Assembly: GCA_951406725.2 (NCBI GenBank)
Contig: OX597833.1
Location: 40,982,001-41,046,000 of the forward strand
Direction of reading: 5' to 3'
Source of the DNA: Octopus vulgaris
Taxonomy: Eukaryota
Length of the DNA: 64,000 bases
The notes beneath the pieces were generated by a model that saw only the letters and a program-made list of their open reading frames with translations, did not search any database and was not told where the DNA came from. A program made the translations under genes and the position numbers. Each line of letters starts with the position of its first letter. Positions within the stretch are counted from its first letter, which is position 1. This document shows positions 1 through 64,000 of the stretch, one piece after another.

Positions 1-38
1 GTTCTCCCAAGATTTTGTTTATCTTTTATGATTTAAAT

Positions 39-270
39 TTTACTTGCTTCAGTCATTTCACTGCAGTCATACTGAAGATTTTTGTCAAACGAATCACGCC
101 CCCACCCCGTACTTAATATTCTCTTAAAGTCTGATACTCACTGTGTCGGTGTCTTTTGTCGAGCGGCTAAGTTACGAGGACGTAAACGAACCAACAGCGG
201 TTTTCAAGCGGAAGAGAGGTCAAGCATCAACGCAAAGAATTGCATGTACACACACACGTACACACGCACG

Positions 271-326
<56 letters not shown>

Positions 327-387
327 CACACACATATAAATATATTGATCGGTCGGAGGCAAAACTAAAATACACTTGCCCAAGGTA
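39..387 (-). mobile_element. Degenerate tRNA-derived SINE family B copy (CORE-like) with internal (CA)n, interrupted by a SINE-A insertion
   Basis: Blocks tttacttgcttcagtcatt, ctaagttacgaggacgtaaac and acacttgcccaaggt match the reverse complement of the fuller copy at 16387-16796. Confidence 0.65.
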
Positions 388-390
388 CCT

Positions 391-548
391 GAGTTCAAAT
401 TCCGCCGAGCTCGACTTTGCCTTTCATCCTTTCGGGGTCGATAAATTAAGTACCAGTTACGCACTGGGGTCGATATAATCGACTTAATCCGTCTGTCTGT
501 CATTGTTTGTCTCCTCTGTGTTTAGCCCCTTTTGGGTAATAAAGAAAC
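391..548 (+). mobile_element. 5'-truncated SINE family A (Meta/MESC-like core) with 8-bp TSD
   Basis: gagttcaaattccgccgag...gcctttcatcctttcggggtcgataaattaagtacc...aataaagaaac, flanked by aggtacct at 383-390 and 549-556. Confidence 0.85.
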
Positions 549-1908
549 AGGTACCTACCCTGTACTCAGAACACAAACCTGGCTTCTTTTGTTTCGTTTT
601 AATTTGTCTGCAGAGCGCATGAATGCTAGACTATGAAGAACATATTGCAGACGAGAGGGTATCAGCTGTTACGACCGATCAAGGAACATTAACAAGAAAA
701 GGTAGGAAAATAAAACAACAAATTAAAGATATTCTAAAAGCAAAAGTCAGCAGTAGTAAGAAGAAAAGAATTGGGGGACTTTGAAAGGTCATCAGAGTAA
801 GAAAGGGTTGTAAAGGGTCACCGAGTTGTATTTGCTCGCTTTGATGTTTCACAGCTGGGTGGTTATCAACATAACACACTTCCTGATGAAGCGTTTCGTT
901 TATTATTGCGGTATTTAGTTACGTTGCTTTTAGGTTCGGAGTTCAAATCACGCTGAGGCCAATTTTGTCATTCGTCTTTCTGAGGTCGATATAAAATATA
1001 CCAGTCAAGTACTGGATTTACTTTAGCCGACTTTATTCCTGCTTCCTAACAAAATCGATGTCTTTCAATTTAAAATGTACATTTATTATGAATGCACATG
1101 TCTATATGTCTGTGTGTGCATTCAAATAAATACATACATACATGTAAGTATGTATGTATGTATGTATGTATGTATGTATGTATGTATGTATGTATGTATG
1201 TATGTATGTATGTGTGTGTGTGTGCGTGTGTATGTATACTTCGATTTTACGTTTGGTTTGCAAGATCCTTGATGTGAATTCGTGTGTTGAGACAAATCTT
1301 GCGCCATTACGTCAATAATAATAAAACTCGCACAGGTTCAGTTCCATTTCTTTATTGTTAGTCAATTGGTTAAATATTTAGCCATCTAACAAATCGATTG
1401 TTTCTTTAATGTGCTGGTTAAACAATCAATCAGTTGTTTGTTAATCAAATTTCTTTTGTCTTTGTTCGCGACATTTTCAGTGGCTTAATGACTTCCAAGA
1501 TCTGCACTGATTCTGTTCTGTATGTATGTATGTTTTTGAGTGTGTATGTATATATATATATACACACACACATACACACACACACACGTTTATGTATTTG
1601 TTTTGCAAGATTCGTGATGTGAAATCGTGTGTTGAAACAGATATTGTTATATTTCGGGATGATCATTTATTTTTGTTTTTTGCCAACTAAACACACGCAC
1701 TATATGTTCGTTCTTCATCTAACATTTATCATTGTTCTTATCTTGTGTCCTTTGTCTGGAAATCTTTCGTTGCACATCTTGTGGCCTCCTCAGCGATTCT
1801 CCATCCCACGTATCTCCTATTCACTTTAGTCCATTCTGTCTTTCAATAGTGGTTAGCCTGTTGCACTCACGATCGCGAAAACACGTTTTAAATATATAAT
1901 ATATATAT

Positions 1909-2465
1909 AATTAAATAAGGGTAGAAATTGGTATTAATCAATTAAAACCAGTGGCTTGGCATATTTTAAAAAATCCGAAGATTTGTGCTACATACAAAAT
2001 TTAGAGGACTGACCACTAAAAGTGGACAGCCTATATGCTAAACGTAGAAGTCAAATCGCCGTGACCACGAAGAATGTGTTCTCAAGAAAAATCTCAGCAA
2101 TAAAGCAAAATGTAAAAATAAGCAAGGCAAGTGAAGATATACGAAATAAAGAACGATTACCTATGTACCATTAGTTTCACGTGTTAATATTTACGTATAT
2201 GGACACGCAAACATCTGCAAGATCATCAGCATAGTCTGTCGTTTACAAAACACAATTTCCAGAACAAGACACAGAACGCTCAACCGAAATCCAGCATGTA
2301 TAAAGTTCTACTGTTTATATTTAGATGTATCTTTTCAAATGCCCTCAGTTTGGCGCGCTGAGACTGGAAACTAATCTGCAGTTAATGAACTACAGCAGTA
2401 AATTTACCGGTTAGAGAACATTTTTTTTTATTTAGAATTAAATAAGGGTAGAAATTGATATTAAT
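1909..2465 (-). mobile_element. Hammerhead-bearing PLE-type terminal (pLTR-like) element whose 3' end abuts (TA)n
   Basis: Contains the hammerhead at 2161-2234. Its terminal aattaaataagggtagaaattg occurs at both 1909 and 2436, and a related terminus lies in the opposite orientation at ~32890-32990. Confidence 0.55.
2161..2234 (-). ncRNA. Type I hammerhead ribozyme, canonical core
   Basis: Minus strand: stem I CUAUG, CUGAUGA, long stem II, GAAA, CU-aau-GG, UA, stem I' CAUAG. Predicted cleavage after GUA. Confidence 0.75.
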
Positions 2466-2599
2466 TAATATCAATTGATATCAGAAATTGATATTTGTTA
2501 TTTTATATTTAATATTTCTATTATATGTAATTTTCAAGATGGTGTAATTTAATTGTTCATTTTGAATTGATAAAAGGTATTTTTTTCTAATTTTTATAT

Positions 2600-2686
2600 A
2601 TATATTATAGTTTGTGAAATTTGATTTAGTATTTCTAAATTGAATTTTTCCCTGTAAGTTAGGAATAATATTCCCTCAAATTATCA
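2600..2686 (+). repeat. Dispersed (TA)n-associated repeat, family F
   Basis: gtgaaatttgatttagtatttctaaattgaatttttccctgtaagtt...ttccct recurs at ~30500-30575 (+) and 54483-54570 (-). Confidence 0.6.
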
Positions 2687-3084
2687 TATATATATATATA
2701 TATACTAAAGGCGGTGCTCCAGCATGGCTGAAGTCAAATGACTTAAACAAATAAAAGAATAAAAGAATAATGTAAAAAAATGTACTTTAAAAGATGTCAG
2801 GAATATAGAATGGCACGATCATTTTGGAAGGAATATTTTGTATTATGTGTCTAAGCGCTTTCGTTGTTAACGAGACTGAATCAAGTATTTTCTTCTAAAA
2901 TCTTGCACACACATGCTCACGCAAACATATACAGACATATAAACACATACATATACGCACAGACGTGTGTGTGTGTGGGTATGTGGGTGGGTGTGTGCTT
3001 ATGTATGAGTATGTCTGGATTTATAAACGCGTGAAAAGTATATTTTTTGATGGTGTATGCATAAATGCAAATGATTGGCAATTA

Positions 3085-3225
3085 TTAGGTTGTCCCAAAA
3101 GTTCGTAAACACTTGCGAAAATTGAATTTTTACTCGCCAAGTACTAACAAAAACAACAAAAATTATTCCTCAAAATAAAGACCATTATTTTCCAAGACTT
3201 TCTACGAACTTTTGGGACAACCTTA
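3085..3225. mobile_element. Mariner-type MITE (141 bp) with TA TSD
   Basis: Terminal inverted repeats (TIRs) ttaggttgtcccaaaagttcgta / tacgaacttttgggacaacctta, flanked by TA. The TIR resembles that of the mariner at 7507. Confidence 0.85.
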
Positions 3226-3315
3226 TAATAAGTGTTCGTGCGCGTGTATGAGTGCGTGAACATACGTGTGAGTGTGGGAGGAGGAAAAGGTAAACGTACA
3301 AACACACTTAAATAC

Positions 3316-3365
<50 letters not shown>

Positions 3366-3382
3366 GTGTATACATTCATATG

Positions 3383-3413
<31 letters not shown>

Positions 3414-3477
3414 GTACATAGGCATACATTAACACATTCACTCATATGCGTGCATAACGCATACGCGCGCGCACTTA

Positions 3478-3520
<43 letters not shown>

Positions 3521-4054
3521 ACACACACACACACACGCACACACACGCACGAACAAACGCACGCGTACGAACGAGGGAGGGAGATGAAATACAGTATAGC
3601 AGATAATCCACAACGCATACTCCATCATTCACGGCGATTAGGAAATCTCACGCTTCATATATTCATATATTTGCTTAAATATAAATTGTATGTATGTATG
3701 TATGTATTAATGTATGTATGTATGTATGTATGTATGTATGTATGTATGTATGTATGTATGTATGTATGTATGTATGTATGTATGTATTAATGTATTAATG
3801 TATGTATGTATGTATGTATGTATGTATGTATGTATTAAATATGGTAAGGCAATCTGAAAACCAAAGAAACTTCTAAACTTTTACCGATTTTTATGAAATG
3901 TTTGTGTTAACGGACACAAGTTAGCGGAAGCTAAATGTAACGGAAGTTAATTAGTCCGATAATGGTTTTCAAAGTTAACTTAAAAGTTAAATTGTTAACG
4001 AAAATGTTATCTTCGTTAATTAACGATTAATGGATTTACGGGCTTACTCCCAGC

Positions 4055-4121
<67 letters not shown>

Positions 4122-4149
4122 TAGTAGATACACACACACACACACACAT

Positions 4150-4430
4150 CAAGGCTCAAGGTATGGTGGTTAGAGTGTTCTACATACGATCTAGCGATCG
4201 CCGTTTCGATTTCCGGTCTGGCAGTGTGTTGTGTTCTTGAGGAAAACGCTTCATTTCACGTTACTCCTGCCTACTCAGCTGCAAACAGATAACGCTATCA
4301 CGGACTGGCGTTACCGCTGAAGAGGAACATTGGCCTACTTGCCAAGCCATTGAGACGGCTTCATTCGAAAGCTACAACAATGCGAGGAAGAGCATCGTAA
4401 CCAGTGGTATATAGCAATATCCGATTATCG
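4150..4430 (+). mobile_element. Old degenerate tRNA-derived SINE (CORE-like middle, tail like the 9119 copy)
   Basis: Box A/B-like tggtggttagagtg...gtttcgatttcc, CORE-like gttgtgttcttgaggaaaacgc, and tail gaaagctacaacaatgcga. Confidence 0.55.
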
Positions 4431-4892
4431 CGCTGATACAGTGATGCATATATAACTCCTCCTCCGCCTCTCCTCCTCCTCCTCTCTCTTCTCCCCCTTC
4501 ACTCTCTCCCCTCTCCTCTCTCCCCCTCCTCTCTCTTCTCTCCCCTCTCACTCTCCCCACAGCCGAACCAACACCCCACATGGGCTTTCCCCACTCTCGC
4601 CCCCACCTACCCACAATATCACACCACACTACTCTACACCATACAACATTACACATCACATCACAACACACCACCCACACACCCATTCCCATATCTCCAC
4701 ACCCACACATACATACACACGTCCAGGCCACCAGCGCTCTTTCACACGCACATACATACTCTCTTATACACACACGCACCTTCGTGTTGGGGCCACCTTC
4801 GTTTTGGAAGTCACTTGACCCTGTTATCTCTCCTACTATCCCTCTAGCGTCTAACGTCTGACATCTGACCTCTGATCTCTGCCTGAAGTCAG

Positions 4893-5104
4893 AACGCCAT
4901 GATAGACCGTTAGCTCCTACACGCATTTTTTTCTCTCCTTGTTTCTCTCCTTGTTTCTTTTCTGTGTATCTTTCTGTCGAAGAGCGTAGGCTCGAAACGT
5001 AAAAGACTTGTTCTATTTCTATTCCTGAGCGCCATACTAGTACATTTGTTTGTTTGTACTCCACCTGCCTTCGTCTTTTGTTTATTTTCGTAAACCTTCC
5101 CGTT
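4893..5104 (+). mobile_element. Short hammerhead-bearing element, family C2, 3' end at (TA)n
   Basis: Near-identical reverse-complement copy at 57310-57507; contains the fold at 4969-5006. Confidence 0.75.
4969..5006 (+). ncRNA. Minimal hammerhead-like motif, U6 core variant
   Basis: UCUUU, CUGUCGA, A, GAGC gtag GCUC, GAAA, CG, UA, AAAGA: 5-bp stem I, 4-bp stem II, stem III is the palindrome ACGU. Confidence 0.6.
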
Positions 5105-5351
5105 ATATATAACTATATATATATTTGTAAGTCTATAAGAATTACTTAAGGCAAGACTAACACATCAGATGTAGGAAAGCACTCCTAAATTCATGATGCT
5201 CTCACTCAGTGGGAATAAAACTCTGGCCAACCAAATAGGGCATACATCAAGAACAACGTTAGTTGTATGAAAAAATCTAATATTCAAATTCTCACATTAT
5301 CTGTTCATGACCTAATTACAAATTCAAAATGACCGACAAGGCAAACACACC

Positions 5352-5501
5352 CCTCTCTGCTTATTTCTGTGTTCCTTTCTGTTGAAGAGCGTAGGCTGGA
5401 AACGTAAAAGACTTTCTCACTTTCCGAGAGCTAAACTAATACATCTGTTTGTTGTTTACACACCCGTCTTCGCCTTCTACTTCTTTTTCGTAAATTCCAA
5501 C
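5352..5501 (+). mobile_element. Short hammerhead-bearing element, family C3, 3' end at (TA)n
   Basis: ctgttgaagagcgtaggctggaaacgtaaaagac at 5379; reverse-complement copy at 59397-59548. Confidence 0.7.
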
Positions 5502-6259
5502 TATATATATATATTATATATAGAGAGCATTATTACACATAAATGCCACACGCTAGGAGGGACTCTTAAAGTCAAAACTACTAAAATAAATAAACATATC
5601 GTACCGAAAGCAAGTCTCGAAGAATGTCATTTAAAAACAGAATTCAGCTGCAGTGATTTCGTAATTAGTGCAGTTATATGCACTCTTCACTCATCGGTGC
5701 AAGCATAATTCAAGATTTATAATGAATGAACAAAAACAACATACCAGACGAACAACTGTCGCATCCATCATAGTATATCGAACTGTTCACCCCTTACACA
5801 TCTATGTAAATGGCGGGCTTTTTCGAATTGCTTGATAAATTCTTATAAAGACTTCATCCTATTTTTAAATTATAAATTTAACCAGAGTATATTCAATACT
5901 GAATTTTTATTCCGAATAAGCACGTTGTTACCGAAATGCAGTATAGAATTTGTTTCGCTTTTTGAGTACATATAAAAGCGTTCGACTCCCCTTTCACTGA
6001 CGTTTTGTATTCTTTATTCTCTTTGTATAGCGTAAAAATGTTTAATTAAACTTTACAAATTTCACGTTGAGGTATGTTCCTGTGTATATTTGTTTGTATA
6101 TCCTTTATCATGGGGTAAAAAACCCATTGACGAAGGATATAACATTTTACCTTAAAGCATTTTCAATAAAACCTTTTCATAGAATTTATTTTTTCCCAAA
6201 GACATTTTTCGAATGAAATAATGAAAATACTTTAAAATTGTATTCTATAATTCCTTTTA

Positions 6260-7085
6260 ATCTTGACACAAGGCCAGAATTTTAAAGGAAGTAGGATGGG
6301 GGAAGGGAAGTCGATAACAGCAATTCCAATCTACTAGGGCTTATTTTATCGACCCCGAAATAAAGAAAGGCAAAAATAACCTCAGCGGGATTTGAACTCA
6401 AAATGCAATGATCCAGAAGAAACGCAACCAAGCTTACCGCCTGTTTCAAATTTTGGCACGAGACCAGCAGTTTTGGGAGGAGGGGTAAGCGGTTACATCG
6501 ATCCCAGTGAAGGCGGCGAGCTGGCAGAAACGTTAGCACGCTGGGCGAAATGCTTAACGGTATTTCGTCTGCGTTACGTTGTGAGTTCAAATTCCGCCGA
6601 GGTCGACTTTGCCTTTCATCCTTTCGGGGTCGATAAATTAAGTACCAGTTACGCACTGGGGTCGATGTAATCGACTTAATCCGTTTGTCTGTCCTTGTTT
6701 GTCCCCTCTGTGTTTAGCCCCTTGTGGGTAATAAAGAAATAGGTTACATCGATCCCAGTACATGATTGCCTCTTTAATTTACCGATCCTGAAGGGTTACA
6801 GGCAAAGTTAAACTCGGCGGAATTTGAACTCAAAATGGAATGAGCCAGAAGAAACGTAACCAAGCTTACCGCCTGTTTCAAAGTTTGGCACGAGACCAGC
6901 AGTTTTGGGGGGAGAGGTAAGCGGTTACATCGATCCCAGTACATGATTGGCTCTTTAATTTACCGATCCGTCAGGTTCAGGCAAAGTTAAACTAGGCGGA
7001 ATTTGAACTGAGAAGGCAAAGAACCGGAAGAAATGCCGTTAAGCATTATATTCTACGTACTAATGATTTTGTCAGTTGGCTGCCT
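6260..7085 (-). repeat. Tandem array of old SINE-A-derived units (~180-bp local duplication) hosting a younger insertion
   Basis: atttgaactcaaaatg...agcttaccgcctgtttcaaa...gtaagcggttacatcgatcccagt occurs at ~6390-6508 and ~6821-6940. Confidence 0.65.
6509..6741 (+). mobile_element. Full-length SINE family A with 18-bp TSD
   Basis: Head ggcggcgagctggcagaaacgttagc, box B gagttcaaattcc, tail aataaagaaata; TSD ggttacatcgatcccagt at 6491-6508 and 6742-6759. Confidence 0.92.
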
Positions 7086-7375
7086 TCTAATCCCTAATGA
7101 AAAGATTAGTCTAGTGCTCTTTTATTTACTATAATTATGCTAAACTAAAATTAAATAATTACTAAATTAATCATTTAATTTTTTTTTATGAATTTTTCTT
7201 CTTAAAAATTCTTATTACGTATTTGTATGCTATTTATTTTAATCGCAGGGGTTCTGCACTGCAATTCAAACATGTGAGCTTTGACCAAGATGACGTAAGT
7301 TTTTGCCTTGGCGGAGGAGTGGCTGTTCCACATTCATACATTTATTAATAATAAATATTCATTTGTACGTATATG

Positions 7376-7432
<57 letters not shown>

Positions 7433-7506
7433 TTTACGTCATAAGAATTTTAACATTTTTGCAAAATTTATGAAGTAAATTATGTTTAATGCTGGAACTC
7501 GAAGTA

Positions 7507-8074
7507 TTGGGTTGTCCTGAAAGTTCGTGCCGATTTTTAAAGGAAAGAAAAAGGTCAATAAATACTTGCCATTACATTTTTAATCAACCAAATATGAACC
7601 ATTTTGTTGCACAATGCATCTCCATCTTCCTTTTAACTTGAAAATACCCTCTTCCCAGAATTGAGGTGGTTTCATGGCAAAGAATTCATCAAGGTATCTT
7701 TTTACGTCATCAAAGGAATTGTAATTTTTAACATTAAGACTATTCTGCAGAGACCTGAGTAAGTGGAAATCCGAAGGAGCAATATCTGGTGAATATGGAG
7801 GGTGGGGTAACACATCTTAGCCAAGCTGCAGCAATTTTTGTCTGGTTCCCAAAGCATCAAGTGCCGAAAATGAACTTCCTTATCTTCCATTTTAAAGGGT
7901 TACAGAATTAACACAGATTATAGGAACATAAACTTTCTTCCACGAAAAGATAGCTTAAACTGTGCTCTAAATGGAGGTGTAGTGAAATCTTATTTTATGG
8001 ACTCAACCATGTTCTAAAATAAGTCGAAAGGTAAGCTCTACTATAAATCGGCACGAACTTTCCGGACAACCCAA
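7507..8074 (-). mobile_element. Internally deleted mariner transposon (568 bp)
   Basis: ~30-bp TIRs ttgggttgtcctgaaagttcgtgccgattt / aaatcggcacgaactttccggacaacccaa with TA TSD. The transposase N-terminus MEDKEVHFRHLMLWE is joined to the C-terminus HPPYSPDIAPSDFHL...FWEEGIFKLKGRW. Confidence 0.95.
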
Positions 8075-8371
8075 TAGATAAAATAATGAATATTAATGTG
8101 TTTAATATTGGGTTATAAAATGTCCTTCTTGGACTGAAGTAGTTGACGACTGCACGTGGGACTCAAATCCACATATTTTGTAAAAGTAGCAGATTCGGCA
8201 TTATACCATTTATAACAAATCAACCAGTCGGATTTTCACCATCCATTTTCAATGCTTTGTTCAATTACCAACGAATAGTATGTTTCTTTAATTAACTCAA
8301 TATTTCTCAATATTTCTTTAATTAACTAGGCGATGCCTAATACAATTGCTTCAATTTATAACTGTATATCA

Positions 8372-8620
8372 TAGGAGTGGCTGTGTGGTATGAAGCTTGT
8401 TTCTCAACCACATGGTTCTGGGTTCAGTCCCACTGCGTGGAAACATAGGCAAGTGTCTCCTACAATAGCCTCGGACTTACCAAAGACTTGTGAACGGAGC
8501 TGACAACCAGTGTTGGTGTGTTCTCGTCCCTGTAACTAAGCGATTCAGCAATAGTTACCGATAGAATAAATATCAGTCTTTAAAAAATAAGTCCTGTGGT
8601 TGAATCATTCGACTAAAAAT
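8372..8620 (+). mobile_element. SINE family B copy lacking the internal microsatellite segment
   Basis: ggagtggctgtgtggta...gggttcagtcccactgcgtgg...tggtgtgttctcgtccctgtaactaagcg matches the 16387 copy. Confidence 0.75.
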
Positions 8621-8629
8621 TTTTCAGAC

Positions 8630-8877
8630 GCGTTGTGTCCTTGAGCAAGACACTTTATTTCACGTTGCTTCAGTCCACTCAGCTGGTAAAAATTAGCTGT
8701 ACCTGTAATTCTAAGGGACAGCCCTCTCACATTCTGTATCACGTTGAATCTCCCTCAGAACTTCGTTAAAGGTACGCGTGTCTGTGGAATGCTCAGCCAC
8801 TTGCACGTTAATTTCACGAGCAGACTGTTCCGTTGATCGGATCTAACCGGAAGCCTCGTCGTCGTAACCGACGGAGT

Positions 8878-8879
<2 letters not shown>
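8630..8879 (+). mobile_element. SINE family E body (CORE-like start)
   Basis: gttgtgtccttgagcaagacac...gtgtctgtggaatgctcagccacttgcacgttaatttcacgagcag; second copy at 58598-58796. Confidence 0.7.
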
Positions 8880-8951
<72 letters not shown>

Positions 8952-8985
8952 TGTGTGTCTGTGTCTGTGTCTGTGTGTTTGTGTC

Positions 8986-9026
<41 letters not shown>

Positions 9027-9118
9027 AAACTTACTTGGAAATGGATACGTGACGTTCAATCAAATAATAATATAAATAATAAATATATATATATATTTGC
9101 GTATACACATATATATAT

Positions 9119-9403
9119 GGAGGCGCAACGGCCCAGTGTTTAGGGCAGCGGACTCGCGGTCGTAGGTTTCGATTCCCAGACCGGGCGTTGTGAGTGTTTA
9201 TTGAGCGAAAACACCTAAAAGCTCCACGATGCTCCGGCAGGGGGTGGTGATCCCTGCTGTACTCTTTCACCACTCTTTCTTCTGTTGACCTGCTCGCTTA
9301 GCCAGCGGGGTGGCGTCATTCGAAGGCTAAAACAATGCGAACGCATTGTGACCAGCGATGTATAACAACATCTGATGGTCTGGTCGGTCACGTGATCACG
9401 TGA
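9119..9403 (+). mobile_element. tRNA-derived SINE family C
   Basis: Head ggaggcgcaacggcccagtgtttagggcagcggactcgcggtc...gtttcgattccc, shared with the copy at 23567-23882 (-). Confidence 0.85.
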
Positions 9404-9426
9404 TATATATTATTTATATAGGTATG

Positions 9427-9479
<53 letters not shown>

Positions 9480-10057
9480 ATGTATGTATGTATGTATGTG
9501 TGTATGTATATGTATATAGATGTATACACACATCATGCACATCCTTTCTTCCAAATAAAACTGTCAGTGAAAGCATCCTTCTCTTATGTATTACTTATTA
9601 CTTTCATAAGACCAATCAATGAAGTTTTAAATGTCAAATCTACATCAAATCGGGTTGTATTCAGAGTATATAGATACACACACACTCATACACACAAACT
9701 CAGACACATTCTACTTCGTAAATATCTTTGCAATGACAGGCGCCACTTAAAAGAACAATCTTGTACAAATTCAAGTGACAAGAGATAAAAAGGATTATTA
9801 GGTAGGTTGTTAAAGAGTTATGTTTGATTAGTATCGAATAATCAGTCGTCTAGTATTTTATTTCTGCTGCCGTTCGCTTTCTTGATGGACTTCGTTAAAG
9901 TTCGTTAAAGTTAGTTTATTTTGTAAAAGATACAGGGAATAGCTATCCAAGGGACAGTTGGGTGTCTTATGTTACAAAGGATGTAAGGGCTCCATATTCG
10001 ATAGGAGGGCAGTGATAGAGACAGGTGTGAGTGTGTGTGTGTGTATGTGCGTGTGTA

Positions 10058-10096
<39 letters not shown>

Positions 10097-10127
10097 ACAT
10101 ATACATATAGACAGAAAGAGATGGATG

Positions 10128-10195
<68 letters not shown>

Positions 10196-10479
10196 TGAGG
10201 TCAGACATTCAGGGAGATAAGTACGTCTATACACAATTAGATAGACAACATTTAGCTATGTAAATAGAGTCACGTGTGGTATAGCTAAACAGATAGATAG
10301 AAAGATTATACATATATATATATACTCACACACACACACACACACACACATTCATAGTTAGATGGATAGTTAGACCAACAAGTCAATAGGCATTAAATTA
10401 GATTCATAAATGTATAAATGTATTCATTAAGTCGCTGATTAATTGGCTAATCAGCCAGTAAAATATTGATTGAAGGACC

Positions 10480-11085
10480 ATCCCGAAAGTAATACAATAG
10501 TGGACTTAGCTTTAACCAGCATAAATCGTTCATGTGGCTTCTGTCGGTAAAGTAACTCATTATCTATAGAAATGCACCAGTCTCCATAATAAGCGAGTTT
10601 GTCGATTGCCTGATTTGTTGCCAAAAATGCATGCAGTCACGAATTATCATAATGAATGCGGCTTGTTTTCAGATCCTTGCTTGGTCTCTTCCTCCTATGT
10701 CTCAATGTTCACGGTACAACCACTTTCCAAAAAAATCAAGGACAGTGACGTCCTCATTATCCCAAAAGATATTCCCTATGACTTACTGTACCAATTGCTG
10801 GCTCTTGTACTCTTTAGACCTTGGAAAAGAGAGATGTGGCGCCATTCTATGGCTTTTGTTTCCGGATCTTAAAGGTGCACCCAAGTTTCATCTCGTCCCA
10901 CCAGATCGGAAATAAAGAAAAGAAGTCTTCATTGGCTTCAAATACTTCCAGCAGATAAAAGCAGATTCCAATCATTTCCCCTTCCGATAGGCGTTCATGT
11001 TCAGATTTTATAATTGGTGTTTAAAGCCCATCTCTAGTTTACGAGCGATGTTTATTAAGATTCATCGACTCTGCGTAGACTATCA
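10480..11085 (-). pseudogene. Decayed mariner (DD34D-type) transposase
   Basis: Minus-strand frames give RDETWVHL*DPETKAIEWRH, IFWDNEDVTVLDF and HYDNS*LHAFLATNQAI, i.e. the GDETW, FWD and HDN mariner motifs with stops and frameshifts. Confidence 0.85.
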
Positions 11086-12147
11086 TCTTAAATATGTGAA
11101 CGGTTTATTATGTGTATGCGTGTCTCTCTTTATGTATGTGTGTAGATATATATGATTTATGGTATATTGTGAATGGGATACGTTGTTCGTTCTGCATGTG
11201 TATAGAGTGGATTGTGGGTTATATGCGTAATGGTTATTGCTGTTGTTGCATATTTCACGTCGGTTCCGAATACGTAAATCTTTAATCAAACCTTTTTCAA
11301 CCATGATTAAATCTTCTCTTCTCAAAACTTCACCCTTTAAACAATCTCCTATTTTAAAGTCAAATGGGTATGGTTTCGAAGAGAGGTGGCAGCCATTTTT
11401 GGCAGCTCTTAGGTTAACAAACAAGCTTGCACGTTTGCTTGTGCATATAATGGTCTAGTATATGCAGTGCGTACTGTACATGGTATATGGTGGACTTGAG
11501 TAATGCACTGTATGTGGAGTAGAATATGTGCTGTGGGTACTCTACACTATAGACTGAGCTGTATGGAGTATTCACTGTACGTTGTGGGATGTGTGAATAA
11601 CATACAGAGGAGAGGTTGTGCAGTATAAACAGTGTGTTCACGTTACAGTATGAGAAAGTGTGTTGTTACACAGTATAGGGTGCAATGTCGGCAAGCTACG
11701 CACTACGGGGAATGATGTTACTGATGTACACATTATCGTATGTAATATGTGTAGTGTACACAGTATAGTGTATAAAGTTAAAGTAATTAATACACGTGGT
11801 ATGTGTGTGTATCCTGTATGCATGAGTCTTTTTGCCTGTAAGTCTCTCTCTCTCTCACTATATATATGGGTATATATATGCGTATGATATATGGATATAG
11901 ATACGGGTATATATGTATGCATGTATATAAGTATGTATGTACGTATGTATGTACGTATGTATGCATGTATGTAAGTAAGTATCAAAATAATTGTGTGCAT
12001 ACATGCGTACATACATAATTTCATTTAGCTTTATTAATGTATATACATATACCCACACACACACTCTAACGCACACACACACATGCTTGCATGTGTATAC
12101 ATGTGTAATTGCATAAAGAAATGTATATTTGCATGACTATGTGTATA

Positions 12148-12219
<72 letters not shown>

Positions 12220-12299
12220 AACATTCTTATACATACATATATGTGTGTGTGTGTCTTTCTAAATATCTTTTTGTATGCGTGTATGCGTATATATATTAT

Positions 12300-12352
<53 letters not shown>

Positions 12353-12569
12353 TACATACATATATATATACACACACACACACACAAATACATACATACA
12401 TACATACATACATACATACACACATACATATATTCATGTATGCGTATAAGTAGAGTAATTACAGATGAAACAATATATGTACAAATAAACACAGAAACAT
12501 CGACTTTGTTGTTTTTATAATTAGAAAGGGGATTACAGATGTTATTGTTGTATACTACTGCGGTTGTGG

Positions 12570-12631
<62 letters not shown>

Positions 12632-12875
12632 TACTGTTGTTTTTGTTGTTGTTCATGGTGGTGGTGGAATTGGCCGGATGGCTTGTTGGCTTGTTGGTTG
12701 GCTGGTTGGCTGGTTGGTTGGTAGCGGTGATGCTGGAACTCCGAGTAGCTGTGGTCGCAATCACTTCATGGTTTGTGTACTGGTGATATATATTGATGAT
12801 GTTCTTTATGAATGTATGTATATATTTTATCAATGTAGCTCACTCCATCCTCTCTGTCTCCCTTTCTCTCCCTCC

Positions 12876-12920
<45 letters not shown>

Positions 12921-12925
12921 ACACA

Positions 12926-13870
12926 CTTGCTGAATGACCCGGCGTTGCCCGGCTTACTGCTGCTCTTATTCAGATTAGTAAACAATAAATATAAAGATAT
13001 ATTCTCATAATTATTTCAAAATATCTATATTTTATTAAGAAATATCTATCCAAATTGTAATAATAGATTTCGAACTGGAAATCTGTCAATGTTGAAGCAC
13101 TTCATGGTAAACAATATCCATTGTGTAATTTTTTGTTGGTGTCGAAATGAATAAACTGTTGCTGTTTCCAACTCTCGAGCAAGCAACATAGAGTTGGCCG
13201 TGGGAGAAGTAAGTAGTAGAGAGATCAAGTGCAGCAACCTTGAAGGATTGAACCTGAGATGTTAATTCAAATACCAAAGCTTAGTTTGACTAGAAACTGA
13301 AGCATCTTAAATTCAAATGGAACATCTGTAGGTATGAGAGGAATCTTGAGAATAAAGACATTTTCTCCTTTGTGACTACCTGTTATGATTGTTACCTGTA
13401 GAACATGGTGCTTCATGGGTGTAAAAATTAAGCGAGTTCCATTTCACAGGTGAGATGGGTCAAGATTCTCAAGCAACATAATGGGAGCACCCATTTTTTG
13501 TGTCATGTTATGCGGCGACATCCCAGCGGATTTGTGTTCAGAAATTCAACGGGGTATTGAGCAACTTGATCATGATCACCTGTAGTCAATTGATCGGAAA
13601 GTCATTTCTGATCTTGATGTATCTGTTAACTTTTGAAGAAGTTCATGATTGCGTTTATCAACAATTTCATTAGTTGGAGCTAGTATAGCGCATTCAAATA
13701 ACTAGTTAACATCAGTGTAATTGACAGATGAATAAGAAAAATTTTATCCATAAGATCCTTAAGAGAAAGTACTATTTGACCGCATGTAATTTCATGTAGT
13801 TGAAGCCTTGAGTTGAATGTTGTTATCCCATTACCAATCTTAAGAAGCTTGTATGATCATCTTTTAGAAG
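12926..13870 (-). mobile_element. 3' part of a Helitron: decayed PIF1-family helicase plus terminal hairpin
   Basis: Minus frames: YPVEFLN, GAPIMLLENLDP, IPLIPTDVPFEFK, FSHGQLYVACSRVG. Terminus gccgggcaacgccgggtcattcagcaag|t (hairpin plus CTAG-like end). Confidence 0.9.
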
Positions 13871-14296
13871 TATTCTGATGTTGCTGTAAGATGAAGTTTT
13901 TTCACGTTTCTCCTAAAGTACGATATTTTGAAGCATGCATTGACGTCATCATATAAGTACACACGCACACACTCAGAGAAAGAGAGTGTGTGTGTGTGTG
14001 AGAGAGAGAGGTGTATACACCCATATGTACATGTATGTGCGTATGCGCAAGCGTGTGCGCATGCGCACAAACAGCTGTTGTTTTACTCTGTTGCTACTCG
14101 GAGTTGGTGCCACACGCGGTCGCTTGAGCGACACTGAGATGAAAAAAGTTTTGTTTTTTTTCTCTCGTTTGTTTTTAAAACATACAGACAGACAGACGCA
14201 TAGACAGGGACACACACACACGCACACACACACATATGTAGATACATATTTACACCCCATCCCGTATATACGCATGCACAGCTATATAATTATGCT

Positions 14297-14444
<148 letters not shown>

Positions 14445-14446
14445 CA

Positions 14447-14480
<34 letters not shown>

Positions 14481-14683
14481 TACAAATATGCGTGTGTATG
14501 TGTATACACACATACATACATATATATATATGGTTGTGTCTGTATGTTCTGTACGCATCAGTAGGGGATGTTAATTTTATTTATTTACTTTTTCTACAAA
14601 AAAAATGCTTGGTAGGAGGGGGAGGTCGGAAATTTGATTCCGTAAATCTTGAGTTGACGTTTAAATAATCCCTTAATACACAC

Positions 14684-14729
<46 letters not shown>

Positions 14730-15251
14730 GCACGCACGCACGCACGCACGCATACTCACACATACCAAATTCTCATCGACTAACCAAACTACAATTTTTA
14801 CATATACACCACCAGGAACACAACTAATGCCACCACCAGCAGCAACAACAACAACAACAACAACAACGGCAACGACCACAACAGCATTATGAAGAGCCAA
14901 CGGAAAGTCCTCTATGCAGACCGTTTGTCCTGCAAGAAATAGCAACCAAATTTCTCTAGGCTTACACCTAACTGTTCTTGACCAACAAAAAGCCAATGTA
15001 GAAGCCAACGAAGAAACCTCAAGTGAATCTCGTGATAAGTGAGAAATAGCAGCCAAAATATTCTGAAATCATACCTTATCTTCTTTGAAAAAAAAAGGAA
15101 GAAAAGTTTGCATAATGCAGTACAGTATACAAAAAGCTGTGGTGGCCATAGATGGACTGCTTTGTTCATAGCCCAACTCGATCAGGTTTCCCCCGTAGCT
15201 AAACAATACTAACAACAAATGGAACACTCCCTCATCGATATCATCGCAAAG

Positions 15252-15481
15252 GCGGCGAGCTGGCAGAATCGTTAGCACGCCGGGCGAAATGCTTATCGGT
15301 ATTTCGTCTGCCGCTACGTTATGAGTTCAAATTCCGCCGAGGTCGACTTTGCCTTTCATCCTTTCGGGGTCGATTAAATAAGTACCAGTTACTCACTGGG
15401 GTCGATATAATCGACTTAATCCGTTTGTCTGTCCTTGTTTGTCCCCTCTGTGTTGAGCCCCTTGTGGGTAGTAAAGAAAGA
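15252..15481 (+). mobile_element. Full-length SINE family A with 15-bp TSD
   Basis: TSD gatatcatcgcaaag at 15237-15251 and 15482-15496. Confidence 0.92.
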
Positions 15482-15783
15482 GATATCATCGCAAAGTAGG
15501 CAACTGAGTCGGAACTTCGAAGTCACAGCCTACCTTTTCCTATAAAAATGTGATGTAATTAATGTTTGATAGTTTTTCAAACATATTATAACTATACATA
15601 AAAACATATTAATTTGTTTTAGTTTTTTTTTTTTACTTGTTTCAGTCATTAGAGTGCGGCCATGCTGGATCACTGATTTGAAGAATTTTAGTCTAATGAA
15701 TCGATCCCAGTTCTCCTCCTTTCTTTTTAAACCTGATACTTATTCTATCGACCATTTTTGCCGAGTCGCTAAGTTACGAGAAC

Positions 15784-15843
<60 letters not shown>

Positions 15844-16386
15844 TATATATATATACATGTGTGTGTGTGCATACGTGTGTGTGCATACATGTGTGTGTAC
15901 ATATATACACATACATACATATACAAGATGCATCCAGCCATCATCCAGCTAGCCTTACATACATACATACATACATATTTTTACCAGCATCTTTGATGTA
16001 GTAAAACAAGAAATTTTAAATTCAGTTTTATTACACCCTTAGTGATCATAACAATCATTATCTAAAAAAAATTGATTAAATAAATTCTGGTCGTTAAAAA
16101 TCAAGGGGAAACAATTCATAAATTTTAATTAAATAAAATTAATTTGACACTGACACCTGTGGACATATTTTAGTCTTATAAGATCTCAGCAAAGTATAGT
16201 CTGTCAGTTATTTAAGAACTTAGGATGACTAAAGAGAAATAGGCAGATTTTTTGTAAATGATCAAGGCTCACCTGAGCATGCGCTGTTTGATACTGCATC
16301 TAATTCCAAATGACACAGTGATTGAACTCACATAATCAGTTACCCTTCTCCCTATCACCCCAAAATACCTTTAATACCACAGAATA

Positions 16387-16796
16387 GGCGCAGGAGTGGC
16401 TGTGTGGTAAGTAGCTTGCTTACCAACCACATGGTTCCGGGTTCAGTCCCACTGTGTGGCATCTTGGGCAAGTGTCTTCTGCTATAGCCCCGGGCCGACC
16501 AATGCTTTGTGAGTGGATTTGGTAGACGGAAACTGAAAGAAGCCTGTCGTATATATATGTATATATATATATATATGTATGTATGTGTATATGTTTGTGT
16601 GTCTGTGTTTGTCCTCCTAGCATTGCTTGACAACCGATGCTGGTGTGTTTACGTCCCCGTCACTTAGCGGTTCGGCAAAAAAGACCGATAGAATAAGTAC
16701 TGGGCTTACAAAGAATAAGTCCCGGGGTCGATTTGCTCGACTAAAGGCGGTGCTCCAGCATGGCCGCAGTCAAATGACTGAAACATGTAAAAAGAG
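16387..16796 (+). mobile_element. Full-length SINE family B (tRNA head, CORE-like block, internal microsatellite)
   Basis: ggcgcaggagtggctgtgtggtaag, box B gggttcagtccc, cttgggcaagtgtcttc, then (TA)/(TG), then gtgctccagcatggccgcagtcaaatgactgaaac. Confidence 0.9.
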
Positions 16797-16996
16797 CAAA
16801 GAGAAGGAGAATAACATTGCAAAACCATCTTGAAATCTATGGAGCGTCTACACAGACCCTCCTCATGCTAGAAGTTTCAGTTGAGGCTCTCTCAAATCAC
16901 AAAACCGAGTTAAAGAAGGCTGTAACACCAATGCAGGTCCTAATAAACTTCTATCCTTTACTTGTTTCGGTCATTGGATTGCTGTCCAATATGTGT

Positions 16997-17030
<34 letters not shown>

Positions 17031-17177
17031 TATTTTGGACTAATGAGTATATGGCAATTAGTGTGTTGATGTGTTGAGTAAAGCACTGGCACAGTTTGGA
17101 CTACCTGGTATCATCTGTAGTTGAGGTATATGTCTGTTAAATCTATTTCAGGAATTCCGCAGTGTTAGTTGAGATAA

Positions 17178-17333
17178 TAATCGATTAAGCAAACATATGG
17201 AATTGGTATAACTCTTTGATGCGACACAATTTGATGCACAAAATCCCACAGTCGCAAAATGGGTCGAAACGATCATCGTACAAAATAGTTATACCAATTC
17301 CTTTTCTGTATGTGTATATATATATATATATGC

Positions 17334-17389
<56 letters not shown>

Positions 17390-17541
17390 ATGCGTATATA
17401 TATATACATACAGAAATGGAATTGGTATAACTATTTTGTACGATGATCGTTTCGACCCATTTTGCGACTGTGGGATTTTGTGCATCAAATTGTGTCGCAT
17501 CAAAGAGTTATACCAATTCCATATGTTTGCTTAATCGATTA
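17178..17541. repeat. Near-perfect 136-bp inverted repeat around a (TA)/(TG) spacer
   Basis: Arms 17178-17313 and 17406-17541 with one mismatch seen. Each arm has its own 15-bp inverted ends ggaattggtataact/agttataccaattcc. A third diverged copy lies at ~17558-17660. Confidence 0.95.
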
Positions 17542-17659
17542 AGTAAAATCGATATACATAATCGATTAAGTAAACAGAAATGGAATTGGTATAACTCTTT
17601 TGTACGACGATCGTTTCGACCCACCTTACGATTGTCCTTTATGGGTGGGATCTTGCGCA

Positions 17660-18010
17660 TCGTATTATTGGAAAATTGTGGACCCTATCGTAATGGGACA
17701 AGACTGTGTAAATTGTGCTTAGCAGGAATATTTATTATTCTCATGAACTCACATGAGCCAGGAGGCTACCTTAACTCCAGGACGGAAACTGTGGGGAAAG
17801 TTTTACTTCAAAATTGGAAAACCTAGTTATCAAGCGAAAGAAGACAACTCGCCCGGCTATATTTTAAAAGAGGATTATTTCTTGAACTATCATCGGCGTT
17901 CTTGTGTTTTAAAACAAACATTCTTTGCAGAGAACGGTTACTGTTTAAAGAAACTGAAGAGATGTCTAGTTTACGCTGGATATGAAACCAATGGCTTTTT
18001 GTAAACTTAC
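17660..18010 (+). mobile_element. 3' end of a Penelope-like element: GIY-YIG endonuclease C-terminus, 3' UTR and hammerhead
   Basis: LLENCGPYRNGTRLCKLCLAGIFIIL...YLNSRTE matches the CxLC...LNxRxE end of PLE endonucleases. Stop at 17826, hammerhead at 17949-18000, then (TA)n. Confidence 0.75.
17949..18000 (+). ncRNA. Hammerhead ribozyme relic in PLE 3' UTR
   Basis: agaaa, CUGAAGA, G, AUGUCUAG tttacg CUGGAUAU, GAAA, CC aau GG, C, UUUUU. U16.1 is missing, so the motif is probably inactive. Confidence 0.6.
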
Positions 18011-18041
18011 GTTACGTTACATATACACAAATATATATATA

Positions 18042-18092
<51 letters not shown>

Positions 18093-18098
<6 letters not shown>

Positions 18099-18350
18099 CT
18101 ATAAACTACAGTAGCATCATTCCATATGGGTCAGCCACACTTAAGTGGCAAATATACTTCACTTAATTCATAGTATTTTCCCATTATGCGCCAGTTTGGC
18201 TGAGTAACATAGCAAGCAAGCAAGTAAGATTCAATGTTACCCACTCAAACTGGCGCATAAGGGGAAATGCTATGAATTAAGTGAAGTATATTTGTCACCT
18301 AAATGTCGCTGACCCATATGGGACGATGCTACTGTAGTTTATAGCCCTAT
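18093..18350. repeat. Imperfect ~118-bp inverted repeat starting directly at a (TA)n tract
   Basis: atagggctataaactacagtagcatc...gagtaacat (18093-18210) versus atgttac...gatgctactgtagtttatagccctat (18234-18350). Confidence 0.9.
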
Positions 18351-19389
18351 CTCCTCCAGCTGGCTAACGACACACGCTCAGAGATTTATGATTACTATGA
18401 ATTCAGTTTACCCTGAAATGTCAATACGAACGGAATAAAACACGTTTCGCAAAAATCAGAGCAGTAGTTATTGAGATATTCGGGGTTTGGGTATATAAAC
18501 ACCCAAAACTGTGCATAATGGGAAAATGTTCCGAATATAACTTCATCCTGCAAGGGAAGAAATTCTAACCTTTTGACTAGACAGTAATTTGAGAACGGAA
18601 AGATACGATTATTTTTTTTTACAATAAATGTTTCTATTTTCGACTTTGTTAAACACAATATTTTAATCATTTAGAAATATTTTTATATGAATATGATTTC
18701 AAAAATGTAAGTTGTTTGTACAGTAAGTATTTATATTTTAGCTATCTTTAATCAGACAATATTTTAACGTTTTTTAAAATTATTTTCCATAACAAAAAAA
18801 ATTTGAGGCATATTTAAAAATATTTCAAAGTAAAAGTGACTTTAAAAATACAGTAAATATTTCGTAAAAAAGCCCTGTTCGTAACCTCATGTATGTATGT
18901 ATGTATGTATGTATGTATGTATGTATGTATGTATGTATGTATAGTTCATAGATGAGATTCAGAGATTTTCCGCAGAGAAGCCACTTAGTAGAGCTCAAAG
19001 GATTCTGACTTAGACTTCGATGTCTTTACAGGGGATCATTCCACAAAGTAAAGAAAGGCTATAACAGGGATTGAGTTGAGCGGGTATAGAGGCAATTATG
19101 CAGATAAACAAATTAGATACACGAAATACATTAAACATGTTACATATATTAGTTTGGGTACGAGATGCAAAATATGTCTATATGTATACATGCAAAAGGA
19201 GGTAAAGCAAAAGGCGAAAACTTTCAGGTGATGAATTTTTAAGTATGAATATACAGATATTTATATTAATGGGTCCAACTTACACAGAGTACAAACGACA
19301 GAGAAAATTAAAAGGGTGAGAGAAAGGTGTTATAAGTTCAACAGCTGTTTCTGGGGCTCGGCGATCCATAATAATGTTGGTAGATTTAG

Positions 19390-19524
19390 TTCATCACAAT
19401 ATGCGACTTTATGGGTGCAATTAATATTGGCTTGGACAAGCCTCCGTCATCTTCTCTACCCAGACGACGGAGACTCGTTCTATCCAATGTTAATTGCATC
19501 CATACGGTCGCATATTGTGATGAG
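19390..19524. repeat. Old ~62-bp-arm hairpin
   Basis: tcatcacaatatgcgac...ctccgtcatct, 9-nt loop, agacgacggag...gtcgcatattgtgatga; about 11 differences between the arms. Confidence 0.85.
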
Positions 19525-19529
19525 CCAAT

Positions 19530-20208
19530 CACAATCACCACCATTACCATCATCATCATCATCATCACTACCTCTACCATGCTCTGTAACTACTATGGCT
19601 ACTGCCACTGCATCTGCCAATAACATCAACAACATCCATACCACCATCATCACCACTACCAATACAGACCACCATTCCCACCACCACCACCATTATTACT
19701 CCACCATTATCATCACCACCATTGCCACCATCACCATCACCGCCACCGCTGCCACCACCGCCAACATCACTACCATCACCACCACTAGTGCCACCAGCAC
19801 TACCACTCCCACCATCTCCACCACCACTACCATCGCCACCACCGTCGCCGCCACCACCACGAACACCATCACCAGCACCTTTTTCACACCACCACTGCCG
19901 CCATCACTTCCATCACCACCACCACCATTCCCACCATTACCTCCCACCATCATCACCGCTACCGCCACCACCACCACCACGACTACGAACATTACGACGA
20001 CGACAACGACGACAACGACCACCACCACCACCACCATCATCACCACCAGCCCATCATCGGAGTGTATATAATTCTTCTCTCCCCCCTCCACCCCACCCGC
20101 ACCCCTACATCTACCACACGGAGACTCCACAATGCGGTAGGTAATTGAAAATATCTATAGCAGAAGTCATTAGTCTGTTATTAGCCGTAAATAAATTGTT
20201 TCATTCTG

Positions 20209-20244
<36 letters not shown>

Positions 20245-20986
20245 AACGACCACGACGACGATAACGACGAAGACTATAAGAGCAACACCCAATACACAAA
20301 AGAAAAAAGCGGTATGCAATCAACAACAACAAAACTACCGCCTTCAGCAGCACCAACACCAACAACAACACTACAATACCCATAATATGATGGCCAAAAC
20401 AAATGTCTCTCAAATGAAATAATAGAAGAGGGCAACGTTTATGGTGGTAGTGGTAGTGGTAGTGGTGGTGGTGGTGGTGGTGGTGGTGGTGGTGGTGGTG
20501 GTGGTGGTGGTGGAGGTGGTGGTGGTGCTAGTGCTGATGGTGGTGGTGGTGGTGGTGGCGGCTGCAGCGGTGGTGGTGGGGGGTGAGGGGGCAAAGCTGA
20601 TGATAGTAATGTTAGGGGTGGTGGTTGTGGTTGTGGTGGTGGTGGTGGTGGTGGTGGTGGTGGTGGTGGTGCTAGTGCTGATGGTGGTGGTGGTGGCTGC
20701 AGCGGCGGTGGTGGGGGGGGGGGGGGAAGAGGGCAAAGCTGATGATAGTAATATTAGTGGTGGTGGTCGTCGCCGTCGTCATCGTGCTAGTGGTGCTAGT
20801 GGCAATTCTGATGATAGCGATGGTGATGATGGTAATAGTGGTGGTGGTGGTGGTGGTGGTGGTGGATGATAGCAATGATGGTCTTGATGGTGATGACGAT
20901 GGTGATAATGATGACGATGGTGATGATGGTGATGATGATGACGATGGTGATGATGGTGATGACGATGATGATGATGACGACGATGG

Positions 20987-21023
<37 letters not shown>

Positions 21024-21025
21024 AG

Positions 21026-21056
<31 letters not shown>

Positions 21057-21205
21057 AGTGATGACGATGGTGATGATGGTGATGACGATGATGATGATGA
21101 CGACGATAGTGATGATGGTAATGACGACGACGACGATGATGATGACGATGATGATGATGATGATAATGATGACGATTATGATGATGATGATGATAGTGAT
21201 GATGT
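19530..21205. repeat. Compound trinucleotide low-complexity block: (CAC/CAT)n, (CAA)n, (GGT)n, (GAT)n
   Basis: Direct reading; includes a ~145-bp internal duplication (gctagtgctgatgg...ggcaaagctgatgatagtaat). Confidence 0.9.
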
Positions 21206-21523
21206 CCGCGATAATTGCCTTGCTTATGGTTGCGACGTTAGTAACAAGAAAACAGCGTGGGTTATTGCGAAGATATAAAAATAGGAAAGTAAAGGAAGAA
21301 GACATGACGAACCAAAGAAAAAGGAAATGGGAAGCGTATGAAGAAAACAGAACAAGAAAAAAATCCAATTCCCACCACCACCACCACTACCACCATTTAT
21401 TTTTTACATCTTGAGGTTGATTGACAATAAATGTCCCATCAGGTCTTCAGTTTCGATTCCTCACTGTAACCTTTCACTAGGCCTCCGTTGTAATCGCTTG
21501 ATCCACAGAAGGGCCCGACTACC

Positions 21524-21941
21524 TATTTCTTTATTACCCACAAGGGGCTAAACATAGAGGGGACAAACAAGGACAGACAAAGGTATTAAGTCGATTACAT
21601 CGACGCCAGTGCATAACTGGTACTTAATTTATTGACCCCGAAAGGATGAAAGGCAAAGTCGATCTCGGCTGAATTTGAACTCAGAACGTAACGCCAGCCG
21701 AAATACCTATTTCTTTACTACTCACAAGGGGCTAAACACAGAGAGGACAAACAAGGACAGACAAAGGTATTAAGTCGATTATATCGACCCCAGTGCGTAA
21801 CTGGTACTTAATTTATCGACCCCGAAAGGATGAAAGACAAAGTCGACCTCGGCGGAATTTGAACTCAGAACGCAGCGGCGGACGAAATACCGTAAAACAT
21901 TTCGCCTAGCGTACTAACGTTTCTGCCAGCTCGCCGCCTTC
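21524..21941 (-). mobile_element. Dimeric SINE family A (one head, two bodies) with 15-bp TSD
   Basis: TSD aagggcccgactacc at 21509-21523 and 21942-21956; internal junction aaagaaata|ggtatttcg. Confidence 0.9.
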
Positions 21942-22439
21942 AAGGGCCCGACTACCACCACAATTTTCTAATCACTCCCTCAATCATCCTGATAGGACTG
22001 AATTGTCGTGCTGGGTATTAAAGGAGAGTAAAGAGCCCGGTGAGTGTGGTGGGTAGGATGGCTAAAACAGTTGAACGATATTTACATAATGTAGGAGCTT
22101 GATTTAATTATATACACCCGGGCTGTGACTTGTGCTATTTCAACAATTCTCTCCCTTTCTCCTGTCGCTCTCCTTTTCACTGTGCAAAATGTTAATTCGC
22201 AAAGAATCTGGAAAAGTGTGGTGGTGGTTGTGGTGAGTGGTAGTAAAAGAAAGATTGGAGAAATATGTGTGACGTCAAAGTCTGTTTAACTTCTTTCGTT
22301 CTCTCTTTGATCTCTCTTTCCCTTTCTCTTCGGAATGATGGAATAGAGTGAGAGAATGAGAGAGAGAGGGAGGGAGAGATCAAGAATTTGAGACACAAAT
22401 GAAGAAAGAGTGACATACATAGTGATAGTGGGGAGAAGA

Positions 22440-23187
22440 GTAATATTGGTTATTGACACCGAAAGGATGAAAGGTAAAGTCAACCTCCGTAGAATTTGAA
22501 CTCAGAATGTAAAGACCGACGAAATGCAGATGAGCATTTTGCCCGGGGTGCTAACGATTCTGCCAGATCGGCGCCTTAGGAAAAAGAGGAACAGCGATTT
22601 CAAATTTTGGTACAAGGCTAGCAATTTCTGCGGACAGGTAAATCGATTAAATCGACCCCAGCACTCAACTGCAACTTATTTTAGCGACCATGAAAGGATG
22701 ACAGGCAAAATCGACCACGGAGGAATTTGAACACGGAACGTAAACAAATGAAATACCGCTAAGCATTTCGTCCAGCGTGCTAGTGATCCTTTTCTACTCT
22801 AGGCACAAGGCCCGAAATTTTGGGTGGAGGGGACCAGTCGATTACATCGACCTCAGTACGCAACTGGTACTTAATTTATCGACTCCGAAAGGATGAAAGG
22901 CAAAGTCGACCTCAGCGGAATTTCAACTCAGAACGTTAAGAGAGACAAAATACCCATTTCTTTACTACCCACAAGGGGCTAAACACAGAGAGGACAAACA
23001 AGGACAGACAAACGGATTAAGTCGATTATATCGATCCCAGTGCGTAACTGGTACTTATTTAATCAACCCCGAAAGGATGAAAGGCAAAGTCGAGCTCGGC
23101 GGAATTTGAACTCAGAACGTAATGCCAGACGAAATACGGCTACGCATTTCGCCCGGCGTGCTAACGTTTCTGCTAGCTCGCCGCCTT
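22440..23187 (-). mobile_element. Cluster of four head-to-tail SINE-A units of different ages and tails
   Basis: Repeated gaaaggatgaaaggcaaagtcgacctc...atttgaactcagaac blocks; the youngest ends gctcgccgcc at ~23185. Confidence 0.85.
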
Positions 23188-23566
23188 GAAAAGAAGAGTA
23201 ATGCCTTTGGTTCGTTTACATTTGTATCGCTGTCTTCTGTAGCAGCTTTTTAAAACAACTACTGGATTCCTACGTTTTGAAGTTTTAGAAATAGTATCCA
23301 AATCCTCGTTTAATTACCCCTTCCGTCTAATAGAGACATAGCATCGATTTTCAGCAACTTTTGTTTCCAAAGTCTTTCCGGATTGCCAAATCTTCCGAAC
23401 CAGAAATCGTTACCTTAGTCAAGACACTCTAAATTAAACAAATAGTGAATTTACGTAAATGCATGAAACACAGATATTTGTGCATTAGTATAAAAGATAC
23501 ACGCTTATTATCACTGTACTATGCTAAGTACCAGTAAACTACTAGAACTTGACGTTCCGGCTCGTA

Positions 23567-23882
23567 ATTTTTTTTTTTTTTGCGCCCTTTTAAAGCCTAG
23601 CCAGGCTCATGGGCCCGGTATCCTGGTTTCTATTGCGTATGTGTTCCCCCCAGCTGGACGGGACGCAAGTCCATCGCAGCGTTACTCAAGAAACAGGAAG
23701 AAAGAGTGAGAGAAAGTTGGGGCGAAAGAGTACAACAGGGGTCGTCACCACCCCCTGCCGGAGCCTCGTGGAGCTTTAGGTGTTTTCGCTCAATAAACAC
23801 ACACAACGCTCGGTCTGGGAATCGAAACCGCGATCCTCCGACCGCAAGTCTGCTGCCCCAACCACTGGGCCATTGCGCCTCC
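23567..23882 (-). mobile_element. Full-length SINE family C with poly(A) tail
   Basis: Reverse complement ggaggcgcaatggcccagtggttggggcagcagacttgcggtc...gcgatggacttgcgtcccgtccag...aaaagggcgc(A)n. Confidence 0.9.
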
Positions 23883-24110
23883 ACATGCTCCTAAATTAAT
23901 GTCTGGGAAATCGCTATTATACCTGTATATGTATATTTTAGTAATGAGCCAACATGGGAGTCTTTACATGTCTCAGCATGTAAGAAGTAACAACGAAATC
24001 TGTTAATATGTATGCATGAACCAACAAGGGGACCTCTACATTGAAGTTGGACTTGGTAGAAATAGCAGCTAAATTTCCCTGAAATCACACCCGACAGTCT
24101 AACGTATTCA

Positions 24111-24334
24111 TTTATTCTTTTACATGTTTCAGTCATTTGACTGCGATCATGCTAGAGCATCACCTTGAACATCTTTTAGTCGAATGAATTGTTTCCAGTA
24201 CTTATTTTTTAAAGCTTGGTAATTATTCTATCGGTCTCTTATGCCGAACCGCTAACTTACAGGGACGCCAACACACCAACACCGGCTGCTAAGCGGTGAT
24301 GGGGGCACAAACATAGACACAAAGATATACACGC

Positions 24335-24380
<46 letters not shown>

Positions 24381-24544
24381 CCGACAGGCTTCTTTCAGTT
24401 TCTGTCTACCAAATTCACTCACAAGGCTTTGGTCGGCCCGAGGTAATTGCAGAAGACACTTGCCCAAGGTGACATGCAGTAGGACTGACCCCGGACCTAT
24501 GTGGTTGGGAAGCAAATTTCTTACCACACAGCCACGCCTGCGCC
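24111..24544 (-). mobile_element. SINE family B
   Basis: Collinear reverse complement of 16387-16796 with internal (TA)n. Confidence 0.88.
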
Positions 24545-25397
24545 TATGCATAGATGGATGAGCCAACGAGTGAGACTTACATGGTGGTTAGACTTGATAG
24601 AAATAGCAAATAAATCTCCTTCAAATCACACCTTGCGTGTATATATATATGTGTATGTGTGCGTTTACGTACGTATGTATGCATGCATGCATGTATGTAT
24701 GTATGTATGCATGTATGTATGTATGTATGTATGTATGTATGTATGTATGTATGTATGTATGAGCCAAGAAAAGAAACTTTTAAATGGTAGTTCAACCTGC
24801 AAGAAATAACAACCAAATCGTTCCCCAATCACATCGTACTGACTACTGTTTGGATATATATGTTTGCATAGGCCAGCGTAAAAGCCTCTATATGTAATTG
24901 CAACCAGCTAGAATTAGCAACCAAATTTCTTTTAAACCACATCCTGCTGGCAAATATATTGAAACGTGTATGTGTCAAAAAGAAAGTCCGTGACATGGCA
25001 AATAGTCCTGATGGATAAAAAAAAAAAGCAGCTAAATCGTGATCAACCCATAAACTAGATTTTCCTAAATTCTCCATCAAATATGTCATACCCCATATCC
25101 TGGTTGTCGCAGTCATATTAGGACAATTTTACTGTATACAATAATTTTACTATCAGAATTTCACTGCAACCAACAGGTTTTCAATTTTATTGAAAAGGCT
25201 TCCATTTCTTGTCAGCCTCATCTTTGCTATGGTCATCGATCCATCTCAAGAGCAATTATTTTAAAAGGTGTTGGACTGAACCTGGTGAATAAAATCAATA
25301 AAGCACCTCGGGGTAAAACCAAGAATATTGTTTACTCTGAGGTTTTAGACAGCACAAGTGAATAAGAAATTTATCCTACTTCAGTGATAATAGACAG

Positions 25398-25610
25398 AGC
25401 GGCTCCGGCAGAAGGTAATAGCGAACTTCTGCTGACTCTTTCGCCACAACTTTCTTTCACTCTTTCCTCCTGCATCTTGCAGCTCACCTACGACGGACCG
25501 GCGTCCCGTCCAGGTGGGGAACCTATACGCCAAGGAAACCGGGAAACCGGCCCTATGAGCCAGACGTGGCTCGAGAAGGAACAAGCAACAACAACAACAA
25601 CAACAACAAC
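25398..25610 (+). mobile_element. 5'-truncated SINE family C variant with (CAA)n tail
   Basis: ggctccggcag...actctttcgccacaactttctttcactctttc...ggcgtcccgtccagg...gaaaccggg. Confidence 0.75.
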
Positions 25611-26024
25611 ATATACATATATTCACACGCGCACACGCACGCACATACTTTTGATTTTATCAATTCGCCAAAAATGCGTGAAATATCAGGTACAGTCTCT
25701 GAAATTGCGAGCTTCTGTACAATTTCTTTCAACCTAATTTCATTGAAAAGTCTAAGCTCAATCCGAGGTGATGGTGGCAGAAGCTACTTGTCCAGAGTTC
25801 TACTATGGTCGTGGGTGTCGAACACAGTACCAAGATATTGCCTAGCGAAGATCTTAACCAAGCGGCCATATCAGAAAAGCAACAAATAGAGAGGTGAGGT
25901 AGAGCAGAGAACGTTGTAATAACTACAGAAAGAAACTGAGAGAGGACACAACAGCATAGCCGGAGTGAAGGACGACGCTTTTAGGGGGACAGCACATTTG
26001 AGCCTACTGTATAACTGTGTATAA

Positions 26025-26798
26025 CAATGGTTCTCAACTGGTTCTCATATGGTTCTTGGGGATCCATATAAAATTTTGTTGTTAAAATTCATTTGCAATA
26101 AATTTCGTTATATTTATACAATACGCAAAATATTTTAACAATCTTTAAAATACAATTCTTTATATCTATCTATATATATAAAACTCTAGTTGTGTGAGTG
26201 TCTGTCCCCTTCGATTTAGATTCCTAACTCCTCCCACCTTTTGCGGTGCAGTTTAACTAAATTCGGGTATCTTATAGTCGTGATTCATATCGAGCCCGTC
26301 TGAGTATTAGCGCGCGTCAACGATGAGTCTACGATTTTAAAAATAATTTAACATCATTTTTTATTCCATTTTAATGCATAATTTTTCGTGTGTCGATGGC
26401 GGCGGAGTTGGCGTCCACGCTCACAGCTGCACCTGTTTGCTTCTCCCCCTTCTTCCCTCCCTCGTGAAGCTGTGGGGAAGGCAGTGTAAGGAAATCAACG
26501 TCGTAATGCGTTGTCAAGGAGACCAGCGTTCTTTTAGAACAACGACTTCATGGCTTGAAGACACCAAAACAGAAATGGCTAAGAAAGCCCGAATTGGCAT
26601 CTATAAGGGAAGTAACTCTCTAAAAATGCTTATATAGTTATTTCCCTTACAAACCCGAGCAACGCCGGGCGATACTGCTAGTTTAATTATAAAAAAATAA
26701 CAGGATTTTTTAAAACATCGAATGGCTAAGAGGAGGTAAAATAGGAGGTCCATAAAAAAGGGGTCCATAGTTAAAAAAAAAAAGGCTGAGCAACACCG
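26025..26798. mobile_element. hAT (Charlie-like) MITE interrupted by a Helitron
   Basis: Ends caatggttctcaac / gctgagcaacaccg; 8-bp TSD gtgtataa (26017-26024) and gtgtatag (26799-26806). Confidence 0.7.
26165..26681 (+). mobile_element. Complete non-autonomous Helitron (517 bp)
   Basis: A|TCTATCTATATATATAAAA 5' end; 3' hairpin cccgagcaacgccggg then CTAG|T; no TSD. Confidence 0.9.
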
Positions 26799-27087
26799 GT
26801 GTATAGGCTTGGAAACCTGGGTAGGGGTGGGCAGAAAATTCAAGGATGAGCTGCTCCGACCGGCACACACTCAGGCTATGCCACTGAGACGGGAGTTTGA
26901 CGTTGAATCAGTGGTTGGATTATGTATGTGCATGAGAGAGAGGGAGGGAGAGACAGACAGACAGACTGACAGGCAGGCCGACAGGCAAACTAATAGAGTA
27001 GCCGGGTGTCTCTGCGTGAGTGGAAAGTAATTAGTTTGGTAATTGGTAATGGTAGGATAAGTAAATGGTTGGAGGAAGTAAAGGAAG

Positions 27088-27293
<206 letters not shown>

Positions 27294-28028
27294 GAGGGCA
27301 GGTATATGTTAATGGCGGTGGGAGTTGGGAGTGGCTCACCATGCGAGGAGAAGAAACGAAGCGTGATGGAATTGTTTGACAAGTGGAGATTGGAAAGAGT
27401 AGGAATAACGAAGAATAATAAAAGACGGTCGTAGAGGTGGAGTGAAAGAGAGAGAGAGAGAGAGAGAGAGAGAATAATTAGAGAAATGAGGTGGAGAGTG
27501 AGTAAGATAGACAGAATATGAGAAGGAAAACGCGAGAAGAAAGAATGCAGAGAGTAAGAGAACATGAGGAAGGATAAGTGGGAGTTAGAGGAAATAAAAC
27601 GGTAGTGGGAGTAGGAAGGGGAAGTAACTTATATGTATGTGATTTGAGAGAGACAGCGAGAGAGACAGTGAGAGAGACAGCGAGAGAGAGAGAGAGACTG
27701 GAAGGGAAAAAGAGAATGGGAGGAGGCCCTGTGTGTATGTATATACGTATGTACTACGAGACAAGAGTAAAAGAAAGAGGAAGGGGGAGAGGGATATTTA
27801 GACAAAGAGGAAGAGGAAGAGAAGGTGGTTAATGCTTAAAGACAAGGGGAAAAAAGATGTATTGAGAAGCCAGTAAAAATAATCACATAAGTGAGGCGAT
27901 TGCTGCTAAGTTAAGGAGCTTTGTGACGGATCTACCTTCGTGTGTGAGTTATTGGTTACAATTGAGAGGAACAACAGCAATGGTAAATACAGACATTTCT
28001 CTCTCTCTCTCCCTCTTTCCTTCTCCAT

Positions 28029-28080
<52 letters not shown>

Positions 28081-28091
28081 ATGCATATATT

Positions 28092-28140
<49 letters not shown>

Positions 28141-28282
28141 TTGGAAGAGGATGCGTGGCGTTCAGTCATGCATATATATACCTATAGATGTATGTGCATA
28201 TACGTATGTATACATGCATATATATGATATTTTTATATTATTGTAATTATTATTATTATATATATATATATGTGTGTGTATG

Positions 28283-28348
<66 letters not shown>

Positions 28349-28390
28349 CACATACATATATAAATATATACATACATACATACATACATA

Positions 28391-28438
<48 letters not shown>

Positions 28439-28498
28439 CAAATTGAAAGTTAAAAATGACAAAACTACAGAAGTCAAAAGGACATACAGATGGAATGA

Positions 28499-28648
<150 letters not shown>

Positions 28649-28946
28649 TGATTCAGGGGCCGAAAGTTTCGTCATTGCGCTTATCAAATAGATACATATA
28701 TATGTGCACAGACACACAAACAGACACACACGCACATTCATACACACACACACACATACATACACATACACACACACACACACATATACATGCATATATA
28801 CCTATGTGTGTGTATCTATATGTATATATGTATGTATACACATGCATTCATTAGGATGTCAGTATATATATTGTGTGTGTTTGTGTGTGTGTGTACGTAT
28901 GTGTTTGTGTGTGTGTGTGTTTGAGTGTGTGTGTGTGTGTGTGTGT

Positions 28947-29016
<70 letters not shown>

Positions 29017-29558
29017 TTATAACACTGCCACAAGGGAACGCACACCACGACAGAGACTCATTCTAATTTCAAATCCCGTCGAGGACATCCTTTCTTTCTA
29101 TTCCTCCGGGGGCGAAAAGATATAGTTACAATCAGGTACTAGGATCGGTGTTATCATCCAAGCCATGCTCCCTAATGTTGCTGGCTTTGTACCTAAATAA
29201 GAAGCAATTATTTTTATTATTATAATTATTATCCCCATCATTCCTCCATATTTTAAATATTTGTGTTCCGCTAAGTTTGACTTTGCCTTATGTGTTTCTC
29301 GAGTCAATAAAATAAGTACCAGTTAAGTACTGGGGTTGTGCCCCATCCCCTCGAAATTGTTAACCTTGTGCCAATTTTAGAAAAGATTATTTAGCGTAAT
29401 TGCGTCCGTCTTTACGTTCTGGGTTCGAGTTCTGCCAAGGTCGATTTTGTTTTTCCTCCATTCGGGGTCGGTAGAATACGTACCAGGTGAGCCCTACAGG
29501 TTGACGTAGTCGACTACCACCCCACTCCAAAGTATTAGGTTTTGTGCCTTTAGCTGAA

Positions 29559-29683
<125 letters not shown>

Positions 29684-30883
29684 CATCATCATCATCATCA
29701 TCATCGTTATCATCGTCATCATCAACATCATCATCATCAGTAGTAGTAGTAGTAGTAGTTGTAGTAGAGGTAGTATGTCTAAGAATGTGGGGGTGGTTTC
29801 TGCTTACATTATCCCAACTACCGTGTTCATTATATGAATGGACCTTATAATGTCGAAACCCTGTAAAGAAATGAAGAACAAAATTAACACTTGCAGGATT
29901 TTAGCTCTTAAGGTAAATGATGAAACTATATATAACACAAGGCATTCTAAACCAGTTCCTCTTCATTTTATACCACAACTTCTCTCAGCAATCTCACACA
30001 GCGGTATTGAACTATCTCTATCGCTCTGTCGCTTTCTCTCTCACACATTCACACACGCACGCACATATATACAAGCATACATACATTCATGAATGTATGC
30101 ATATATGTGTGTGTATGTGTATATGTATGTAGTTATGTATATGTAATTCTTTTGGGTTACCTTCCGTTTCCTTCATCAATTATATATATATTAAACTTTT
30201 AATACTTTTGATATATAAAAAAAAAAATTTTTAATAAATAAATAAATAAATAAATTAATTAATGAATTAATTAATTAATTAATAATTAAAATAATATATA
30301 AATATAAAAATATACATACATACATATATATATATATATTTGTATATATATATAAAATTTATAAGTTTGAATTATTTAAATAATTTTTTATTGTTAACTT
30401 TTATATTTTAAATTAATTTTATGTATTGGCTTATGTTTTTCACTGTTTGATTTGCCTAATAGTGGTTTTATCTCTAATTTAATATACTATAATATAATAT
30501 ATTTATACTATATAATTGGATTTAATCCTAAATCTCATTTTTCTCTGTAAGTTTGGATTCATTCCCTAATATTATTATTATTATTATATATATATAAATA
30601 AAACTTAATGGAAAAGGATGCGTGGCGTTCGATCAAATAATAATATAAATATTATATAAATATATGGATATATACATATATATATGTGTACATACCTACA
30701 TATATATGTATGTATACATACATATATGGGTACAGGGCATCAAAAACGTTGAACACAATGAGAAACGAAAACATAAAAACGAAAACATAGAAAACGAACT
30801 TTATGAATATGTTTATGTATGTGCATGTGTATATAAATATTTGTATGAGTATAATATACATGTATATATTTATGTATATGTAC

Positions 30884-30927
<44 letters not shown>

Positions 30928-30972
30928 ATTCATATTTATATATGCATATATATATAAGGTATGTATGTATGC

Positions 30973-31009
<37 letters not shown>

Positions 31010-31490
31010 TGTATGTACGTATGTAGGTATGTATGTATTTGGCTGAATCGCGAGAACATCAGAAAAAAGTGATTAGCGGCATTTCTAACTCTTTACGTTC
31101 CAAGTTCCAATTCTGCCGATGTTGGCTTTAGCGTTCATCCCTCTACTATCGACACAAAATAAGTACCTGTTGAGCCCTGGGGTCGATGGTACCGGCTGAC
31201 CCACTCCCTCTAAAACGGCTGGCCTTCTGCCAAATTTTGAAAAAATTATTGTAATGACAACGACGGTGCCGAATTTGTAGAATATCGGATAGAAACAGAA
31301 AAAAAATTCACGATATTTCTCTCAAATCCCTCAAGACTTCGCCTTTCGACCTTCAGGCTCGGTAAAATAAAGCAGCCGTCAAAAAATGGGGCCTCTGAAA
31401 TTTCAGGCCTTGCGCCTGTAGTATAAAGAATTATTATCGTTGTTGTTGTTGTTGTTATCATTATATACGTCATTCTATACATATATTTAT

Positions 31491-31700
31491 ATATTGATAA
31501 AAACGGTAAGACAACAAAAGAAAGAAAGAGACCTCGATATTATGTAAATAGAGGAATTTATTTGTAAATGTAATATGTGACAATTATTCGGTAGCCATGA
31601 TAAAACTCCGAGTTTCGGATGCCGAGGTGAAAATCCACGCCGCCATCACTTTAGTTATCCGGCCATCGGAAAAATGCTATGAAAAATATTTTCATAATAA
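31491..31700 (-). mobile_element. Short (TA)n-associated element, family G, with decayed hammerhead at 31599-31658
   Basis: Minus: GAUAA, CUAAAGU, GAUG...CAUC, C, GAAA, CUCGGAG, UU, UUAUC. Other copies at 55101-55195 and 55846-55948. Confidence 0.65.
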
Positions 31701-31732
31701 TTGTTACATATTGCATTTACAGATATATATTT

Positions 31733-31805
<73 letters not shown>

Positions 31806-32285
31806 GTAAATGTCATATTGTCTCTCATACTGCGAGTATTTTATGCATCTTATATATACCATATTTCACATAATGTATTCTCAATCTAATGATTGAGATA
31901 AATTGAACATTAATTTAATTAACCTACCGGCGTTTCGTCAGTCTTTACATTATGAGTCTAAATTCCGCTGAGATCGAATATGTCTTTCGTCCCGTCGAAA
32001 CCGATAAAATAAGTACCAGGGGTCATATTTTATCTGAAGTCGATGTAATCGTATGACTACTACCACTCACGAGAATGCTATATACTCTATACAATATTAT
32101 CCATCTGCCGCTTTCTTTACTATAAATATACATGCATTCATACATACATATATGTGTTTGCCTGTATGTGCGGATGGGTGTATGTATGTTTGTACGTGTT
32201 ATGTACAGATGTATGTATAGATATGTAATATATATTTATATATACACGTATATGTGCATACACACACATATTTCTTTATATATAA

Positions 32286-32358
<73 letters not shown>

Positions 32359-32519
32359 CTTGAATACTCGAAATGAGGAGTAGATAGAAAGCCAACAAAT
32401 GATGAAGAGTCCTTTCTCTGTGTTTACTTGTCATGTTTTCCATTTTTCTCGTTGTTTACGTATTTAACTCGTTTGTTTACATGTTGTTTGAACCATTGGT
32501 GATGTCCTGTACCCATATA

Positions 32520-32581
<62 letters not shown>

Positions 32582-32701
32582 CATATACCATACACACAGA
32601 ATTTCACGCACACAGACACAAAAATATATAGTATATATATATATATACATACATATCTATATACATAAACCAACTAATGTGTTTCTCCATTTTCTTATTT
32701 G

Positions 32702-32743
<42 letters not shown>

Positions 32744-32747
32744 TGTG

Positions 32748-32832
<85 letters not shown>

Positions 32833-33004
32833 TTATATATATTTGTATGTATGTATGTATGTATGCCCCATCTTATATGCTTGTAATACAATTTTTCTGA
32901 ATTTTCAGATTTTCTAAATGCTATGCTACTGGTTTTAAATTGATGTTAATTAAATTAATGTTCAATTTATCACCCTCATTATTTAAATTTTTAAAAAATG
33001 TATA

Positions 33005-33040
<36 letters not shown>

Positions 33041-33061
33041 TATGGAAGGCCAGTTTATAGC

Positions 33062-33225
33062 ATTACCCTGGGTTTTCCGTCCATAAACGGTTTAGCTTTA
33101 TGCCATATCGTCAAATCCCAAAACCTGTCCCTCTTCAAAAGAGGTCTTAGACCAATAGGTTTTGGGGTCTGACGATGTGCCATAAGGCTAAACCCTTTAT
33201 GGACGGAAAACCCAGTGTAATCCCC
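33062..33225. repeat. ~65-bp-arm inverted repeat next to (TA)n whose arm folds as a hammerhead
   Basis: Arms 33062-33126 and 33157-33221. Plus-strand motif GGGGU, CUGACGA, stem II, GAAAA...GUA, AUCCC at 33164-33225. Confidence 0.75.
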
Positions 33226-33325
33226 TAAACCGACCTTCTTCATTAAAATGTGCACTGCTCTACATCTTAGAGCGTGCTTGTTTTCCGGATTTATGTTCTC
33301 TACAAACGATATGTGTGTGTGCGTG

Positions 33326-33385
<60 letters not shown>

Positions 33386-33563
33386 CATACATATACATTC
33401 ACACACACACATAAATTTAAAATAAATCAAGACCATGGCATTTAAAATCCTTGGACACGCCGGAACTATGTGGATTCTGATCTTAACGACTGATGAGATG
33501 AGTTTCATGTTTATTTGTTCTATTTCGTTAACATCTTCCACGTGCCACTTCACTATCCACTGT

Positions 33564-33625
<62 letters not shown>

Positions 33626-33786
33626 AGATATGATGATGTAAACAGGAAAAATAGAAATCAAGGTATGAGTATGTGTATATTTTTATTAATGCTTAACAGA
33701 AGCAACAGAGTGACTCAGGAGCCGAGAGTTCTGTACCAACGCACGCAATTCTAACTCTTGAGTCACTCTGTTCATTTAGTTAAATA

Positions 33787-33997
33787 CAGGGTGGCCCAAA
33801 AGTCACAAAAGTGTTGGTAATTCATTGATGTTTTGTTTTAAATTCACAGTACCTTAGCACCATATACAGTATCTATATAGAAAATATATATGTACGCTAG
33901 GCGTGTATAATCACTTCTTATGTACTACAAATAAGAAAATGTAATTACAACAAATTTATCAAAATATTAGACCTCTTTGTGACTTTTGGGCCATACG
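33787..33997. mobile_element. Tc1/mariner-type MITE
   Basis: TA|cagggtggcccaaaagtcacaaa ... tttgtgacttttgggcca..|TA. Confidence 0.75.
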
Positions 33998-34169
33998 TAT
34001 GTGTGTATGTATATATATATATATATATGTAAACGTTAAAAAAAACACAAACTGGGACAAGAACGTGAAACATTTTGAAGACGACAAAAAAACACACACA
34101 GACGGGACTTTCGAAGCTCTCAGTCATCAGTCAAGAACCAGATCATCTTCGCAATTTCGGCTGATTAAT

Positions 34170-34225
<56 letters not shown>

Positions 34226-34301
34226 GGTATATGTATGTATGTATGTATGTATATAGACAACCAGAAACAGATAGATAGATAGATGGATGGATAGATGGAT
34301 A

Positions 34302-34406
<105 letters not shown>

Positions 34407-34552
34407 CTGCAAACTTTTGTATGATGAATACCCCAATGCACTCTGGATAATGTTCTGAATTTCATATCAAATAATGTGTGCAATATGTAAAAGATGTATT
34501 TCTTATACAATTTACACTTACCTTACTACACACACACACACACACACACACA

Positions 34553-34607
<55 letters not shown>

Positions 34608-34855
34608 ACACACACACACAGGTGTGGTTGGTGCATTACATTACTAATTCACATATATATACACGAATAATGCTCACATTATCTGATGTAGAACTCAATG
34701 CGCGACATTATCTGATATAGAACTCAATACAGTGGCTAGATATATTTCTTATATCAACAATTGATAGTCTATCTTAAGTTTCGCCCGCCTCTATTATCGA
34801 CTGTTATGAACTACTGAAGAGGAAACCCAGAGTGTCAAATATTGGGGGACACACA

Positions 34856-34900
<45 letters not shown>

Positions 34901-36083
34901 ACACACATACACAGACACACACACACATACACAGAGGCACGCACGCATACACACACATATACATATCTATGTATGTATGAATGTATGCATGTATGTATGT
35001 TTGTATATATGTATTTATGTATATATGTATGTATGTATGTAATTGTGTGTGTATGTAAGTGTGTATGTATGTATATATGTATGTATGTATGTGTGTATGT
35101 GTGTATGTATGTATGTGTGTGTGTGTGTGTGTATGTATGTAAGGATGTATGTATGTATGTATGTATGTATGTGTGTGTATGTATGTAAGTATGTATATAC
35201 GCATGCATATATGTATGCATGTATGTATGCATGTATGTATGTATGCATGATGAACGCATTGAAAGATCAACAACAACAACAATAATAGTGCTAACGTTTC
35301 TGATACCTCACAACTGGACCTCATCATTTAGCATCCTCAGATACAAAACATTTTTGTTCTTTGACGTCTTTGGTCGAGACTTGGTTGCAACACATATAAA
35401 TTTAAGCAAGACCAAAATATAACAATGATTCTTTCTACTTATGACATAAGGCCAAGTATTTCTATGGAAAAGGGCAAGTGAATGCATCGACTCACTATTA
35501 GACTGGTACTTTATTTAATCGAGTACATTAGGCAATGAAAGGCAATGTAATTTGAACTCAGGACGTAATGAAGCGAAAGAAATAGCGTTAGGTATTTTGT
35601 CCAACGTTAAAATGATTCTGCTAATACATAGCACTAAAATGAATAATTATTGCTTCTAACATAGACTCAAGGTTCAAATTTGAAATGAAGAAATCAGTCG
35701 TTCCCATTCAACCCAGAAATTGACGGGTACTTTATTTTATCGGACCCGGTGAGATAAAAGGTAAAATTGACCTCGGCAGGATTTAAACTCAGAAGTCGAA
35801 GAGCTGGTACAAATAACGCAAGGAATTATGAGACATAATGTGCTATGCTCTAACGATATTCTGCTCTCCTAATAATCCGTTCTACAATAGGCACAAGGCC
35901 CGCAATTTTGATGAAATACAGTTAGTTGATTACATCTACCCCCAATGCTCTACTGCTACTTATTTTATCGACTCGAAAAGAATGAATAGCAAATCGACCT
36001 TAAAATGTAAAAAAAAAAATCTGAAGAAATGTTACTAAGCATATCGTCCGATGTGTTAATAATTCTACCAGCTCGCCTCTTCA

Positions 36084-36226
<143 letters not shown>

Positions 36227-36472
36227 ACAATACCACAGATTTGCTTGTCAGTTGTTTGACCTTAACCAGTTGAGCATGTCCCTTAGTGGCTGACGATATG
36301 TGCATCTCTGATCACGAGCAGAAGTAGTGGGGGAGCATCATAGCCATGTGTTGAGAGGGATTCTTTGGGGTTTGAATAATTCACCTCTGGAAACATGGGT
36401 GGTTCTTTCAACATGCTTAAACAATCCTTATTCAGGGACCGTTTGAGCGAGATGGGCTACTCAACCTGAAGA
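36227..36472 (+). mobile_element. (AAT)n-associated dispersed element, family D (partial)
   Basis: taaccagttgagcatgtcccttagtggctgacgatatgtgcatctctgatc...; reverse-complement copy at 37820-38222. Confidence 0.8.
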
Positions 36473-36666
36473 CAATCTGACATTCCAACGATCCAACCAG
36501 CTCGCTGTTTCTCGTTTAGGTACAAAGGAAGGATAATGGTCGATGTCACCGAGTCCTGCATTTAACTGGCACTTTATTGACCTCGGAGGAATATAAGGCA
36601 TAAATTATAGTTTCTGATTTAGAGATAAGACCAGCAATTGTGATGATTTCAGCGGGACTCTCACTC

Positions 36667-36722
<56 letters not shown>

Positions 36723-37062
36723 CAACAACAATAATGATACTGGTTTCTTTTAATGGTCACAAGGGTCCAAGACATGGAGGATAATATCGAAGGACGGTTA
36801 CAGCACACGAAACAAAAAGGGAAAACAAAAGCAGGTGGGGTTTACATCGGAGATACTACCACTTTTAAGGATATAAAAGAGGATGTAAAATAGAAATTAG
36901 AGAAATAAATAATACATAAATGAAAAGAATCCCCAATAGCGGGGCAATCCACTCAGGGTAATCTGGGGTAAATTCCACCTCAAAACTCCCAGATTACTCT
37001 GCCAGCCCCATGGCATAGGTAAGTCCCCTCTTTCAGTCTTTTTCCTATTGTTCCCAAAAATA

Positions 37063-37149
<87 letters not shown>

Positions 37150-37786
37150 TATCTTTCTAATTTTGGTACAAGGTCAACACTGTTAAGAGGAGGGTTTAGT
37201 TGATTACATCGACCCCTGTACCCAACTAGTACTTATTTTATCTACCCCGAAAGGATGAAAGGCAATTTGTTTCTAATAAAGACACAAGGCCTTGTATAAC
37301 CCACAGTTATTGACTGGTACTTAAATTCATCAATCCTTAACGGATGAAAGGCAAAGTTAAATTTGAACTCAGGACATAAAGTGACGGAATCAACGCTACG
37401 AGGCAATCTGACATTCCAACGATCCAACCAGCTCGCTGTTTCTCGTTTAGGTACAAAGGAAGGATAATGGTCGATATCACCGATTCCTGCATTTAACTGG
37501 CACTTTATTGACCTCGGAGGAATATAAGGCATAAATTATGATTTCTGGTTTAGAGATAAGACCAGCAATTGTGATGGGCGGCGAAGATATTTGGTCTCAG
37601 CGGGATTTGAAATCAAAACGTAAAAAACAGAACGAATATATCAAGGAAAATAATAACGTTCTGAGTTCAATTTCAGTCAAGGTCGACTTTGTCTTTTATC
37701 ATTTTGTGGTCGATAAAATGAATACCAGCTGAATACTGGGGTCGCTCTCGCTGAAATTGCTGGCCTTCTGCCAAAATTTGAAACCA

Positions 37787-37819
<33 letters not shown>

Positions 37820-38222
37820 GAGTGAGAGAGCAGTACATGCCATCAAAGTGACACTGGGGTAAAATATACGAATCCCAGTATACCCATCATGCCTACCCGT
37901 CTAATAAGGGTACACTTGGCACATGCATCACAACCATATGTGTGCGACATGGTGATCTTATATCAAGATAAACAGCACATGACCTTGCAGGTGAGGCCCA
38001 GTTAGAATTTTCTTCTGGTCGAGTAGCCCATCCTGCTCAAAAGGTCCCTGAATAAAGGTTGTTTAAGGATGTTGAACGAACCACCTATGTTTCCAAAGGT
38101 GAATTATCCAAACCTCCAAGAATTTCTTTCAACACACGGCTATGATGCTCCCCCACTACTTCTGCTCATGATCAGAGATGCACATATCGTCAGTCACTAA
38201 GGGACATGGTCAACTGGTTAGG
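37820..38222 (-). mobile_element. (AAT)n-associated dispersed element, family D (longer copy)
   Basis: Homologous to 36227-36472; flanked by (ATT)n and (ATC)/(ATT)n on both sides. Confidence 0.8.
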
Positions 38223-38242
38223 GCCTATCATCATCATCATCA

Positions 38243-38308
<66 letters not shown>

Positions 38309-38640
38309 GGCGGCGAGCTGGCAGAATCGTTAGCATGCCGGGCGAAATGCTTAGCGGTATTTCGTCTGCCAATACGTTCTGAGTTCAAATTCTGCCGAGG
38401 TCGACTTTGCCTTTTATCCTTTCGGAGTCGATAAATTAAGTACCAGTTACGCACTGGGGTCGATATAATCGACTTAATCCGTTTGTCTGTCTTTGTTTGT
38501 CCCTTCTGTGTTTAGCCCCTTGTGGGTAGTAAAGAAATAGGTATTTCGTCTGCTGCAACGTTTTGAGTTCAAATTCCGCCGAGATCATTCTTTTGGGGGT
38601 CGATAAATTAAGTACCAATGAAATACTGGGGTTGATGTAA
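38309..38640 (+). mobile_element. SINE family A, full copy followed by a second body
   Basis: ggcggcgagctggcagaatcg...aaagaaata|ggtatttcgtctgc...gagttcaaattccgcc. Confidence 0.88.
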
Positions 38641-38717
38641 TGGACTCATCCAGTCCTCCAATATGGCTGCCCTTATGGCAATGTCGTTATTATTATTATT
38701 ATTATTACTACTACTAC

Positions 38718-38760
<43 letters not shown>

Positions 38761-39112
38761 ATTATTCAAGCTGCATGATTGGACGTATGTAGGAATGGGC
38801 AATGAAGCATTCTGGACAGGTCTTGCTTAATCTGGTACAAGACACCATTTGCTCTATCTCACATCAGTGACAAAGCCCCAAAAGGCTGAAATACATGTGG
38901 CGTCTTCACTGGCCGTTAATGAGGCGATATTTTGCCTCTCTCCGTTAGTTACTGTGTTTGAAACACATCGTGTCCATAAAAGATGTTATTTCAGGATAAG
39001 TACTGCAGTAACTGGCCTATTAACTATGTATATACATCATGTAAAATACATATATGATTATTTTAATTTGATACTGTCTCACTTGCCTATGCCGGATATA
39101 CACACACATACG

Positions 39113-39174
<62 letters not shown>

Positions 39175-39329
39175 ATATCTTTGAAAATCACTTCGTCATA
39201 TTCAATTAATTTTTCATAGACTGTGTCTCTGCTTTACCACCATTTTCTTTCTCTCTTCCTCTTTTTCTTTTCCCCTTCTCTCTTTCTAAATGTATGTGCG
39301 TGTATATATATGTATATATACATATCATG

Positions 39330-39367
<38 letters not shown>

Positions 39368-39424
39368 GTATATATATATACATACGTATATATGCATCCA
39401 CGTCTTAAGTATACGTGTATTTAT

Positions 39425-39494
<70 letters not shown>

Positions 39495-39507
39495 ATATAT
39501 ATATATG

Positions 39508-39561
<54 letters not shown>

Positions 39562-39733
39562 ACATATATATATATGTGGTTGTATTTATGTATATATGTA
39601 TATATGTATATATGTATGTATGTATATATATGTATAACTCTTGAAATTATTATCTTCCCCACTTTTCCATTCATAGTCTCTGTAAAACATATTTTTAAAT
39701 TTATCTCTCGTTCTCTCTTCATTCTCCCTTTCT

Positions 39734-39780
<47 letters not shown>

Positions 39781-40269
39781 ACACATACTCTTTCTCCTCA
39801 CTCGTTCTCTCTCACTCCATCTCAGTCGATATACTACATTATGTTATAATATATTAAGCAAGCGACACCGAAACAAAATACCTTCTGGTTTTACTTAATA
39901 CACTGTCGACTTAACGAAAATAGCTAATTACTTAATACTTAGATATGCAACACCTCCAGAAACACATGTACACATACACACACTCACACAAAAATACATA
40001 CACGCACACGCACACACGCACAGGACTCTGTTATGTGTATGCGTGCGTGTAAGCTTCTGGAGGTGTTGCATATCTAAGTGCGCGCGTGTGTGTGCGTCTA
40101 TGTGCGCGCGTGCGTGTTTGTGCGTGCGAAATAGATTTATTGTGGCAAGCTGAGTGTACTGAGAAATGGCTTTCTGTAGTAACAAGTTGATTATTTTATT
40201 ATTTCATGTTTGGTTCTTAAGAACTGATTGTAAGCAACAACAACAACAGCAACAACAACAACAACAACA

Positions 40270-40358
<89 letters not shown>

Positions 40359-40474
40359 GGGAAAATATAAATAATTAAACGTTGTTTGGTGTATACAAGG
40401 AAAGATGCTCGCCGTTTTCTATTGCTTTTGCTTAATTTTCACTAATATATATATTCAAAATGTGACCGCGTGTG

Positions 40475-40670
40475 TACCGGTGGCGATTTTTTTCCTCCGT
40501 CTTCCCTTCCTTGGATCTTTCCTTTTCCTATGTTTCTGACGAAGAGCTCCGCTCGAAACGTTAAAGCCTCCTTCTTTCTTTCCTTTCCTGAGCGTCCAAT
40601 AACACTATACTTGTTCCACGTCCTCGCGTTATTGTGTTTTTCTTTGTGTTTTCATGTTTGGAGTAACTTT
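40475..40670 (+). mobile_element. Short hammerhead-bearing element, family C1, 3' end at (TA)n
   Basis: Three copies in the window (40475, 40992, and 44005 on minus). Motif UUU, CUGACGA, A, GAGC ucc GCUC, GAAA, CG, UU, AAA at 40532-40566. Confidence 0.8.
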
Positions 40671-40717
40671 ATATATATATATACACTTTCTATGCTTATG
40701 GTTGAGTTAAATTGTTT

Positions 40718-40754
<37 letters not shown>

Positions 40755-40893
40755 TTTCTATGCTTATGGTTGAGTTAAATTGTTTTATTCATTTATTCGA
40801 AGTGGAAGCCGTTTATCACACCGTTTTTCAGGCTTTGATAAAACGAGAAGAGCAAAACTTGGAGTTGTGTCGAAAAGCAGCTTCATCGAATAC

Positions 40894-40991
<98 letters not shown>

Positions 40992-41178
40992 ATCGTTGGC
41001 GACTTTTTTCCTCCGTCTTCCCTTCCATGGATCTTTCCTTTTCCTATGTTTCTGACGAAGAGCTCCGCTCGAAACATTAAACCATCCTTCTTTCTTTCCT
41101 TTCCTGAGCGTCCAATAACACTATACTTGTTCCACGTCCTCGCGTTGTTGTGTTTTCCATTTGTTTTCATGTTTGGAT

Positions 41179-41183
<5 letters not shown>
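40992..41183 (+). mobile_element. Family C1 copy 2
   Basis: Highly similar to 40475-40670; motif at 41048-41082 with stem I GUUU/AAAC; ends at (TA)n. Confidence 0.8.
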
Positions 41184-41217
<34 letters not shown>

Positions 41218-41283
41218 TAATAAATAAAATATATGCATACATACAAACATATATGTACGTACCTACATCTACATGTATATACA

Positions 41284-41338
<55 letters not shown>

Positions 41339-41480
41339 TATATCTTTTGAGTACTGTAGTCCCGTTTTCGTTTTTACATCCAAAAGCATATGTCTGTGGG
41401 TATGAGTATTCTTTCAATACATTCAGTAATGAATTGAAAGGCATAGAAGAAATCGACCCCACAAGCTGCTATTACACTCC

Positions 41481-41737
41481 TTTTACTCTCTTTTACTCTT
41501 TTACTTGTTTCAGTCATTTGACGGTGGCCATGCTGGAGCACCGCCTTTTAGTCGAGGAAATCGACCCCAGGACTTATTCTTTGTAAGCGTAGTACTTATT
41601 CTATCGGTCTCTTTCGCCGAACCGCTAATTATACGGGGACGTAAACACACCAGCATCGGTTGTCAAGTGATGTTGGGGTGGGGGACAAACACAGATACAC
41701 AAACATATAGACATACACATGCATACATACATATATA

Positions 41738-41777
<40 letters not shown>

Positions 41778-41942
41778 TACGACGGCCTTCTTTCAGTTTC
41801 CGTCTAACAAATACACTCACAAGGCTTTGGTCGGCCCGAGGCTATAGTAGAAGACACTTGCCCAAGGTGCCACGCAGTGGGACTGAACCCGGAACCATAT
41901 GGTTCGTAAGCAAGCTACTTACCACACAGCCACTCCTACGCC
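41481..41942 (-). mobile_element. SINE family B
   Basis: Collinear reverse complement of 16387-16796, with a (ttttactc)n tail. Confidence 0.9.
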
Positions 41943-42241
41943 TTTTTTTTTTTTTTTGTAGTTAGTACGATATGATTTTACGGAGAAGTAAACAAACCAG
42001 AAAGGCTGTCCGGGAGAGAGGCGGGGACAACCACAGAAAGCACTGACACCCACGCTTATATACATATATACATAAGAGATACATCCATGACGGGCTTTCA
42101 CACAGTTTCCGACACAAGAGATTGGTCGACTCAGGGCTATATTAAAAAAACAAAAAACACTTGCTCCGGGTGCCGCGTAGTGGAACTGAAACCGAATACA
42201 CGTTGCTTGAAAAGCGAGATTCATAACCACACATCTATGGC

Positions 42242-42273
<32 letters not shown>

Positions 42274-42390
42274 CATAAATACATTTACACTTAAAATATT
42301 TAAATATATTTATATATTATATATATATATATACATATATACACACACAATTTATTTATATACACATGTGTGTCTGTGTGCGTGTGTGCA

Positions 42391-42449
<59 letters not shown>

Positions 42450-43099
42450 ATGCATATATTCATTAATCTGTATATTGTATCATGTTTCCCGGTAGATTTA
42501 ATCTATTTCCTATACATAATTATAATTATATATGCACACATAATTATATTACGTACGTAAGCTACCCCACAAATATATGCGCATGTGTGCTTTCATGCCT
42601 GTGTGTGTCTGTGCGTCTGTGCGTCTGTGCGTCTATGTGTGTGTGTGTGCTCGCGCGCGCGTTTGTCTGTGTGTGTGTGCGTGTGTGTGTGTGTGCGTGT
42701 GTGTGTGTGTGCGTGTGTGTGTGTGTGCGTGTGTGTGCAAACTTAATTCGGTATTTAATCAGTACACTGCGATTGATAATGAAATATATTTGAGTATATT
42801 AAACGTAATTGTAAGTGTCGAAAAGCGGGAAAATGAAACTTTCAACAGCACAAAATCAGTCTTAATTGTTCTTATATATATATATATATATATATATACA
42901 TGCACACACTCACTCACACATACACATACATCCATGCATGCATGCATATATGTATATTATTTTTATACATGAATGTTGTTGAGTGAGACTTCAAAGTTTC
43001 GGCCAGCTAAGTCGTCGTTGTACTCAACAAAGGTATAGAGTAACCCACCAGATTAATGTAAAATTTATTTTTATTATAACTAAACAATAAATCAATATA

Positions 43100-43633
<534 letters not shown>

Positions 43634-44004
43634 ATATAAATTAATGGTAAAATATCTCTTTACCTTCACCCATTTAGTACCCTCGGTAATGAAATTGCAA
43701 TGTAATAAAAACACTTGTGTATTAATAATTGGGTATTCTACCAGTAGTATATTGGATAGATATTATCCCTTAGTTGGTTGGATTCACAACCTCTAACTTT
43801 CTTGGAAATATATATATATATAATTCATTAGGGTAACGGCATCCAGTGAAAATTATACTGTAACTATGGATAACATCAGGTAGCCCAAACGGTGAATGTG
43901 CTGTAAACAGCATACCAATAGATTCATATACCCAAAGTCCAAGTACTTATATATATATATATATATATAATTACATGGACTTTATATATATATATATATA
44001 TATA

Positions 44005-44198
44005 AAGTTAATCCAAACATGAAAACACAAAGAGAAAACACAACAACGCGAGGACGTGGAACAAATATAGTATTATTGGACGCTCAAGAAGGAAGGGAAG
44101 AAGGAGGGTTTAACTTTTCGAGTGGAGCTCTTCGTCAGAAACATAGGAAAAGGAAAGATCCAGAAAAGGGAAGACGGAGGGAAAAATCGCCAACGGTA
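44005..44198 (-). mobile_element. Family C1 copy 3
   Basis: Reverse complement of the C1 sequence; motif at 44108-44142; 3' end at (TA)n. Confidence 0.8.
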
Positions 44199-44247
44199 AA
44201 GACAGAGAGACAGAGAGAAGAAGACAGACTGACAGACAAACAGGCAC

Positions 44248-44340
<93 letters not shown>

Positions 44341-44345
44341 CAGAC

Positions 44346-44424
<79 letters not shown>

Positions 44425-44934
44425 AACAGAAATATATACTAGATTTGTAAAATATATTTTATCATGTCTTTGTATAAACATTTAATGAATATCATGTGTA
44501 CAATTATCGTGTTATGTGTTTGTAATTAAATTACATTCGGATATTTGCTTGTAATGATTTTTTCCCCTTTAATCTAATTAAAATGTTACGGTCAATCGGA
44601 GAATACATTTATATTTATTAAATATAAGTGGCGTGCAGTACACGAATGTATATGTGTGATGGCGTGTAAATGAGTTCGTTCATGTGTGTATGTGTGTATG
44701 TTTGCGTGTGTGCGTGTATGTGTGTATATGTGTAATTATATGTATACGTATATATATATATATATACACACACACATAAATATTAATACGTATATGTATG
44801 TATGCATAGCTGTGTGTGTGTGCAAACGTTTATGTTAAACATGTATATTCTTATACTTTACATATTTCAGTATTGGGAATGTGGCCATGCTGGAGCATAG
44901 GTGTATAATTATATTAATATATATAATTATATAA

Positions 44935-44992
<58 letters not shown>

Positions 44993-45163
44993 GCACACAC
45001 ATACATATATGTACACACATCCATATGTATATATACTCTCACACACATACGCAGGCTCTCAAACACACATATAAATGAAAGTATATGCATCCATTTACGC
45101 GTTTAATTGTGCGTGAGCGTGTCTAATGTGTTCAGATTTGTGTATGGATAAACATACATGTAT

Positions 45164-45217
<54 letters not shown>

Positions 45218-45230
45218 TGATAGATAGATT

Positions 45231-45330
<100 letters not shown>

Positions 45331-45354
45331 TAGACGTGCGCGAGTCGTACACAT

Positions 45355-45536
45355 GCTGGGTGGTAAGAAACTTGCTTCCCAACAACATGGTTCCGGGTTC
45401 AGTCCCACCGCGTGACACATTGAGTAAGTGTCTTCTACTATAGCCTGGGGCCGACCAAAACGTTGTGGTTGGATTTGGTAGACGGAAACTGGAAGGAGTC
45501 TGTTGTATGTATGTATGTATGTATGTATTATGTATG

Positions 45537-45588
<52 letters not shown>

Positions 45589-45832
45589 AATGTATATGCA
45601 TTTATATTTGTGTGTGTGTGTCTGTGTTTGTTGCCCCGGCATCGCTTGACAACCGTTGCTGGTGTGTTTATGTCTCCGTAATATAGCGGTTCGACAAAAG
45701 AGATCCGATAGACCGACTAGGCTTACAAATAAGAATAACTCCTAAGGTCGATTTATTCGACTAACACGTTTTAAGGTGGTGCTCCAGTATGGTCGCAGTC
45801 AAATAACTGAAACAAGTAAAAGGATAAAAGAA
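45355..45832 (+). mobile_element. SINE family B
   Basis: tggtaagaaacttgcttcccaac...gggttcagtccc...ggatttggtagacggaaactg, microsatellite, gtgctccagtatggtcgcagtcaaataactgaaacaag. Confidence 0.85.
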
Positions 45833-45970
45833 TCTATCTATCTTTTTTTTTTACGATCCCTTTTGATCGAAAACCTACCCCACTCTTTTTTCTCCCCAAA
45901 AAGAGAAGCTCTACTTTGTAATTTGTGCCGTCTGAATTCAGCCCTGTGTGGCTAATAAAGAAACATATAC

Positions 45971-46035
<65 letters not shown>

Positions 46036-46113
46036 ATATGAATACATATGTATATATATGTATGTATATATATATATATATATATATATCACATATGAAT
46101 ACATATGTATATA

Positions 46114-46156
<43 letters not shown>

Positions 46157-46171
46157 GAATACATATGTATA

Positions 46172-46221
<50 letters not shown>

Positions 46222-46609
46222 TACATATGTATATACATATATACATATATATAATACATATATATGTACACACAAACATACTAACACAGACACACACTCA
46301 CATCCGCACACACACATCCACACACAGTACACACACACACAAATAGTGTGTATGTGTTTTCCATTACATGGTGTGTTTGAAAGAAAAGCTAGTGGCATGG
46401 TTTTTTGCAGATCCTACGGGGACAGTAACATTGATGCCATTCCTCTGATGTCTGTTGAACGTTCTTCGTAAGGAAGACATCTACAGGTGAGAAGGGAATT
46501 CCAACAGGTGACATTCAGGGAAAGAAGGACTGACTGGACTGAGTGACAGGGGAAGAGAGGGGTGATGGAAAGATTGGATACAACACGAACGCTGATGAGG
46601 TGGCACCGC

Positions 46610-46992
46610 GGAGGGAGGAGGGGAGGAGGAGGAGAAGAGGGGGAGGAGAAGATGAAGAGGAGGGGGAGAAGATGGGAGGGAAAAGAAGAAGAAGAGGAGG
46701 AGGAGAAGAAGAGGGAGGAGAAGAAGAAGAAGAAGAAGAGGAGGAGAAGAAGAGGAGGAGAAGAAGAAGAAGAGGGGAGAAGAAGAGGAGGAGGAGAAGA
46801 AGTGGAGGAGAAGAGGAGGAGAGGAGGGGGAGCAGGAGGAGAGGAGCAGGAGGAGGAGGAGAGGAGGAGGAGGAGAGGAGGAGAGAGGAGGAGGAGGAGG
46901 AGGAGAGGAGGAGCAGGAGCAGGAGGAGGAGGAGAGGAGGAGCAGGAGCAGGAGGAGGAGGAGGAGCAGGAGCAGGAGGAGCAGGAGGAGGA
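46610..46992 (+). repeat. Polypurine (GGA/GAA/GCA)n tract
   Basis: About 380 nt almost entirely G/A on the plus strand. Confidence 0.95.
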
Positions 46993-48061
46993 GACGTTTG
47001 GGTTGGGAATACATGAGTAGGAGTGAGACGAGCTAGCCAGCTCCTCGGAGCAGAATGTTTTGTAGTAGCAGCAGAAAAGTTTGAGAGATGGGACATGGCC
47101 CTTTGGACTTGGTGGTTACAATACGTGCCTGTGAGTTTACATAACCCTTCAGCGTTCCAAATTACTCAGTCAAATGTAATGCATATTTATTCATATTGTT
47201 TTCAATTAATCATGTAATGTCGCATAGCTTTTAGATTTGGATGAGGCTACTGTCTAATTTTAGTATGGCATTGTTGTGTAGGTGTGAGAGGTTAGATCAG
47301 ACCTAGTTTGAATATAAAGCAAGAAGCATATTTTGGTTGGATATGGCCGGTTTAAATGCTAAAGGCTTTGCAGTCGAGTTGGTATTTTTTGGTTGCGGTC
47401 TTGGATGCCTAGTTTTCCAGTCTGAAGTGTGCGTGTTGCGTTGAGTGAGTTTGCGCGCGTGTGTGTGTGTGCGCGCGCATGTGTGTGTGTATGTGTGAGA
47501 GAGATAGTGTGTGTGTGTATGCATGTGTGTGTTTGCGTGAGTCTTCAAGAGAGAGAGAGAGAGAGAGAGAAAAAGTGTATGCTGGATCATTATGGATACC
47601 TTCAGCGATATGAAATTTGCTTAATTTAGTCCTGTTTGGTGACTTAATCCATTTAAACTGAAAAAAAAAAATTATTAAATCTTTAAAGTCATAAACTCCT
47701 GTGTTTCATAATTTCCAAAATGTCCACTATCATTAAGCATACAAACCGTGATGCGATTATGAAGTTCTAGAAACATATTTTGCAGTTAATTCCCAGTTAT
47801 GGCTTGAATCGCATTAGCTACCCTTGCCCACAAGGCGTCTTTAGAACCAGGTTTATTTGAATAAACACTAGTCTTCACATATCCCACATAAAATAAAGCA
47901 GAAGTATTCGTTTTTATTCTGTTTAGAAATTGATATATTTTAGATTCATGAAGCTTCTAAAAACTCATTACAAATTACTTCTCTCATATATAGAACAAAA
48001 TCTATAGGTACTTAATTTCGCTCAGAAGTGGACACACTTAAATTGCTACACATCCTCCAGC

Positions 48062-48111
<50 letters not shown>

Positions 48112-48361
48112 TATTATATTATATATATGTACATATATGTATTTAAGCATATATATAGATAGATACATACATATACATATATACATACAGACATACATAT
48201 ATATATATATATATATATGTATGTATATTTTAGTATTTATCTATATGTTCAGTTATAAAAGAAAATAATTTTGAATTAATCAGAAATAGTGAACGTGCTG
48301 TTAAGACCATACTAGCAGGTATATACCCAAATTTTAAATTGTTACTTATATATATATATAT

Positions 48362-48607
48362 AATACAGTGTACATTTAAACACATTAAGAGGTTTCCATC
48401 ATAGGAATCCCTTACGCTAGAAGGAAAAGCTAAAGTGTCTAAACCACTAATTAGGGATAAATTCTCGAATGGAATGAAAAATAAAAACATTTTTCATTCC
48501 CTTCGATAATTTATCCCTAATTAGTGATTTGGACTTTAGCTGTTCCTTCTAGCGTAAGAGATTCCTATGATGGAAATCTCTTGATGTGTTTAAATATGCA
48601 CTGTATT
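48362..48607. repeat. ~120-bp-arm inverted repeat starting at (TA)n
   Basis: aatacagtgtacatttaaacac...gaatgaaaaat, 6-nt spacer, atttttcattc...gtgtttaaatatgcactgtatt. Confidence 0.9.
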
Positions 48608-48708
48608 TTATATGAATAATATATAGTCTATTGACTAATCTTTCTATACGCTAGGCCACAAATAGTAAAAATTTCTAAAATCTTTATTATCCTGATATTA
48701 TTAATTAC

Positions 48709-48739
<31 letters not shown>

Positions 48740-48950
48740 CATAGACACATAGAAATACACCGTCAGCTAACATTTCACTAAACAAAATAGCAACAGGCAT
48801 CACAAACATTATTTGAGAGAGAAGGAAAAGCAAACATGGTGATTTGAACCACTTATCTACTCCCTGCAGATGACAGCCTTACCGATTACCCAATAGATAA
48901 CACTGCCAATACATCTCCCTCTCTCCTACATTGCTCTCTTTCTTTCTCTC

Positions 48951-49000
<50 letters not shown>

Positions 49001-49216
49001 TATCTAAATACTTAAATCCTTTTTAATTGCCACAACATTTTTAACCTTGCTATTTTGAATCTCTACAAGACAAAAGGCGATAATAAATAATTTTATATCG
49101 TATATGTTACATATTAAATTGGCAAATGTTCGACTTAGAAAGGTTATTCACACCGATTCGATGTTTAGGGTGTACGAAATGTACAGTCACCGAGAAAATG
49201 ATAGATGGGTGTCTTC

Positions 49217-49291
49217 TTTAGTGTCGTCTGCAGTGAACAGTTTAGTGTCGTCTGCAATGAACAGTTTAGTGTCGTCTGCAATGAACAGTTT
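49217..49291 (+). repeat. Three tandem copies of a 24-bp unit
   Basis: tttagtgtcgtctgca(g/a)tgaacag three times with no spacers. Confidence 0.95.
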
Positions 49292-49691
49292 CACTTTCCA
49301 CTTTCAAAGTGGGTGTTTATGTTCAGTATCATTTCGTATGGAAAATCTTAGCAGTTATTCATCCATAATAATTTTTATAAAAGTGAAATCATATATGTTC
49401 CAAAATGAAGGCTATGGAACCCTATCACAGGAGCACCTCGTAGATTATGTGACATTCCTTGAAATTTATGCTATTTAGTCCCAAACAAGAAAGCTAAGAA
49501 TATTGTATTGTTTGCTTGCAAACACAGCAATATGTATTGGAGAAAAATATGGTGATCAGGAAAATATTCCATTAATATTAATCATGTAAATTAGTACCGT
49601 GCTTTCAAATCAAAGCATGTAATTTGACAAGAAAAACATTTAAGAGTAAAATCATATTATAACTGCTGTACGTCTTTGTTTCTTTGTTTAT

Positions 49692-49792
<101 letters not shown>

Positions 49793-50045
49793 ATTTTATG
49801 AAGGTCATCTGGAAACATATTTTGAATTATATAAATGTAATAATTCTGAATGAATTCCATATTTCCGACTGAAATAAAAAATTGTCAGAAAGTTTTTACA
49901 GAAATTTAAATCATGATATAGGCCATGAGATTATATTGCACATTTGAGGTTTATCAAAACTCCGCCAAGCCAAAAGATACAAGTACCTCAGTGTGCATGC
50001 GAATGTATGTATGCGAGCGTGAATGTTAACATGTGTGTGTGTACA

Positions 50046-50099
<54 letters not shown>

Positions 50100-50376
50100 A
50101 CAATTGCAGCGTGGAAGGTGTTTGTAAGCCATTTAAGAAACACACAAAAGCCGTTCGATTCACTTCAACATTTAAGTTTAATTTGTCAAAATATTTTCGT
50201 CGCTAAAATCCACGACCTGTTCACTGACAGATGCAGCACGAATTTTTGTCAGTGAACAGGTCGCGGATTTTAGCGACGAAAATATTTTGACAAATTAAAC
50301 TTAAATGTTGAAGTGAATCGAACGGCTTTTGTGTGTTTCTTAAATGGCTTACAAACACCTTCCACGATGCAATTGT
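50100..50376. repeat. 130-bp-arm near-perfect inverted repeat at (TA)n; each arm carries a hammerhead fold
   Basis: Arms 50100-50229 and 50247-50376 with about two mismatches and a 17-nt spacer; the right arm continues into a unique tail. Confidence 0.95.
50246..50293 (+). ncRNA. Minimal type I hammerhead with swapped G3:C8 core pair
   Basis: UUGUCA, GUGAACA, G, GUCGC ggauuuua GCGAC, GAAA, AUAU, UU, UGACAA. Mirror copy on the minus strand at ~50183-50229. Confidence 0.7.
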
Positions 50377-50515
50377 TTTCGTTCCAGCACACGATCTCAG
50401 ATCAAATCACTTGCTATGCGAGTACATCTTCGTAATATAAATTTATATATATGTATATATCTATGTATATGTGCATGTATGTATGTGTGTATGTACATGT
50501 ATATATGTATATGTA

Positions 50516-50727
50516 GGGCGGAGAGCTGGCAGAAACGCGAGCACGACGGCAAAATGCTTAGCGGTATTTCGTCTCTTTATGTTTTGAGTTCAAATTCCAC
50601 CGAGGTCGACTTAGCCTTTCATCCTTTCGGGGTCGATAAATTAAGTACTAGTTGCGTACTGGTGTCGATCTGATCGGCTGGCCCCCTCTCCCTAAATTTC
50701 GGGCCTTGTGCGTACGTAGAAAAGAAT
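50516..50727 (+). mobile_element. SINE family A with the alternative tail
   Basis: Same head and core as the 6509 copy but tail cccctctccctaaatttcgggccttgtgc...tagaaaagaat. Confidence 0.85.
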
Positions 50728-50841
50728 GTATGTATGTATGTGTGTGTACATAGAAAGATATAGAGTGGTACATAGATGGATAGATGGATGGATATACAAC
50801 ACACATACACACATGCAAAAACACACACACATATAAACATA

Positions 50842-51059
50842 GAGGGTGCTGAAAAGTTCCAGGCTTTAAGGGGATCGCGAAAAGCCTGGCTGGAGGCCCA
50901 ACCTTCCGAGTTCTTTGAAAGAGCTTAGAAAAGCTAAAGGACCGCAGCGATAAGTGTGTGAATCTGAGAATCTGGAGAATTTGATGAATAAAATCATAAT
51001 TAACTGATCCTCCCATATTTTCTTTTATCCTAAGCCAAGAACATTCCAGCCCCTCCTCG
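50842..51059 (+). mobile_element. Deleted mariner derivative retaining the transposase C-terminus
   Basis: Imperfect TIRs gagggtgctgaaaagttccaggct / agccaagaacattccagcccctcctcg with TA flanks; KAWLEAQPSEFFER..LEKLKDRSDKCVNL with a frameshift. Confidence 0.75.
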
Positions 51060-51583
51060 TATATACATAGCTATAATTTTGTGCATACTTTCGAATATAT
51101 CCTCAATTCCACAATTCCTCCCTTCATCGCTGGAATATCATTCTATATTTTCACATTTACCTTACTCCAGAGAATACACACACCTGAAACTTTAGACGTT
51201 ACACTTCTCGAGGTAATTAAACTTAATCTCCCATCTCGAACTTTCTTCTTGATATTTATTTATTTATTTCTCCTTTGCAATGTCAGCAACGTATATAATA
51301 CTTTATATGATACTTTCTTTAAATATTTCTTTTACAATGATAAGTATGTAATATATATATTTATGAATATATGTATACGTATTGGCGAAACTGCAAATTT
51401 GAAGATTGAAAGATCCGAATGACACGCTAATGTTTTTTTCCTGTCATTTTCTGTATCGTCTAAATGTCCTGATGTTTTTTTGTCACCTGTTACGCTATTG
51501 TTCCATTTTTTTTTTTTTGCTTTCCTTTTTTACATATACATACATACATAAATACATACATATATACTTACATACATATATAC

Positions 51584-51624
<41 letters not shown>

Positions 51625-51886
51625 TATATATTTATTTGTATATATATATATATATATATATAAACATACAGGCATGCATACACATATCTAAGTATATATA
51701 TATGTGTGTCTGTATACATCTATCTATCAATAGAGTTTCTCTCTCACTCCTCTCTCTCTATATTTCTCACCCTCTCTGTATATAGATACATATATACATA
51801 CACACATAAACAAATATAGACACATATATATAAATATATGTATACATACATACACACATGTACATATAAATAAATATATATATATA

Positions 51887-51972
<86 letters not shown>

Positions 51973-52118
51973 GTATGTATATATATATGAATGTATGTAT
52001 ATACATATTTATATATATATGAACACCAGTATTTTTTAAAAGCCTCTATTCATTCCCTCGATCTCTTTTGGCGTAAACACACCAACAACTGCTGCAAAGC
52101 GGTGGTAGTGTACAAATA

Positions 52119-52167
<49 letters not shown>

Positions 52168-52317
52168 CTAGACGTAGAATATACATATATATATATATAT
52201 TTATATATATGTGTATATTCTACGTCTAGTATGTATGTAAGTATATGCATGTGTGTATATATATACACACACATACAAATACACATACTATGTATACATC
52301 ATTTTTATTTGTGTATA

Positions 52318-52400
<83 letters not shown>

Positions 52401-53201
52401 ATGTATATATGCATATATATATTATATTGTATATATATATATATTATAAAACATATCTGAAGAACAAATATTTCCTATTATGCAAAAGCTTCGTAAGTCC
52501 AAATAGTTTCAACATTCCGTAGCAAAACCGTTGTACTACAGTTTGACAATTTTTGATATCTTGGCATCTGGAGCAACTGGCGATAAAATAGTTTGACCAA
52601 AAGAAACGGCTATTGGAAGCAAAAATAAATATTGTAAAAAACGCATTCGGCTAAATTTGAATATATGACAGTTTAACATAATAGCAACGATAATGAATAC
52701 ATCATGAAGCGACTACTAGTACATATAAATTCTGTGCCATATATCACGGTCTCAATTCTATCGTCTGTAAACAAATGTGATTTATGTTTGTGCGTGTGTG
52801 TGTGTAAGTGTGCGTACGTTTGTGTTTGTGTATTCGTACGTTCATACATACATTCACATACGTACATTCATATACGCATACACACATACATACATACATA
52901 CATACATACATACATGCATACATACATACATACATACATACATACATACATACATACATACATACATACATACAAAAGTATTATACACTATGTGACCAGG
53001 TCTTCTCGGATGTGTGTTCATGTGCATGTAGGGAGAAAGTGGGAGAGACAGGGTAGAGAAGGGGAAAAAACGGGACACGTTGACGAACAAATATATATGC
53101 TTGATCGATGGGGAAGTGGAACCAGTTAATTATGCTCTTTTAGACATAGTCCCTCTTCAGTGGGATATAGATGATGTAAAATGGAAAGAGAGCAAGGGAG
53201 G

Positions 53202-53266
<65 letters not shown>

Positions 53267-53270
<4 letters not shown>

Positions 53271-53347
53271 GTAAAGTATAGAAGCCATCTTATCATGGCT
53301 AACCAATGTGGTTAGCCATGATAATATGGCTTCTATACTTTACATTA
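53267..53347. repeat. 39-bp-arm palindrome embedded between two (TA)n tracts
   Basis: taatgtaaagtatagaagccatcttatcatggctaacca, atg, tggttagccatgataatatggcttctatactttacatta. Confidence 0.92.
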
Positions 53348-53390
53348 TCGAGCGATTACTGTTTCAATCTCATTCTGAGATTTAATTATG

Positions 53391-53433
<43 letters not shown>

Positions 53434-53840
53434 ATCGTTATTTAACATTCCGATCATATCAAGTGGCCAGTATGGGAATAAAAACCTTATAAGAATTAAT
53501 TATTATTAAAATTATAATTATGGGTATCTAAGAGATACCACCATGCTAGAGATAGCAGTCAAATCTTGACTCTAAAACTACTTCATATATTCATACAGTA
53601 CAATATTTATGTGCATAGAATAGAATAAGAAAAAGAAAGTCCTTGGTGCAGTATAATTTATTTGAAAAACAGATAGCAATGGCTTTTCTGATAACTTTTA
53701 CTTTTTAATAATTAGCTGTTTATAGGTTAACTTATAAACTTTTGATTATTCAAAGGGGAAAAAATGATCAGAAAAGCCATCTCTATACAGTTTTTTTTTT
53801 CAAATATATAATACTGTACCAAGGACTTTCTCTCTTATTC

Positions 53841-53901
<61 letters not shown>

Positions 53902-53905
53902 CATA

Positions 53906-53940
<35 letters not shown>

Positions 53941-53960
53941 TTTATTGATTTATATGTTTT

Positions 53961-54480
<520 letters not shown>

Positions 54481-55195
54481 CTAAAATAATATTAGGGAGT
54501 ATAACTCCAAACTTACAGGGAAAATTTCAATTTAGTATTAAATCAAATTTCACAATATAAATATATAATATATACAAATTAGAGAAAAACCACTATTATG
54601 TAATTCGAACAATGATAGACGTAAGTCATGCCATATAGAAAAAAATATTTTATTTTTTCTATATGCTATGATTTACAATCTAAAAAACGACATAGTTTAT
54701 GATAGTATCTCTTTATGCTCCTTAACGTAGCAGTTCGGCAAATAGTGCGTGGTAGATTCATCATCTGACTGAAAAATCTCTACTAGCATCGATAAGATGA
54801 ACTAAAACTCTTGTAAGAGTAGCTCTAGTATGACTGTTGTCCAGTCCAATACCTAATAAAAGGGTGAGACAGGTATGGTCGTCTGGTTTCTGGTTAAGAA
54901 GCTGGCTTCTGGTTCAGTCCACTGTGTAGTACCTTCCTTCGGCAAGTCTCTTGTACTATAGTTCAGGGTCAACAAAGCGTTGTCCGCGAATTTGGTAGAG
55001 GGAAACTGTGAGGAAACTCGTCGTATATGAATATGTGTGTGTGTGTGTGTGTCTGTGTGTGTGTGTGTTTGTTGTGTGTGTGTACGTGTGTGTGTGCACA
55101 ACCGAATAATTGTCACATATATTTACAGATAAATTCCTCTATTTACATAATATTGAGGTCTCTTTCATTCTTTTGTTGTCTTACCATTACTATTA

Positions 55196-55232
<37 letters not shown>

Positions 55233-55302
55233 GGAGTAAACACATAAATGTGAAACAAGGTGGAAAAAAGAGTACTCAAATACCAGGTTTTTTTTGCAAA
55301 AA

Positions 55303-55340
55303 CTGTCCGACGAACGGGAACGTGAAACTCGGAGTAACAG
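55303..55340 (+). ncRNA. Minimal type I hammerhead, C4 variant, in a 150-bp insert between two (TA)n tracts
   Basis: CUGU, CCGACGA, ACG ggaa CGU, GAAA, CUCGGAG, UA, ACAG. Predicted GUA cleavage triplet; GNRA loop on stem II. Confidence 0.72.
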
Positions 55341-55955
55341 GTTTTGTTGAATTTTCTGCTGCTTTTAAATAAAGTTTAGATATATATATATATATATATA
55401 CTTTAGGTTACCCCAAAAAATATAAAATTTGGAGAGAAACCTTACAGTAGACTCGAACGCTGATACTCGTTTACTTGACCAGTATCGTTCCATTTAATCA
55501 GTGATACAGTAGGGTCGGTAGTAATATTTTTTTCAGGAATCCTTTTCTTTCATTTATTCATTATTTATTATTCAATGTTTTCTAAGTACATACAACGTAA
55601 TAACTACATTACCCTCAATTAATCTAACAAATCACTCGACTGTGTAATCACCCATCAACACGCGCGTGTGTATGCTCATAGACGTGCATGTCTGTATCTG
55701 CGTACGCGTGAGTGCGTCTGTTCATCTGAATATATGTAAATACGTGTATGTGTGCACGTATACTTATGTGTGTGCGTATATGTGAATATAAATCTGTATG
55801 TATATGAGATCATATGCGTGTGTGGTGTCATATACATTATATATATATTGATAGAAATGGTAAGACAACAGAAGAATGAAAGAGACCTCGATATTATGTA
55901 AATAGTTTTATCATAGCTACCGAATAATTGTCACATATTATATTTACACATACAT

Positions 55956-55987
<32 letters not shown>

Positions 55988-56046
55988 TTATTTATATATA
56001 CATATATATATATGTATAAATATATATATATATTTATATATATTTA

Positions 56047-56108
<62 letters not shown>

Positions 56109-56540
56109 CATGCATATATATATATATATATTAGAAGGTTTGGAGATGATGTACAGGTATTATATATTAGATGAAATGAGGTACTCAGAAATTCGGATGG
56201 TTTTATATTTACAGATATTTATTTGTATATTACATGTTTTATACATCATATATCATATATCATATAATAGCGCTTTCGTCCATTCTGGAGGAGTTTTCAA
56301 ATTGAACTAAGTTCTTGGGGGAAATTTGACCAATTTTATAGTGTTATTGAGTGTGTAGTGGTGGGGAGGGATATGAGATAGTACAAGAGAATGATGAATA
56401 TACTGGAGGTTCCGTATCTCTCCCACTTAGTGTGTGTATGTGTATTTCTTATACATATATATATATATATATGTAGGTCCCGGGTTGAGTCGGGGTTAAC
56501 CACAGTAAATAAGGTACTCAATACATAGCAGAGTAAATAA

Positions 56541-56629
<89 letters not shown>

Positions 56630-57267
56630 CATATACATATACACACACATACATACACACACAGTCATATACATTTATTTATTGGATGATAAGCTTTGTA
56701 AATGCGTTTGCATGCGTTGTGTGGGAGTATGTATCATCATGAAAGTAACTATGCAAAGTAAGCTCTTACACTTTGCTTTGACAGATTTGTTGCTCAATAC
56801 CATAGTCTTTAGGGAAAGGATTCGTCATTTTAGTCATTGTTCTGGATATATTTTTAAGTTTTGCACATTTTTATCGTCTTGTATATCATGAGCCTTCTTA
56901 GCCTATGGATATAGAGGAGATGGGGCGGAATGGGGCTTTCTGCAAAGGTCAAAGTTTCTGTTAAAGTGTCTCACTAATAGAGAAAGAATCGTTGATCTTC
57001 TCAGAAATATGGCCCTTTCGTTGGAATTTTCACATAACTTACGTAATCATGTATGTATGTACTTCTGTTTTACTTATTGGTTTAAAGTAAAGTTTGACTC
57101 AGAGTTTCAAGACAACATGTCCGCGGCCATTGGACTCTGACAAGTCGTCTATAAAGCTAAGTGCTTTATGGATGTGAAACCATTGGTCACTCTATGACCG
57201 GACATATATTTAACTTCATGTAAATACATTACTGCTCTAACTTTCAGAGTGTGCTTCTTTTTCCAGA

Positions 57268-57309
<42 letters not shown>

Positions 57310-57311
<2 letters not shown>

Positions 57312-57506
57312 CGGGAAGGTTTACGAAAATAAACAAAAGACGAAGGCAGGTGGAGTACAAACAAACAAATGTATTAGTATGGCGCTCAGGAATAGAAATA
57401 GAACAAGTCTTTTACGTTTCGAGCCAACGCTCTTCGACAGAAAAATACACAGAAAAAAACAAGGAGAAAAAAAATGCGTGTATGAGCTAACGATCTATCA
57501 TGGCGT

Positions 57507-57507
<1 letters not shown>
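57310..57507 (-). mobile_element. Family C2 copy 2
   Basis: Reverse complement of 4893-5104; motif at 57408-57445; 3' end at (TA)n. Confidence 0.78.
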
Positions 57508-57538
<31 letters not shown>

Positions 57539-57990
57539 TGTATGTATGTATACACATATTTGTCATCTAAAGTGTGTATACACGTGTGTGTATGTGTGTG
57601 AGTATATCTATGTCTGTGCAGGCTTGTTTGAATACGCGCGTGTGTGTGTGCGCGGATGTTTGTGGTTGCGTCTTTAAATTAACATGTACAACGTCTTAGA
57701 CACTTATGTCATAGACAAATATAGACCAATACTCTCGAGTAATAGTATTTATTTAATTAGCTTACAATCTAATTTACCGTCATAAAATCGAGTGGAGTAG
57801 ATTTTCGTAAATATTTCCATAATTTGTATACGAACTTTGTTACCCAAACCCATACGACCCAAGAAGCGCAATCGTCGTCACTAAACCCGTTAGAAATAGC
57901 AGCCAATTCTCTTTCGCAGTGCTTAAACAAGTCTGCATCTTGAAGATGTATTGAGTCATATATATATTGTGTTAATATATTTTATACCTA

Positions 57991-58333
57991 AGGCGGCAAG
58001 GGGGCAGAAATGTTAGCACACCGGGCAAAATCCTTAGCGGTATTTCGTCTGTCTCTACGTTCAAATTCCGCCGAAGTCGACTTTGCTTTTCATCCTTCGG
58101 GGTCGATAAATTAACAACCAGTTATGTACTGGGGTCGATCTAACTGACTGAGCCCTTTCCCCAAAATGTTGGGCCATGTGTCTGGAGTAGAAAAGAATAC
58201 TTTAAAGGGGGCGAGCTGGCAGAAACGCTAGCACACCGGGCGAAATGCTTAGCGGTATTTCGTTTGTCTTAACGTTCTGAGTTCAAATTCCGCCGAGGTC
58301 GACTTTGCCTTTCATCCTTTCGGGCTCGATAAA
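57991..58333 (+). mobile_element. Two tandem SINE-A copies (one with the alternative tail, one 3'-truncated)
   Basis: Heads at ~57991 and ~58207; core gcctttcatcctttcggg..cgataaa in both. Confidence 0.85.
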
Positions 58334-58597
58334 TATACATATCTAAGTACGTATTATATGTCAATATGCATTCACGTGCATGTGTGCGCGCGCGTGTGTG
58401 TGTGTACATGTAAAATTAATAAAGCGAAAGATAATGGCGTGTAAATATTTGGCTAAAAATACCTTTTGGATAGATAAAGTCAATTTTTGCACGCTAGAGT
58501 GCTCATAGCTTTATTTACATCCTTTTCCACCTTTAACTAATTAATTATTTCACGTTCTCTCGGACTTCGTAAATGTTTATGACATCATTACATGCAT

Positions 58598-58796
58598 ACG
58601 TTGCTCCAGTCCACTCAGCTGGCAAAATTGAGTCGTACCTGTATTTCAAAGGGCCAATCACATTTTATGTCACGTTGAATATCCCTGAGAAGTACGTTAT
58701 GGATACGCGTGTCTGTGGAGTGCTCAGCCATTTGCACGTTAATTTCACGAGCAGGTTGTTCCGCTGATTTCGATCAACTGGAACCCTCGTCGTCTT
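58598..58796 (+). mobile_element. SINE family E body, copy 2
   Basis: Homologous to 8660-8865. Confidence 0.72.
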
Positions 58797-59396
58797 AAGT
58801 TCCAGTTACATACATACAGCCATACATACATACATACATACATGCATACATATATGTATGTGCGTATGTACGCATGTATGTATATATGTATTACGCATCA
58901 CAACCTTTCATTGCGCAATTTAAACAATTGAATTTTATTGGTTTTTATTGTGTTTTTTTTCAATTATTTCCAAGTTAACTAATTTAGTTGATGTATTAAT
59001 GATGTCTGGAAGTAATTACAATATTTGTTATTAATTAGACAGTTACATCTGAGTATGTAAAACATGGGAAATGCATAACACGTGTTTCTTACATACATAC
59101 ACACAACGAGAGTGAGAGAGGAGGAGGGGCGAGAGAGGGGAGAGGGCAAGAGGGGGAGGGGCAAGAGAGAGGGAGAGGGGGGAGATCGAGAGAGAGAGCA
59201 GTCAGTACATCCAACTTAACATGGAGGTACTGTAAGAATGCCATGATACTGCGATATTCGTCTTCACCAGGTGCTTTCTCAAGGTGAATACCGCTGTATA
59301 GTAGCGTTGTTACAGGACATACAGTAAATTAGTCATACAGATTGTTATTCTCTACTAATACTGTTCACGACCATCGGTTATACTGGTATATATATA

Positions 59397-59548
59397 GTGA
59401 GAATTTATATAAAAAAAACAAAAGACGAAGACGGGTGTGTAAACAACAAACAGATGTATTGGTTTAACGCTCGGGAAGTGAGAAAGTCCTTTACGTTTCG
59501 AGCCTACGCTCTTCAACAGAAAGGAAAACAGAAATAAAACAGGGAGAG
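59397..59548 (-). mobile_element. Family C3 copy 2
   Basis: Reverse complement of 5352-5501; motif CUGUUGA, A, GAGC guag GCUC, GAAA, CG, UA at 59486-59524. Confidence 0.75.
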
Positions 59549-59640
59549 ATACGGATAACCCCCCTATACCCTCCGGAACAGGATGAACTGTGAGCCTGAA
59601 CTTCAGACTTTTCTACACATCAAATTTTTCTAAAAGTTTC

Positions 59641-59682
<42 letters not shown>

Positions 59683-59740
59683 ATATGTATGTTCATATAT
59701 ATATATACATATATGTATATATATATATGAACATACATAT

Positions 59741-59790
<50 letters not shown>

Positions 59791-59843
59791 TCATATATAT
59801 ATATACATATATGTATATATATGTATATATATATATATATATG

Positions 59844-59911
<68 letters not shown>

Positions 59912-60054
59912 GTATGTATAGGTATATGTATATGTATATATCTCGTCTGCGATGACGGAATACCCAGGATAGGAAGATGTGGATCAACACATTGGTCCGT
60001 TACCTGAGATATCCCAGAAACAGCTGTAACACATTATTATTTACTTATAGATAA

Positions 60055-60111
<57 letters not shown>

Positions 60112-60292
60112 CAGTATTAATACTAAAAGGCAGCCTTGATCTCCAGTTTAATGTAGAAATTGTGTTAGAACACAGAATACTGACTTATGTGCTTTGAGAG
60201 GAGCTCTCATGAGGATTCGTACAATCCTAAGATAACCACCGCGAAGATTAAGATTGCTTTACATAGATGTGTGAATGTATGTATATATATAC

Positions 60293-60420
<128 letters not shown>

Positions 60421-60697
60421 GGGGACGTAAACACACCACTATCGGTTGTCAAGCGATCTTGGGAGCATAAACACAGACACACATACACACACACACATAT
60501 ATGCATATATATATATATATAACATATATACACACAGACATACATACTTATATACGCATTATACACATTATAGACTTCCGATGTATTACGTGCTCAGATG
60601 AAACTTTGTAATTAATAAAAAATTATTTAGAATATGTTAACCATTCACACTGGTAACCTCTCTCTCCCTCTCCATCTCTTGCCCCCTCTCTTTAACT

Positions 60698-60753
<56 letters not shown>

Positions 60754-60869
60754 TGCATATAAACTGTTAATCCACATATTAAATGCTATATACTAGAATT
60801 ATTAATTATTCTGTATTACGTTATTTAATTAATGTAATATATGTAATATATTCACTCACATACGAATAT

Positions 60870-61826
60870 GCATGACCTGTATGGTAAAAAGCTTGCTTCC
60901 TAACCACGTTGTTTCGGGTTCAGTCCCACGGCGTAGCACCTTGAGCAAGTATTTTATACTAAAGTATTTTACACTAAGTTACGGAGATGCAAACACTCAC
61001 AAATCCACTCACAAGGCCTTGTGAGTGGATTTGATAGAAGAAAATCGAAAGCGGCCCATCGTATATGTGCATGCGCGCGCGTGTGTGTATAGACACACAC
61101 ATGTATGTATGTATGTATGTATGTATGTATGTATGTATGTATGTATGTATGTATGTATGTATGTATGTATGTATGTATGTATGCATGTATGTATGTATGC
61201 ATGCATGTATGTATGTGTGTGTATGTATGTATGTATGTATGTATGTATATGAATGTATGTATGTATGTGTGTATGTATGTATGCATGTATGTATGCATGT
61301 ATGTGTGTATGTATGTATGTATGTATGTATGTATGGATGTATGTAAGCATGTATGTATGTATGCATGCATGCATGTATGTATGTGTGTATGTATGTATGT
61401 ATGTATGTATGTATGTATGTATGTATGCATATATGAATGTATGTGTGTATGTATGTATGCATGAATGTATGTTTGTATGTATGCATGTATGTGTGTATGT
61501 ATGTATATATCTATGCATGTATGTATGGGTTTGTATTTATGTATGTATGTATGTATGTATGTATGTATGTATGTATGTATGTATGCATTTATGTATGTGC
61601 GTGTGTGTGTGTTTTTGTTTGTCTTTTACCACTGTTTGAAACTGGTGCTGACGTGTTTACATCTCCGTAACTTAGCGGCTCGGCAAAAAGACCCCCAAGA
61701 GAACAAGTACCAGGCGTACAAAGAAAATAAGTATTGAGGTCACCTTGCTGGACTGAACGTTTCAAGGTGGCACTCCAGTATGGCCACAGTCCAATGACTG
61801 AAACAAGTAAGACATAAAGGATAGAA
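60870..61826 (+). mobile_element. SINE family B with ~550-bp internal (TATG)n expansion and an internal inversion
   Basis: Head gggttcagtcccacggcgtagcaccttgagcaagt; tail gtggcactccagtatggccacagtccaatgactgaaacaag. Confidence 0.82.
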
Positions 61827-62156
61827 TAGATATACAATTTCGAACGCAATAAAGTTTTAAGAAGAGCATAGAAAGATTGGGTGTTTTACCCTTATAAGAC
61901 GGGAAAAAAATTGCCAGCAGGGGGCTCCGGGTTCGTACCTATACCCATTAGATATCGGCTGAGTTCCCTATCGCTATGGTAAACGGCCCCTGGCAATAAT
62001 TGCTGTGAATTTTAATGCTAAATTATAGCTTTTGGAATGCGACAACATTTTATAAACAAATTTTGTAATCGTCGAATGTGTTGATATTTTACTGACAAGA
62101 AAGTAAATTTCGAATGCAGTAAAGCTGTAATAACAGCAGAGAAATATTTACATGTA

Positions 62157-62669
62157 CCGTAAATCCTCGAGTATAGTCCGCCCTTGAGTATAATACGCAG
62201 GGGATTTTTAGGGGGCTGTACTTCTGAAAATTCCAAACCTAATGTATAATACGCACCCCTTCTCTAACTTGAGTCGTGCGTAATTAAGCCAGCAGCGCCT
62301 AGTCGAACAAACACTTCCGCGCATGCGTAATACAATATTGGTAATGTTCTTAACTGTTATATGGGAATGTAAATATGTAAATATGTTTGCAAATTGTTTT
62401 TGCTACATGTTATTCTGTGTTCTGAATACTTTTATTTTAATAAATGTTGCTTACTGTAAGTTATAGATGATTCTTTTATGACTTCATTGCTTTCAGGCAT
62501 AGCTTAAGGTATTTTCGCACCCGACATCACAAAATGCGTCTCAATAAATATTGCCGGACATTGCTTAGAAAGTATTTTTCATTTTTAACCTCGTATATAG
62601 TACACACTAGGGATTTTGACCTTCAAATTTTTGGGGAAAAAAATGCGGATTATACTCGAGGATTTACGG
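62157..62669. mobile_element. Tc1/mariner-superfamily (pogo/Tigger-like) MITE, 513 bp, TA TSD
   Basis: TA|ccgtaaatcctcgagtatagtccgc ... gcggattatactcgaggatttacgg|TA. Confidence 0.92.
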
Positions 62670-62671
62670 TA

Positions 62672-63400
62672 TATCTATTTCATCCTATACCTTTTACTAC
62701 TCACAATATTGGATTGTATCGAGACGATTAATTAAACATATCATCACACATTAAGCAGTTGTAAAGAAAATCTCAAAAATGTTTTGATAGCATAGAGCTA
62801 TTTAAGTATCTAAGTTTGACTTTTAAATGCATTTTCAGAAACCTAAATGAAATACTTTGAACATAAAACAAATAGTCTTGTCATTTGCCCAGCAATATGT
62901 TTAGAAACTTCATATCTTTGTTTCAAAAGATATTTAAGATAGCGACCCGTTACTACCAAGGGCCACAGCAGATAGTGGCTCCAATGAGAATATCTCATAC
63001 ACCCCATGAAATCAATCTTCGAATAGGCCTAAGATGATTATGTGAATTGCACCTTTTTTTTTCATTCATGTTAAGTCTAACGTATAAAAGAAATGATTGA
63101 GTTACACAGATATTGTAAGTTTACAAGAGGCGTTCATGGAAATTCACTCACAATTGCAATTCCAGCATGAAAATGTTTATCTCAATACTGCGTTATTGAG
63201 AGAAATTAAGATGAACTTTTGTTGACGCTATCAATTATTTTTTAATAAGCCCACTACTTGCGACACCGGTGCCTGAATAGCCACTGAAAGTCTATAAATC
63301 ACTGACGGGGGAATTCCACTACTGTGTCTAACCGGACGTCTGCCATTGTGAAGTCCAAAGAAGGGCGAAATCATGTGACCTGGCAGTTCCGGCGGTTATC
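62672..63400 (+). pseudogene. Highly decayed Penelope-like element (RT YRDD motif through to 3' hammerhead relic)
   Basis: YLF...NIGLYRDD at ~62672-62728, followed by KP and SCHLP-like remnants; hammerhead-like fold at 63340-63386. Confidence 0.6.
63340..63386 (+). ncRNA. Hammerhead-like fold with U3:A8 core
   Basis: CUGCCA, UUGUGAA, GUCC aaagaa GGGC, GAAA, UCA ug UGA, CC, UGGCAG. 6-bp perfect stem I; position 16.1 is C rather than U. Confidence 0.5.
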
Positions 63401-64000
63401 GCCCGTCAGCAATATAAACACGAGTGTTTATATGCATCACAAGTCCATACAAGAGGTTCTGTCGTGGTAAATAACGAAGTATTATGAGTTCTAAAACAAC
63501 ACCCATTTTTAGTTTACCTTTCTAGAATATCTTTTATTATTTTGTAATAACTTTTATCGCTTACTTGTTTCTGTCATTAGACTGCGGCCATGTTGGGGCA
63601 CCGCCTTCAAGAATTTTTGCCGAACCACTAGGTTACAGCAATGTAAACACACCAACACCGGTCGTCAAGCAAAGGTAGAGAACAAACAGACACAAAGATA
63701 CAGACCACGCGCGCACGCACACGCACACATACATATATCTGGAAGGCATGACACGTTATCAAAGGATAGGGCTCAAAAGGTCCATGTTCCATTCCTTTAT
63801 CTAGCGTGGTTAGACGAAAGCTATTCACCATCCGGGGGGATTAACGTGCAGTATACGAACCGCGTTATATCATTTTACGCTGCGAATGCTGAGGAGGAGC
63901 ATTGATTGTCTTACATCTCACTGCTCGCCTTGCGTAATATTGACAGTCATTCTACTGAAACACGTGCATATTTTATAAAGATTAGAATATCATTATCGTT

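Follow-up and report, generated by a model that had tools for sequence, protein, structure and literature searches.

The closest described counterparts of the motif analyzed here are the minimal hammerhead ribozymes (min-HHR) found in the pseudo-LTRs (pLTRs) of metazoan Penelope-like elements. The sections considered of the work describing them (Cervera and de la Pena 2014, PMC4209133) list as hallmarks a bulge between positions 9 and 10.1, a G10.1-C11.1 pair in a 5-bp stem II and a palindromic, rudimentary helix III, and report thousands of dispersed single copies and opposite-strand pairs, together with minimal motifs that cut poorly and only as dimers. Among 56 representatives (text of Fig. 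S3), positions 3 and 8 are C:G in 53, U:A in 2 and U.G in 1, and the consensus bulge is H, with G in a single representative. Natural U3:A8 hammerheads are also documented by Perreault (2011, PMC3088659) and in an S. mansoni family (PMC4209133). The inverted pair, G3:C8, is familiar as an engineered C3G/G8C change. In the Penelope element of the anole (PAc), the portions considered of PMC11167929 report that single mutants at positions 3 or 8 abolish cleavage, that the double mutant partly restores it and that cleavage needs the protein; a deep scan (PMC9901934, as excerpted) finds strong rescue in that region of the core for one double mutant only, the G:C swap. No natural G3:C8 hammerhead was found in the literature searched, including the portions considered of PMC6765202, PMC6155905, PMC7761336, PMC13725137 and bioRxiv 2026.07.22.740005; a large survey of the same class (Lünse 2017) lay outside this scope and could contain one.

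Here we analyze a 64,000-nt stretch of the Octopus vulgaris genome (contig OX597833.1, positions 40,982,001 to 41,046,000 of the forward strand), referred to as the window and numbered from its first letter. Judged by its letters, predicted fold and relatives, the motif at 50245..50294 on the + strand is a minimal Penelope-element hammerhead with a natural G3:C8 pair. Assigned to the minimal type I by its fold and by alignment with sister families, it comprises a 7-bp stem I (5′ strand 50245-50251, 3′ strand 50288-94), the core GUGAACA (50252-50258, with G3 at 50252 and C8 at 50257), an extra G (50259) between A9 and G10.1, a 5-bp stem II (GUCGC/GCGAC, 50260-64/50273-77) in which the G10.1-C11.1 pair is formed, GAAA (50278-81), an AUAU loop (palindrome AAUAUU) and UU (50286-87), with the cut predicted after U17 (50287). 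U4, G5, A6, A9, GAAA and UH are all present along with a Watson-Crick 3:8 pair, and the literal core CUGANGA is replaced by GUGAACA. A preliminary description of this DNA had reported the swapped core letters, the 5-bp stem II, GAAA, the palindromic AUAU loop and UH, each of which is present on the + copy. Its statement that every element is in register has to be amended for the extra G after A9, and its 6-bp stem I measures 7 bp on this copy and 5 bp on a truncated copy on the opposite strand.

The motif shares with min-HHR (PMC4209133, sections considered) its pLTR site, the 5-bp stem II with G10.1-C11.1, the bulge between 9 and 10.1, the palindromic rudimentary helix III and the occurrence as dispersed single copies and opposite-strand pairs, and differs from the representatives in that its 3:8 pair is G:C and its bulge is G. 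Like the U3:A8 hammerheads (PMC3088659, as excerpted), it exemplifies natural covariation at 3:8, U3:A8 itself being present in two relatives of the same clade; U3:A8 involves two transitions, whereas G3:C8 is a purine-for-pyrimidine inversion requiring two transversions. The core swap is identical to the engineered C3G/G8C of PMC11167929 and PMC9901934, where activity was partially restored in the constructs reported, but it is natural, fixed in a family of more than 5,000 copies and known here from its sequence.

Folding of a 52-nt unit yields stems I and II at z = -4.0, a score that 0 of 200 shuffled sequences equalled, and in a 210-nt context the pair probabilities of stems I and II are 0.93 and 1.00. 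An 18-mer taken from the motif occurs twice in the window, where 0.02 occurrences are expected. Rfam returned no hammerhead at the gathering threshold and none at E<=10, where three chance hits were the only matches, in keeping with the earlier remark that a standard CUGANGA search would miss this motif; CUGANGA descriptors and Rfam miss the G3:C8 form, so that counts leave out thousands of motifs in each genome. The missing Rfam match and the three points at which the core context departs from the textbook one (G3, C8 and the extra G) would suit a chance resemblance, or a wrong register, with no hammerhead descent. We regard this as highly improbable: the pLTR is where these elements carry hammerheads, and sister families in the same genome bear CUGAAGA and CUGAUGA cores at the homologous position and with homologous stems, by which chance is largely refuted. 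Read against these relatives, the GUGAACA unit belongs to the hammerhead family and has exchanged both letters of its 3:8 pair.

The hammerhead lies within a short pLTR copy of a Penelope-like element (50229..50436, +), delimited by its match to full-length copies and by a pile-up of 5′ ends, which contains a likely transcription start, the hammerhead, the start of an open reading frame (ORF) and a tail. The first 31 ORF codons (MAYKHLPRC...; 50344..50436, +), identified by translation, run into the ORF body in a full-length copy (L197). The tail of about 60 nt (50378..50436, +) is present in one arm only, family copies stopping at one of two points, the short end or the tail end; by the mechanism in the portions considered of PMC11167929, it would appear to mark a second, downstream start site of reverse transcription. 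A second copy (50099..50229, -), recognized by arm comparison and fold, is inverted, 5′-truncated and without a tail; its hammerhead has G3 at 50224, U17 at 50189, the 5-bp stem I and one C-to-T change in stem II. The arms (50099-50229/50247-50377) are 131 nt long and 98% complementary, so that the interval 50183-50293, previously given as one motif, spans two opposite-strand copies. A (TA)n microsatellite (50062..50093), seen in the sequence, marks the insertion site, and most family copies are (TA)n-flanked. The insertion had been called probably young on the near-identity of its arms. Its age holds insofar as the copy belongs to the youngest subfamily (mean divergence 2.1%), with 1 difference from the subfamily majority in 131 aligned positions of the - arm and 6 in 211 of the + arm; the identity between arms alone is a weak clock. 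The + arm spans exactly -59 relative to the cut (50229) to the tail end (50436), and the window copy would be a by-product of internal initiation of reverse transcription plus an inverted second strand of insertion.

Read-through RNA of the inverted pair is predicted to fold as one long hairpin (-229.7 kcal/mol), which makes the insertion itself probably silent as a ribozyme and runs counter to the activity that the preliminary description had implied for it. The near-perfect 131-bp hairpin could also suggest a host function for this insertion, be it as a ribozyme or as a long hairpin that supplies small-RNA or editing pathways; such a role is improbable, since insertion in this family commonly yields inverted pairs, transcription of either strand reaches the antisense arm first, which would sequester the motif, and no host coding exon was recognized nearby by eye. 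To the right of the insertion, at about 50515-50730 (+), lies a SINE-like repeat that also occurs in many of the fetched loci.

The home of the motif is the pLTR of a high-copy Penelope-like retroelement encoding a reverse transcriptase (RT) and a GIY-YIG endonuclease. A core 19-mer has 5,888 exact matches in the 2.8-Gb genome and its reversed control has none, so the copy-number check proposed earlier returns a dispersed repeat. Longer copies extend upstream into an ORF that ends in a GIY-YIG domain (Pfam match above cut-off, E 3e-5, in the C-terminal 261 aa), and an 839-aa open frame contains a YVDD reverse-transcriptase motif, with the hammerhead about 1 kb past its stop. The RT assignment is based on this motif and on relatives named as RT-domain proteins; in the profile search the Pfam RT match was absent on protein P0002 and below cut-off on the sister protein P0003. 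The motif sits about 1 kb past the ORF stop in 13 of 20 loci, the other 7 being either not orientable (2) or devoid of a downstream copy within the fetched stretch (5). Locus L197 preserves the full pLTR-ORF-pLTR arrangement, with same-strand hammerheads at 1742 and 6003, 4.26 kb apart, in both pLTRs of the RT-EN element, and with the ORF start MAYKHLPRC at 1834, directly 3′ of a pLTR. Tandem pLTRs, 5′ truncation, an inverted copy and an optional tail characterize the family, and the inverted truncated copy, one-end tail and (TA)n targets match the layout described in the portions considered of PMC8557442. The order of RT and GIY-YIG is shared with the Neptune/Nematis-type C-terminal-endonuclease elements treated there, as is a CX3CxxC linker, read from the translation, and DKS replaces their DKG. 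A non-LTR retrozyme, a head-to-tail non-coding tandem with a hammerhead per unit, was rejected, the copies being linked to a coding element and scattered singly or as inverted pairs. A PDB sequence search gave no match.

The G3:C8 state is family-wide and no quirk of the window copy, as read from the copies themselves. A fixed-flank pattern finds G3:C8 in 5,043 of 5,463 genomic matches, with 300 matches lacking C8 and 120 lacking G3 with C8 retained. Among 97 copies recovered with a probe outside the motif, a sample skewed to young subfamilies and counting inverted arms twice, G3 is present in 78/78 and C8 in 79/79 covering copies, and three subfamilies (mean divergence 2.1, 2.4 and 5.2%) differ in loop II and have the core in common. 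Contigs from 4 runs under 4 organism labels carry no other letter at positions 3 and 8 at >=1% depth. One of these runs (X18, record 25) includes a 224-nt contig over window positions 50229-50325 with a different loop II, whose depth of 1,516 is far above that of the other contigs of the run.

The preliminary description had proposed preferential conservation of G3 and C8 among copies as a test, which is not what the pattern matches show: deviations amount to 2.2% at position 3 and 5.5% at position 8, no better than background. Neutral decay is expected for dead copies, so conservation among inserted copies is uninformative and the informative comparison is between lineages. Deviations at position 3 (C 13, T 29 and A 58 in 100 rows) look neutral. 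Those at position 8 (G 39, T 45 and A 15 in 99 rows of the present lineage, A, hand count) exceed the background in G (C>G 29, C>A 59; Fisher p 6e-6). Lineage-A copies with G3.G8 include L247, L269, L289-L293 and L307-L335. They were rejected as an intermediate subfamily or lineage, 32 such copies being without a common diagnostic site, their divergence being 4.9% vs 5.1% in old G3:C8 copies and C8 being present in 5/8 inverted partner arms. The excess may reflect a reverse-transcription hot spot, conversion or the remnant of an intermediate. Two lineage-A copies with C3:G8 (L185 and L191) were likewise rejected as ancestors, conversion or double mutation being equally likely; the partner arm of L191 is G3:C8 and its core matches that of sister family B, for which reason we do not take it as ancestral. 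This copy (L191:1491-1551) combines a family A body with a family B core (C3:G8, GUCAC AG), a possible conversion tract.

The 5′ ends of the 97 sampled copies bear on the use of the motif. They fall 39-63 nt before the cut in 64 copies, with the mode at -59; 88 copies run through the cut site and none starts at it, nor are ends enriched within 3 nt of the cut (3/19 nearby ends, p = 0.42). These numbers count against efficient cutting, and the position of the ends near -59 instead of at the cut suggests that most short copies were reverse-transcribed from the uncut 5′ end of the RNA. Of 46 truncated copies with the -59 base intact, 27 have a G immediately before it, 14 the templated C and 5 an A or T; for about ten of the 27, which lie at inverted junctions, the G could come from the other arm. 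A non-templated G is a trace of copying a 5′ cap, and its presence before -59 makes this position a likely transcription start, corresponding in the window to A 50229, with the predicted cut 59 nt further on. The pile-up may instead be a splice acceptor junction, as branch-point-like and pyrimidine-tract sequence lies just upstream of -59 in long copies; no upstream exon is common to the copies, which speaks against splicing. By analogy with the anole element, for which the mechanism is shown in the portions considered of PMC11167929, most short copies are products of reverse transcription initiated internally, within the start of the ORF.

The passage of 88/97 copies through the cut also fits an alternative in which the fold is kept without any cutting in vivo, as a structural or protein-binding element of the leader, the double swap having drifted to fixation in one source lineage. 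The excess of G3.G8 single revertants among copies is in line with it, as is the anole element, in which cleavage is dispensable for insertion in vitro and reads do not end at the cut site (PMC11167929, portions considered). We hold this alternative to be possible, albeit doubtful, in light of the comparison between lineages.

Three families in this genome have the stems in homologous positions. When the pattern fixes G8 and leaves position 3 open, it has 906 genomic matches, and the first 100 carry C3 in 69, U3 in 14, G3 in 14 and A3 in 3 (hand count). Family B (C3:G8) has the same UGUCA and bulged G, a stem II reading GUCAC/GUGAC and, further downstream, a homologous ORF start, and the closing pair of its stem I is broken in 4/5 aligned copies. 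Family C (L217-L246), also C3:G8 and with 54% protein identity, is young, with many intact 1,312-aa frames, and carries A9C in both repeats; A9C occupies 34 of 100 rows, and older copies keep A9 (3 rows). The sister protein P0003 has a 100% identity match in the genome. In an alignment of 14 rows from families A, B and C, the 3:8 pair is formed in 14/14 (C:G 8, G:C 6), a figure that stands for about three independent states and not fourteen, the rows being related. Two-sided changes are also seen in stems I, II and III, and pairing reaches 86% vs 28-47% in slid controls, a contrast at odds with chance resemblance, the significance of which the shuffle control overstates. U4, G5, A6, GAAA and U16.1 are invariant in these rows, against a mean column identity of 74%, which argues against a fold maintained without cutting.

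Relatives on metagenome contigs extend the comparison. A metagenome scan with a single element protein found no relatives; of 19 metagenome loci, 6 have a clear hammerhead 3′ of the ORF, 1 has an unpaired motif and the other 12, many being too short, have none. Four distant relatives (29-46% protein identity) carry C:G (L367, L370) or U:A (L368, L369), and the seven lineages compared, from which the remote L382 and L385 (about 25% identity) were left out, are always Watson-Crick at 3:8 (C:G 4, U:A 2, G:C 1). The bulged G is present in all four distant relatives and in all seven lineages. In L383, a hammerhead-like motif at 1736, 3′ of the ORF of a remote relative, has A3/G8 unpaired.

The 3:8 tertiary pair matters for the active hammerhead fold. 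That it is Watson-Crick in seven of seven lineages, in three forms, points to selection on the pair in the source elements, seven lineages being few, and weighs against a non-cutting leader element. Such an element would, in turn, accord with the fixation of A9C in the young sister family and its recurrence, together with U3:A8, in a distant relative (L368:2497); in the young and intact family C, A9C indicates that core letters can change without stopping transposition. In the tree, families A and C are sisters with full support, and deeper forks between distant relatives are not fixed. C:G in both sister families and in most outgroups suggests that G3:C8 was derived from C3:G8, and only once.

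Would the swapped core cut? The preliminary description had relied on the rescue of activity by compensatory swaps, which is borne out to different degrees by the sources as excerpted: partially in a Penelope-element hammerhead (PMC11167929), strongly in the deep scan (PMC9901934). According to the portion considered of PMC3884650, a G3-C8 variant shows higher activity with G17 than with C17, whence position 17 matters. G3 of the present motif is predicted to be able to wobble-pair with U17 (probability 0.67), extending stem I, and a cofold of two units recovered no clean dimer helix III. In a viroid hammerhead, an extra G at the bulge is reportedly harmful. Self-cleavage of the motif is likely, at a low or slow rate.

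On balance, the motif is probably a G3:C8 minimal type I hammerhead of a high-copy Penelope-like pseudo-LTR that still cuts slowly in transcripts of full-length elements, and not in the inverted insertion of the window. The hammerhead is placed downstream of the likely transcription start and upstream of the start codon. Transcription would start 59 nt before the cut; the palindrome AAUAUU would form helix III between two copies, and slow cutting would take place in a dimer or be assisted by the protein that the element encodes. The effect of the cut would be to sever the capped leader from an ORF beginning 56 nt downstream; insertion itself would not require it.

If slow cutting in full-length transcripts holds, the family would provide a natural example of an inverted C3-G8 pair otherwise found as a laboratory mutant in the literature searched, and would complete natural covariation at the pair of the hammerhead's active fold. 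The three sister families of this genome (canonical, G3:C8 and A9C) share homologous stems and have recently active proteins; they offer a ready comparison bearing on the role of Penelope-element hammerheads, most inserted copies coming from uncut RNA. A more speculative extension, which we consider unlikely as a whole, is that the clade constitutes a natural mutagenesis series of the hammerhead core (C:G, U:A and G:C at 3:8, A9C twice, always a G bulge) with a ribozyme tuned for slow, protein-triggered action that would remove the capped leader from the element's mRNA, switching translation or providing feedback, and would not serve to make the insertion template; the G3:C8 lineage would then have crossed an unpaired G3.G8 state, its trace being the excess of G8 copies.

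Elsewhere in the window, an open frame fragment at 53835-54491 (-) resembles the thumb region of a Penelope-type reverse transcriptase. Two copies of another repeat, at 40536 and 41052 (+), carry a minimal hammerhead with a canonical core (CUGACGA), an A bulge, a 4-bp stem II and an ACGU loop, and some copies of this repeat elsewhere have U4C.
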